Positions 1 through 64,000 of a stretch of DNA of 64,000 bases are shown piece by piece. The notes below the pieces were generated by a model that did no database searches, had not been told where the DNA came from, and saw only the letters and a list, made by a program, of their open reading frames with translations. Made by a program: the position numbers and the translations under genes. The DNA is from Octopus sinensis. Lineage: Eukaryota. Location: the NCBI RefSeq assembly GCF_006345805.1, contig NC_042998.1, forward strand, positions 119,040,001-119,104,000, in the 5' to 3' direction. Numbering within the stretch: the stretch's first letter is position 1; every line of letters starts with the position of its first letter.

Positions 1-904
1 AGGCTGTCATTACTTTCGAGACAGTACTGCTTGATACACCAAACGGCTGTTTTCGTTACGCTAGCGCCTGCCATTTGACCTTTTTGAAAGCAATTTGACT
101 TCTTTGAAAGTCCGATAGATCTCTCATTTTAATGAATTTTAATTACCTTTTTCTGATGATATCTGAAAAGAAACAGAACTTTTAGCAAAACATATTAAGC
201 AACGCTAATAATAAATCAAAAAAGCATAAAAGCAAACAAGCTTTTGATGGTTTCATAGATACTTTAAAATTATAATGCTATGATGCTAGGTGTTTCCATT
301 ATTTTGTCCAACCTAATTTTCCGATATATGTTTCTGCTTAATTACTAAGAGTAAATCTATTATCATTAGTCAATTAAATAATCGTTATTAGCGAAATTCT
401 TAGTTACATCATTTAAAAATAGTTATAAACTAAATCATTAAAATCGTTATTACTATTATGAACGTTAAAACATATTAAAAATAAAACAAGAATATATTAC
501 GTATAATGGCAAGAAAAAATTAATTTCATAGAACGAATAGAAAGCGAAATAGAACAACAATGTCATTTCGGTGTTCTCATTCTTCTATTCCAAGCAGCTA
601 AAGTTACAACATAATATAACGGAAATTTTATCTAAAAAATAACACATATAATCAATTCTAAAGATTCTTTATCTTAGTAAAATATTTACCTTATCTTTTA
701 TATATGAACAATTGATACCTTATTTTTTATTAAATATGTCACACACATACATATATACATATACATACACGTATATATATTCATAATAATATCCTTATAT
801 ATACACACATACAAATAGTTGCATATCTCCATACATGTTCACACTAACATACACACATGTTGATACACTTGCATACATGCATATATTATTGCACATATAC
901 CACA

Positions 905-1033
905 ATCCTTTCTCTCTAAGAACATAGGTTCGAAACGTCATAAACTGTTCCATTCTTCCTGAGCGTAACACTAATACACCTGCTTGTTGTTCCCTCACCT
1001 GGCTTCGTCTTTTGTTTTCTATAAATTTGAACT
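905..1033 (+). mobile_element. Short PLE pseudo-LTR-like repeat (family A) with degenerate hammerhead-like core
   Basis: Similar to 25900-26038, 60270-60405 (minus) and 60555-60630. Shared GAAGAGC-loop-GCTCGAAACGT-type motif (here AAGAACATAGGTTCGAAACGTC) followed by GAGCGT..CTAATACACCTGCTTGTTGTT. Abuts a (GT)n tract. Confidence 0.55.
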
Positions 1034-1049
1034 GTGTGTGTGTGTGTCA

Positions 1050-1140
<91 letters not shown>
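1033..1140. repeat. (GT)n microsatellite
   Basis: Directly visible, one interruption (CACTC). Confidence 0.97.
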
Positions 1141-1141
<1 letters not shown>

Positions 1142-1150
1142 ACTCGGTCA

Positions 1151-1381
1151 CTCGTTCGTTATCAAGGCAATCAAAAATGCTATGAAAGTGACCGTTTCTG
1201 AAGGAAAATTACTATGTTATTAAGATAAAAGAGCTACTATAATAACCCCTTCGATTTTTTCCCCTTGTTTAACGGTCATTCTAGTAGCTCTTTTGTCTTA
1301 ATAACGGTCAACTACGTAGTAATTTCCCTTTGTTTAACGGTCATTTTCATAGCATTTTTTATTGCCTTGATAACTAACGAG
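1151..1381. mobile_element. Fold-back (palindromic) MITE-like element
   Basis: Left arm CTCGTTCGTTATCAAGGCAATCAAAAATGCTATGAAAGTGACCGTT is the near reverse complement of AACGGTCATTTTCATAGCATTTTTATTGCCTTGATAACTAACGAG. Inner arm TAAGATAAAAGAGCTACTA pairs with TAGTAGCTCTTTTGTCTTA. Confidence 0.75.
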
Positions 1382-1463
1382 ATGCTGGAGCAATTTTCCA
1401 CCCCGACATCCGAAACTCGGAGTTTTATAATGGCAACCGAATAATTGTCACATTATATTACAG

Positions 1464-1495
<32 letters not shown>

Positions 1496-1496
1496 C

Positions 1497-1600
1497 CTTT
1501 AGTTAACTCTCCATAAAAGAGTTGTTTTGGCATCCTTGAATCCTTCATCCTGACCAAATGGCCATTCCATCTGAGCCTTTGCTTTGACCCAAGCCCTTCT
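1497..1600 (-). mobile_element. RTE/BovB-type LINE fragment (post-RT C-terminal region)
   Basis: Translates RLRWNGHLVRMKDSRMPKQLFYGEL, matching the RTE motif RLRWxGHVxRMxxxRxPKxxFYGEL. Confidence 0.85.
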
Positions 1601-1824
1601 ATACTTTCACATACATACATAAGCATATATATACACATATATAATATATATACATATTGGAACTTAATCACAAAGTACAGGAATCTTACATGTATACCAC
1701 TGTCCCTAAATAATGAAACTGAAGATACAATATCCCTGTATATCTCACGTCTATTTTTGTTCCGCCACTTCACTCTCTATTTCATATCTTATCTAGAATA
1801 ACTATAGCTTAACCATCTTCTCAC

Positions 1825-1878
1825 AACGTCTCCGATGAAGGGATACATAAAATATCCCGGAAACAGCTGTAAGACATT
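1825..1878 (+). ncRNA. Minimal type I hammerhead ribozyme-like motif within a probable PLE pseudo-LTR (~1660-1940)
   Basis: Helix I AACGTCT/AGACATT, core CCGATGA (U4>C), helix II GGGATA-cataaaa-TATCCC, GAAAC, palindromic AGCT, GTA cleavage triplet. Confidence 0.65.
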
Positions 1879-1973
1879 CTATTTATAAATGTTCTGAAAT
1901 CTTTCACAGCCTAGGAATTTTATCTCATTCTGTTAATTTATATATATATATATGCATATGTCTGTGTGTGTGC

Positions 1974-2026
<53 letters not shown>

Positions 2027-5000
2027 CGCGCGTCTACGTATGTGAATGTGTTCATAAATGTAAGAACTTCTGTTATTAGAATTTCTTTCTACTACCTGTT
2101 CACTCTAGCGCAAGAATCTCCCTAAATCGCACTCTACGGTCAAAACGGCAAATTGAAACAATGGATAATGTACTCCTAACTACACTATTCTTGAAATGAA
2201 AACTGACATCATAGAACTATTTTATCATAGATCTCACAAACAAGAGTGATTTTAGGTTTAGCATCAATTAATCAAATCAGGGACGCATGTCTCACGACTT
2301 ATTTCGTAATGTTTTCTTTTGATTATCGTTATTCCCTTATTTGAGCATTCACTCTGATTTTTTCTTTTGAAAGAAAACATGACGTCCTGAAGTTCACTTA
2401 TACCTATAAGTTTGATGTAACATCGTTAACTATAGCAAGTGTCAGTTATGAATTAATCTTGAAATTAATAGTCGTAAGTGAAAATGCGACAAGTTACCTT
2501 TTTAGCCAAAAAATTAACTTTTAATTAGATGTTACTCGTAACTGTTTTTCTTGAGTTACGATATAAACAACGTTTGGAGTTTGTGTAAATGCTAATATTA
2601 AAACAATCTTATCTTCTCGAAAGATACGATTAATAGTCCAAAAAATTATAAAAGCATTCATAGTAACTCGTTACAAGCATATACATATTTAAACGTATCT
2701 TATTCGTTGTCTTGTTCTTGCTGCAGTTGTTTCACACCTATATCAGTCCCGATCAAGCATACCAATGATTAACTGTATTTTCATGTTGTGATCTCGGATT
2801 AATTTTTTTCGCAAGCATTGTGCATCACTGAAGGCTATCAAATGTGTCTTTGTTAAGGCATTAGATTCTCATTTAACCGAGATTTAGCAAATGGAAGAAT
2901 ACATTGTATAATGTAGTTATAGCTACGCTATCTATCACGAAAAATATAGGAATAGTTGCGACTCCAACGACTACAATCATTGGTCTACTCGATTTGATTT
3001 TAACTGACGTGAGGCTAAACAACAAGAACAACGTCATTTAATCTCAAAAAAGAATTACAAGTTAATATGATTGACAGAGATAGTGAAGATACGCTTTGAA
3101 TATTTTATTTTCATATTAGAATGAAGAATGGTTTCTAACATAGGCAACAGGCAACAGAATTAGTGGATGAAGTGTATAGCTGATTAAATCCCCCCTCGCA
3201 CTTTACTGGTACTCACCCCGTAGATGTAATGCAGCTTGCACCCAGGAATGATTTAAAGTCAGAAGATAATGGAATATGACTAATTACCACAAATTCAAAC
3301 GCGCTAACGATTCTACAGATTTATCAACATTTCATGCTATTTAATATTGATTTTTATCAGACACAATTCCACACCACTTTTTAGAGAAAAATTATAGTCG
3401 ATTCCATTGAGTCCGGTATTTGATATGATTGATGCTTTCTTATCGCTCTCGGAATGATGTAATGAATATTTTACGCCGGTGTAATTTAAACTAAGATTGT
3501 AACGGGACAGAACCATTTCTGCCACCCTACCACCTTTTGTAGATGGGTTATCTTATAATGTCGATGTTTATATTTACGACTAAGAATTTCAGCTTAGTCT
3601 TTCAGACTGAGTTGTCCACTAAATTCTTCAATAAAGTTTTCATCATTTTATGTCTTTGTTATTATTAAATTTTATAAGAAATATTATATAACGAAAGTAA
3701 TGTTTAATTAGATTTAGTAATCACATAAAAGAGTTGTTTTTCTTTATTGGCGGGGACTACATTACATTTTATGATGGTGTATTTTTTCTTTGAGGTATTG
3801 AGTTTCTTTGTCGTCTGTTCATTCATCTATTAGTTTCTTTCTTGCTTGAAATTCGTATTAATTTTGTTCATTAGCCTATATCTATGGAACGACATACATA
3901 ACAAGCAGTACTGAAAGTTCTCTTGATTATTATCTTGGAAGATAGAATACAGGCGGAAATAAGCAAAACATGAAAGCAAAATTACATCTTTCAAAAGTGT
4001 AATGAGATCTATCGCTCTAATCATTTTAATATACATGAGGACAATGTTCAATAGCAGGAATCATCGATTAGCATATGATTGAATACTATATGTTTGGAAC
4101 CGAAATTGATCTTCTAATCTAAAGGCAACATTTAAAGAAACAATTTGCATCTCTAAAATACAAACAGCAAAATATAACAGAAAATTATTTCATTTCTTCC
4201 TATGGTTACTAATTGTATGGTTAGTTTTAATAAGATTATCAAAATGTATCATTCATTTTAAGACCTATATCAAAAATACTATAATTTTATAATTTCAGCT
4301 GGAAATGACTCAATTTATCATTTTGCTTTATTTCTATTATATTTCTATCGTAGTTGAAGTCTATTCCTGGAAACCTAATGTGGTATCTTATCTCATTCGT
4401 CTTTGTTATCGCTCACCAAAGCAATTATCGCTTGTTTACTTTCAATGGTTTGGTAAAGGAAATAAGAGTAATTTCGTTTTACAGATTTATTTATATTAGG
4501 TTAGGTTTGCGCAGTTTGTTATTAACTAGATTCAATACGCTGTATTCTGCTAACTCGACATTTGTGGAAAAAAACGTGTTTAATTTATCTTATTTATTTT
4601 GGGTTTTCTATTTTTCATTTGTTTTGTTCTTTGTATTTCCATTTTAATGAAAACGAAATGGTTTCTTTTTCTTTCTCTTATAATGTTACGGGTATTTTTT
4701 CAATAATTCTGTATGTATGCATAATGTATGTACGTATGTATGTGTGTATATGCATGTATGTATGTATGTATGTATGTATGTATGTATGTATTTATGGATG
4801 GATGGATATATATATATGTTTATGTATGTGCGATTTATGTATGTGTATATGGTGAGAGTATGCTACGTATGTACGTATGCGGCTTCTTGTCTAACGAAAA
4901 GAGCCAGGAAGACATGAACTATTTAAATATTAGAAAATAGAAGTTGCTCCAATGTCACATTAATAATGATAAATTAGCATTGAAGAGATAAAATATAATC

Positions 5001-5074
5001 AACTATTATATACATACACGCACACAAATACTCATAAATATATGAAAAATTGCTCATTATAAATTTGAGTATAC

Positions 5075-5084
<10 letters not shown>

Positions 5085-5160
<76 letters not shown>
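5085..5160. repeat. (TA)n microsatellite (representative of many, e.g. 8185-8460, 10190-10645, 15950-16095, 23185-23305, 26038-26102, 56310-56385)
   Basis: Directly visible dinucleotide runs. Confidence 0.97.
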
Positions 5161-5163
<3 letters not shown>

Positions 5164-5600
5164 CGTATATTTATTTACATATATATAAACGTATATGTAT
5201 CTGTGTGTATATACATGCATATGCATGCACACATACATATGTGTGTGGGTACATTACGAAACCCATATCTGTATGTATGTAGTTTTTAATTCATGTAGGT
5301 TATCGGCTCTCAATCAAAGACCTGTCGAGAAAAAAACATCAATAATTTAGTAGGGTACATTAAATAAGGTCATTTCTATTATGTACTTAAAAGAGAAAGG
5401 GCCACTAGCTTCAGATATTCGTCTACTGATTTATATCTTTCCCGTTAGATTCATGATCGTTCTTAGAGTATTCATATATGTATGTATTTCTCCATCTAAA
5501 CACCGACAAATCATCCTTCTGTTAGAAGATTAACGTAGTTTCCTAATCACTATTCCTGTGCGTGTCACACATTTCTCTCCCAATCATCAATCGAGTCAAC

Positions 5601-5641
5601 ATGTGTGTGTGTGTGTGTGTGCGTTCGTGTGTGTGTGTGTG

Positions 5642-5730
<89 letters not shown>

Positions 5731-5740
5731 GTGTGTGTGC
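5601..5740. repeat. (GT)n microsatellite, interrupted
   Basis: Directly visible. Confidence 0.95.
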
Positions 5741-6366
5741 AGGCATGTGAGTAATGTGAACTGCTAAGACTTATATAATGCAATATAAAGTTAAAACTAT
5801 GCATTTGCAATACACTGTTAGACAGACAAATGAACAACGTGCCTGCGGTAGCTAAACAGAAATGTGTGTGTCTGTGTGTGTGTGAGTGTTTGCGTGCTTC
5901 TGTGTATATGTGTGTCTTTGTAAATTCGCAAGTATTTTAACACTTACGTCATAAACATAGATCCATTAGTACCAAGTGCACAATGCAATGCAGCACTGTC
6001 ATCATTCATTATTTTATTCGGAAAATGTGGGTGGGGTTACGGGGCATTCATCTTTCAAACATGACATAAAGAAATAATATATTCATGATAACAATCCAAC
6101 ACAATCATTTCTTCGCACGTACACACACACGCACGCACGCATGCTCGCACACGCACATATACACACATGTGTGAGTATGTGTGTATTTACAAAGAAAAGG
6201 TTAATCGCAACTTCTGAAATATTGCGTGTGATTTTACTATATGATTACATTTGTATGATTTTGTATAAAATATAGCCATACACACACCATGCTCACATTC
6301 ACACATACACATTCATGTACAGACATAAACACATATACACATCACACTATATAGAAATGTGTATTT

Positions 6367-6927
<561 letters not shown>

Positions 6928-7941
6928 ATGATGCTGATATTTTTTACTATCCGAAGTCATAATAGATAGACATTAAAAATAGTGTGGATGACTTTTAATG
7001 GACAGAACTCAGATATTGAATGATGTGGTGCAAGTGAATCCAAAGTCGTAGTGATTGGTGATATGACAGTTAAGGTAACAAGTATTAAGCCATTTCAAAA
7101 ACGTTACTTGGAAGTGTGACTTCTCTAAGCATATTATTTGCTCTGTACTTGCGTCTGCGTTTTTTGCTTAAGCCAGTTAAAACCTTTCACTTCCACTCTG
7201 ACGTTTGTTTTCAGATAATCAAACCTTACATTAGTTAAAATGTATAGTTAGCTAAACTTTACCCAGATGTAATTAAAAAGCAATTCAATAAGTGAGCCAC
7301 TATGATGTAGCTCACTTTGCCTTAGTTAGAAGCAGCAGGACCATCGATCTTAAATCATGTTCTACTAGCTGAAAATTGAAAGACGCATTTGAACTTTATT
7401 TGTAGACATACAAGACGACATGATGGTCATGGCTAGAATCTACTTGATGAAGATTGACCACCAGTTATAAACAACAATGAGAGATAACAATTAGTATAAT
7501 CTTTGATTGAGAACTTACAGATGTTCTTCGTGAGAATATATGTGAGTCCCGAACCACATTTTTTGGTGATAGTGGCAATAATATCATTGAAACAGAATAC
7601 ATATTAAATGCTTTTGAATAAGGTTGGTTGCATAGGCGTTAACATGGCAGCGTCTATGTAGACCCACAACTTGATAGAAATTGCAAATAAACCGCCACCG
7701 TTTCAAGCAAAGGAAGACACATTAAGCAGCCCAGCTTCACGGCTGCAAATCTTTTAATCATAGATTCAAATGAGGCTAGTCTACTTCAATAATATTCTAG
7801 AAACGTTTGTCTCTGATCTGCTGCTAAACGCTTCGAAAGACCTGATCTTGTGAAACATTACTCTTTGATAAAAACAATATTTAAAATTCATAATTACTGA
7901 TATGTAATTTTAGAGAAATTACAGAACAAAAACAAAACTAG

Positions 7942-8760
<819 letters not shown>

Positions 8761-10512
8761 TTGGAATATAGTTATAGATTTTGTTTATTTTCATTCCAAA
8801 GAAGAGGATCTCCCTTCACTTTCTTTTCTTGATTAACTTTCTTGATCCGCACCCACATCTATTCCCATCATCAGAAACAAAGTTCATCGGAAACACGACC
8901 CCGGTTGCTAAAATGTTATCCAACAATTTATAATATGCATCAGTTTCAGATTTAATCAAACTTTCCTTCACAGTGGATCTATTGCAAATTTTGGCAGTGA
9001 AATCTACTTCTATTTGTCATGTCATATTAACGTTACTTTTCTGATACCATATGGCTGCAGTCCACGCTTGCCCGATGTTTTGGTGGGTCTTCGTTCCATA
9101 GCGAATTAATCTCTTCGCAAATTATCGTCCAGCCATATATCACTCCCTCATATATTCGATGTTCTACTATAACGAGACATCAAGAACGGGCTTCATGAGT
9201 GAAACTCTTCCATCTTGGTAACGTTGCTTCATCAGAAGTAAAGAACTGATAACTTCAGTGAGGCGGCATTTGCAACAATTCCTGTTTACTTCTTTCAGAA
9301 GCATTTACCATGGTATAACTTTTTCATCCTTGGACAATACACTGAGCCCAATTTATTTCAGAAGTGTAGTTGTTCTGAGAATCAGAGCAGTTCTAAACGA
9401 ACCGCACATTCCAATACTCTACACATTGTCGTTAGAAGGTATTAGGATTTATCTTGACACCTCCAAATAGTCATTTAAAGACCAATATCAACACCAAATA
9501 TCACCAAAGGAGTTCTAACGCATCCCCAGTCTCCCTTAACCGCCCATCTTAGCGATAACTGATCGTAGAATACTTGACAAAATAACCACTTTTATCCTGG
9601 AATTTGAGCAAAACTTCAAAAGGGACGCCATTATTGTTGACACTATTTTCAATATCAAATATTGCAATATCAAATGTTGTCGAGAGTACCGTATTTGCTC
9701 CTTCGTTGTCGAAGAATGTTAAAGAATATTCGATAATAAATATAAGAATTTGATTGGTAATTATCTTTTTTAGCTAGTGTTGCATGAAAATTATAGACGT
9801 TAACAGTCTTTCAACTTGCAATAACCGAGACAACCGGAGAAATACGGGTGATTAATTGGTTACAAAAGAAATACGGGTGATTAATTGGTTCCAAAAGAGA
9901 CGCTTGATTATCATTCTGAAACTCCATAAGTGTACTGCAATACTAAATTCTGATAGCAAGGATTTTCTATTAATAGATAATATAAAATTAAGTTCCAAAA
10001 TGGATGGCAGCTTAAACTTCTAGATACATTTAATTGATTTCATCAGTCCGAACAATATTAATTCCGTTTTTGAGGAATTTGTGATTATATATATACATAC
10101 GTATACATGTGAGTGTGTTTTATGAGTGTATGTGTATTATGAATGCGTTTATGCGTGTATGTATGTGTGTATGTATACATATATGTGTGTATATATATAT
10201 ATATAATATATATATTATATATATATATATAATATATATATATATATATTATATATATATTATATATATATATATATACATATTTACATTTTAAATTCGA
10301 AGATTAAAATAATTCTTAACATTCGGATTTTTTAAAATTTGCTAAGCCACTGGTTTTAATTGATTAATATCAATTTCTACCCTCATTATTTAATTGTACA
10401 TATATGTGTATATATATGTGTGTGTGTGTGTGTGTATTTCACAGGTGTAAAATTGATATTAATTAAATTGATGTTAATTAAATTAATATCCTATTACTCA
10501 CGCTCATTTTAA

Positions 10513-10569
<57 letters not shown>

Positions 10570-11447
10570 TATATATATATTATATTTATATATATTATAT
10601 ATATATATATATTATATATATTATATATATATATATTATATATAACCGTGTTAGGTCTGTCGCGAGCCCTAGGACTCATAAGGTGTATAAGTCCCTGCGA
10701 TTATGATACTTTTCCTTCGTCCGTCTGTCGTAGTTTTATCTTTCCAGTTATTGTTGGGTCTCATTTACACCTGAATGGACTTAACCACCATAAAATTAAG
10801 ACTTTGGCTCAAAACACAACGGTAACGGAACTGATCCTGTGCAACAACCTAACTTCTGGGAGTGGTCAGTGGAATATCTTTGAACAACATGTACAAATGC
10901 AGGTATATAAAATGCCACACAAAGTTTTTGATCTATTAATATAATCTCCGCTTCTAGAGGATGTGTTATAATTAATAAATGGTAATTAAGACAAGCTCCA
11001 TATGAGAAAGGGAGATAATATTATGAATTCTGGAGAGTTGACATGCCATTAAAAATACGTAAGGTTTGTTGTCGGGAGATAGAGAGGACAATCATGAACG
11101 CATGTATTTGTCTTAATAGGCATCATCAGCTTAACAATCGTCTTAACTGATCTGCAGTAGCCAAGGGACTTATACAGAAAGAATATATTTATGAACAAAT
11201 TGAACATATTTATGGCCCAGGTATTCCGATTAAGTTAAACAAAAATGAGCTGAGAGAAATAGCTGAGAGTAGCCACTGACAACTTCTGTTTCATTTATGT
11301 TGTAACATAACATAAATTTATGTTGTAACATAACTCATGTCTAAATGTCTATTTTTAATCATTTTCAGGACATTCTGAAATGATCGAGTATAATAACTTG
11401 TTTTGATAATCTTTTGTAACTATTTCACTTCACTTTAATCAAACGAA

Positions 11448-11524
11448 CCTGCCAAACATATCAAGGACCCTGCCAAACATATCAAGGACCTACCAAACAT
11501 ATCAAGGACCTACCAAACATATCA
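11448..11524. repeat. 20-21-bp minisatellite, ~3.7 copies
   Basis: Unit CCT(G/A)CCAAACATATCAAGGA repeated in tandem. Confidence 0.9.
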
Positions 11525-11547
11525 GAGACGTTTTTGATTGTAAGCTT

Positions 11548-11689
11548 TGAACCGACGACAGCTCGGTTCAAAGTCTCTCTTGAACAGAAATGGCCTGAAC
11601 TCTTTGTATGACCACCCTCCCTGTACATAACTCCTTGTCCCCCTACATGGTCTTGCTTTTGCTTTTTGAGTCAATAAAAATTGAATTGA
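11548..11689 (+). mobile_element. Short 5'-truncated non-LTR retroposon 3' end with 11-bp target-site duplication
   Basis: ATTGTAAGCTT at 11537-11547 and 11690-11700. The insert ends AATAAAAATTGAATTGA (polyA signal plus short repeat tail). Confidence 0.7.
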
Positions 11690-12499
11690 ATTGTAAGCTT
11701 ATTGACCCAGAGCTGACTTAGAGTTAGACTGCAACATATACTACAAATTTCCATTTGAAACCTGTGGTGAAACTGATAACTTAGCTTTATGAGAAAGTAC
11801 AAGTTATCCTCGAACTAACCAGTTTCCGATAGAATAGAAAGATTGTAGAGTTATACAAGTCTAGCAAGTGACTTGAAACAATATGTGTTCATGGATTCGT
11901 GAGACAAGAAACGATATCCTGACCCGAATGATTTAAACATAATAGACCCAGCTAAAATATCTCTTATAATCAGGTTGTAACATAATATCTGGCGATGAAT
12001 CAAGCCTGGTTGATAGAAATGATGCATCCCAACTGTTTTCATTCACCACATTTCACCCACAAGACGTGGATTGAATCTAGGTTATAGTAGAAAATACTTG
12101 GCTTATGTAGTGCGCAGTAAAATCAAGCTGAGACCCACGTGATTGTAAAGTGAACATCTTGTCGATACGATTATTACAGCGTCGATATAACCATGAGAGG
12201 GAAAGAAAACAGAATGTTGTCGATGATGCACAGGTTGTCGAAACAATTATTAAATCGGTAAAAGTGAACAGCATTGGAAATGAAATGGAAAACAGTTTAT
12301 GAGAAATATTGTAATTAGGAGTTGATTGCTGTTATTGTACTGGACACTAATTTGATTGAGTCAACACATAGGAAAGTGTTTAATCAATAACACTGACTAA
12401 TCATGTGTTAAGTGTGAGCTATCGGGCAACAGACTGCAGTAATAAAATGAAATACTATCAAATATGTTCTGTAGACGAAATATAGGCATCAACGTCAGC

Positions 12500-12880
12500 A
12501 GCAGAACACCGCCACCACCACTACTATCATTAAACTCATCCTCAGCAGCATGAACGCCATCAACACCACTACTTCAAAAGCCACCTTCCTTCATCATAGT
12601 TATTATCATCATCATCATCATTTTAATCATCATTATCGCCACCATCAGCATAATTAGCTTCAGCAGTAGCGCCAAACTCATCATCTTCACCAGCATCTCC
12701 TCACCCCATCCTCCCAATCATCATCATCACCACCTTCAATATTATAATCCTTATCACTACCACCATCATTATCATCATCATGACTATTATGACTACTAAC
12801 TTTATCAAAGCACCACCACCGTCATAATTAACATCACCACAGTCATCATCGTTATCGTCATCATAAGTTTATCATCCTCA
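12500..12880. repeat. Degenerate (CAT/CAC/CAG)n trinucleotide low-complexity region
   Basis: Directly visible. Confidence 0.85.
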
Positions 12881-12899
12881 TTATAGGAGCAGCATCCTA

Positions 12900-14330
12900 A
12901 TTATACCTGAGACTTTCCCTTACACTGAAGTCCTTTCTTTACACTCATGCCTCAGAACTTCCTCCTAAAGTCACTAAAATCTTTAATCTTACTCTCTTAA
13001 AGGGTATAACCTAATGTTTAGGTCATGTTTAAGTGTGTCCTTTTGCAAAGAACGGCAACTCTTCTGATACAGCTAACTCTCATCATTTTGCCTTCATCTG
13101 TAATATCTCTAAGATAATGGAGATAGTCATTAACAATGACAGACTCCCAACAGTTTGAATCTCACTCACCACATTGACTTGAACGGCTTCCACAGAAAGA
13201 GATTATTGGCGTTCGACATGTTAATGTCACTCACCAATGGACTTTCGTATTAGGCAAGTTCGGTGAAAAAGTATATTGTTGCCCTGGACATTACCAAGGC
13301 TTTCAACTATACCTGACATGCGAATCACCTAATAAAACTTTCCGTCCATGACTTTCATTCATTTCCCAAGTTTTGGATATGTAGCTTTCTATTAAATAGC
13401 ACCACGACATGTGTTGAAGAAACTCTTTCAATTTCATTTTCAATCAACTCTGTAGATCAGTAGCGCTTTACCTGACCCTATTTATTCTATACATCAAATA
13501 CCTACATTGCTATGTGCAACAATGCTAAAGATTCAATCCTCCATCTTCCCTAATTTCCCCAACCATGCATCATCCACATGCAGCTTGAACACCAGTCCTC
13601 CAATGATGCTATGTCGACCGCATTACTTGTAACAGCAAACATGTCAAGTACTACCCTTAAGAAAGTACCATCGCACTACACACCACCACTAAGCATCAAT
13701 GGCGCTCAGCTAGAGCCCTCACAGTCGCACCAAATGATGATCCTCAATATCACTAAGTATCTCACCTGGTATTGCACATCTATAGTATTTCTAAAACCGC
13801 ATCCCAACGTTCGCCCCCTTGCTTTACGACCAGAAAAATATCACCCTCCATTCCATTAACTGATACTCTTCAACGCTCAAGTGAGCCCTACAATATAGTG
13901 CAGGACCTACATCGAGAGAATGCTGCTAATATGTAGACAGAAATCAGAGATGAGCCACTTGAATAAGTGATTCAGCATTTTATGAATATTTATAGACAAG
14001 CTCCAGGCAGACGTGTTGTCTTCTCTTCATTTCAATCGACACTTTAACGTCTATAAAGACTTCTGTCCCTCGGACTTGGCTGGTTTCAGACTTGGCTCTC
14101 CCACTCAGGTACCTACCACCCACTCGTCTTTCCACTTATCATCATTTTTGTGCAATTCAAACACCCTCGGCTCCGCACCAAATATTCTCCGGTCCTTCCC
14201 TCCCCAGTACCGTCCCTCTGAAATCTTTTTGCTTATGTATTTGCAGCAGCTGTTGATTTGCATCATTTTAAGCGGAACATTAACGGCATCAAATTCACCA
14301 GTCCTTGACAGCCTGCAATGACCATGACTA
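12900..14330 (+). mobile_element. Degenerate LINE reverse-transcriptase remnant (Jockey/CR1-like)
   Basis: 13278-13320 translates VALDITKAFNYT*H (cf. ALDISKAFDRVWH). Downstream SINSVDQ* and LFILYI resemble the INSGVPQG and LFxLYIN motifs. Many stops and frameshifts. Confidence 0.7.
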
Positions 14331-14444
14331 ATAATCCCTCCTCAAAGCACAAGTAAAAAGAAAATAATAATGCGTTGTCAGAATAATTTTCGCAAGGTTA
14401 ACATTTACCTTACTATGTTATTGTTTCGAGGGTAAATTACTTTA

Positions 14445-15673
14445 TATCAGGTCATCCCATGAGTTCTGTTCGACTTTACCTTTTTTAAAATTGAATGAAA
14501 TTTAATAGTATTTTAGAATGTCTAATGGAATTAATAATTATTTTTATGCATTTGTGTACATTTAAACTAATTAAATATTATTTTACAGATTAATAGAATT
14601 AAAATTTCTTTGATTAAAACCCTTTCTAACATGAAAGTATCCAAAGAGCATTTGAGGCACATAATGCTTTATGAGTAGAAAGAAGGAAACTCTGCAGCCG
14701 AAGCAACTCGCTTATAGGAAAGAATGCTTGAATGAAAGAACTTGCAGAAGATGGTTTGCAAAATTCAGAACTGGAGATTTCAGCTTTGAAGATGAAGATA
14801 GAACAGGACGTCCAGATGAGTTTGATAAGATCCTTGAGGCATTACTTGAAGAAAATCATGCATTATCAGTTGAAGAATTGGCCATACAACTGTTCATCGT
14901 CATCTTCAACAACTTGGAAAGGTTCCTAAACTTGGAAAATGGGTGCCTCATGAATTGTCCGAAAGCAACTGCAAATCCCGAGTTAACATCTTCTCTTCTC
15001 TCCATTCTTGCGAACTCATTTCACCCTTTTTGTATAGACTTGTGACTAGTGACAAAAAATGGATCTTCTATCGAAATGTTAAATGTCGTAAGCAGTGGCT
15101 TGGTAAAAAAAGAATAAGCTCGACCACAACCGAGAAGGGAGCTTCAAAAAGGTTCTTCTCTCTATCTGGTGGGATTGCGAAGGAGTAATTCATTTTGAAT
15201 TGTTACCACCTAATGCAACAATCAATGCTCAAGTCTACTACAAGCAACTAGAGCGTTTGAACCAAACTTTGAAGAAAAAACGACCCGCTTTAGTGAATCG
15301 AAAAGAAGTGATGTTTCATCAGGACAATGCGCGACCCCACACTGCAAAGATCACATCACAATAGATCGAAGAGCTTGGTTGGGAAAAAATATTCCTCATC
15401 CACCTTATTCTCCCGACGTTGCTCCCTCAGACTACTATTTGTTTCGTAGTTTACACAATCATTTGGGGGACATAACTTTCCCAAGCCAGGAGGAGGTCGA
15501 AACTGACATTTGAGTGTTCTTCACTTTGAAACCAAAAGAGCTTTATATTGATGGGATTAAAAAGCTTGTAATTAGATGGAAGAAAGTCAAGGATAATCAG
15601 GGAAAGTACATTGATGGTTAAATTTCAATTAAATATAACATTTCATCATTTTTTCTTTATTAAAAATTCGGAC

Positions 15674-15679
<6 letters not shown>
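14445..15679 (+). mobile_element. Near-full-length mariner (DD34D) transposon with disrupted transposase (14631-15621)
   Basis: Termini TATCAGGTC...GACCTGATA with flanking TA. Motifs MKVSKEHLRHIMLYE, RRWFAKFRTGD, GKWVPHEL, VTSDKKW, HQDNARPH, HPPYSPDVAPSDYYLF are split by stops and frameshifts. Confidence 0.95.
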
Positions 15680-15716
<37 letters not shown>

Positions 15717-15950
15717 CAATTACAGCCAACGATTCTAGTCATCACACAAGACAGCCATTATGCTCCCCCCCATCACAAAATACTACCACGTGGACTCTGC
15801 TGAGACTAGTAAGAAACAATTATGAACTTTTTTTATTACACTTAACTTCTAAAAATATTTTTGATAAGGTTCGTTTTTTCAAGAAGAACCAAAAGATGTA
15901 AAATCTTTAAGAAAATTAAAATTTATTTTATATAGTGTTTTCAAACTTTA

Positions 15951-16014
<64 letters not shown>

Positions 16015-16015
16015 C

Positions 16016-16084
<69 letters not shown>

Positions 16085-16099
16085 TATATATATATAAAA

Positions 16100-16900
16100 T
16101 CTAACAGACAATATAAACAAATAGAAATCTGAGAATTTTTCTGAAGGGGTGTAATATTTGGGATGCGCAGGAGATTTTCTAAGTGTATCTTATTCATATT
16201 TTACTTTTTTGTTCATCACCACGTTGGCCCAGAATCCACAGAATATAGTTGTCTTTTTATCCACCTGTAATATTTTTCTCTCTTTTTTAAACAGAATCTT
16301 GTGGATAGAGGGAAGATTGACTACTATGTTTAATACATGGTTGAGAGACCATATAGTGTATGTACCAGAAATTTTCCAGGCAACATCTGCTAAACAACAT
16401 TCTTTGCGTATCGACTGTATTTTGAATTATTGACTGCATTTTGTATGTATCGACATAAGTCAAATATAATTAGCTGGATCTGTCAAGCCGGTTTTCATGC
16501 AATAATAATTGCTTTCTTACATCAAATTAGGATTCACCAAATTCCCATGGAAAGAGATGTGCAGCACTAATTTTTCTAATATAGTTAGTTGGAGAGGGTA
16601 TTGTTGATTACATACTACTACATTTATTGACTGGTACATTATCTCCACTGCACAGGGTGAAAAGGTAAAAATTGACAAGGTGGGATTTGAAATCACAAAG
16701 TTGAGAAGCGTAACTCCACACTGCAAAAGGTTTTTCGTCACTATTCTAATAATTTTTGCCAGCTGGAAATACTAAGATGTTCTTTCAGTTCAAAAATATT
16801 TTTCATGTATTACTTAGTCAACGAACGTAAGGGAAACACCTTTAACTGAGATTCTGAGATGAGTAAGCCGGATGATAAGAAGAAAATCCAACGCAAGAGT
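16100..16900 (+). mobile_element. Possible highly decayed Penelope-like GIY-YIG endonuclease 3' region
   Basis: Only weak motif resemblance (e.g. FEITKLRSVTPH vs FWIxKLxTLxPxGLN). Flanked by a (TA)n tract. Confidence 0.25.
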
Positions 16901-19237
16901 TTATAAATCATCAGTCTAGTGAATGCATTTGTATACAGAGTGAACTCTGCAAAATAAGCTTAAGTTCAGATGCTGATGCTAAATGACATAAGTTTTCTAC
17001 AAAAAAGCTGGGCCATCTAATGTTTCTTACGACATAATCAACACTGTGTGGTTGCGAGATACTCTTCATAATAATCTGGTTCCGAGCTTTATATTACAGC
17101 ACGCCACCCAATACAGGTGTCTGTTATGATAGCCTCGTATTAGGTCTTCTAATAGTATTCCGCATAGTTGCAATCTTTCTTGTTTTACTCTCAGGGATTT
17201 GGTAGGCCTGAATCTATTGTAGGAGACACTTGCTCATGTAGTACTCAGTAGTATCAAACCTGGAAACACGTAATCGTGGAGCACATTTCTTAACTGCACA
17301 GCATTAACCCCGTCGCAGCGTCGTTGCAAGAGATATTGGCATGACTTCAACGATGAGACAAACTAATCACGAACACATTAAATTGTTTCCTTATCGTTTA
17401 ATACTGAAATTAGACACACCAGACAATTTGCTCATATCATCGTCGTATTTTTAATTTTACAATTTGTATGCACGACATATAAATTAAATTTTTTGTTTAT
17501 TAATCTACGATCGAATGTCTAATACATACCATTGAAGACGGGTGTGAGTGTATATGTGCGTTTAAAGCATATATGTAAATATATATGTGTATCAATCGAG
17601 TTAGTTTTTTAATTCTTTAATTCTTTTTCAAACACCAAAGTGTTCTGCCAATGTGAGATATACTGTAACTTTTTGTAATTTTTTGATTCTTCATACTAAA
17701 TAAGGAAACATCCCACTACATCCATCCATAAGTTATGTACAAACTTTGTCATATAGCAGCCTTACGAAAGGGTAGAGTCAAAATCCCCCTTCCCAATTTA
17801 CACCACGTCTTGGCCCTTGGGTGCCTTTAGTAGTTTTCTGTCTCTACAATGCTTTCAACAAGAAGAAATTCACTAAATTTTAGAATAATTTCCGCTTTTA
17901 GTTCCACCAATCGCGAAAGACCTGAAAATATAAAGTCATGCGCGCTTCCTTTCACTCTTGCTCTAATCATTAAAGAAAATGATCAAGAGGTTTCGTTGAA
18001 TAGTATCAATTTACACGAATACCGTACGGTATTTTGTCATTGTTGTTGATAGTGATAGCATATTAGTCCGAAATTAGTCCCTATCGCCAAAGACGTTCCA
18101 GTTCTAAATAACTGCCTATCTTGAGACACTGTGTCTATGATTACATAAAATGTCTCTTTCCTTGCCAAGAGAGCAGAATGTGACTTACATGCGATTTGGC
18201 TGCTTTTTCTAGAAAGCAGACGTCCCTGCGTCTACTTGAAACCATGGATTTAAGCAGGAATTTGGGGAAACCATCAGAACAGTGACCTAATGTTCGATTG
18301 CAGATATTTTACAAATACTCTCAATGAGGTATGAATAGTGTGACAATTATAATGATAACATGTTTATTTGTTGCATAAAAGAGACAGCAAAGCCAAAAGA
18401 GAGAAACATGAACTTAGTTTCAAATAGAGAAGAGATCGTTATCTAAAAAACAATTATGTTTAATTTTATGATTCTCGCTTCAAATGAATTTTAGGAATAG
18501 CACCAGAACATATACTACTGGGACGACTCAATACCAAAAGCAGAGTGAAGCATATTATCTAATTGGTTTCGACTGTGACTCGAAATTTCTTCCAACAGCT
18601 TATTCAACCAGGAGTGACGTTTATATTGAGAAAAATAATATCATTAAAATTGTCGTGAAGTCGTAAACTATTACTGTAATGAGAATTCTCAGCAGCGGTT
18701 GAATAATCCGTTACATGGAAATTGAAGTCCTAGTCAAAACTAATTTTATAAGAAACCTTGACTCTTTTTAAGTATGCAGGTTTCGTTTTTGTATATCTGT
18801 TGTTGTTATTCTTTACAAGTTAAAAACTTTTAACATAAAAAAACTAGAATTACCACATATATATATATATAAAGCGAACCAACATATAAATATATCATGC
18901 TACCAATAAAGAAAAAAACCATGGAATTTCTATACTTAAGGGAAAATATACTAATACTGTCAATGAAAGACTAGCTAGAATATATATTATAGAAACGGAA
19001 AGTTTGACGAAAAGAAGGAGATGGAAAATTCAGTTCTTTGTGAAGTCAAACGAAAACCAATTACGGAATGAAACGTTTTTATAGAATTCTCCTCGGAGAT
19101 TTAGAAAGTTAAGAACCTCTCTATATAAACATTAAAAAGAAAATTATCACTACCGCTTCACTAAATTGTTAGGAAAAACTTAAATACCCAAAACACATAC
19201 GTATGTGTGTGTGTTTTTGTGCATATGTGAGTTTGTT

Positions 19238-19480
19238 GTAGCGGTTGGCCTAGTGGTGAGAGATCTAAGCTGTTAAGCTGTGGGTTCGATTCTCACACTG
19301 GACAGCGCATTGTGTCCTTGATCAATGCATTTCAAGTTAGTACAAGCGAGAGTTGGGTGATGAAAATTGCTACGGACTAGCGTGGGGAGCTGTCATTGCG
19401 GTCTCAGTCAATTAAACATCACGGTAAGTAGGATGAGCTTCTACAGTTTAATGGTACTAAAGGCTTGTGACAGATCAAAA
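19238..19480 (+). mobile_element. Degenerate tRNA-derived SINE
   Basis: A-box-like TGGCCTAGTGG, B-box-like GGTTCGATTC, then GCATTGTGTCCTTGA body. Confidence 0.6.
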
Positions 19481-19579
19481 ATTATTTTCACAAACATACA
19501 CATACACACACATAGACACACGCACACACACATATATATATTTATGTGTATATATATATATATATATATATACAAATAT

Positions 19580-19876
19580 GGAGGCGCAATGGCCTAGTGG
19601 TTAGGGCAGCGAACTCGCGGACGCAGGATCGCGGTTTCGATTCCCAGACCGGTCGTTGTGAGTGTTTATTGAGCGAAAACACCTAAAAGCTCCACGAGGC
19701 TCTGGCAGGGGGTGGTGATCCCTGCTGTACTATTTCACCACTCTTTCTCTCACTCTTTCTTCTGTTGGCCTGCTTGGGGTGGCGTCATTCGAAGGCTAAA
19801 ACAATGCGAACACATTGTGACCAGCGATGTGTAACAACATCTGATGGTCTGGTCGGTCACGTGATCACGTGACGGG
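19580..19876 (+). mobile_element. tRNA-derived SINE, copy 1, with 12-bp TSD
   Basis: Head GGAGGCGCAATGGCCTAGTGGTTAGGGCAGC with B-box GTTTCGATTCC. ATATACAAATAT at 19568-19579 and 19877-19888. Confidence 0.9.
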
Positions 19877-19884
19877 ATATACAA

Positions 19885-19917
<33 letters not shown>

Positions 19918-19928
19918 ATATACAATAT

Positions 19929-20225
19929 GGAGGCGCAATGGCCTAGTGGTTAGGGCAGCGAACTCGCGGACGCAGGATCGCGGTTTCGATTCCCAGACCG
20001 GTCGTTGTGAGTGTTTATTGAGCGAAAACACCTAAAAGCTCCACGAGGCTCTGGCAGGGGGTGGTGATCCCTGCTGTACTATTTCACCACTCTTTCTCTC
20101 ACTCTTTCTTCTGTTGGCCTGCTTGGGGTGGCGTCATTCGAAGGCTAAAACAATGCGAACACATTGTGACCAGCGATGTGTAACAACATCTGATGGTCTG
20201 GTCGGTCACGTGATCACGTGACGGG
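19929..20225 (+). mobile_element. tRNA-derived SINE, copy 2 (apparently identical tandem duplicate)
   Basis: Same sequence and essentially the same flanks as copy 1. Confidence 0.9.
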
Positions 20226-21184
20226 ATATACAAATATATATATATATATATATAATATATATATATATAAACCTACGTTTGTTACTCAAAAGGGACAAAC
20301 ACTTGGTAGATGTACATTGCCTTCACATTTTATTTCAGATAACTATTTAGTCAAGAGGAAATATAGGTATTTTCTCAATGTTGATTTGCGCACCCTGGAT
20401 CTAACGCCAAAGTAAAGAGCCTCAGCGTTTCAGAAATTATTCCCTGATAAAAATAAAGAGAAAATGTGAGAAAGGGGAATAATCAATAAGGGAAAGAGAC
20501 GCGGGTTAGAAATTACGTGAGAATGAGGTTCTATTGGAAGAGTTCCGAATGAAAGAGGTAAGTATAGGAGTTATCCTTTTGTCTGGAGCGGGCATATGGA
20601 AGGACTACTGTGTGACGTTTCTCTGTGTGTGTGTGTGTGGGTGTGTATGTATGTGTATGTGTGAGTGTGTGTGTGTCTGTGTGTGTGTGTGTATGTGTGT
20701 AGAAGTGTGTAAGTGCAGAGGTATGCTGGTGTAGATTACTGGAGACAAGAGGTGTTGGTGTGTAGTGTAATTACTAAGTGTAAATGTAGAAAACGTGGAT
20801 GCGAAAAGTTGGGGGCGAGAGTGAGTGTGAGGTAAATGTAAAGGTAAGAGAAATATGGAAGATGAAATAGATGTGCTAGAAGTGTATGAAGGCTTGAACT
20901 AAAATAACAGAAACAACATGGAATTCCTGAGACACGAAAAAAGTAAAAACAAAAGTTAATATAATATGTATATATTTTCAATTCTTCTCTTGCCATTATC
21001 AGCCACAGGCTGCCATGCTGGGGAAAGCGCCAGTAGCGCTAATGCTTGTTTATTTTAGAACCTCTTCCCAAGCAGTTCTGTCTCTGGAAGCGGTCTTGTA
21101 TATACATACATACATACATACATACATACATACATACATACATACATACATACATACATACATACATACATACAAACGTACGTA

Positions 21185-22340
21185 CATACATTATATCACT
21201 CAGACAACACCTGCAAGAAAGAAACGAGTTTATTCCATGCATACTCAAAAGTGAGGGCAACATCTTCAGGGTTGAAGAAAAACTTCTATGCCGTTCCTCT
21301 GAGAATACAACTGTCTCATGCGACCCAAAAGTGACTGAAGTAGCCTACCTAAACAGAAGCTTGGGGAAGAAGCAAGCATCATATCAACTAAATGCAACGC
21401 ATGGATACGAATTCCGTAAGCTAGAGGGTAACAACAGCATTGATAGGAAGATTAGCCTCTCCTGCACCTGCGATAGATACGTTACCTCCCAACTAGAAGG
21501 ATATGTCTTCACTATCCAGGAACAGTAAATAGCTACTAAATTCCTGATAAACAAAAGGAACAAAAATACTGCGAAACCTCCACGTTGTGATAAAAAAAAT
21601 CAGCTCTGCTTTCGTAGTGTGGAAAATATCACCCACATCAGCAGCAGCTGCCCTAAAATGTTTACGAGATACTACCTGTCCCTGAAGCATAATCTAGTTG
21701 CAAAGACTATTTACAATACTATCTATATGAAGGACTACCCTGATGTACACATCAAAGGTATGTCAGAACCAGCAGGTAATCACGGCTTTAAAAACAAGGA
21801 ATACTATTGGAGCAGCCCAATAAGAACATCAATTCGGTGCAAGTATAACAGACCTGATATTGTTCTGCTGTACAGGGAACAAAAGTCATGCACTGTTGCA
21901 GAGGCCAACTGCCCAACAGACGTGGATGTACAGTCATAAGTGCAAGAAAAGAACATTTATGGTGAATGAATGCCGAACTTAGAGCTCTTGTACCATGAAT
22001 ATGAATTCTCATTTTTATCTATCATCATAGGTGCATTAGATTACGTACCAACAAATTTACACAAAGACTTAGAAGCACTTGGTTTCACGGAAAAAGAGCA
22101 AAAGAAACTGACATGGATTCTCCAAATCTAATCTATTAGTGCCACAAATATTTCTAAAACATTCTAGAATTTCTCCATGGAAGATTCTTATGTGGTGTCT
22201 GCATTGACAGTTCAACTAGCACACCAATTCAACCACATATTCACAAACACCGAGAACTCTCTTAACTCAAAATGTCTTCTTACTTTGTTAGCAACCGGTT
22301 TGAACTCTCTCAAGGATTTAAATTAAACTCAAAGTAAATC
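21185..22340 (+). mobile_element. R4/Dong-like non-LTR retrotransposon 3' fragment (zinc knuckle and restriction-like endonuclease)
   Basis: EGYVFTIQEQ*IAT, QLCFRSVENITHISSSCPK (degenerate CCHC), KHNLVAK (cf. RHN/RHD), NRPDIVL, AEANCP, IIIGAL. Follows a (CATA)n tract. Confidence 0.85.
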
Positions 22341-22569
22341 CTACATATATAAAGACACTCAACTGCATGGCATAGCAGAAACAACGTTAAGCTAATGAAG
22401 TTCATGAAATAATTTATTCCATTGTCACCTCCTCATATATATATTTATACACGTGTGTGTTTGGCGTATAAATACATTTTTGTGCTAAATTTGATGATTT
22501 TTATGTATCTTATTCTCAAAAAGAGCCTGAAGTACTGGTGAGCAAAAAGATTAAAGTTGTAGCTGAGAA

Positions 22570-23080
22570 AAAATTAGCTGACATGGAGGAAAGGAAATAA
22601 TTTGAATATTGGAAAAGATTTACCTGTATCATGCCTGATATCAAAATGCCAGCATCATCACTGCTACTCAGTGCTCTGTGAGCACTGTAACGGCTTAAGT
22701 CTTGACATGGACATCATAAAAACCAAGAATCCCCAAAACTGTGATGGTCTTTGGGTGTGTCTCCAGGTAGGGTGGTATCAGGCCGCCCTGCATCTTTGAA
22801 CAGCCTCTTAGTCTCAATTCAGACGGCTATATGTACCTTCTGGAGACTGTTTGAAATGTGTCTGTAGAGTATTGTTGATGGAAAGTCATATTTGGGGCTG
22901 CAGGATTCGGCTCATTGTCATACCATCGGGAAGAATCAGAAGTAGTTGTAGGAGAATTTCTACTTCACCGAGCCCAATTTCTGGCCTCATTATTTCTCCG
23001 ATTATAATCCATAATTACTATTTGCGGATCGCAGTTGAGAAAGATACCAACCACTCTGCCTTCAAAGACCAAGGCCGAAA
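22570..23080 (+). mobile_element. maT-type (DD37D) Tc1/mariner transposase remnant
   Basis: Frameshifted translation KTKNP.TVMVFGCVS, PPCIFEQPLSLNSDGY, GKSYLGLQDSAHCH, ENF...PNFWP matches maT-type KTKHPASVMV, QQDSAPAH, WPPNSPD. Confidence 0.8.
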
Positions 23081-23190
23081 TGGTGGCTAAGAACAAGGGG
23101 GTGTTCGAATATCTACACAGAGACACGATGATGTTCCGGAACCGTCTTCACACTTTCGTGAAAGTTCGGGGCTGCTAATTTGAGTATATA

Positions 23191-23308
<118 letters not shown>

Positions 23309-23659
23309 CGGGTTAGCAAGGTTAGCATCAGTTTTATGCTGAGAGACATCTCTCAACAATTATCAATCCTACCTCATGGGAACGTTGGTACTCGTTTCAT
23401 GGCTGAGAACACAGGAATGTACAGGTGACTATAAGAAATAAATGGATAAATATACAAACATTTGAGGTAACATTGAGGAAAAGCTAACCGTTGTGTTCCT
23501 TGCATTATTCCTGGAATCATTGTAAGGAGTTGCGATCACCATGAATTGATTAATTCTTTTATCATTTTAGATGAAAAACCTTGCACATGTCCAAATTTAT
23601 AAATACACATGTATGTGTGTATTCCCGTCCATAATAAAAGGAAAGAAATACCCACCATA

Positions 23660-23701
<42 letters not shown>

Positions 23702-23831
23702 GCACACACGGACATACACTCCTGCATTATGCGTTCTGTTTGTGTTTGAGCATGTGCACATAATAGTGGAGTTTCATATATTTTGATGCCAAACTTGGTC
23801 AATGAGGTTGAATTGATATATATATATATAT

Positions 23832-23887
<56 letters not shown>

Positions 23888-24005
23888 ATAACATCGTTAA
23901 TTTAAAATAACATAAAGATTTTATCATGGCCAGCATGGCCAGCATGGAAAAAATAACATTCAAAGGTAATAATTATTAAAATTATAAATTAGGGTATATG
24001 TCCTA

Positions 24006-24039
<34 letters not shown>

Positions 24040-24040
<1 letters not shown>

Positions 24041-24830
24041 TGTATAAAAGTTGAATGTAGATTCTTCCTTTAATTGGAGGGTTCCAAAAAAGATTTCTAA
24101 TGTTGATTCTTCATACTTTGCTGGAAGTTTACAAACGTAAATTTGCAAAGATATGAAAGTAGTACTTATATATAATGTATGATGCGTTTATGAAATGAAG
24201 TTCTATAAATCCTGCCAGTTTTATTAAGAATGCAGGAAACAAGTTGCTAAAATTTATAAGAAGTTTAATTCTTGCAGACGATCGATATAATAATAATATA
24301 AATTCATGATTGAATTAAATTAAATAAATATCAACGTACTACAAGGAACTTACAAAGGAATAGAGCAGAAAAAATTTGATATAGTAGAGTCATATTGGTG
24401 TCCGTGTGAGAAAGAGATGGGTGTCATGTCGGATATTAAACCATAACTAAAGGCTTCAACGGTTATTTGAAGATATAACTAAAGAGGTATCGGATACGTT
24501 CACTCTATAGATGGATTATATGAAGCGTAGGGCAAGTAAGTAGTAGAAATGTCTAATATGAAGGCAATACCAAATTTAAATCAAAATTAAAACTAACCGT
24601 TGAAAACAGTACGTGGTATAATATATTTTTAAAAATCTATACAAAAGAATGAACTTTAGCGAGAGGAAGTGGTATATGATAAGCAAATACTAGATAGTTA
24701 CCGTAAACAAATGGCAAAAAATAGAGAAATGAGAATGAGTTAAAGATGATGTATATAAAAGACTCATGTTTACATAAAAAAAATCATATTAGGTAAGACG
24801 TATTAATAATAAAGGAGAAAATAATAAATA
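24040..24830 (+). mobile_element. Possible decayed Penelope-like RT remnant
   Basis: Weak motifs IKLTVENS and YRKQM resemble PLE RT IKFTxE and YRKPT. Many stops. Confidence 0.3.
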
Positions 24831-24857
24831 AAAACAGAGAAGTAATTATTAATATTC

Positions 24858-25740
24858 GTATTTATAATTGTGTAACGTTCTCCGTTCTTTGTCTTTGTTC
24901 TCGTACACGTTCGCTTGCTTTCTTACAAAAATCTAACGGTCTTAGCTTAGACTTTTTTTAGGGCAACCAGATTGAACAGTTTCAAGTGTAACTGCCCACA
25001 AACAATAAGAATATGATAACAGGTGTCTTTCGAATGAGGACGAATCAAATTGAGCTAGCGCGTATAGAGTGAAAGTCTTAAGGCAGCAACATGGACGTGA
25101 AGTGTTGGCGGTCGCCAGTCAGCTCGAGAAAGAAAGATCATGGCTGGCCGAACACCGGTCACGTGAAAGGAGGAGGGAAGGGTAGGGGAAGCGGGATTGA
25201 AGGATTAGAAAAGAACAGAGATAAATGGAGAGGTAAATGGGAGATAATCGAGGAGTTAAAGAAAGAGAGGGTCAAGAAATGTGAGAGAGGGGGAACGAGA
25301 AAAGAAAAGAGCAAGAATGTATGAGGGAGGCTAAAAGAAAATAAAAGAATCGTACAAAATTTAGATACATACCATAAGGTGAGCAAAAGCCTTAAAGCGT
25401 TCGACCAGCCATGAGCTTTCTTTGTTGGCCTGACTGCCGACTGCCAACGCTTCTTATATCCAACACCTATGTTCCTGCTTTAAGGTTTTCACTTTATACA
25501 CGCCAGCTCGATTTCATTCGTCCTTAGTCGAAAGTCACCTGCTGTTATATTCTTGTTGTTTGTATTTGTAATTGTGTAACATATTCTCCGTTTTTTTTCC
25601 TTGTTGTACACATTCGCTTGGTTTCTTACAAAACAGTCTAACGCTCTTAGCTTAGACTTTTTGGTGGGCAACCAGATCGAACAGTCACAAGTGTAACTGC
25701 CCTAAATTGTAAGGAAATCTGGTAATTTGACTGATGAAAG
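24858..25740. mobile_element. Rearranged repeat with B + inverted A ... A + B architecture
   Basis: Segment B (GTATTT.TAATTGTGTAAC...AAGTGTAACTGCCC) is direct at 24858-25000 and 25561-25705. Segment A at ~25399-25560 is inverted at ~25001-25153. Confidence 0.75.
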
Positions 25741-25789
25741 AAAGCCACGAGTGACTCGTGCACCTTCGTTATGGGATCACCAATACTTT

Positions 25790-26033
25790 ATTATCTCATC
25801 TTCTTCATAGCACTCCTGTCTAACGACCTCTGTCCAATCAGCCGCCCTGATTGACCGTTAACTTCTAAAGCTTTTTTAATTCTCTTTCTCTCTGTTTATT
25901 TTCTCGGGTTCCTTTCTCTTGAAGAGCGTAGGCTCGAAATGTAAAAGACTTTCTCACCTTCCCGAGCGTTAAACTAATACACCTGCTTGTTGTTTACACA
26001 CCTGTCTTCGTCTTTTGTTTTTCTGTAAATTCC

Positions 26034-26038
<5 letters not shown>
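25790..26038 (+). mobile_element. Short PLE pseudo-LTR-like repeat (family A)
   Basis: TTGAAGAGCGTAGGCTCGAAATGTA at 25919-25943; similar to 905-1033 and 60555-60630; ends in (TA)n. Confidence 0.6.
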
Positions 26039-26107
<69 letters not shown>

Positions 26108-26332
26108 GAAATATTTAAATTACTAAGTCTCTCTAAAAGAGAACAGCGGCAGCGTTCCGGAAAATAATAGTTATCGCCATACTAATATGGCATTCTTATA
26201 AAAATAAGAATAAAGCTGTCCGCTTATTAGCTCCATGAGGCCATCGCCTTAAGTTAGCTATTTGATACACAAACCGTATCCATATAACCTTCGAACAAGG
26301 GAGGTCAGTCGCTCCACACTACTTGACCGGCA

Positions 26333-26374
26333 GCTACAGACGCGTTTCGGGGTATTGCCCCTTTTCAATGCAGC
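26333..26374 (-). ncRNA. Minimal type I hammerhead ribozyme (U3-A8 variant)
   Basis: Minus strand reads GCTGCA-TTGAAAA-GGGG-caata-CCCC-GAAAC-GC-GTC-TGTAGC: helix I, variant core, helix II, palindromic helix III (ACGCGT) and GUC triplet. Confidence 0.75.
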
Positions 26375-26551
26375 ATATTAGTATGGCGATAACTATTATT
26401 TTCCGGGAACGGTGCCGCTGTTCTCTTTTAGAGAGACTTAGTAATTTTAATATTTCTATTATTGAAGATAAGTGGATGTATTCCACCGAAACTAGGTAAA
26501 TAAAACCATCGAACAGAGATTGTCAGAAGCGACACCTACTGGTCTGGCTAC

Positions 26552-26592
26552 GCTGCATTGAAAAGGGCAATACCCCGAAACGCGTCTGTAGC
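26552..26592 (+). ncRNA. Minimal type I hammerhead ribozyme (U3-A8 variant)
   Basis: GCTGCA-TTGAAAA-GGG-caata-CCCC-GAAAC-GC-GTC-TGTAGC (helix II one G shorter). Confidence 0.7.
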
Positions 26593-26766
26593 TGCCGGTC
26601 AAGTAGTGTGGAGCGACTGACCTCCCTTGTTCGAAGGTTATATGGATACAGTTTGTGTATCAAATAGCTAACTTAAGGCGATGGCCTCATGGAGCTAATA
26701 AGCGGACAGCTTTATTCTTATTTTTATAAGAATGCCATATTAGTATGGCGATAACTATATATATAT

Positions 26767-26830
<64 letters not shown>

Positions 26831-26835
<5 letters not shown>

Positions 26836-27486
26836 GAAATATTTAAATTACTAAGTCTCTCTAAAAGAGAACAGCGGCAGCGTTCCCGGAAAATAATAGT
26901 TATCGCCATACTAATATGGCATTCTTATAAGAATAAGAATAAAGCTGTCCGCTTATTAGCTCCATGAGGCCATCGCCTTAAGTTAGCTATTTGATACACA
27001 AACTGTATCCATATAACCTTCGAACAAGGGAGGTCAGTCGCTCCACACTACTTGACCGGCAGCTACAGACGCGTTTCGGGGTATTGCCCCTTTTCAATGC
27101 AGCATATTAGTATGGCGATAACTATTATTTTCCGGGAACGCTGCCGCTGTTCTCTTTTAGAGAGACTTAGTAATTTTGATATTTCTATTATTGAAGATAA
27201 GTGGATGTATTCCACCGAAACTAGGTAAATAAAACCATCGAACAGAGATTGTCAGAAGCGACACCTACTGGTCTGGCTACGCTGCATTGAAAAGGGCAAT
27301 ACCCCGAAACGCGTCTGTAGCTGCCGGTCAAGTAGTGTGGAGCGACTGACCTCCCTTGTTCGAAGGTTATATGGATACAGTTTGTGTATCAAATAGCTAA
27401 CTTAAGGCGATGGCCTCATGGAGCTATAAGCGGACAGCTTTATTCTTATTTTTATAAGAATGCCATATTAGTATGGCGATAACTAT

Positions 27487-27487
<1 letters not shown>
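26831..27487. mobile_element. Head-to-head hammerhead-bearing element, unit 2 (tandem copy at 729-bp period)
   Basis: Near-identical to unit 1. Hammerheads at 27062-27103 (minus) and 27281-27321 (plus). Confidence 0.8.
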
Positions 27488-27553
<66 letters not shown>

Positions 27554-28765
27554 GCACACCTAAATATCGTACGCTCAACATTTCCGTCTACCAAATCCAC
27601 AGAGCTTTCGATTGGCTATTGTACAAGACACATGACTAAATATATACACAAGTGCATATATATATATACATATCTAAAAAAATGTACGAAGGTAGAAAGA
27701 AAACAGAGAAATTAAGAGGAAAAAGAGAAAGCAAAAGGAATATTACAAGCGAAGAAAGAAGTGTGAAATGATGATACTTTTTGCTCCGACATTCTACGAT
27801 GTGATCCTAGATCACATCGGGGTCAATGTGCCTTCCAGCCTTCAATAAAGTTCAACACTGGTCGAATAATGGAGTTGACACAATCGATTAATTCCTCACA
27901 CTCCTTATCATTAATTCCATTTCATTAACTCCACATCACCAACTCCTATTAAATTTTTTATCATTATTCATTTATTTAATTATTTCATAACTTTTTTCGA
28001 TGTTAGGTTATTTATTATTTTTAAAAAATTTTATGCATTTTTAAAATTTATTTAGACAATCCGTTTATTATAATTATCCTAATATCCCTCCTCATCCTAC
28101 GTTGCTAGAGCCTCGTACGGTTTTCTATCCCCTCACACAACTTACAAGCTAACTATCTCTCCATGATTCCTCTCTGTATAAAGTCTCTCCTCCAGCTAAT
28201 CAACTTCCCACCTTTATTTCAACTGGTCACACTGCTCCATTCTCTCCTTCCCTGATACAATATAGCCATACAATTCGATGTTTCGCAGGTAACTCTGTTC
28301 AGGTTTTGCTTTTAATTCCTTCTTACTATCTTTTTCTATCTTTTTTCACTCTTTATTCTTTATTCTTCCTTCGCTTATTACTTTCTCTTTTACATTCTTT
28401 CCTTCCTCCTTTGCTCTTTTGCCGTCTTCTTTCTTGCTTTCTCTTCCTTTCTTTTCATCTTTCTTTCTCTTTTCCTTATTTCTGTGAGAGAGAAAAAGAA
28501 TGGAGGATGAAGGTTGATTTTTGTCCTTTCCTTCTTTTTTTTATTTCCCTGCTTATTTAATAATCCCTCCATTTCACATGTTTCTTTTCATATTTCTTCT
28601 TTCTCCCTTTCCTCCTACCTTTCTTTCTTCTTCTCTTTCTTCTTTGTCTCTATCTCACGCACATTCATTAACTCTGAGAGTAAAGGAAACTACAACGCAA
28701 TCTAAGATACTATGTGGCATGATGAATTCACTGTAAGACTATTAAGTATTCCCAAACATGAAAAA

Positions 28766-29042
28766 TGTATTCTGTTGTGTCTGGAGAGAGTCGTTCTCTT
28801 TTAGTGCCTTATAATTTAACACACTCACCGGTAAGATTTCCATTCGTTTACTTACTTATTTTTCTAAAATTTCCGCTGCGTCATGCAACCTTTTCAATAG
28901 TGAACGATTATTGGAAATGTTGCAAGATGCAACGAAAATTTTAGAAAAATAAATAAGTAAATGAGTGGAAACTTTACGGGTTAGTGTGTTAAATTATAAG
29001 GCACTAAAAGAGTATGATTCTCCCCAGACACAAAAGAATATG
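28766..29042. mobile_element. Fold-back MITE with ~135-bp inverted arms
   Basis: TATTCTGTTGTGTCTGG...CTCTTTTAGTGCCTTATAATTTAACACACT... pairs with ...AGTGTGTTAAATTATAAGGCACTAAAAGAG...CCAGACACAAAAGAATA. Loop centred near 28905. Confidence 0.85.
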
Positions 29043-30137
29043 CTTCAACCAACACACGAATTCACATAAAGAATCTTGCAAGCCAAATCCAAAAACGAAA
29101 TGAAAACCCTAGTTATTTAGAAAAGTATATGTATTTAGAAGCATTTAATTCATACTTAAGATATAAGATATATCTTAACTTTGAGTTTCACTAAATGGAC
29201 TATGCGTACTGAGTGATTTTTTTTTATAACTATTCAACCCTATTTGAGTGTTGGCAAAATAAGAAAGATCATGACATACACCGTGTAATTGAATAAGTTT
29301 AATTTTCTTGCTTTGGGCTATATCGGCTGATGTCGCCGAGAGATAGACGCAGGAAGGCTAAAAGTGGTTTTGAAAGCTACGTGGAATGAATATCCTTTGA
29401 CATCTGTTTTTTGATGTTTCGGAAACCTGGTGTACACCTTTTCATTTCACAACCTGTTATTAGCATGAAATCGAAAGGCCCCTAGTAAATTTGAAATTGA
29501 AGTTGCGAAGAGTACATATTGTCCAATAAGCATGAGACCATTACAGAAAAGTGTATTTTGTTGTAGTATAAACTATAATCTTTCCGATCGAAAAAGGTTT
29601 TGATCGGGCGTTTCTAAAATAATACTGCTTCTGCAGAGAATCAACAAAAACAAAAACACTCAATTATATCAATTCATTTAAGTTTCGCCGAAGACATTGA
29701 CATTAATTATTAAATTGCCCAACTATTATTATATGAGCTTTGTATGACAGATGCAACTGTTTGTAGTTCAGCTGACATTGTAGACCATTTAAATAAAAAC
29801 AGCTGATGGCAAGCACATATAAGATATTGGTACATTTTGCCTTCTTTTACTGCAAAATCTTGCAACATCTGCTATAGCTGAATGGATATTTATTCTAGCA
29901 AGGGCATTAAGGCATGTCTTCGGCCAACAATCAATACTCAGAGATTAAGTTCTCTGGCTGTACTTTCGTATAACAAAGAGATGAGAGACAAAAATAATCT
30001 GATTTCAGTTGTGGTAGTTGCTTCTTGACATGAAAACAAGTAACAGAATTTCGGCAAATACCAACTGGTTGTATAATATATTTGAATAATAAAGTTTTAT
30101 GACCAAGACTGTTTTCGCACCTAGCACCTAGCACCTA

Positions 30138-30187
<50 letters not shown>

Positions 30188-30549
30188 GTGTCAAAATTTT
30201 GATCAAGACATACCAAACATCCTATTCGGAGAATAGCAGAGGCTACAGTCGCAGAAAAATCCACTATGTGCATACGTACATACAGGTATGTGCATGTATG
30301 TATGTATGTATGTATTCTTCCCTTGGTTCACTTGTTTCAGTCATTGTTCTGAGGCCAGGCAAGATCACCGCCTTGAAGGATTTACTTGGTCAATTGATCC
30401 CCAGCATTAATTTTAAAAACTGCTATTTATTCTCCCTGTCTCTTTTTATCGAACTGTTAAGCTGTGATCATATAAGCAAATCACCATCAGTTGTCAAGCG
30501 AGCAATGACAAACACGAATACGAGCACGCGTTGGTATACATATGCATAG

Positions 30550-30783
30550 GGCGGCGAACTGGTAGAATCGTTAGCACACCGGGCGAAATGCTTAGCGGTA
30601 TTTTGTCTGCCGCTACGTTCTGAGTTCAAATTCCGCCGAGGTCGACTTTGCCTTTCACCCTTTCGGGGTCGATTAAATAAGTACCAGTTACGCACTGGGG
30701 TCGATGTAATCGCCTTAATCCGTTTGTCTGTCTTTGTTTGTCCCCTCTGTGTGTAACCCCTTATGGGTAGTAAAGAAATAGGT
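30550..30783 (+). mobile_element. SINE (GGCGGCGA.CTGG.AGAA-headed family), well preserved
   Basis: B-box-like GAGTTCAAATTCC and central GGTCGACTTTGCCTTTCA.CCTTTCGGGGTCGAT...AGTACCAG. Related copies at 31470-31580 (-), 36790-37000 (-), 39250-39350 (+), 39361-39562 (-) and 52060-52190 (+). Confidence 0.85.
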
Positions 30784-30854
30784 ATACATACGCGTATAAA
30801 GATACTACACACGCGCACACATATCTGTATGTGTGTGTGTGTGTGTTTGTGTTT

Positions 30855-30901
<47 letters not shown>

Positions 30902-33900
30902 CGCTCGACCATTTCTGCAGTTTCTCATTTTCAAATTGACTAGTATGTAATGAGCCGGCCCGATGCTGTGAACCCGAAACTACTTGGTACTCCATAAACC
31001 ACTCAACCACTCAGCCGTAGCATCATCGAACACGACCACTTCTTAGAAAGATGAATATACCTTGGATGTTTCCATGGAAGCATTCTAAGAGAAAACAACC
31101 ACCAGTTTCAGGTTTGCTTCTGAGTTCCAGATTTAGGCAAGCTTTGTTTAGACCACCTTTTTTCAGTTTGATCCTAATTTACAGGTGAGCATTGCTATTC
31201 ATGGGAAAGATTGCTCATTTATTAGATGTGTTGCCAAATCGTTACATTGTCAGTGTTTGGGGAAAAAGCGATCAGTAACCCAAGCTATCTACGTGAGAGT
31301 TAGCATTTAAATGTTTGCAGCTGGTCTAGCCATGCATTCCATCACCACAGGACATTTTCCCTTTGTGTATTTTCTCAGAAGTTCCTGTGCGTGAAATTGA
31401 TTAGTGAAGCGGGTACTCTCCCTTTTCAGATTCACTAAGTTCTTCACTCATACGCTATCAATCTCAGAAGAATAAAATGCAAAGCTGACTTCTATCAGAT
31501 TTGAACACAGAGCGAAGAGAGCCGAAACAAGTATCGCAAGGCATTGTATCCGACGCTCTAACGGCTATACCACTTTACCATCTTCTGAAACTGTTACAAG
31601 CTATTTCCATTTTTGCAGAAAAACATTGTGGTCAAAGTTAAAATAGTAATTCATAAATTTGAGAAAGTTAAAAACTGAAATATATATTTATTCATATAAT
31701 TTTACAATATAAAATAAAAAGTATATCTATTGATACTGATATTTTTGCGTCCTTATATTATATAAGAAAAATTAATCATATCGCATTAAATCATAATCAT
31801 CCCTGTACAGTAATATAATATTATAAAAATCTAACAATAGAACATTATAATAACAGATTCTGTAAGCAGAGTCGCACTGAGAAATTGCTGCAATATAAGA
31901 AAATTGTAGTATAGGAATTTAATATTTTAACTTACATAAACTCACAATTCTCTCTACAAAATTATTACTAGATACAATGTGTTTAATTCCGATAAGCAAA
32001 GCCTGGTGTTTCACAAGAAATTGAGAAGTATCAGTTATATGTCGGTATCCTTGTTCAAATCGGCAGCGACTTGGTTGTTGTGTTAACCCAGGTTAATCCT
32101 GACTTCGCAGATTTATCATAAAAGGTATTTCATTTGAGATTGTTCCGACTTCCTTTCAAAATATCCTGGACTTCATTATCCAACGTGTCATTTATTACGA
32201 AACAAAAATTAACATTCAAATATATAGAGTATCAGTGAAGTACCGGTGTAGAATGACATTCCTCTCTTAGAATCGGCCACTTTGCACTGTCAGAAGGGTT
32301 ATTCTCTGTGCTTTTTGTTTTGTTTTGCTTTTTGTTTCTTTATTTCTCAAGAATAAATAATATATTTTAGTAACAGTCCAACATCAGACCGATGATTTAA
32401 TGGAAATTTGGTTCCTATTTCTAGCGCGTTGACGTTTTTAATTAGAAGTCCCATGTCATCCTCTGTGGTTGATCAAATTTTCACAAGTTTTATACTTAAC
32501 AGTGCATTTTAAAGTAGTTTTCTCTTGTTTCTACTTAAATTAATAAGCGGAGAAAATGCATTTTGAAGAGCGCTTTAGTTTCTAAAAATATTTCACAAGT
32601 TAAAGCAATTTAAAGTTTTGTTTAAGGTAATTTTACTTCTCTGTTTAACATCGGCAGCTGCTTCTTAAATTGCAAGCTTTCTGAATAGAATGGTTTCTTC
32701 TTTGGCCACGTTTTATTTGTAATAAGTGAATTGCAGATTTTCGGAATATCACGGGTAGCAAAATTACGCCGATTTAGGAGGATATGTCTACCTTCCCTGA
32801 ATCACTTATAAAGCGAAAATTATAAAGGAAGCATCTGTAAGTATTGATTTGTTCATTATACATCTTTTCTGAGTATTCGAAGGGTATCTGTCATTTCAGT
32901 ATTCATAAAATTCATCAGTTCATTGCCCGGTTACCTTATATTTGTAAAACTCCTTAGATAATCAATTCCAGTTTATAGTGAGCATTGATATGTGTGCTTG
33001 TTGCCATATAGAATGGCTTCCTTCATGATTTATATTAATTACAGCGTTATCGTTTCATTGATGGCGAACGGAATTTTAAGATGTGATGTTTCAGTGGGTA
33101 ACTTATCCTATTGTTATTTTAAAGATATATCAAATATCTCCTCTAACCGTCTAACGAGCGAAGTTAAGCTTTATACCACAGATCTCTTAATGTCTTAAGG
33201 AATTAGATAATTTTCCTTTGCACATTTTCTACAAGATATGAATTTAAGACACCAAATGAAGCTATTATATACGCAACAAATGTCACCAGACTGCTGAAGA
33301 ATTCTAGAAAATTGTTTCCTTCTGTAGATTATTATTATTCAAGGAATTTTTTTTTTTTTTGTTTATTACTCAAACGTGGAAGAAACGGTAAAGTGTGACT
33401 GTCTGTTTTGTAGTATTTATATAAGGAAAAGAAGGATACAATGTTTGACTAAATGTACTGTAGTATTATTTGCATGTGGCAGAGACGGGTAGAGTTTGCG
33501 GAAAATATGTTTTAGAATTTAGACGTGGCAGAAACAGAAGGATATCTGACTAAATGAGATGTACTATTAGATACTTCTCTGTACTTTCTGATTTTTAATC
33601 AGTGTTTGCTTTAGAAGTCTTTCCAGGTTAGAGAATAACTACCAATCATGTATTATCGCCGCTTCAATCGACAATACACTTTCTATATTTTACGTCTATT
33701 TTCGATGTCGTGGGAAATGTGTTTTCTTGAAAGCACAAATTAAATAATATCATTTAGATAACGGAGTTTCTGTAAGAATTATTATTATTAAATTTCAGAT
33801 GGATGGCACTATTACTAATCAATTCTGTTTATTTTTGAAACGAAAAGTCCTTTTGATATTATATTTTACACGCTTCTCATTTGGTTTTCGTGTTATCTCT

Positions 33901-34344
33901 ATGAAACAGATGACTCTATTTACCAATTATTTATATTTTATCAGTTACAATTTATTTATGTTGTAATATTTTAAACGTATTACTCTATAAAATGCATATA
34001 TAATTAAATAATTTCTAAAATAATGTTGCAATTGTCATATTTTAACGTTTATGTCTATATTGCAAAACTGGATTATAAAATAAGAAAGATTATCTAGTGT
34101 AAGCGTGACGAACCTGAACGATTGTTGAACTAACAATGCATATTACAATGTGTATACTAACATTACCACGAATCTTAGATAGGAACATTTGTCCTTTTAA
34201 AAGATGGTGAAGGGCTACACTTGAAAAACCTGATGGGAATGGCATCACATCTGTGTGAATACTTCAGCTTTAATGTTATATACTTTAATAAATAAATAAC
34301 ACGCAAATTACAGCAACGTAAATCTAAGTTTTTAATCTGAGACT

Positions 34345-34682
34345 GAGACCCCCTTCGGTCACAACACAGACCATGGGATTTCACCTAGAAAGTTACCCTC
34401 CCAGGCACAAGTCCGGGTAAGGTTGTTTATGGAAGACCAGCAGTCGCCCATGTATACAGGCTTCCCCTCTCCACGCCACTAGTGTTATCCAAGAGAAAGG
34501 CAACAGCAAATACAGCTTGGCACCTGTGACGTCGCAACTCATTTCTACTGCTGAGTGAACTAGAGCAACGTGAAATAAAGTGTCTTGCTCAAGAACAGAA
34601 CGCGCAACCCGGTCCGGGAGTCGAGCTCACAACCTCACGGTCGTAAGCTATACGCTCTAACCACTGAGCCATGCGCCTTCAC
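34345..34682 (-). mobile_element. tRNA-derived SINE
   Basis: Minus-strand head GAAGGCGCATGGCTCAGTGGTTAGAGCG...GAGCTCGACTCC, then TTGAGCAAGACACTTT...CACTCAGC.GTAGAAATG. Confidence 0.85.
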
Positions 34683-35499
34683 AAGTTTTTAATATTTGTT
34701 GCATATTTAGAAGTGTTAATCAAAATTATGTTCAATGACATAACATCCGTAAATAAACTACATTTTTTTAAAATTCAGTGGTTGCTTCAAGTTTATCTAT
34801 AAAACTGGAATCTTGTAACATTAACAGAACATCTGTTAACAGTAAATCATTACTACGTTTGTAGCCAAAGTGATCATTCTAAGAAGGAAAGATGTAAAAG
34901 AGCTTATTGCTTTAAGCTTTTAATGTCACATTATTTTGGTCTAAGGCAACTGTATTTGAAACCATTTTTTGTTTGCGACCGTTGTTGGGTTGTTAAGTCT
35001 AATATATATCTTATTTAGCCAACATAACATTACAGACCTTGAATCAGAATAGCTAACACAGTCATATTAATTTCTAGGTACAAATAATAAGCTATTATAG
35101 AAAATCGTAGAAGAGATCTATCAGGGGATTTTAACAAATACGAAGGTATCATCCGTTCACATAAACAAACTGTAGTTAGTATAAAAGAATTCTGCTCAAC
35201 ATTGCTGATAAAGTGGAAAAATTAATCCTGTTCTCATATGATATATACAACATACTTACATGACTTTTCAGTACTCTGATTTTTGTTTATTTATTGTTTC
35301 GTATTGATCTGCCTGTTCTAACAGACTTGTGTTAGAGCTGACATTAGGAATATCCTTATCAGTTGCCGTCAATTTGCAGAAGACAGATATTCAGCTTCTA
35401 ATCTGGTTAGATATAGCAAGTTCAAAACGGCTTGACATGAAGTTTTCAAGGGTACAAATTACTTCATTACAACTGACACAGAAACTTCTTTTGATAATT

Positions 35500-36700
35500 C
35501 TCGTTCCTTTCATCTTGTAAGATATATTTTTAACAGTGGCTCTCTTATCGATTTCAAAGAACAACGCTTAGAGAACAATGCTTTCTACCAGATTCCCACA
35601 AGAAAATTCTGTAGAAGGCTCTGGAATTTTGGTGTAAAATCCCCAATAGTAACATCATGAAATTGAAGGAGAACCTAAACATGCTTCAACAGACGCAAGA
35701 CATATGTCGTGAATTACATCAATCGCAAATTATTTATATCAGTGATAAATTTCTCGAACATTTCCAGTTTATCTTTGTTTACGTCATAGTGTTATGAATA
35801 TGTAACTAGAGTTACGAATATGTAACAGCCATGTCGCTAGAACAGCATCCACAAGATTCAAAGTAAGTTGTGATCATTTCACTTCAAACTATTGGAGAGA
35901 AAGTCGCTTTAGAGGAAATGAATTAGTTGCCGCGGTTTGCCCGAGCTCTGAGTTTGTTTTGATGAAGTATGAATAAATCTGACAATTCTACCAGCATTTT
36001 CAATCACACGCTGTATTCCTTAGACTGATTTGGAGATGTCTTTGGACACAAGAATCGATGTATGTACTGCGACAAAAAGGGGAAGTCGGTTGAGATAATG
36101 TTCATACATTGCACCAGTATTTTAGAATGCAGTCTTTAGCACACTGTATTGCGACACACTTTCCTTGTGGCTGACAATTCTCTCCAGATATTACATTTTA
36201 TCAGATGCATATTGCTTTTCCAACCTCACAGGTACACCATCAAGTGAATTCTCTGTAGCTGATCTAAATAAGTTCGTTTCTTCACAGATCATTGAGTGTT
36301 TTGGCTACTGATGAACTACATTTGTAAAGACTTTAGTATCAAAGCACTCTTCAGAAGTCCAAAATTCTGATCTTTCTCTTCTATATAGAATTATGACCAG
36401 GTTCATCTGCGGAACTTTTCTTTGATGACTTTTGCTCAGTTCAAAAACAAGTTCATTAGCATTATGTACGTGAAATATAATTAACTGGAATTATTAGTTA
36501 TATTAGCAGGCATAAAATCTTTGATTCAACGATGAGTGCTACCAATCTTTCCATTGAAAATGATAACAATATCACACACAATTTTTCTAAACTTGTCGAC
36601 TTCCGATTTTAGAACGAGTTCAGGCCGCTACAACCTTACAAAACGAAACATACAGCAACTTCGTAGCACATTTTTCATTCTGAATGACTGAAAGTTTTCT
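35500..36700 (-). mobile_element. Decayed hAT (Ac/ZBED-like) transposase
   Basis: Minus-strand frame LPLFVAVHTSILVSKDISKSV*GIQRVIENAGRIVRFIHTSSKQ...LK*NDH resembles hAT CxAHxLxLxVxD...RxIVxFF..S...RWNS. VES/LFS near 35585 resembles the C-terminal ERxFS motif. Confidence 0.6.
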
Positions 36701-36789
36701 CAACAACTAATTCTTAGACACCACTTTTTATCCTCCTTTAAGCGAATCCTCAGAGGAAATTACAATTTTCCAAGCAACATTAACATAAT

Positions 36790-37000
36790 GTTGGTTTAAA
36801 ACTTTAGCACAGTGCCAGAACGTTCAGGCGACAATATCAATTCGGTTACATCGATCCCAGTTCTCGGTATGTTTTATCGACTCCGAAATGATGAAAAGCA
36901 AAGTTGAACTCGATGGAATTTGAACTCAGAACGCAATGTGGGATGAAGTGTCACTAAGCATTTTGCCCGACGTGCAAACGGTATTTCCAACTCGTCACCT
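36790..37000 (-). mobile_element. SINE copy (same family as 30550)
   Basis: GATGAAAAGCAAAGTTGAACTCGATGGAATTTGAACTCAGAACG is the reverse complement of the family core. Confidence 0.75.
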
Positions 37001-38684
37001 TAATGATATAATATTATCGTTAATATTTCGACTCCTACCCTTGAAAATAATGTTTCATAATATACTTAAAATTGAAGCCTCGTGTCCATTTTAGCTGAAA
37101 TTTATAGGTTGTCTTCTACAGTATCCATGTGTCATTAAGCAAAATTGTTCTCAACTACACCTAGATGCCATGTTGTTTTCAGGTCCACAAACGAAGGGAA
37201 CGCTAAACGCTTCACATCAAATCTTCCCATGGCCACAGCTTTGCTCCTTGGAATCAATCACAATGAAGAACAAATCTGCTTATCCCTAAATTCGACAGGA
37301 AAATTATACATCAGCCTCCCACCGAAAGAACAGAGATTTTGATGCTACTTTGCGAAAGTCGCATTGACTGGCACAGAATTCATTGCTTCTTAGCAGCCAA
37401 CTATTGCAGAATTTCGTCAACTTACTGAACCACCTTTACATCAATCGCGGCTATGCAAGTGTATACCTTAAGTCTCTTTGATGATGTAACAACGCCGAAA
37501 ATTCAGGATTTTCTTCTCTCGCATTTAGTTTAAGTAGCCGAAAAATGTACGTGGCAAATCCTATAAAAAATGCCAATACTACCAGTAAATAAGGCTACTG
37601 TAGTGAATTGTCCAAATACACTATACTCTTTTACACGTCACATGACTAAGAATGGTCAATTCCTGTGATGTGTAGCTATCTCAAGTGTCTGTTTGAGTTT
37701 TTTATTATCAAGCAAGCTATAAAGACCTCCTCTACGCTCAAACGAAAGGCAAATTGCACGATAAACAGTTGACTGATTTTAGTCATGTGACATATGAAAT
37801 ACAATAGCCAGTTTAAGCAGTTTTCAACTTTTATTCAATAAAATTTCAATGCTTATGAGAATTCAGTGTCAGAAAGTCACACGTTGCAGTCACACATCTC
37901 AAGAAGCCAATGCAACAGTTCATGCTAGCAGGGTCTGTTTAACATTCAAACGGTTCGTTTCCTCTACACTGCTCAATATATAAATATTACAAGACTCACA
38001 CGTTTAATATTTTACGCTGAAACCTTATAGATTTACAAATGCTCAGTTAGCAACTAATTTTGCTAGTTACGACAAAAAAGAGATTTTGATTCAATCAGCA
38101 TAAATTATTACAAACTACTCTTACGTTTTTGACAAAGAGACAGCTTTCACGCAATTGTTGGGTTTAGATACGCTATGCCCAAAACAAAAGATATGATAAT
38201 TATTATTTTTGGCAGCCATTTTATAAATCTCCTTCATCGAGGTTGGTATGATGGGGTGGGTTAAGCAATAACTATTAAATGTCCCAAAATTAAACGGCAA
38301 CTTCATACAAATATTAATGCGAAACGAAGGACTAAATCAGTTTCAAAATAACGACAATGTTTATTACGGTTATTTAAACATTATGTTAAAGAAGTTAATT
38401 ATAACTGGTCGAAATGACAACAAAGATAAAGAGAAGGCAATAATTATATGCAAACGAGTGAACAGTGTTGGAGGGTGAATCGATGCCCAAGCTGAAAGAG
38501 CGATTAAAATTACTATCAATTATATCAAATGGCGTTGTCATAAGCGATTAAAAACAATGTTTAACATGTGCTTAATGCAAGTATTACAGCATATCGTTTA
38601 TAAATATTTTCAGTTATTTTAGATATTGGCTGTATTTTCAAAAATTGCACACTATTGTTCTTCCTTCTCATAGAGCCATTTCTT

Positions 38685-39016
38685 TTCTTCTTTTCTTTTA
38701 CTCATTGGATTGCGACCATGCTGGAACACTACTTTGAAAGGGGTTTTGCTGATCAAATTGGCTCCAATAGTTATGTCTAGTATTACTTTATTGGATTCTT
38801 TTGCTGGCCCATTAAGTTACGGGGTTGTGAAAACAACAATAACATATACATACGAAGAGGTCCCACGCAATTTTTGCTGACAAAATTCACTCATAAATCA
38901 TTGATCAGCCCTGATATTTGTTAGAAGACACATGCCCAAGGTACCGTTAATTGGGACCGAAACCAAAACCATGTGATTGTAAAGTGCAATTCTTAACCAC
39001 AAAGCCATGTCTGCGC
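38685..39016 (-). mobile_element. SINE copy (same family as 42890)
   Basis: AGAAGACACATGCCCAAGGTACC...GGGACCGAAACCAAAACCATGTG...TTCTTAACCACAAAGCCATGTCTGCGC. Partial relatives at 17040-17300, 27560-27630 and 30320-30530. Confidence 0.75.
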
Positions 39017-39360
39017 TATTTATTTATGAAGTCAAATTAAGTATATGCGAATGTGTTAACGGTAGGATCTAAGGAACTTAGTAATGATCTGCGTTGGCAA
39101 TTAGAGATTATAAACACTTCAGAAGTATAATAAATTGGCTGATTCTATGTAGTAGCTAAAGTCGTGCACTTTGAACTGTATTCTTCATTAGTTCCTAACA
39201 GCTGTTAGCAAAATACACTTACGTTATATCCAACATCATGATTGGAGCCATTAAGGTGTTGGAGTAGCAAACATAATATTTTGCGGCGTTGAGTAATTTT
39301 ACGTTTTGAGTTCAAATCCCCCTGAAGTCAACTTAGGTTTTCTTCAGCTGGGACCGATAT

Positions 39361-39562
39361 TCTTTTCTACTCTAAGTACAAGGCCTGACATTTTGGGAGA
39401 TGAGGCCAATCGATTAGATCGACTCCAGAACGCAACCTATCGACCCCGAAAGGTTGGAAGGCAAAGTTGACCTTCGCAGAAATTGAAGTCAGAACGTAAA
39501 GACAGACGAAATACCGCTAAGCATTTCGCCCGACGCGCTAATTTTTCTGCCAGCCCGCCGCC
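39361..39562 (-). mobile_element. SINE copy (same family as 30550)
   Basis: ATCGACCCCGAAAGGTTGGAAGGCAAAGTTGACC...CTGCCAGCCCGCCGCC. Confidence 0.85.
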
Positions 39563-40376
39563 TTTAATAAAGTAATATTCAACAATAACATATCCATTTA
39601 ATCTTCGAAATGCCTCCCTAAAATTTAAGCCCTGTTGTGTATAATGCAAATTACTATTGTCCTTAATAATATTACTATTATCTATCAGCATCTTTCCAAG
39701 ATTTTTATGTGAGTTTCTACTGTTCGTCTGTGTTACTGAGATTTGCTATATGGATTCTATTCTAAGCCCATGCGGGGCATTGTGTCCTTGAGCATCAGCC
39801 GGAAATATGTACCATCCCAGTATTAGTGCAGCCTTCTCTGGTTCTGACACAATGGATGTTCTACAGGATCCATTATAGGAAGTTTAGGGGATGTTTGTAT
39901 CTTCTCAATACTACTAAGTCGTCATAAAAATGTATTTTCAAAAGCAGGATACATGCTACCAGGCCATACTCACAAGGGAATATGCCCTGTCTCTTCAATT
40001 TCCATAGGATCATATAAGCGTCCATTTGGTTTCAAAAATTTCGATACATATGTATCATTAATACTTAATACTTAAAATTTCGATACATATGTATCATTAA
40101 TACTGAAAATATCGTTAGTAACACGTAAAAGTACTGATAATATGCACTAAATAGTACAAAATTTATTGTTGCTGCTAAATACGTTATCACTGAATGCTAG
40201 TACAGCTAATAAATATTGAATGGAGTAAAGGTAAATCTCTTATGATAAAAGGCATCTGTAGATAACAAAATTTACGAGAAGAATAAATTTTTAATATCTC
40301 CATGTAAAGAAAAGAACCTTTCGGATTGATATAAAATAAAAATACACACAAAAAAAATACACTCACGTATATGCAA

Positions 40377-40417
<41 letters not shown>

Positions 40418-42889
40418 CGCGCGTGCGTGCGTGCGCCACTTAATTGCTTGAACTGCTGGTTTCTTTTAATGTACCCCCATCACACCAAAAAATACCTCCA
40501 CTTGCTGAAAAATTACACCTGAATTTCCAATAATTTTTCTAGTAAGCTCTCAAATTTTTCGTTTTTATTTTCTCTCTGCAGTCTTGCTATATTCATATTT
40601 TTCTATTGAGAGCTTTGCCTACATTTCAGCACTTACTATCTTAGTGGCATCAGTGAAAGTTTGCTTTAACAACGTTTACTCAAGTGACTTCTTGTGTCAC
40701 AGTCACATATTCAGAGTGTACGTTTAACACGATTAGAGCTTTTGTCATCATTACAATTTTATAACAGTAAGGACGCCATGATTCATACCTGGCCATCAGT
40801 TATCAACAATGGATATACAAACTTTTAGAAGCAGAATTTATCAATAATTGTGCAGAAATTTTGCAGTATGTATTTAACACATTATCGACAGGAAGCCATT
40901 CTCAGCTCTTCTCATAGATATTGCTATAAATGTGGTTATTACCTTTGGGATACAATATAATACAATCGGAGGGGCCTAGTGTGTGTCTACGTCCATAAAA
41001 ACTATACACTAAAGCTGAGGATAGTGGATAAATTCGCTTGCAGTGGGATTGATCTGATACTTCGTGTCGGTCCCTCCGTCGTCTGAGAAAAAGAACTGTA
41101 ACGGAATCAAGGGTTTCTTCTGGTATATAGTTATATGAAAGTTAGACAGTTCTTAGGATAGGGACATCTGCAACAGATGGTAAACAGTTCTTAAGATAGG
41201 AAAATTTGTGACTAAATTTGAACACTTCTACTTAAAAAAACCTATTACCAGCTTGTTCAATTGATTTAATGGAATTCACTAATCATCGACAATAACATAA
41301 GCGTCTCTAATAGATGTATCTAGCAACGGCAGCAATTAATTTGTTTGTTGTTGTTTTGTTCGTATCTTCAGATATATTAAAGAAGCGTGTCTATTGAATC
41401 CACTCGGGGTTACTGAGTCTTGCAGAAAAATAACCGAGTGTAGGCTCAAACTGAGTGACACATTTGATTGAAGAATCGTGGGATACATCGCAGTCTTTAC
41501 ATGCCGCAAGCTTCCTACCATTCTATGATGTTACCATTTCAACGCAATACTATTCTTCATATTATCGTCACTGGAAGAAGAAAATATGAAATGTAAATCA
41601 ATAGACTTTGATGTGAGAATTGACGACATACATCGAACTAAACACTGTTAAACCTACAGTTTATCTCTTTTCCTCTCTCCACTTACTAATTCACCCATAA
41701 AAAAATAATATATTTCTACGACAGTGATTTATTATGATGTCCGATGTCACTTTTTATATCTTTAATCAAAGAACAACTTGATCTTTCACGCTGCTAATAT
41801 TTCCTTTATTATACCAACTCACTCTCACGCCTCTTCTTTGCTTTTTACACTCTTTCTTTTCTCAAAGACATCCTCTTTATATATGGTCTACACATTAAAA
41901 CAATTTTATTTAGAGATATATCAAAGCATTGCTTTATTTGCAACAGATAGAAAGAAAAAATACCATCATCCTCTTTCGCTAGACCTATTAATGAAATGAT
42001 GTGATGGATAAGTAAGATGTTCTGGTTGATTAGTATCCTGGGTATGTCTCCGGATATATATTTTTATTTTATAGTATTTTATTCATGAGAAATAATACTT
42101 TCCTTCCTTGAAACTTTCATTGTAACTTTGAAGTTCCTGTGAATTTCATTAGTATAAAGTAGATTTTATCGACCTTTACTTAACATCCTTCCCCAGAATC
42201 GTTGATTCATAGAATGTTTTATGGTCCTTAACGCTATATCTTACACCAAGAGATTGGTCAATATGTAGTTAGAATGAACAAGCCAATTGTAAACCAAGCA
42301 TTCAATTTTATTTTTATTAGCCTATTCGACGAAAAAAAAAATCGAAAATAAAATAACACATCTACATCTATCACTTCAGAAAATTAGGAAAACGTTAAGA
42401 CCACTGATTTGTCTGTGTCGAAAGTATAATTGGCTTTAGACACGACACATAATGTGATAATTTTTCCCATAGGTATAACAACTATAGCATGGAATCCACA
42501 ATAGTTAGTGATTCATTAGGCAAATGTTGAATTCACCATAGACAGTAAGCTATCGTTTAATCTCAGTTCAAGTGATTTAGCTAATACCCATATATTTAAC
42601 ATAGATAAGTGGACTAGTTAGTAAACTTCACACACACATACACACACACACAAGCATATATATAAAGAGAGAGGAGGAGGGAAGATATAGACGAGTGCGC
42701 GTTTGTGGTTAAAAACAAGTAAGAGAGTACTCAATATGTGTACATGGAATGTATTTGCTTGAGACACAAAAAACTTGCTTCGAAACTACTACAAGTCAGC
42801 GCTGAGTGCGACTGTGTATGTGGGGATATGATAAAACAGAATTGTCGATTAAATGATTGCATGTAGAAAGAAACTCATGTGGCAACAAA

Positions 42890-43125
42890 CAAATGCGAGG
42901 TAATAAGCTTGCTTCTCAAGCACATGGTTTCAGGTTCAGTCCCACTGCGTGGCACCTTGGGCAAGTGTCTTCTAGTATGGCCTCGGGCCAACCAAAGCCT
43001 TGTGAATGGATTTAGTACAATGAAACTGAAAGAATCCAGTCTTATATATGTATGTGTGGGTGTGCGTGTGTGTGTGTATTATCTATGTGCGCGTGTGTCT
43101 TTGTGTTTGTTTGTCCACCATCATT
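42890..43125 (+). mobile_element. SINE
   Basis: AAGCTTGCTTCTCAAGCACATGGTTTCAGGTTCAGTCCCACTGCGTGGCACCTTGGGCAAGTGTCTTCTA, repeated elsewhere in the window. Confidence 0.8.
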
Positions 43126-43279
43126 GTCTTTCGTTCTTTGAAAGAATAGTTCATGCTCCATGTACACATGCTTCGTACTTTTTTTGTTACACGCTTCATG
43201 ACGCCCTGTGCCTACATAAGCATTATATATATATATATATACGTATGGATGTAAGTATGTACGTATACGTATGTATATA

Positions 43280-43323
<44 letters not shown>

Positions 43324-43331
43324 ATATATAG

Positions 43332-44735
43332 GAGATAAATAAAAATATATGCATACATACAAACATATATGTACGTACCTACATCTACATGTATATATAC
43401 ATGCATATATAAATAATTATACGGAAGTACAGGACATCACAATAAGACGTAGAAACAGAAAAGCCAAAAAACAAAAACAAGAAAACGGAAAACGAAAACC
43501 AAATACAGGACAGGTTACACAAGGACAAAACCCCCGTCATCAGCTGTCGCTAGAGGATCAGGCATGTTCGAAGGCATAACAGAAACAACTAATCCATAGG
43601 CCTTCCTGCGAGAGAATTAAAATAAAATTTCAAGCAGCGGGGCACAATGAGTACGAACACAAACAAGACGTAACAATAACTGCAAATTAAAATACATGTA
43701 AAAAACAAACACAAGAGGACGAACGAAAAAGCCTTTTTTCTGGCATAGACAAACAATAAAACTGCAAAAATAAAAATACATGTACAAAAAGTACAATTAG
43801 TTACAAAACGAGAAAATAACAAGAATACTATACAGGAAATTAACCACACAAGGGGACGAACGAAGAAGCCTTTTTGCTGGCAAGGGACGAAGTGTAGTAG
43901 CAGCGCGTGGAGGCAGTCTTTTCAATAGTGGTAACCACGTGTAAAGGAATTTGTTTTATAGGCAAGGAAGAGGGAAGGAGGAGGGGACACGCGGCGAAGA
44001 GAGAGGAGGAGGGGGAGGGAGAAAGATTGAAGAGGTTAAAGCAAAGGGAGAGAGTACCGCATCTTCAATATAATAATATTAATATAAAAAAAGGGGACCA
44101 AGAAGTGGATCGAAACGACGAATCGGAACGAACCTGATGCGGGGCGCTGTCAGACAATAAGGATAAATAAAAATATATGCATACATACAAACATATATGA
44201 CGTACCTACATCTACATGTAATATACATGCATATATAATAATTATACGGAAGTACAGGACATCACAATAAGACGTAGAAACAGAAAAGCCAAAAAACAAA
44301 CAAGAAAACCGGAAAACGAAAACCAAATACAGGACAGGTTACACAAGGACCAAAACCCCCGTCATCAGCTGTCGCTAGAGGAGTCAGGCATGTTTCGAAG
44401 GCATAACAGAACACTAATCCAATAGGCCTTCCTGCGAGAGAATTAAAATAAAATTTCAAGCAGCGGGGCACAATGAGTACGAACACAACAAGACGTAACA
44501 ATAAGACTGCAAAATTAAAATACATGTACAAAAACAACACAAGAGGACGAACGAAAAAGCCTTTTTTCTGGCATAGACAAAAAATAAAACTGCAAAAATA
44601 AAAATACATGTACAAAAAGTACAATTAGTTACAAAACGAGAAAATAACAAGAATACTATACAGGAAATTAACCACACAAGGGGACGACGAAGAAGCCTTT
44701 TTGCTGGCAAGGACGAAAGTGTAGTAGCAGCGCGT
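43332..44735. mobile_element. ~575-bp direct repeats (43332-43907 and 44161-44735) around a ~250-bp spacer, in (TA)n; pLTR/TRIM-like
   Basis: Both copies run GATAAATAAAAATATATGCATAC...GTGTAGTAGCAGCGCGT and differ mostly by 1-bp indels. Confidence 0.7.
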
Positions 44736-44754
44736 TATATATATATATATATAT

Positions 44755-44797
<43 letters not shown>

Positions 44798-45273
44798 ATA
44801 TATATATACACTGAGCTCTCTATCTAAAGATAGCGCACTTTCTATTGTCTATTGCCATAGAGTTTGCATATGACGATTCGTTTATGTTCCTACATGCTCA
44901 ACCTGCATCAAGAAACCCGATCGATTATAAGAAGCATTCCAGCCTTACCCTTTATTGCATATCTGAAAGTAAATAATCAAATGCTTACTGTATTTGGTTT
45001 TGTCCTTTGTTAAGACGGTAGGAATGTATGCGGTGTTAGGGGGATTGACCCCCAACTTCCAGCTGTTGAGCGAACACTTAAAGTCTTCTTTATCACTTAG
45101 TGCCTTTGACTTAAATGAGATGAATATTTTGGTGTAAGTACTTGTAAGTGAAGAATTTGTAAATTTTGGAAGTAATAACAAAGGAGGTAATCTTTTATTT
45201 ATACCGAAATTGTGTAACTTACACGTTCATGTACAATACTACACACGGGCGCGCGCGCACGTACACACATATG

Positions 45274-45316
<43 letters not shown>

Positions 45317-45366
45317 TGTTTGAAGTGGTGTACAGATATTGTATATTAAAAAGGAGGCAATCAGAG

Positions 45367-45479
45367 TTTTGAGATAATTTTTCATTAACACTTTCGTTCG
45401 TTTAACCGAACGCTTCAAGTGGATTTATTACCTTGAATAGTTCAGTTAACGGACGTGTTAATGAATAATTATCCCAAAA
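45367..45479. repeat. ~113-bp imperfect hairpin (mini-MITE-like)
   Basis: TTTTGAGATAATTTTTCATTAACAC...TTAACCGAAC..TTCAAG pairs with CTTGAA..GTTCAGTTAA...GTGTTAATGAATAATTATCCCAAAA. Confidence 0.7.
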
Positions 45480-45525
45480 TTGTGACTGCTTCCTTCTTAA
45501 TTTATATATATTATACACTCACACA

Positions 45526-46692
45526 CAGGCATGACAGAAGTAAATAGACGCCTTTATAATCGCTAACATTTATTTAAGCCTGAAATTATACATTCAAGCT
45601 ATTTAGTAATTATTATAATGTGAATATCTAATGTTTAGTAGCATGCCCTTTGCATTTTTCAATGCAAGGACTTTATTAGGCATGCTACGGGTCAGACGAC
45701 AACTATTCTCTTTAGGTATTTCTTGCCAAGTTTCATACAGCAATCTCCAGAGGTCTGGCCTTGTGGATGCTTTCTTGTTCTTTTTACAAAGTGCCGTGTC
45801 CATTATGCCCAAGAGGTGTTCAATAGGTTTCATATCTGGCTTGGTCATGGAAGCTTTTTAATGCCATTCTCTTCTTATCTGTGTGATAAGGAACCATATC
45901 TTCCATAAAAAAGTCTTCTTTAATCATTTCACCACTGGAGAAGATTGGAAGGAGTCCTTTTTGCAATATGGACATATATTTATCTCAGTTTATGTTTCCC
46001 TCACACTCCACCATCTCTGATCGACCATCGCTCAAAATTGGTCCCCAGACCATCACAAAATAGCCACAGTGTTTCATCGTTGGCTGCAATCTTTTCACAT
46101 CAAATTCTTAATCACAGAGTCACCAGACTCACACTCGACCACTGTCTGGATTCATGAGAGAATATGACGGCGTCCCAAAATGCTAGTGGCCTCTCCACCA
46201 TCTCACTGGCCCAATCTTTTCTCGACTTGATATTGGCTGGTCGAAGGAGTGGCTTCCTTCTTGCTGCTCTGTCATAGTAACCAAGTTTGTGGAGATACTT
46301 GACAGCTATTCTGGGACTGACATCAACTTGTTCTGCTATGTCAGAGTCCTTGCAATGAAGATTATCCTCCACACTTCACTCAACAAAGTGAAGGGTCCTG
46401 TCAGACGACACTAGTCGACCACTATGGGATTACGTCTAATCCTTCTCCTCTATTAACTGTAGAAAGTGTGATCTCAAAGTTCACCTTCAGATTGACCCAC
46501 AATACGGCCTCTTTGAAATTCTAAAAAAATTCCAAGGCTTCTTTTGTACGTGGAATGATGGCATAATTAAGCACTCACATATAGAGCCTGAAACATAAAA
46601 ATGTCAATTAATAAAAATATATAAACCTTGTCAAGTTAAAATAACCATAAAACGATGTTTTATGGGGTGGCTATTTACTTCTGCCACTGCTG
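45526..46692 (-). mobile_element. Tc1-type (DD34E) transposon with diverged TIRs and a broken transposase
   Basis: TIRs CAGGCATGACAGAAGTAAATAG and CTATTTACTTCTGCCACTGCTG. ORF pieces AARRKPLL...FWDAVIFSHESR and PDMKPIEHLL (cf. WxxVxFSDES, SPDLNPIEHLW). Confidence 0.9.
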
Positions 46693-46792
46693 ACAGAGAA
46701 AGAAAAGGAAGTAGAAGTTGTAAGGAAGATAATACTCAGACGAAAACCTTTTTCTTGTGTGTGTTCGTGCTTAGACGCATACGCACACACAT

Positions 46793-46863
<71 letters not shown>

Positions 46864-47649
46864 TAATATACTCGAATATACACATAAATAAATATATAAA
46901 CGTATATATATACATACATAACATACATACACACATATATATGTATGCATATACACATACGCCCGCATACACGTATACACATATTCACACTAATATACAT
47001 ACACCTATAAAAATTGAATATATATATATATGGAATTTGAATATATATATATATATATATGTATATAAGAACGTAAACATTATGCATATATATACATTTG
47101 GATCTGGGTTGTCTTCATCTAGAGACAGAAACGGGCAACCATGCACCTCTTTCTCTCCCAGGTTAAAGTCGGTGTGTCGCCGATTAAAGCGACTGCTCTC
47201 TTTGAATATGTTCCCTTGGGAAGGGTGTGATGGGATACCCAACACAGCCAAAAACAGCATCTGTCAAAGGAGAGCCACAAGCTGACTCTCCCTCGTCAAC
47301 CAGTAACTTCCCAACAGCGGACGAAGCGGAAGAAGAACCTCTCATATTCTTATGGTTAGATATTCTCAAAAGTTTATGCTGACGGACGAGGAAAATGACT
47401 GGCTATGAAGGAGCAATTCAACTATAATTTAGAATCTGCGGCAGTCCATTGCAGTTTCATCTCCAGTACTGCATGTGCCGCAAAGGAAACTTTTGAAATC
47501 ATAGTGCATGGATCACCTCCCGACAAGTCGTGATCCACCTTAATCAAACCCACGCTATCGGATTTCTTCCTGAGTGCAACTTTGGATTTCCTGTGTTTCT
47601 CCTGCTCATCTTACTTTCTCACATTTTTCCATGCTTCAACCATGACTCA

Positions 47650-48200
47650 TTAAGTCCAACGTCGATTGAAGGATAAGGGAAGCAGTTTTAGGTGAAACTG
47701 GGAGCTCATAATCCGGACCTACACGTTGGCAACAGGTGTATGACGGTTGCCTTCCCAAGACCTTGTAACTACTTGGCGCTCTGATCCTGCTCTTGTATCT
47801 GGGCAGGCCTTTTCAGGACTACAACTGCCCACCCCCAACGGGTAAGGCCAGATAAAAACGAAGACAAAGCATCGGAAGTCATTTTCAGTACCTAGCCGGG
47901 TACTTGCACTCGGCGGGTCACAATTAATGCAGTTATAACACTAAATCTGGATCCAGCTGAAATCCCAAGGCCTAAGCGAAACTAACCTTAGGAACTGCGA
48001 ACGTGGGAAGTCTTTTGGACATAGACAACTATGACAGAAACCGAAAGACAAACTACCCTCGTCTCTTAAAAACACGCCAGACTCATCGTCGACATTGCTG
48101 CACTGAGTGAAACATGACATTGAGATGAAGGAAAGCTCTACGAGGCTAATGCTGGAAATACATTTTTTCTTTATTTTTTTTTTGGAAAGGGAAACATCAA
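47650..48200 (+). mobile_element. RTE/BovB-type LINE 5' fragment (5'UTR and APE endonuclease start)
   Basis: LGTANVGSLL (cf. GTWNVRTL), VDIAALSET and FFWKG motifs of the RTE APE domain. Confidence 0.8.
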
Positions 48201-48229
48201 GGAGGGGAAATTTTGCCAAAATCTTGGCA

Positions 48230-48752
48230 CTACCTGCTCAGACGTCTAGGCGAAATTTTCAAAAAGTTTTCATCATTGTTGACACAATCAATGAGATCTT
48301 GTGCAAACAAACCCGATAGACCTGAAAGCAGTTTGGGCATCTCATACCCAAATCTTCAGTGATAATGGACGGTGATTCGACGATTTCCCCTGACAGCTGC
48401 ACGCACATCTGTGACGTTTTTCTCAGTTCTGCTGGTTGCGAGTCTCCCAGGACGTTTATCAATAACGACATTTTTCCGGCCTCCTTGGAAACGTCTAACT
48501 CACTGCGGCTCATACACTCCTCTCCATACATTTTCTGCAACTTTGCGTCTGCCTCTGAACAAGTATTTCCAAGGCAACTTTCTCTATCACGGTCAATGCG
48601 ACGATCACATACTACACACCTTCCTTCCAAGCACTGCTGTGAGCAACAGAAGTGAGCTAGAACGTTAAAACTTAGTGCACATGCACAACAAAGTTTACTA
48701 TCAATCTGTGTCAAGTGACTTTGCCAACAGTCCGAATGCTTATTGATCAGAC

Positions 48753-48756
<4 letters not shown>
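48230..48756 (-). mobile_element. Mariner 5' fragment (TIR and HTH region)
   Basis: Minus-strand TA-TGAGGTCTGATCAATAAGCATTCGGACTG terminus; CLGNTCSEADAKLQKMYGEECMSRS is typical of the mariner N-terminal HTH. Confidence 0.8.
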
Positions 48757-48802
<46 letters not shown>

Positions 48803-48924
48803 TATGTTTGTGTGTGTAATTGTACACGCATACACACACACACCTAATCGTGTAGTTTCTCGTATTTGTTTCGATCTGTAAGTATTTCACTATTTCTTTG
48901 ACATCAACAGATTTTTTAAAACAT

Positions 48925-49001
48925 TAAATGGCAACGAGGATCCACCTGAATGAAATAGAAATCAAAGGGATCCATAGGTAAAAAGTGGTTGAGAACCGCT
49001 G
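48925..49001. mobile_element. hAT-Charlie-type non-autonomous element terminus
   Basis: Ends GGTTGAGAACCGCTG (reverse complement CAGCGGTTCTCAACC), followed by GTTTATAG. Confidence 0.6.
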
Positions 49002-49229
49002 GTTTATAGCAGCAATGTTACTTTCTCCAAACTTTTTCCAATGAGAGAATGCAGCTAGTGACGCAAGAAGATAGGTCACCTGTGACTCTGCGGAAGCTCT
49101 ACTCTCGATTACAGAGAAGTGAGAGAGAGACATCAATGTTAATGGCACTCTCTATTACCTTGAAGATGTCAGAGATGAGAGCAATGATGTCATAGCTGAA
49201 GCATGATTACAAAAGTTGGAGTATATATT

Positions 49230-50094
49230 GCATAGACTGGGCGATTAAATACTTTGGTGTGTTTAGCAGTAAATTGTTGGCGCATTATTCAAATCCAGCA
49301 GAAAGAACATTACTAAGGCCAATGCTCTGCCTTGTGTGATGGAGTTGGAAGTATTGAAGTGCCTGGGGTGTGTTTATAGCCGGTGCGAAGCTTTTTGAAA
49401 AGAAAGGATGATGTGTAACGTATCAGCAAGCGAATGTGCAGGGGTTTTTTCTAGATGGAGAACTTTTAACGAAATCATCATTTTATAATGAGAACGCAAT
49501 TTTGGTGGATATATTTTTCGCAAGGGATCACAAAAGAATCGGTTGTAGTATGAGAATCGGGGAGAGCTTGAGAGCGTTCTGATGCTAAAGAGATATTCTT
49601 TGCAATCTGGATAGTGATCATTCAAGACTTAAATTACTTGGTGAAATCGGACAGTTTTGAGAAGTGGACATTATACCGGTATTTTAAGCTTTGCATTTTT
49701 CCAGATCGACTGAAACACAACCATGACTATACTACTTTGAATTTTGTTGTGTATATGATATAAAGGGACCTGTCTAAATGGGAAACGGTCTAGCGTTCCT
49801 GAAAGGTCAGGATCGAAGCTCAAACGATGCCAAGGTTAAGTAATATAAGCCTGGAGGACTCGCCCAGTCGGCCGACTTGAAATCCTATAGGATCCGCGGA
49901 GACAGTCTGTGGTTGTATGTTGAGCAGTTGTGACTGCACCAAATACATGCAATTTATGACTTGGATTGATCATGTTTACTTGATTTCTTAGATCGTGGAG
50001 ATAAGGAGTGGATAGATTCTGATCAAAGTGAGGATTTAGATGTATAAAAGTTTGAAGATTTTTCTAAAATACATAGGTAGACACGCTTACACTG

Positions 50095-50095
<1 letters not shown>
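49230..50095 (+). mobile_element. Highly decayed Tc1-type transposase remnant
   Basis: With frameshifts: IW.SDHSRLKLLG (~49605-49645; cf. VLWSDESKFxLFG) and QSADL/NPI (~49865-49890; cf. QSPDLNPIE). Confidence 0.5.
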
Positions 50096-50128
<33 letters not shown>

Positions 50129-50411
50129 TCCTGTGTTTGTGTATGTGTGTCTGTGTGTATGCGTGTGTGTGTGTGTATGTGTGTATGTATGTATGTATAT
50201 ATATATATACATTTGTATGTGTTTGTATGTGTAGGCACATTTTTGTTGGTTCATCGTTTTTGTTGTTGTTGTTAGTTTGATGTATGCCTATATGTATATA
50301 TTATATATGCGTGCGTGAGCGCGTTGTATAGGTATAATATAATGGCAGTACCGAGCATGTATATATTTAGGCTGGAACTAATAAAAGTGTACGAGTGAGT
50401 GATATATATCG

Positions 50412-50446
<35 letters not shown>

Positions 50447-50725
50447 GTGTCCACACACTAATATATATATATATATGTGTGTGTGTTCCTGTGTTTGTGT
50501 ATGTGTGTCTGTGTGTCTGCGTGTGTGTGTATTCATGTGATATATCCACATATCTATGTGTGTATATGCGTGTGTACGTGGAGAGAGAGAGAGAGAGAGA
50601 AGATAGTACAGAGAAGAAAGGAGTGAGAATTAAGAAGAGATGAAACAAACAAGATAAATATTTCATACATCGAAGGGAAAATGAGACAAAGCGATATCGA
50701 TATTACTTCCACAGCACGGACATTT

Positions 50726-50727
<2 letters not shown>

Positions 50728-50766
<39 letters not shown>
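50728..50766. repeat. (TAG)n microsatellite
   Basis: Directly visible. Confidence 0.95.
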
Positions 50767-51119
50767 TGTAAAAATATACATTTAAAATTTGTAAAGAAAT
50801 GCTTATATTTTATTTAATATTCTATGTTGTCTACAACATATGTGTTGTCTACAGCGTATGCTGATAATAGCCTACTGAATATTTCAATAAGCTATTTAGG
50901 CTAAGTAAGCAACAGAATAAAATGACACCGAAAGAGTACTTCGGAGTTATTTCTAATCAGTTATCATTGTTGAAGATTGAAAAAAAAACAACAATAATAA
51001 TAATATATAATTATATATAAAGTGTGAAAATAAGAAGCAAAATTAGAATATAAAATAAGTGAAATGGAATAAAATGGGCAGCAGTCTGTCGTCTATATCC
51101 GTCGCCATAGAAAATATAA

Positions 51120-51158
51120 CTATCGTCGTCGTCGTCATCATCATCATCATCATCATAG

Positions 51159-51216
<58 letters not shown>

Positions 51217-51572
51217 CACCATCAGTAGCAGTATCTACTGCAGCAACATTCGCAGCAGCATTAGCTGCAGCATTGTCAGTAGCAGCAGCTTCGTACACAC
51301 ATTACCTCCAGCGGCGTTAGTATCACCATTACTGCTACTACTACCATCATCATCCTCATCCTCATACCACCACCATCATCGTCATTGTCATCGACAACAT
51401 CATCCTCATCATCCTCATCACCATCTTCATCCTCCTCATCATCATCACCATCAACGTCACACAGCCACGACGATGACCACTAAGTCCTTCACCACCATCA
51501 TCGTTGTCGTCGTCATCGTTATCGTCATCGTCGTTGTCGTCGTCGTCGTCGTCGTCGTTTGCATCATCACCA
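51120..51572. repeat. Compound (CGT/CAT/CAG/CAC)n trinucleotide region
   Basis: Directly visible; source of the poly-D, I, H and V ORFs. Confidence 0.92.
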
Positions 51573-53429
51573 TTCTGCAGATCCTCGATATAGTGGTTTG
51601 ATCCTGCTAGAAATACCAACCAAATCATGTGTAATTCATAATCTACTTTCTTTAAAATGTAGGGAGATATGTCTGTGGTAATGGTCTGGAGGTAACAGCA
51701 GAGATTCCTAAGCTTCGCAGATTTTCCGAAACCAGTAAGACCAACACCTTTAACGTTCGTCTTCGACAGTTGCAAATGAGTCATATTAAAAGCATGTGCA
51801 AAGAGGAAATTCTGTTTTGAGGAACAAGAACTGGATAGAGTGACTAATCGACCCGTATGAGGTAAACAGAGTATTGTGTACTACTATACATTCTCCATAG
51901 ACACTGTTTTGTCATCATCCTACTCACTGCGTCCTTTTGTCACATTCACTCAGAATCTGACACGTCCTTCTTGTCCGTCATAGCTAACAACTAGCAAAAG
52001 AGAACACCTGCTAGAGATAGCAGCCAAATCGCCTTTACATTACACACTACCATCAAGGAGACGAATTATAAGATTTTTTAGAGCTTCAGTTAAAGTGCAT
52101 TTGTCCCAGTTCTCTTTGCTCTGAATTCATAACCTGACGAGGTGAGCTTTAATTTTTATAATTTCGGAGTCATTAAGTAAACTGCCAGTCTAGGGTTAAT
52201 GTACTAGCAGACATATTTAAGCGTCGACCCAGATGCTTTGCATTTTGAGTTCTTCAAATTCCACCCAAGGATTCAATTTTTCGTCGTTGTTCAACGGCTA
52301 ATTACCCGACCACAGTACCGTAATTTATTATGGAAGGTTGCAGTTGATGATGATGGTGGTGGTGATATTGATGATGACGACGATGTCTTAAAAACAAATA
52401 AAAGGTGAAATAGTGGAGAATATAATCCTAGGTGTACTGAGTCTGCTAAAAATGATTTTCCTGCTGTTGTTATTGTTGTTGTTCTCCACATTAACCTTCA
52501 TCGAACATACTTAACATCAAAGGTGTTTCAGCCGTTGTTCTTCGATCATTTCCTAATTTTTGGCCAGAATTTATACAAGAATACCTTACCCTCTATGTCC
52601 TTTACTTTGTAAAGCATAGTGTGATGAGAGGAGTTTTTCTTTACTATTACAAGCAGTTCAAGCTACCACTTAAAGAGTAACACGATTTCTTTCGAAGAGT
52701 GTGTGTTTCACTCACAATTAACAATAGCCATCATGCCTCTGCAGTATTACTTTCAACCGGATGTTTTTTTTTCTTGTGTATTGGACAGCTTTGCCTTTCA
52801 TAGTATGCATGTTTTATGTAGGCTGTGATTGTTGATGGTATTTTAATAATGTGGGTGGACTTTTCTCTATGTATGCGTATATGGTATGTACTTGTTATTA
52901 AATGTTAAAGTAGACAGTTCATGTTCGGTTGCATATTAAATAAATTCTTTGATGCTGCAGCTAAGCACAATATATATATATATATATATATATTAGCTTG
53001 GTGCGTGCTACTACCAGTTTGTTTGAATTATGTTTCTAAAGAGTTGAAGTACAAACACCGATACTCAGAGGCACTCCTGCCGTGCTCATCCCATCCCATC
53101 TTTTTATGAGTATCTAGGCTTACGTTATCTAACGTGACCTTTCTCTTTTTAAGACGATAAGGTGATTTGAGGGGAAAGTTGGTATCCATATTTCTTATAC
53201 CAAGTAACAGGTTTAAGCTGTAGCTCACAAATCTTTATGCTCCACATTCTTGTTTCATTGATTTTCGTATGCCACCAAAAGTAATACCACATTTGAAAAT
53301 AAATAGGTGAAATTTCTCATTACTATCTTTTAAAAACTTAAACAGTAATTTCGATGAGCTCAAAATCATAAGCTTTAGACTCACTGCATAAGAGGTAAAT
53401 ATAAATTGATCTATCAGAAAAACTGATCA

Positions 53430-53816
53430 ATCACAGTTGCTAACATAAAATTCAATGTCTTTTTTATTGCTGCTTCTTATTCATGACTTTATTGAAACCT
53501 CGAACTTTTCTGCTTGCTACGATCCGCAGGTCTTCCTCTGGATTCAGGCGAATTTTGCTTTGATTTACAAAAGAGAGTTGACACCGTATTCACAGAAGCA
53601 TTTCTTTGCATTGAAAAAGCACAGTGTTTGGTTATAATCTCTTAAGGGTTAAAACTGCATATATAGAATATTGAAGGCGTTGGCGTGCTTAGAAAATTAA
53701 ATTTATTTCTAAGAGTTAACAATTTTGTTCTGAAAAGCAATTTAAATACAATATTTACTTTCCCTTTGTCACACACATCTGAAATGCCATCTCGCACCGC
53801 GGGCTGGGAACACCTG
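53430..53816 (-). mobile_element. hAT Charlie/Buster internally deleted remnant
   Basis: Minus-strand terminus CAGGTGTTCCCAGCCC at 53816. Translation CEYGVNSLL*IKAK...NPEEDLRIVAS...KVMNKKQQ resembles the Buster C-terminus (LCExGFS..IKxK.R..L..ExDLR...KQ). Confidence 0.65.
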
Positions 53817-56093
53817 ACTTAGAGGCTTCGTCGTTGTGACGACAGTTATGTGTATTTTCGGTAGGGCAATGGAAGGTTGTCTAGGATAAAGTTGAAGAGT
53901 GGTAATGAGAAGAAATGTTTTAAAGATATATTAATGATGCTGCATTCAACAACTTCTTAATTGAAACTTCCTTTTTAGTTAGAGAAAGAAAACAAAAAAC
54001 TAGCGGCAATTCTTTGCAACTCTCAAAGAAAAGGGGAGATAATTTCAAGAAATTAATTATCAACTATTAAATAATTAGTCAGCTAACTTTTAATGTTGCT
54101 ATTGTGTTACTCTAACTGGGCAGGTGTAAGATCAAATGCATTTCAATCATAATTTTCTCGTAATTTTTTCCATACACATTTAGATTATATTAACTAAAAT
54201 GCTTTTGCTTTCTTGACAGAGTAGGGTGTAAGTGGAGTTCCTGTAACTATGAAAAGACGCTCACGTTGGTTGTTAATGTTTTGTGTTGTCCTTTAGAAAG
54301 ATTTATAGGATTTTATACATGAGTATGGAACTAATAAATATTTGAGGACTAACGTCAATAGTGTTTAGATTAAAGCGTCTTAGAGTTTTTCTTTGTTTTG
54401 GTTATTTTTTATTTTCTACCGTTAGGGAAAAAAACGTCTATGTGGACACCGACTTACTGAAAATATCAGCAAAATGTTTCTCAAGCAATTGCGTACTCCC
54501 TCATAAAGGAGAAAAAATTGCGCAAATGAATTTTATTAAGTTTTGTTGTTCCATTCTTTAAAGCCAAATCAATTTTGATCTAGTAGCACTTTGAATACAG
54601 ATATTTCAGCTGTTAGCCTCCACCATTTTTTATTTATTTATTTATCTATTTATTTTTGCATTTAATGTACAGAAGATTACTTTACCTAACACGTCCTTCC
54701 TTTTTATTCAGATAGTATTGTGTAATGTAATTGAAATTTTATATGTTTATATTACTTCTTATTTTTATATATATATATAACGTAAAAGTTCTCTCATTGA
54801 CTTGGTCCTTTTTAATGGTTAACATTATGTCAGCCCTAGTTAAGCACAGCTTTTAAACTGACTTTTAGACATTTTCTCATATAGGTCTTGTAAAGATTGA
54901 AGGTGTGATATGAATTGACACTTTTAAGGAAGAATTAGTTGTATTTCTTTATAAACTTGTCCAACATTAATAGACAAAATAGAAAAGTTATATGGATGCA
55001 AATCATATTTTAATAAGGAAAAATAGAGAAACAAACTTCACTAATATTTAAGGGAGGGTGTAATATGTTCATCTAAGAACCACAGCTTTAAAGTACATTT
55101 TGCTTGCAATTCGTCGACTATTCGAACAGGCTGAGTGACCTCACAGATATTTCCTCATTAGTGCGTGTTGATTTCTTGTTACCATAGTTACTGTTGATGT
55201 TAATATTGATGATGGTGATGAGAGGGAAGTGAAGAAGAGCGGAAGAGAAAGAAAAAAACAAAAAGTAGGAGAAAGATATAGAATTCAATCCAACTGTGTA
55301 GGCTAAAACCTATTGACGCAGACTAGCCAATCGAAAGCTTCATTCGATTAGTATTTATCACTAAGAGTCATGTTATATTGAAGATATACTGCACTAAACT
55401 TCTCTTCAGTTATCCTAAAAGGTTGGTTCCCATCAACGCTATATTCTGCGAAAACATTGGTAGGTGGGAAAAATGCTGTTTCTATTATACCAATCATATC
55501 ATGCATAAGTAAAGTTTAAAGCCTTCCAATTAAAAAGTTGCTCTTCTAAATTCTATAGAATATAGGAAAAAATGAAGCATTTTTTTATATATTGATTATT
55601 CATGAATAGGTGGCCGTTATTTCATTCTTGACTGCTGGGAATTCATTTCCCAATGGTGGCAAACAGGGAAACATAACCTTTTCTGTTGAAGATGGTAGAT
55701 CAATCAGAAGTGAGATTCATGCAAACAAACTGAGCGAACCAAGGAAAGGCAACAAAAACACAATCTACAAAACACAATCTACAATGTTTCTTACGTTATA
55801 GTGAAAAGGAAAAAATAACACAAAGAAAAACATTTATCTCAATAAATATGCTGAAACCTAGAAACGATTGAATGAAGTTATCAACAAAATAATAATAGTT
55901 TTAAAAAATAGAAATACCAAAGAAAACTGTGGAGAAAAGTACTACGAATCATGTCATAGTTGAATAAGCATGTGTGTGATATATATGTATATACATATAT
56001 GCATGAATTTATACATACACATGTATTCAACATGCACACATACATACACACATATACACACGCACACACACACACACACATATATATATATAG

Positions 56094-56124
<31 letters not shown>

Positions 56125-56287
56125 GTGATCCACATACATAAAAAAGAATGAGATAGACATTGATTCAAAAGATTTTACTTTAACAGGAAATTGGATCACG
56201 GTAATTTTCTTTAATTTTTATGATGTTTTTTACATCCTTGCACTCAATAAATCGTTATGTGTGTGTTTGTACTTTATACACACACAA

Positions 56288-56322
<35 letters not shown>

Positions 56323-56333
56323 ATATATATATA

Positions 56334-56390
<57 letters not shown>

Positions 56391-56997
56391 GGAGGGAGAG
56401 AGACGTCACATATCATATAATATATCATATATAGATATATATATATATGCATATACATACATACAAAGAAAGACAAAGAAAGGGGGGATATCTTAATAGT
56501 ATACATTTTATTTATATTTTTCTAGTTTCTTTTGGGTGGGGAATACACAATTTTATATGTTTATATTACTTCTTATTTTTATATATATATTTTTTGCATT
56601 TATATTTGTTTCTATATTTGTTCTTTTGCTCGTTTGTTTTTTAGTGGACTGTATTTCTATGATGTTGATGTTTTCACTCATTTTATTCATTTCGTCTCTG
56701 AAATTATTCTCTGTCTAAATCACATGTAACATGTAATAGTAAATCGATTTACAATAGACAAAACATAAAAAAGTAATATGGATTGCAAAATACAATAAAG
56801 AAAGAAAATAGAACTACAATCAAATGAATTGTATATTATTACTGTTTATTTTGGCCAGACAATAGCATCTAATTTATTCCATATATACAAGAGGCTAGCG
56901 ATGGGAGAGGGATGTTGTTTTTAAAAAATAACGTATGTTTTATATCGCTGCAATTTTGATATCTATGTATTGGTGTGTGTACGTAATTATGTATGTA

Positions 56998-57067
<70 letters not shown>

Positions 57068-58631
57068 TAATGTGTGTACCTATGTATGAATATAAATATC
57101 GCCGAATAGTTAAGATCTTGCTCTCATGAGATTCAAGATTCGAAGTCCTTACGTAAGAAAGTGTCTCCTTTATAAGAATATATTCCTCCAAATTTGTTAC
57201 GGAAATAAGTTACCCAGAAAATGCGTAGAAGACAGTGAGATGGGTTTTATATGAATTTCAAAGGATCAACTGTCTTACACGAATTCTTCCTATCATTTAT
57301 ATTACGGGTACAGGAGACTGTAGACTTATAGAGACTTATAGAGACTTATAGAGTGAGCTGATAGGTCAACTGATTGTATTGCTCGCTTTATAGTAACTGT
57401 TACGTCGTTGCTGCTTTGTTCAAACTAACTCATGACGTATATCTATGAATAAAGGACCTGTACAAAGATAAAATGCATAATTACATTCACATACAAATAC
57501 ATACACATACACATACACACACACATAATACACACGCACACACACACATATACTTGTGTGTGTGTTAGTGTGTGAGTGTGTGTGTGTATTGACTATTTTT
57601 GATAGGTCAGAGTCATAAAGTGACCTAAGAGTCGCATAGCACTTATCAAGTAAGAATAAATCAGATTGATAAGTACCATGAATGAAAATTTCCATCAGTG
57701 AAATTACCGCTGATAAGAAACAATTTATGATATGTGTACTCCTATTGTGAGTTCTCTTTATCCTGTCTGTTCTGCAAAAACTATATATGTGTATATATAT
57801 ATATCTTTTAAATTCGTTTATGGTAACGTTATGGTAACGTTAGGAGTATGCAAATAAAGCTCCTATTTCTTTATACCGGCGACCGTCTAATGATACAGAC
57901 TAGTAAGTCAGTTTTTCGGTGTTGCATCATGGTTATACATGCAGTTTTTCGGAATTGCATCATGTATATATGTGTGTTTGTGTGTGTGCATGCATCATAT
58001 TTCAACAACTAAAAGGCGAACACACTGCAGTTACGTGGAGAATATATCTCTGTTATGGTAAAGAGGTGTGAAAACACCCTGTTCGTTCAGTGTTGCCATC
58101 TATTAGAAATCCCAGACACGATGTTTCAAGCTTCTTGACTCTTGTGAATGAGATGTACCCAAGACAGGCAACTCTGAACAAACTTATAAAGCCATAGCTT
58201 TAATGTATAATTCAGTCAAAAACGTTGACTGATTTTCGCTAGTAGATCGCCCGATCGAAGAAAATGGCAAAATGTTAGCGCTATGCAGTGTTTAGATATA
58301 AACAGCTTTTATGTTAGCTGAAATATGTTTATGGCATAAGAGATATATATTCCCCACTGTAACTGCAGTGTATTTGCCTTTTAGCACTTGAAATATATCA
58401 AACTTGAATAATGGCAAACTTCAATAGTGGCAACACCTTGATTAATGCTGCAAGGAGACTTTTGTAATCTGAAAGACATCTGGACACAAATAAAAAACAG
58501 GATACAAATGAAAATCACACTGCGAGCGATCCATGCAGTAGAAACATATGTCGGACAAAGCTTTAAATTAAATATTCTGTATAAATGACTATTATAATAA
58601 ACCATGTAGATGCATAATTCTCCTTATTTAG

Positions 58632-58660
58632 TAGAATTGTCTTGGCTACTAAGATAGATT

Positions 58661-58753
<93 letters not shown>

Positions 58754-58758
58754 TGACT

Positions 58759-58798
<40 letters not shown>

Positions 58799-58845
58799 GG
58801 CAGGCAGGCAGGCAGACAGACAGACAGACAGACAGACAGACATAC

Positions 58846-58924
<79 letters not shown>

Positions 58925-58925
58925 C
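58632..58925. repeat. (GATA)n/(GACA)n compound microsatellite
   Basis: Directly visible. Confidence 0.96.
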
Positions 58926-60235
58926 AGAGAATATTAAATGTCAGGAAATATGAATGATGAATATATTTATTTCACCAGTTAATAACCGTCGGATGAAGGT
59001 CGTTTCGCAGCTTCATCGTGTAATAATGATTTTTATCTTAATGTATGATAAATTATTTTACATGTCTGCACTAAAATACATGCTATATATTGCATAGTAC
59101 TATTGCACATTTACAAATCAATGCAGATATGATATGCTGGCTCTTCAGATCAACAGACCTTCCTAGTTACATCAAGTTTTCAACGTTGCTAAATACATTC
59201 TTCATATATAGAATGTATAGAAGACAAATAGTTGATAAAATTTAACACATAGAGGAAGGAAAGAGATTTAGTAAGATGCTAAAAAACGGAAATGATGAGT
59301 TGTGGTGATTGAGGTGAAGATAAGAGAGAATGAGAGAGAGGGGGCAGGTAGATTTTCGTTTATAAGATTGAGAGAATGATAATTGAGGGAGAAAAGAATG
59401 AAACTTATAAGAATGAGAGAAAGGTATAGAGATACTGTGTTTATGAAATATAGAGAGTAATGTCAACAAGAGAGAGAATAGAGTGAAAGTTATAAATAAT
59501 GAAAGAGGGGGAAAACGTGTGATAGATTAAAATCATTTGATTTAATATGGTGAATCGAAGGGTTAACAGAAGAAAAATAGTCAGATAAAATTATTTTGAG
59601 AGTTTATCAAATAAACATAAGCAATAAGCATAAGCAAACGGATAAGACAGCTGGAGGTATAAAAATAAACTAAGAGTTAGTTTAGAACAATGGTTAGTAT
59701 CAAACAGGGTTAAAGTTTAAATTGCCTCCGGATGTAAAGTGTCCAAATAAACTATATTGAGAAGTCAACATGAATATCAAGGGGGTAAATAACTACAATC
59801 TTTAACATCCTCAGGAAATAAAATAATGAAATAAGACCATGAAGAAGGACAATCGTAACTAAGTAGGTTTACGTTCAAACACTCATTAATCTACATATAT
59901 ACTATACAAAGATAAAACTTAAATACAAACTCAACTCAAAACTAATGTATATTAGTATGAATACATATATAGCTAAAATGTACCGAAATCACATACATAA
60001 ACAGAATATTGAAGAATCAAAATATGCACGATTGCCTGCCGCTGGCGATAACTATGATATTCTTTTATGCATCAGTTAACCACATGAGAATCTTCTCTAT
60101 TTGTAAATATTGCAGTATCTATGTGTTCTAGCGCAACATTTTGCCTTTAATTATTAATACTGCTTCTGTCACTGTATTTACATATATATATAAATACCGA
60201 CGGAGGCCTATCAATATTAAACTAATATATATTAT

Positions 60236-60269
<34 letters not shown>

Positions 60270-60475
60270 GTCCCCCAAAAAAAGAAGAACAAACACAAGG
60301 AAAAAAACAACAACGTTAGGACGAGGTGCAAGCAAAGTATTAGCAAACGCTCAGGGAAGGAAAGAAAGATAGCTTTGCGTTTCGAACAAAGCTCTTCGTG
60401 AGAAACAGGAGGGAAGTCGAAAAGGAAAGGAAGACGGAGGAAGAAAATCGCCAACGATCTATATATGGTTATATT

Positions 60476-60515
<40 letters not shown>

Positions 60516-60630
60516 CCCTTTTGTGTTTTATTTTCTTTCCCTGTATATTTCTGTGTTCTATTCTGTCGAAGAGCGTAGGCTCGAAACGTAAAATACTTTC
60601 TCACTTCCCTAGCGTTAAACTAATATATCT
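60270..60630. mobile_element. Two divergent family-A pLTR-like repeats around a (TA)n tract
   Basis: Minus copy ACGAAGAGCTTTGTTCGAAACGCA (~60372-60405); plus copy TCGAAGAGCGTAGGCTCGAAACGTA (~60566-60592). Confidence 0.6.
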
Positions 60631-60924
60631 TTTTCTTCTATTTAATTATTTATTACACAGATTTTTTTTTTTAAAACTCTTTTTTCCATCTTGCCTAACC
60701 CCTCAAATTATTTTCGGTCTCCCATCATCCTACGCTAAAAAATTATTTGAGGGTGAATCATTGTAAAATTATATGAGAGTGAATCATTGTAAAAGTGGTC
60801 GGTAACTGAAACAGTAGCTGACGACCAGCATGATATAACCTTAAATTTTCCTTTTTCTTATATTTCTTCGAACCTTGTTATCTATTTCCTTATTTCCTGA
60901 AGAAGGGGGCATTGTCAATGAGAA

Positions 60925-61320
60925 ACTAAAGGATTCATTAATGGAACACATTAATTTATTACGACAGTTACATAGAGTGGAATGATCTGTATTATTAGCA
61001 GGTATGATATGTTCTGCTTCGCTATTATCAATAGTATTGTTATTGGAATTCTGAACATCGGTATATTGATTTTTTTGTAGAAGATATACCAGGATTGTTC
61101 AGGGCGCTAGAAATTGCTATATCGGATGTACTGGTGTTAGTTGTATTCTTTTGAGCTGCACTGTTTAAGTTACTGCAGTTAAATCTGGCTAAATATTCAG
61201 CAATATTGGACATGACAGAGTATGCTAGTTTAGTTGTGTGTCTATCGAAAATTTCGTTATACGGATTAGATTTAGGGAAATATTTATCTATAGCCTGAAA
61301 AAATTTCTAGCTACATCACA
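60925..61320 (-). mobile_element. Penelope-like element coding remnant (RT-endonuclease linker, probably Neptune-type)
   Basis: KFFQAIDKYFPKSNPYNEIFDRHTTKLAYSVMSNI (cf. FLxLIDKHFP...IFNRNTVKVSYSCMPN) and LCNCRNKLMCSIN (CNC-x-CP-type Cys motif preceding GIY-YIG). Confidence 0.8.
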
Positions 61321-61665
61321 GCAAAATTTACACTGAATATTCTTAGGTAAATTTATTTTTGCTTTTATTCAGATTATACGCAATAGTGTTTAAAGTAGTT
61401 TGGTTGTAATGAGAGTTTATCGTATTATCTGAATTAAATATCTGACTATTGTATTTGTTGTGTATGTTATTGCTATTCTTATTACTTTATTTTCTGAATA
61501 CAGATGCACGTGCAATTCAATGCACCTAAATAGATATACTCCTTCTATCAATATGGGAGTGCACCAATACAGTAGTCTATAAATAGGTGCCTGTGTGTAT
61601 ATATATATGTGTGTGTGTGTGTGTGTTTGTGTGTTTATTTATATATATATATGTATGAATGTATG

Positions 61666-61697
<32 letters not shown>

Positions 61698-62213
61698 CTC
61701 CTAGCAATACATTAAGTATATAGATATTTTTTATTCTATGTTGATTCTCAATATAGTTTATTTGGACACCTGCATATATAGACCAATTCAACTTCAACCC
61801 TATTTGAAACTAATCATTGTTCTGAACTAACCCTTAGTTTATTTTTATAGCTCCCGCTGCTTATATGTATCTTATATACTCTCAAGATAATTTCATCTGA
61901 CTATTTTTCTTCTGATATTCCTTTACTGTCTTTACATTAACAAGTTCACTAAACTTGGCTCTACCACATTAATTCAAATGCTTTTACTCTACCTACCTCT
62001 GTTTCAATATTTACAACTTTCACTTTGTTCACTCTCTTGTTGCTATTACTCTATTTTATAAACACAATATATCCATACCTTTCTCTCATTCTTATAAGTT
62101 TTACTCTTATTTCCATCTATTATTATTGTCTCTATCTTATTAATGAAAACCTATCTGCTACCCTCTCTCTCACTCTCACTTTCTCTTTCACTATTTCTCT
62201 CACTCTCTCTTTC

Positions 62214-62248
<35 letters not shown>

Positions 62249-64000
62249 CTCTCTATTATCTTCACCATCTCTCTCTCGCTCGCTCTCTAATACTCTCTAT
62301 TATCTTCACCACAACTCATCATTTCCTTTTTAATATATAACTCTCTTTTCTTCTTCTTTGTAGTTAATTTAGTCTTCAGTACATAAGTCTTCCATACATT
62401 CTGTATATGAAGATGATTTCTGTATGTATTTAGCAAATTAGAAATCTTGATGTAACCAGGAAATTCTGTCGATTTGAAGAGCTAGCCTACCTTATGTGCA
62501 TTGATTTGTAAATGAACAATAGTACTATGTAGTATATAGCATACATTTTAGTGCAGACATGTAAAATAATCTATTATACACTAAAATATTTGGAGATGAT
62601 AGCAAATAAGGTTACTGATATATATAACGAAGAGTGTGAGAACAAACGTTGACGCTGTGCAGCGAGGATGTTTCTTGAATATGTGCCAGAGACAGCTTCA
62701 TCAGCAAACGCTGTTACAGTGCCTCCGATCAAAATAACGTGGATGTTATCCGAATACTCACGCGCTAGACACGATAAAGGGGTTTGATTATGTCGGGTGC
62801 AACAATGCTGTTTTATTTTATATTTCTTGTGACATTGGAAATGATTTCGACAGGCCTATATTTGGCAGCGTAAAATATTACTGTTTTTATACCATTGTTG
62901 GATGGCAGAATCGATACCTCAAACTCATACCTCCGTCTTATATGCGTCCCATAAAAAACTACCAGATGTACTTTAGCTATCTTCAATGCCAAAGAAATTA
63001 AGACCAATGCACTCTGCTCGATATAAAAGCATTTAAAGAAGGTGCAGTATTGAAGTTTTAGTTTCAAGATGGTAAAATCTCTTGTTTTCTGCCCTCTTCA
63101 CTCTCTCTGACATTCTGATAACGACAAATAATGTAATTTATTTGATGCCGTATGAGTTGCTGCTGTGATGTTCATTATTTATGAAAACGCCTCTAAGGTG
63201 GGATTGAAGTGAAATACTTGCAAATTAGACAACTAAAGCGTACTTTCGTCTCCAGTAATGCATTCTGAGGCTATTGTAATAAATAATTTGCAGTAACGAA
63301 GCAAGAAGAGAAACTTCGGTAAAGTTGAGGTTGTAAATAACCGAAAATATCATAAACTAAATATAATAGACTTCTGGATCATGAAAATAGAGAGGAACAT
63401 GAAACTTAAGACACAGGCTTTACAAATTAGCAACAGAGATATATTCTCGAAGATGAAGGAAAGTAATGAAGTTAAATATAATACGTGTAAAATCAGCTAT
63501 CCTAATGCAAACGTAATGAAGAGGGTAACGTCATAAAACTGAATAAGCTGAATGCGAAACAAAGAAATAAGTTTTGAGGACAGAGAAATAAAGGACTAAG
63601 GAATAGCTAATGAAAATTCTGTTATAACAGTTTCAGTGAAGAAAGGTGGATTTAAATAGAAGTTTAGTGGCGTCATTGTAGTGAATAAGGAATATTAAAT
63701 AGCGTGATAATGGTGCGACAATATTCGACAGAAGTTATTTGGTAACATTATAGATGTAATAACATTGGGAATAGAATATAAGAGCAGTAAATAAACGACA
63801 GTTAAACTCGCAAAGATATACTCATGAAAATGAGTAGTATTAGCAATCGGTTTAAGCGACAAACGGAGACATGTAAAAGCTGTAAATGAAAAGATATGAA
63901 TGAATGTAATTTCAAATCTTGATGGCTGCAAGAAAGATATTTCCTAATAATCAATATTTTATTAACTTAAAATAGGTTTTGACTACAGAATTTTTATCAT

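What the first reader, a model, noticed from the sequence alone, without database searches (positions are those of the whole stretch)
26103..27487. Candidate retrozyme-like ~362-nt circular RNA element with hammerheads, inserted head-to-head in (TA)n
Seen: the plus strand reads X-Z-Y and then restarts X (ATATTAGTATGGCGATAACTA at 26375 and 26737, period 362). The left part is the reverse complement of Y-X and begins exactly at hammerhead helix I. The two arms are therefore different permutations of one circular or tandem template. No meaningful ORF is present. Established: minimal type I hammerheads mark Penelope-like pseudo-LTRs and metazoan non-LTR retrozymes, which have monomers of a few hundred nt and accumulate as circRNAs; inverted 5' segments are typical of PLE insertions. 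Inference: a non-autonomous self-cleaving RNA family, mobilised by PLE RT and favouring TA tracts.
Basis: partly seen in the sequence, partly recalled or inferred. Interest (0 to 1): 0.85.

Follow-up and report, generated by a model that had tools for sequence, protein, structure and literature searches.

The report
Penelope-type retrozyme with LINE parasite
This is one copy of a young, non-coding 362-base repeat carrying a hammerhead ribozyme motif, present at hundreds of TA microsatellites as two mirror-image arms with fixed outer ends, so it is likely copied by a Penelope-like retrotransposon enzyme (possibly from an RNA circle), and elsewhere in the genome a second retrotransposon inserts almost only into one site of this repeat.

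Summary
The interval holds two ~99% identical tandem copies of one insertion, separated by TA. Each is an inverted arm (274 nt) plus a forward arm (362-nt monomer + 22-25 nt), with four type I hammerheads in all (U3-A8 core, palindromic helix III, covariation across sister families).

The family is young (962 exact 29-mer hits). In 55 of 78 loci parsed, one arm ends at monomer ~25 and the opposite arm at ~88: a fixed 63-nt offset, the Penelope-like (PLE) 'tail'. Only the inner ends vary. Arms run through the cleavage site to 5.8 monomers, share alleles within a locus and join by 1-3-nt microhomology. Duplications at non-TA sites are 11-14 bp. No copy adjoins a PLE ORF, and no partner PLE was found.

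Best reading: a non-autonomous PLE-mobilised retrozyme, twin-primed from two fixed RNA sites. The circular RNA is inferred, not shown.

New here: a LINE with intact ORFs inserts at one 16-bp site just upstream of the hammerhead (32 of 33 5' ends). Verdict: new variant of a known kind.

The parts
25825..26036 (+). Older 3' end (pLTR-like, with a degenerate hammerhead-like motif near 25914-25945) of a relative of the genome's very abundant PLE family; its TA tract was the landing site
   Evidence: 74% identity over 286 nt to the 3' end of L243; family size
26037..26104 (.). (TA)34 target tract, left flank
   Evidence: TRF
26102..26374 (-). Copy 1, inverted arm: monomer 178-362 + 1-88, ending in the 63-nt 'tail' (26102-26164)
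26333..26374 (-). Hammerhead of inverted arm 1 (family-majority form, 4-bp helix II)
   Evidence: motif scan
26375..26758 (+). Copy 1, forward arm: full 362-nt monomer (26375-26736, GC 41%) + monomer 1-22 ('short' end)
26462..26499 (+). Degenerate second hammerhead-like motif (no helix I; core broken in family B); possibly a relic
   Evidence: read by eye; not tested
26526..26541 (+). 16-bp target site (monomer 152-167) of the site-specific LINE; unoccupied here (also 27255-27270)
26552..26592 (+). Type I hammerhead, U3-A8 core, palindromic helix III; predicted cleavage after 26586 (monomer 212)
26756..26832 (.). (TA)39 spacer between the two copies
26830..27103 (-). Copy 2, inverted arm (hammerhead at 27062-27103)
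27104..27489 (+). Copy 2, forward arm (hammerhead at 27281-27321), ending at monomer 25
27487..27550 (.). (TA)32 right flank

Best explanation
This is a copy of a young non-coding 362-nt hammerhead repeat family (an animal non-LTR retrozyme) whose insertions have Penelope-like anatomy, so it is likely mobilised in trans by a PLE RT/GIY-YIG protein. Inferred mechanism: the endonuclease nicks both strands of AT-rich DNA about 11-14 bp apart. Each free 3' end primes reverse transcription at its own fixed internal site on the RNA (monomer 25 and 88). Both cDNAs run round a template that has no effective 5' end, most likely the monomer circle made by double-hammerhead cleavage and ligation, and stop at random. 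They are then joined head-to-head by 1-3-nt microhomology. The copy in this window was later duplicated through its flanking TA tracts. Shown: anatomy, fixed ends, multimers, allele sharing, duplications, hammerhead covariation. Inferred: the PLE as mobiliser (about 0.85), twin priming (about 0.7), the circle (about 0.5), ribozyme activity.
For: Ends: of 152 arms in 78 loci, 73 end at monomer 81-95 (mode 88), 67 at 18-29 (mode 25) and 12 elsewhere; 55 of 78 loci are exactly one long plus one short arm on opposite strands, none is short+short; 118 of 140 such ends abut TA-like DNA. Distant family D shows the same 63-nt offset (ends at query 247 and 310). A PLE protein in vitro nicks and extends both strands and starts RT at two internal sites that bracket the tail (PMC11167929). 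Duplications of 11-14 bp at 5 low-TA loci of 8 examined. Exact junction overlap of 1-3 nt in 35 of 55 junctions. Template without a 5' stop: 98 of 140 arms pass the cleavage site, 81 exceed one monomer, maximum 5.8; 52 long arms from the position-ordered sample fit an exponential (KS p = 0.69) and only 1 of 52 stops at the cleavage site. One template per event: where either unit carries the minor allele at 4 common sites, units agree in 121 of 126 comparisons within arms, 129 of 141 between arms, and 8633 of 35145 between loci; rare variants are shared in 19 of 313 between-arm comparisons against 56 of 51313 between loci. Ribozyme: 7 of 12 pairs change on both sides across families A, B, D, E, including U3-A8/C3-G8; helix III is a different palindrome in each family; two motifs co-fold into the double hammerhead as the minimum-energy structure (-31.9 against 2 x -12.9 kcal/mol). 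Long open PLE ORFs with a C-terminal GIY-YIG domain, U3-A8 hammerheads and TA-flanked ends exist in the genome.
Against: No partner PLE found: a profile of families A+B matched no PLE 3' region among the 40 GIY-YIG loci and 20 loci of a second family, only separate insertions. The one PLE family whose tail I could read has about 35-40 nt, not 63 (by eye). HHR cleavage was not needed for insertion in vitro and unprocessed RNA was the dominant substrate (PMC11167929); 8 of 9 Xenopus retrozyme dimers did not cleave (preprint 10.64898/2026.07.22.740005). In L166, inner units share variants absent from the first unit and the other arm, pointing to growth after insertion. Most rare variants are unshared even within an arm (236 of 266), and the two arms in this window differ at several sites and share no derived variant. 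Allele sharing would also result from a homogeneous linear multimer. 23 of the 78 loci were top BLAST hits, biased to long arms.
Confidence: 0.7

Rival explanations
1. Same PLE-driven twin priming, but the template is an uncleaved linear multimer read through from tandem genomic copies; the hammerhead is weak or incidental and no circle is needed.
For: Genomic multimers of 3-6 units exist. HHR mutants insert normally in vitro. PLE-type HHRs cleave poorly (PMC4209133). Local amplification is seen in L166.
Against: Every insertion is 5'-truncated, so linear templates would shorten each generation, yet several haplotypes each have multimers. Arm lengths are exponential with no cap. The monomer folds as a closed rod with the hammerhead at one tip (z = -6.6; 6 of 93 pairs compensatory between A and B).
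Confidence: 0.35
2. The inverted arm arises by self-priming fold-back of one cDNA, as proposed for Adineta Penelope elements, not by priming from both target strands.
For: PMC3846280 argues for this from palindromic junctions. 6-7 of 65 junctions here are symmetric. It explains allele sharing between arms.
Against: Most junctions join two unrelated monomer positions by 1-3 nt. Either the long or the short arm can be the longer one, and both stop at fixed RT-start-like sites.
Confidence: 0.15
3. These are ordinary 5'-truncated pLTR stumps of an autonomous PLE that I did not sample.
For: Only 150 of 5029 GIY-YIG candidates were scored. 24 of 57 Xenopus retrozyme families matched known repeats, 21 of the 22 being PLEs.
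Against: Long arms always continue into another exact monomer, never into coding sequence; no same-strand PLE ORF adjoins an arm in 78 loci.
Confidence: 0.08
4. The LINE found inside the repeat is its mobiliser.
For: Tight physical association and intact ORFs.
Against: The LINE sits inside monomers with a 16-bp duplication of the repeat's own sequence, in hosts with different junctions. The repeat's ends are TA-flanked, two-armed and share no 3' end with the LINE.
Confidence: 0.02
5. For the two copies in this window only: the tandem pair is two alleles assembled end to end across TA tracts, not a real duplication.
For: Same junction and private alleles, about 1% different. Other repeats also appear doubled across TA tracts (19530-20269; L186 and L187).
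Against: Unequal exchange between flanking TA tracts gives the same picture; not tested with reads.
Confidence: 0.3

Closest known systems
Animal non-LTR retrozymes (Cervera & de la Pena 2020, PMC7229834; Li, Clavereau & Pollet 2026 preprint 10.64898/2026.07.22.740005)
   Same: Non-coding monomer of 150-450 bp (mussel: 350-390), one type I hammerhead per unit, GC under 50%, monomers to multimers, duplications longer than 4 bp, highly self-paired predicted circle, PLEs in the same genome.
   Different: U3-A8 core; dispersed two-armed head-to-head insertions with two fixed ends and a TA target, not described in the sections I read; no RNA evidence here; no pLTR homologue found.
EN+ Penelope-like element insertion architecture (PMC3846280, PMC8557442, PMC11167929)
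   Same: Inverted 5'-truncated arm, tail on one arm only, short duplication, microhomology junction, AT-rich or (TA)n target, hammerhead.
   Different: No ORF; tail 63 nt against the 30-40 reported; arms are circularly repeating monomers.
PLE hammerhead variants (Cervera & de la Pena 2014, PMC4209133)
   Same: U3-A8 core covariation (reported in Schistosoma); palindromic helix III suited to a dimeric fold.
   Different: Helix I of 6 bp and helix II of 4 bp are the canonical metazoan sizes, not min-HHR sizes.
Target-specific Tx1-clade LINEs (Tx1 in Tx1D, Keno in U2 snRNA, Tx1-Mar in Mariner-N4; PMC4494074)
   Same: An APE-RT LINE that inserts at one site of another multicopy element.
   Different: The target is a retrozyme, 10 nt upstream of hammerhead helix I; no paper holds both 'retrozyme' and 'Tx1'. 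Clade of this LINE not established.

Membership tests
Animal non-LTR retrozyme | Tandem repeat of 150-450 bp with a type I hammerhead in each unit | tested here: met
   362-nt units with consecutive hammerheads at many loci; up to 5.8 units
Animal non-LTR retrozyme | No protein coding; GC under 50% | tested here: met
Animal non-LTR retrozyme | Target duplication longer than 4 bp where visible | tested here: met
   11-14 bp at 5 low-TA loci of 8 examined; the other 3 are TA-flanked and uninformative
Animal non-LTR retrozyme | Conserved hammerhead structure | tested here: met
   90.8% of cells paired, 7 of 12 pairs compensatory, above all slid controls (10 related sequences that I picked)
Animal non-LTR retrozyme | Self-cleavage of the RNA | not testable with these tools
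   only folding
Animal non-LTR retrozyme | Accumulation as monomeric linear and circular RNA | not testable with these tools
   only contigs of runs guessed to be RNA; they cannot show ends, strand or circles
Non-autonomous PLE derivative | Inverted 5'-truncated arm with a tail on one end | tested here: met
   55 of 78 loci; tail 63 nt, longer than reported
Non-autonomous PLE derivative | AT-rich or microsatellite target | tested here: met
   118 of 140 ends
Non-autonomous PLE derivative | Sequence homology to the pLTR of an autonomous PLE | tested here: inconclusive
   none in 60 PLE loci, a small sample of over 5000 candidates
Autonomous PLE | RT + GIY-YIG ORF | tested here: not met
min-HHR (PMC4209133) | No helix III, long helix II (7-8 bp), short helix I | tested here: not met
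   6-bp, 4-bp and 2-bp helices
Tx1 clade (for the LINE) | APE-RT ORF2, zinc-knuckle ORF1, sequence-specific target | tested here: met
   the domain order as a Tx1/L1 trait is recalled
Tx1 clade (for the LINE) | RT phylogeny inside Tx1 | not tested
   homologues carry no clade names; no reference set was available

The most novel reading that the evidence does not exclude
A three-tier parasite chain. A PLE dimer twin-primes rolling-circle reverse transcription on one 362-nt circular RNA from two fixed sites. A site-specific LINE has evolved to home just upstream of that RNA's hammerhead, so that it is co-transcribed with the retrozyme and cut out by the flanking ribozymes with its own target sequence attached at the 3' end, much as R2 uses rDNA transcription.
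Probability: 0.25. Interest if true: 0.8.

Novelty: new variant of a known kind. Interest (0 to 1): 0.55.

Why it matters
How PLEs make inverted arms and tails, and whether retrozyme circles are the true retrotransposition template, are open questions in the papers read (PMC8557442, PMC7229834, PMC11167929). Here hundreds of near-identical short insertions record both priming sites, both stop points and the template haplotype, so these models can be tested statistically and in a simple in vitro assay. A LINE that targets one site in a retrozyme extends the known targets of sequence-specific LINEs and suggests the retrozyme is transcribed enough to be worth colonising (inference). The insertions are also long perfect inverted repeats, a likely source of double-stranded RNA.

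Tried and rejected
Rfam found no hammerhead at either threshold; the E-value hits are TA-repeat noise. No tRNA in the window; the bacterial promoter scan was uninformative.

RNA: no RNA holder listed on record. Contigs of 4 runs guessed to be RNA cover 27-30 of 30 bins but cannot show circles, ends or strand, and showed no informative joint.

Partner search: the GIY-YIG family search, extended loci, a second PLE family and profile searches found no pLTR homologue. L047/L061 and L066 turned out to be separate insertions of sister families B and D beside PLEs. A 13-nt match between the monomer's minus strand and the abundant PLE's 3' end was set aside as probable chance.

An excess of arms ending at the cleavage site was not significant (8 against 3.8, p = 0.04 uncorrected). 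The LINE's clade could not be named. Alignment A1 had wrong coordinates for some rows and the structure was off by one column; both were redone.

Literature: 'hammerhead ribozyme'+'octopus', 'retrozyme'+'cephalopod' (69), 'Octopus'+'Penelope'+'hammerhead' (70) and 'retrozyme'+'Tx1' (82) returned no description of this family; subscription papers and Repbase/Dfam are not covered. Earlier scan findings had nothing by sequence or in this genome.

Full report
Observation. The interval is two direct copies of one insertion: 26102-26758 and 26830-27489, with 7 differences in 658 nt and the same internal junction, set in TA tracts of 34, 39 and 32 units. Each copy is an inverted arm (monomer 178-362 + 1-88) abutting a forward arm (the whole 362-nt monomer, 26375-26736, plus 22-25 nt). 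There is no meaningful ORF. The left flank, 25825-26036, is an older 3' end of a relative of a very abundant PLE family (74% identity), so the element landed in that PLE's TA tract (inferred).

The hammerhead. A motif scan of the whole window found four hits, all in these arms. The motif has a 6-bp helix I, a U3-A8 core, a 4-bp helix II (3 bp in the two forward arms here; the 4-bp form is the family majority) and a 2-bp helix III within a 6-nt palindrome. Rfam does not detect it. Across 10 related motifs that I picked from families A, B, D and E, 90.8% of cells pair and 7 of 12 pairs change on both sides, including the 3-8 core pair; slid controls reach at most 52%. Each family has a different helix III palindrome. 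Two copies co-fold into the double hammerhead as the minimum-energy structure. The U3-A8 variant and dimeric action are described in PMC4209133 (parts 1-2 of 4 read). The monomer closed at the cleavage site folds as a rod with the hammerhead at one tip, z = -6.6 against 100 shuffles; 6 of 93 consensus pairs are compensatory among 7 A and 4 B monomers. Activity is untested.

The family. A monomer search of the 2.72-Gb own genome scored 40 of 1314 candidates and gave 157 matches, full-length ones 94-100% identical. One exact 29-mer has 962 hits, control 0. Sister families are B (83% identical, 360-363 nt, 308 exact hits of a 28-mer), C (L067, 79%), D (352 nt, C3-G8 core) and E (L057).

Insertion anatomy. 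I parsed 78 loci: 23 top hits and 55 taken mostly in positional order on two contigs; L104 and L110 (duplicates) and L156 (assembly gap) were dropped. Of 152 arms, 73 end at monomer 81-95, 67 at 18-29 and 12 elsewhere. 55 loci are exactly one long and one short arm on opposite strands, one is long+long, none is short+short. 118 of 140 such ends abut TA-like DNA. Family D shows the same 63-nt offset. Inner ends are scattered, with a hot spot at 242-264 (30 against 10 expected) that survives a window scan; 173-183 is borderline and the cleavage site is not significant. Junctions overlap by 1-3 nt in 35 of 55 cases; 12 have extra or unmatched bases. Low-TA sites show 11-14-bp duplications. This matches the PLE pattern of an inverted truncated copy plus tail (PMC8557442 passages; PMC3846280 passages), and the in vitro finding that a PLE protein nicks and extends both strands and starts RT at two internal sites bracketing the tail (PMC11167929, parts 1-2 of 4). 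Each arm reads as cDNA extended from the flanking target 3' end, which is why I infer twin priming.

Template. A cleaved linear monomer would cap arms at 238 or 175 nt. Instead 98 of 140 arms pass the cleavage site and 81 exceed one monomer, up to 5.8. The 52 long arms of the positional sample fit an exponential (KS p = 0.69); 32 pass the site and 1 stops there. Alleles at four common sites agree in 121 of 126 comparisons within arms and 129 of 141 between arms, against 8633 of 35145 between loci, and several loci share private variants across both arms. This fits one circular monomer per event, the model proposed in PMC7229834 (parts 2-4 of 6), but also a homogeneous linear multimer. Against the circle: L166 shows growth after insertion, most rare variants are unshared (mutation or assembly error), and cleavage was dispensable in vitro. 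I put the circle at about 0.5.

Partner. The genome has many PLEs: 147 GIY-YIG matches among 150 scored of 5029 candidates, some in 775-883-aa open frames, and a second family with 20,018 candidates. Their CxxxxCxxC motif before the GIY-YIG domain suggests the Neptune/Nematis type; I built no tree. One family carries a U3-A8 hammerhead about 70 nt from a TA-flanked end, a tail of about 35-40 nt and occasional inverted arms. None of the 60 PLE loci tested is homologous to the monomer, and no PLE ORF adjoins an arm in the 78 family loci. The partner is unidentified. The 2026 preprint (parts 1-3 of 5 read; supplements not seen) already argues that animal retrozymes are non-autonomous PLE derivatives, from 35 genomes that include no mollusc.

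A LINE that targets the repeat. Three sampled copies carried the same 5.4-kb insert at monomer 152-167. In L169 it has a 512-aa open frame with a zinc knuckle and a 1140-aa APE-RT-zf-RVT open frame. 32 of 33 exact 5' ends are preceded by the target. 26 of 30 fetched 3' ends (of 39) are followed by it; three of the four exceptions are diverged copies. 12 of 14 fetched 5' regions abut monomer 167, each in a host with a different upstream arm; one is truncated at another position and one held no LINE. One 71-nt truncated copy sits at the same site. With arms averaging about 400 nt, copying through 5.4 kb is implausible, so these are independent site-specific insertions with a 16-bp duplication. 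Tx1-clade LINEs that target other repeats are known (PMC4494074 passages); I found no paper naming both 'retrozyme' and 'Tx1'. The clade is untested. The window's copies are unoccupied.

RNA. Contigs of four runs guessed to be RNA cover the monomer but say nothing on circles. In one run two loose ends differ from the repeat only by T-to-C changes (10 of 16 T and 6 of 8 T, compared by eye); 206 genomic segments of the first stretch show at most 4. This looks like ADAR hyper-editing of inverted-arm double-stranded RNA, but that run has a different organism label from the best DNA holder and there is no matched DNA, so it is a weak hint.

Verdict. The feature is real. It works like, and by the testable criteria belongs with, animal non-LTR retrozymes of PLE type. 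The class is known; the rigid two-site, two-arm record, the 63-nt tail conserved in a distant sister family and the site-specific LINE are the new parts. New variant of a known kind, interest 0.55.

Noticed in passing
L169:2148-7510; also L157, L164, L191-L220, L261-L274: A young LINE with intact ORFs inserted almost only at monomer 152-167 of this repeat, with a 16-bp duplication; tandem LINE-LINE and LINE-monomer-LINE arrays occur (C3:72.50-72.53 Mb). One diverged relative (L215) is followed by what looks like the start of U1 snRNA (recognised from memory).
   Followed up: yes
window 26375-26758, run X7: Loose contig ends differing from the repeat only by many T-to-C changes, like ADAR hyper-editing of the antisense arm.
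   Followed up: partly
L061, L067, L066:7480-7790, L057:45-420: Sister hammerhead repeat families B, C, D and E; B and D share the two-armed TA-flanked anatomy, and D keeps the 63-nt offset and a hairpin just before the short end.
   Followed up: partly
window 19530-20269: A 349-bp repeat (SINE-like by eye) present twice in tandem across TA tracts, like the duplication studied here.
   Followed up: no
window 25825-26036, 60550-60598 and about 900-1020: Fragments of the 3' end of a very abundant PLE family with an atypical hammerhead-like core.
   Followed up: partly
L064: A PLE with a 479-aa upstream open frame without a Pfam match before the 781-aa RT/GIY-YIG frame, flanked by a 1.15-kb direct repeat that includes downstream host DNA (possible transduction).
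   Followed up: no
window 26462-26499: Degenerate second hammerhead-like motif that begins exactly where the long arm ends.
   Followed up: no
window 24998-25563: An older inverted repeat (78% over 165 nt) next to the PLE fragment, with relatives at other loci.
   Followed up: no
window 14665-15045, 21529-21939, 48259-48753: Decayed fragments that look like mariner transposase and LINE RT by eye.
   Followed up: no
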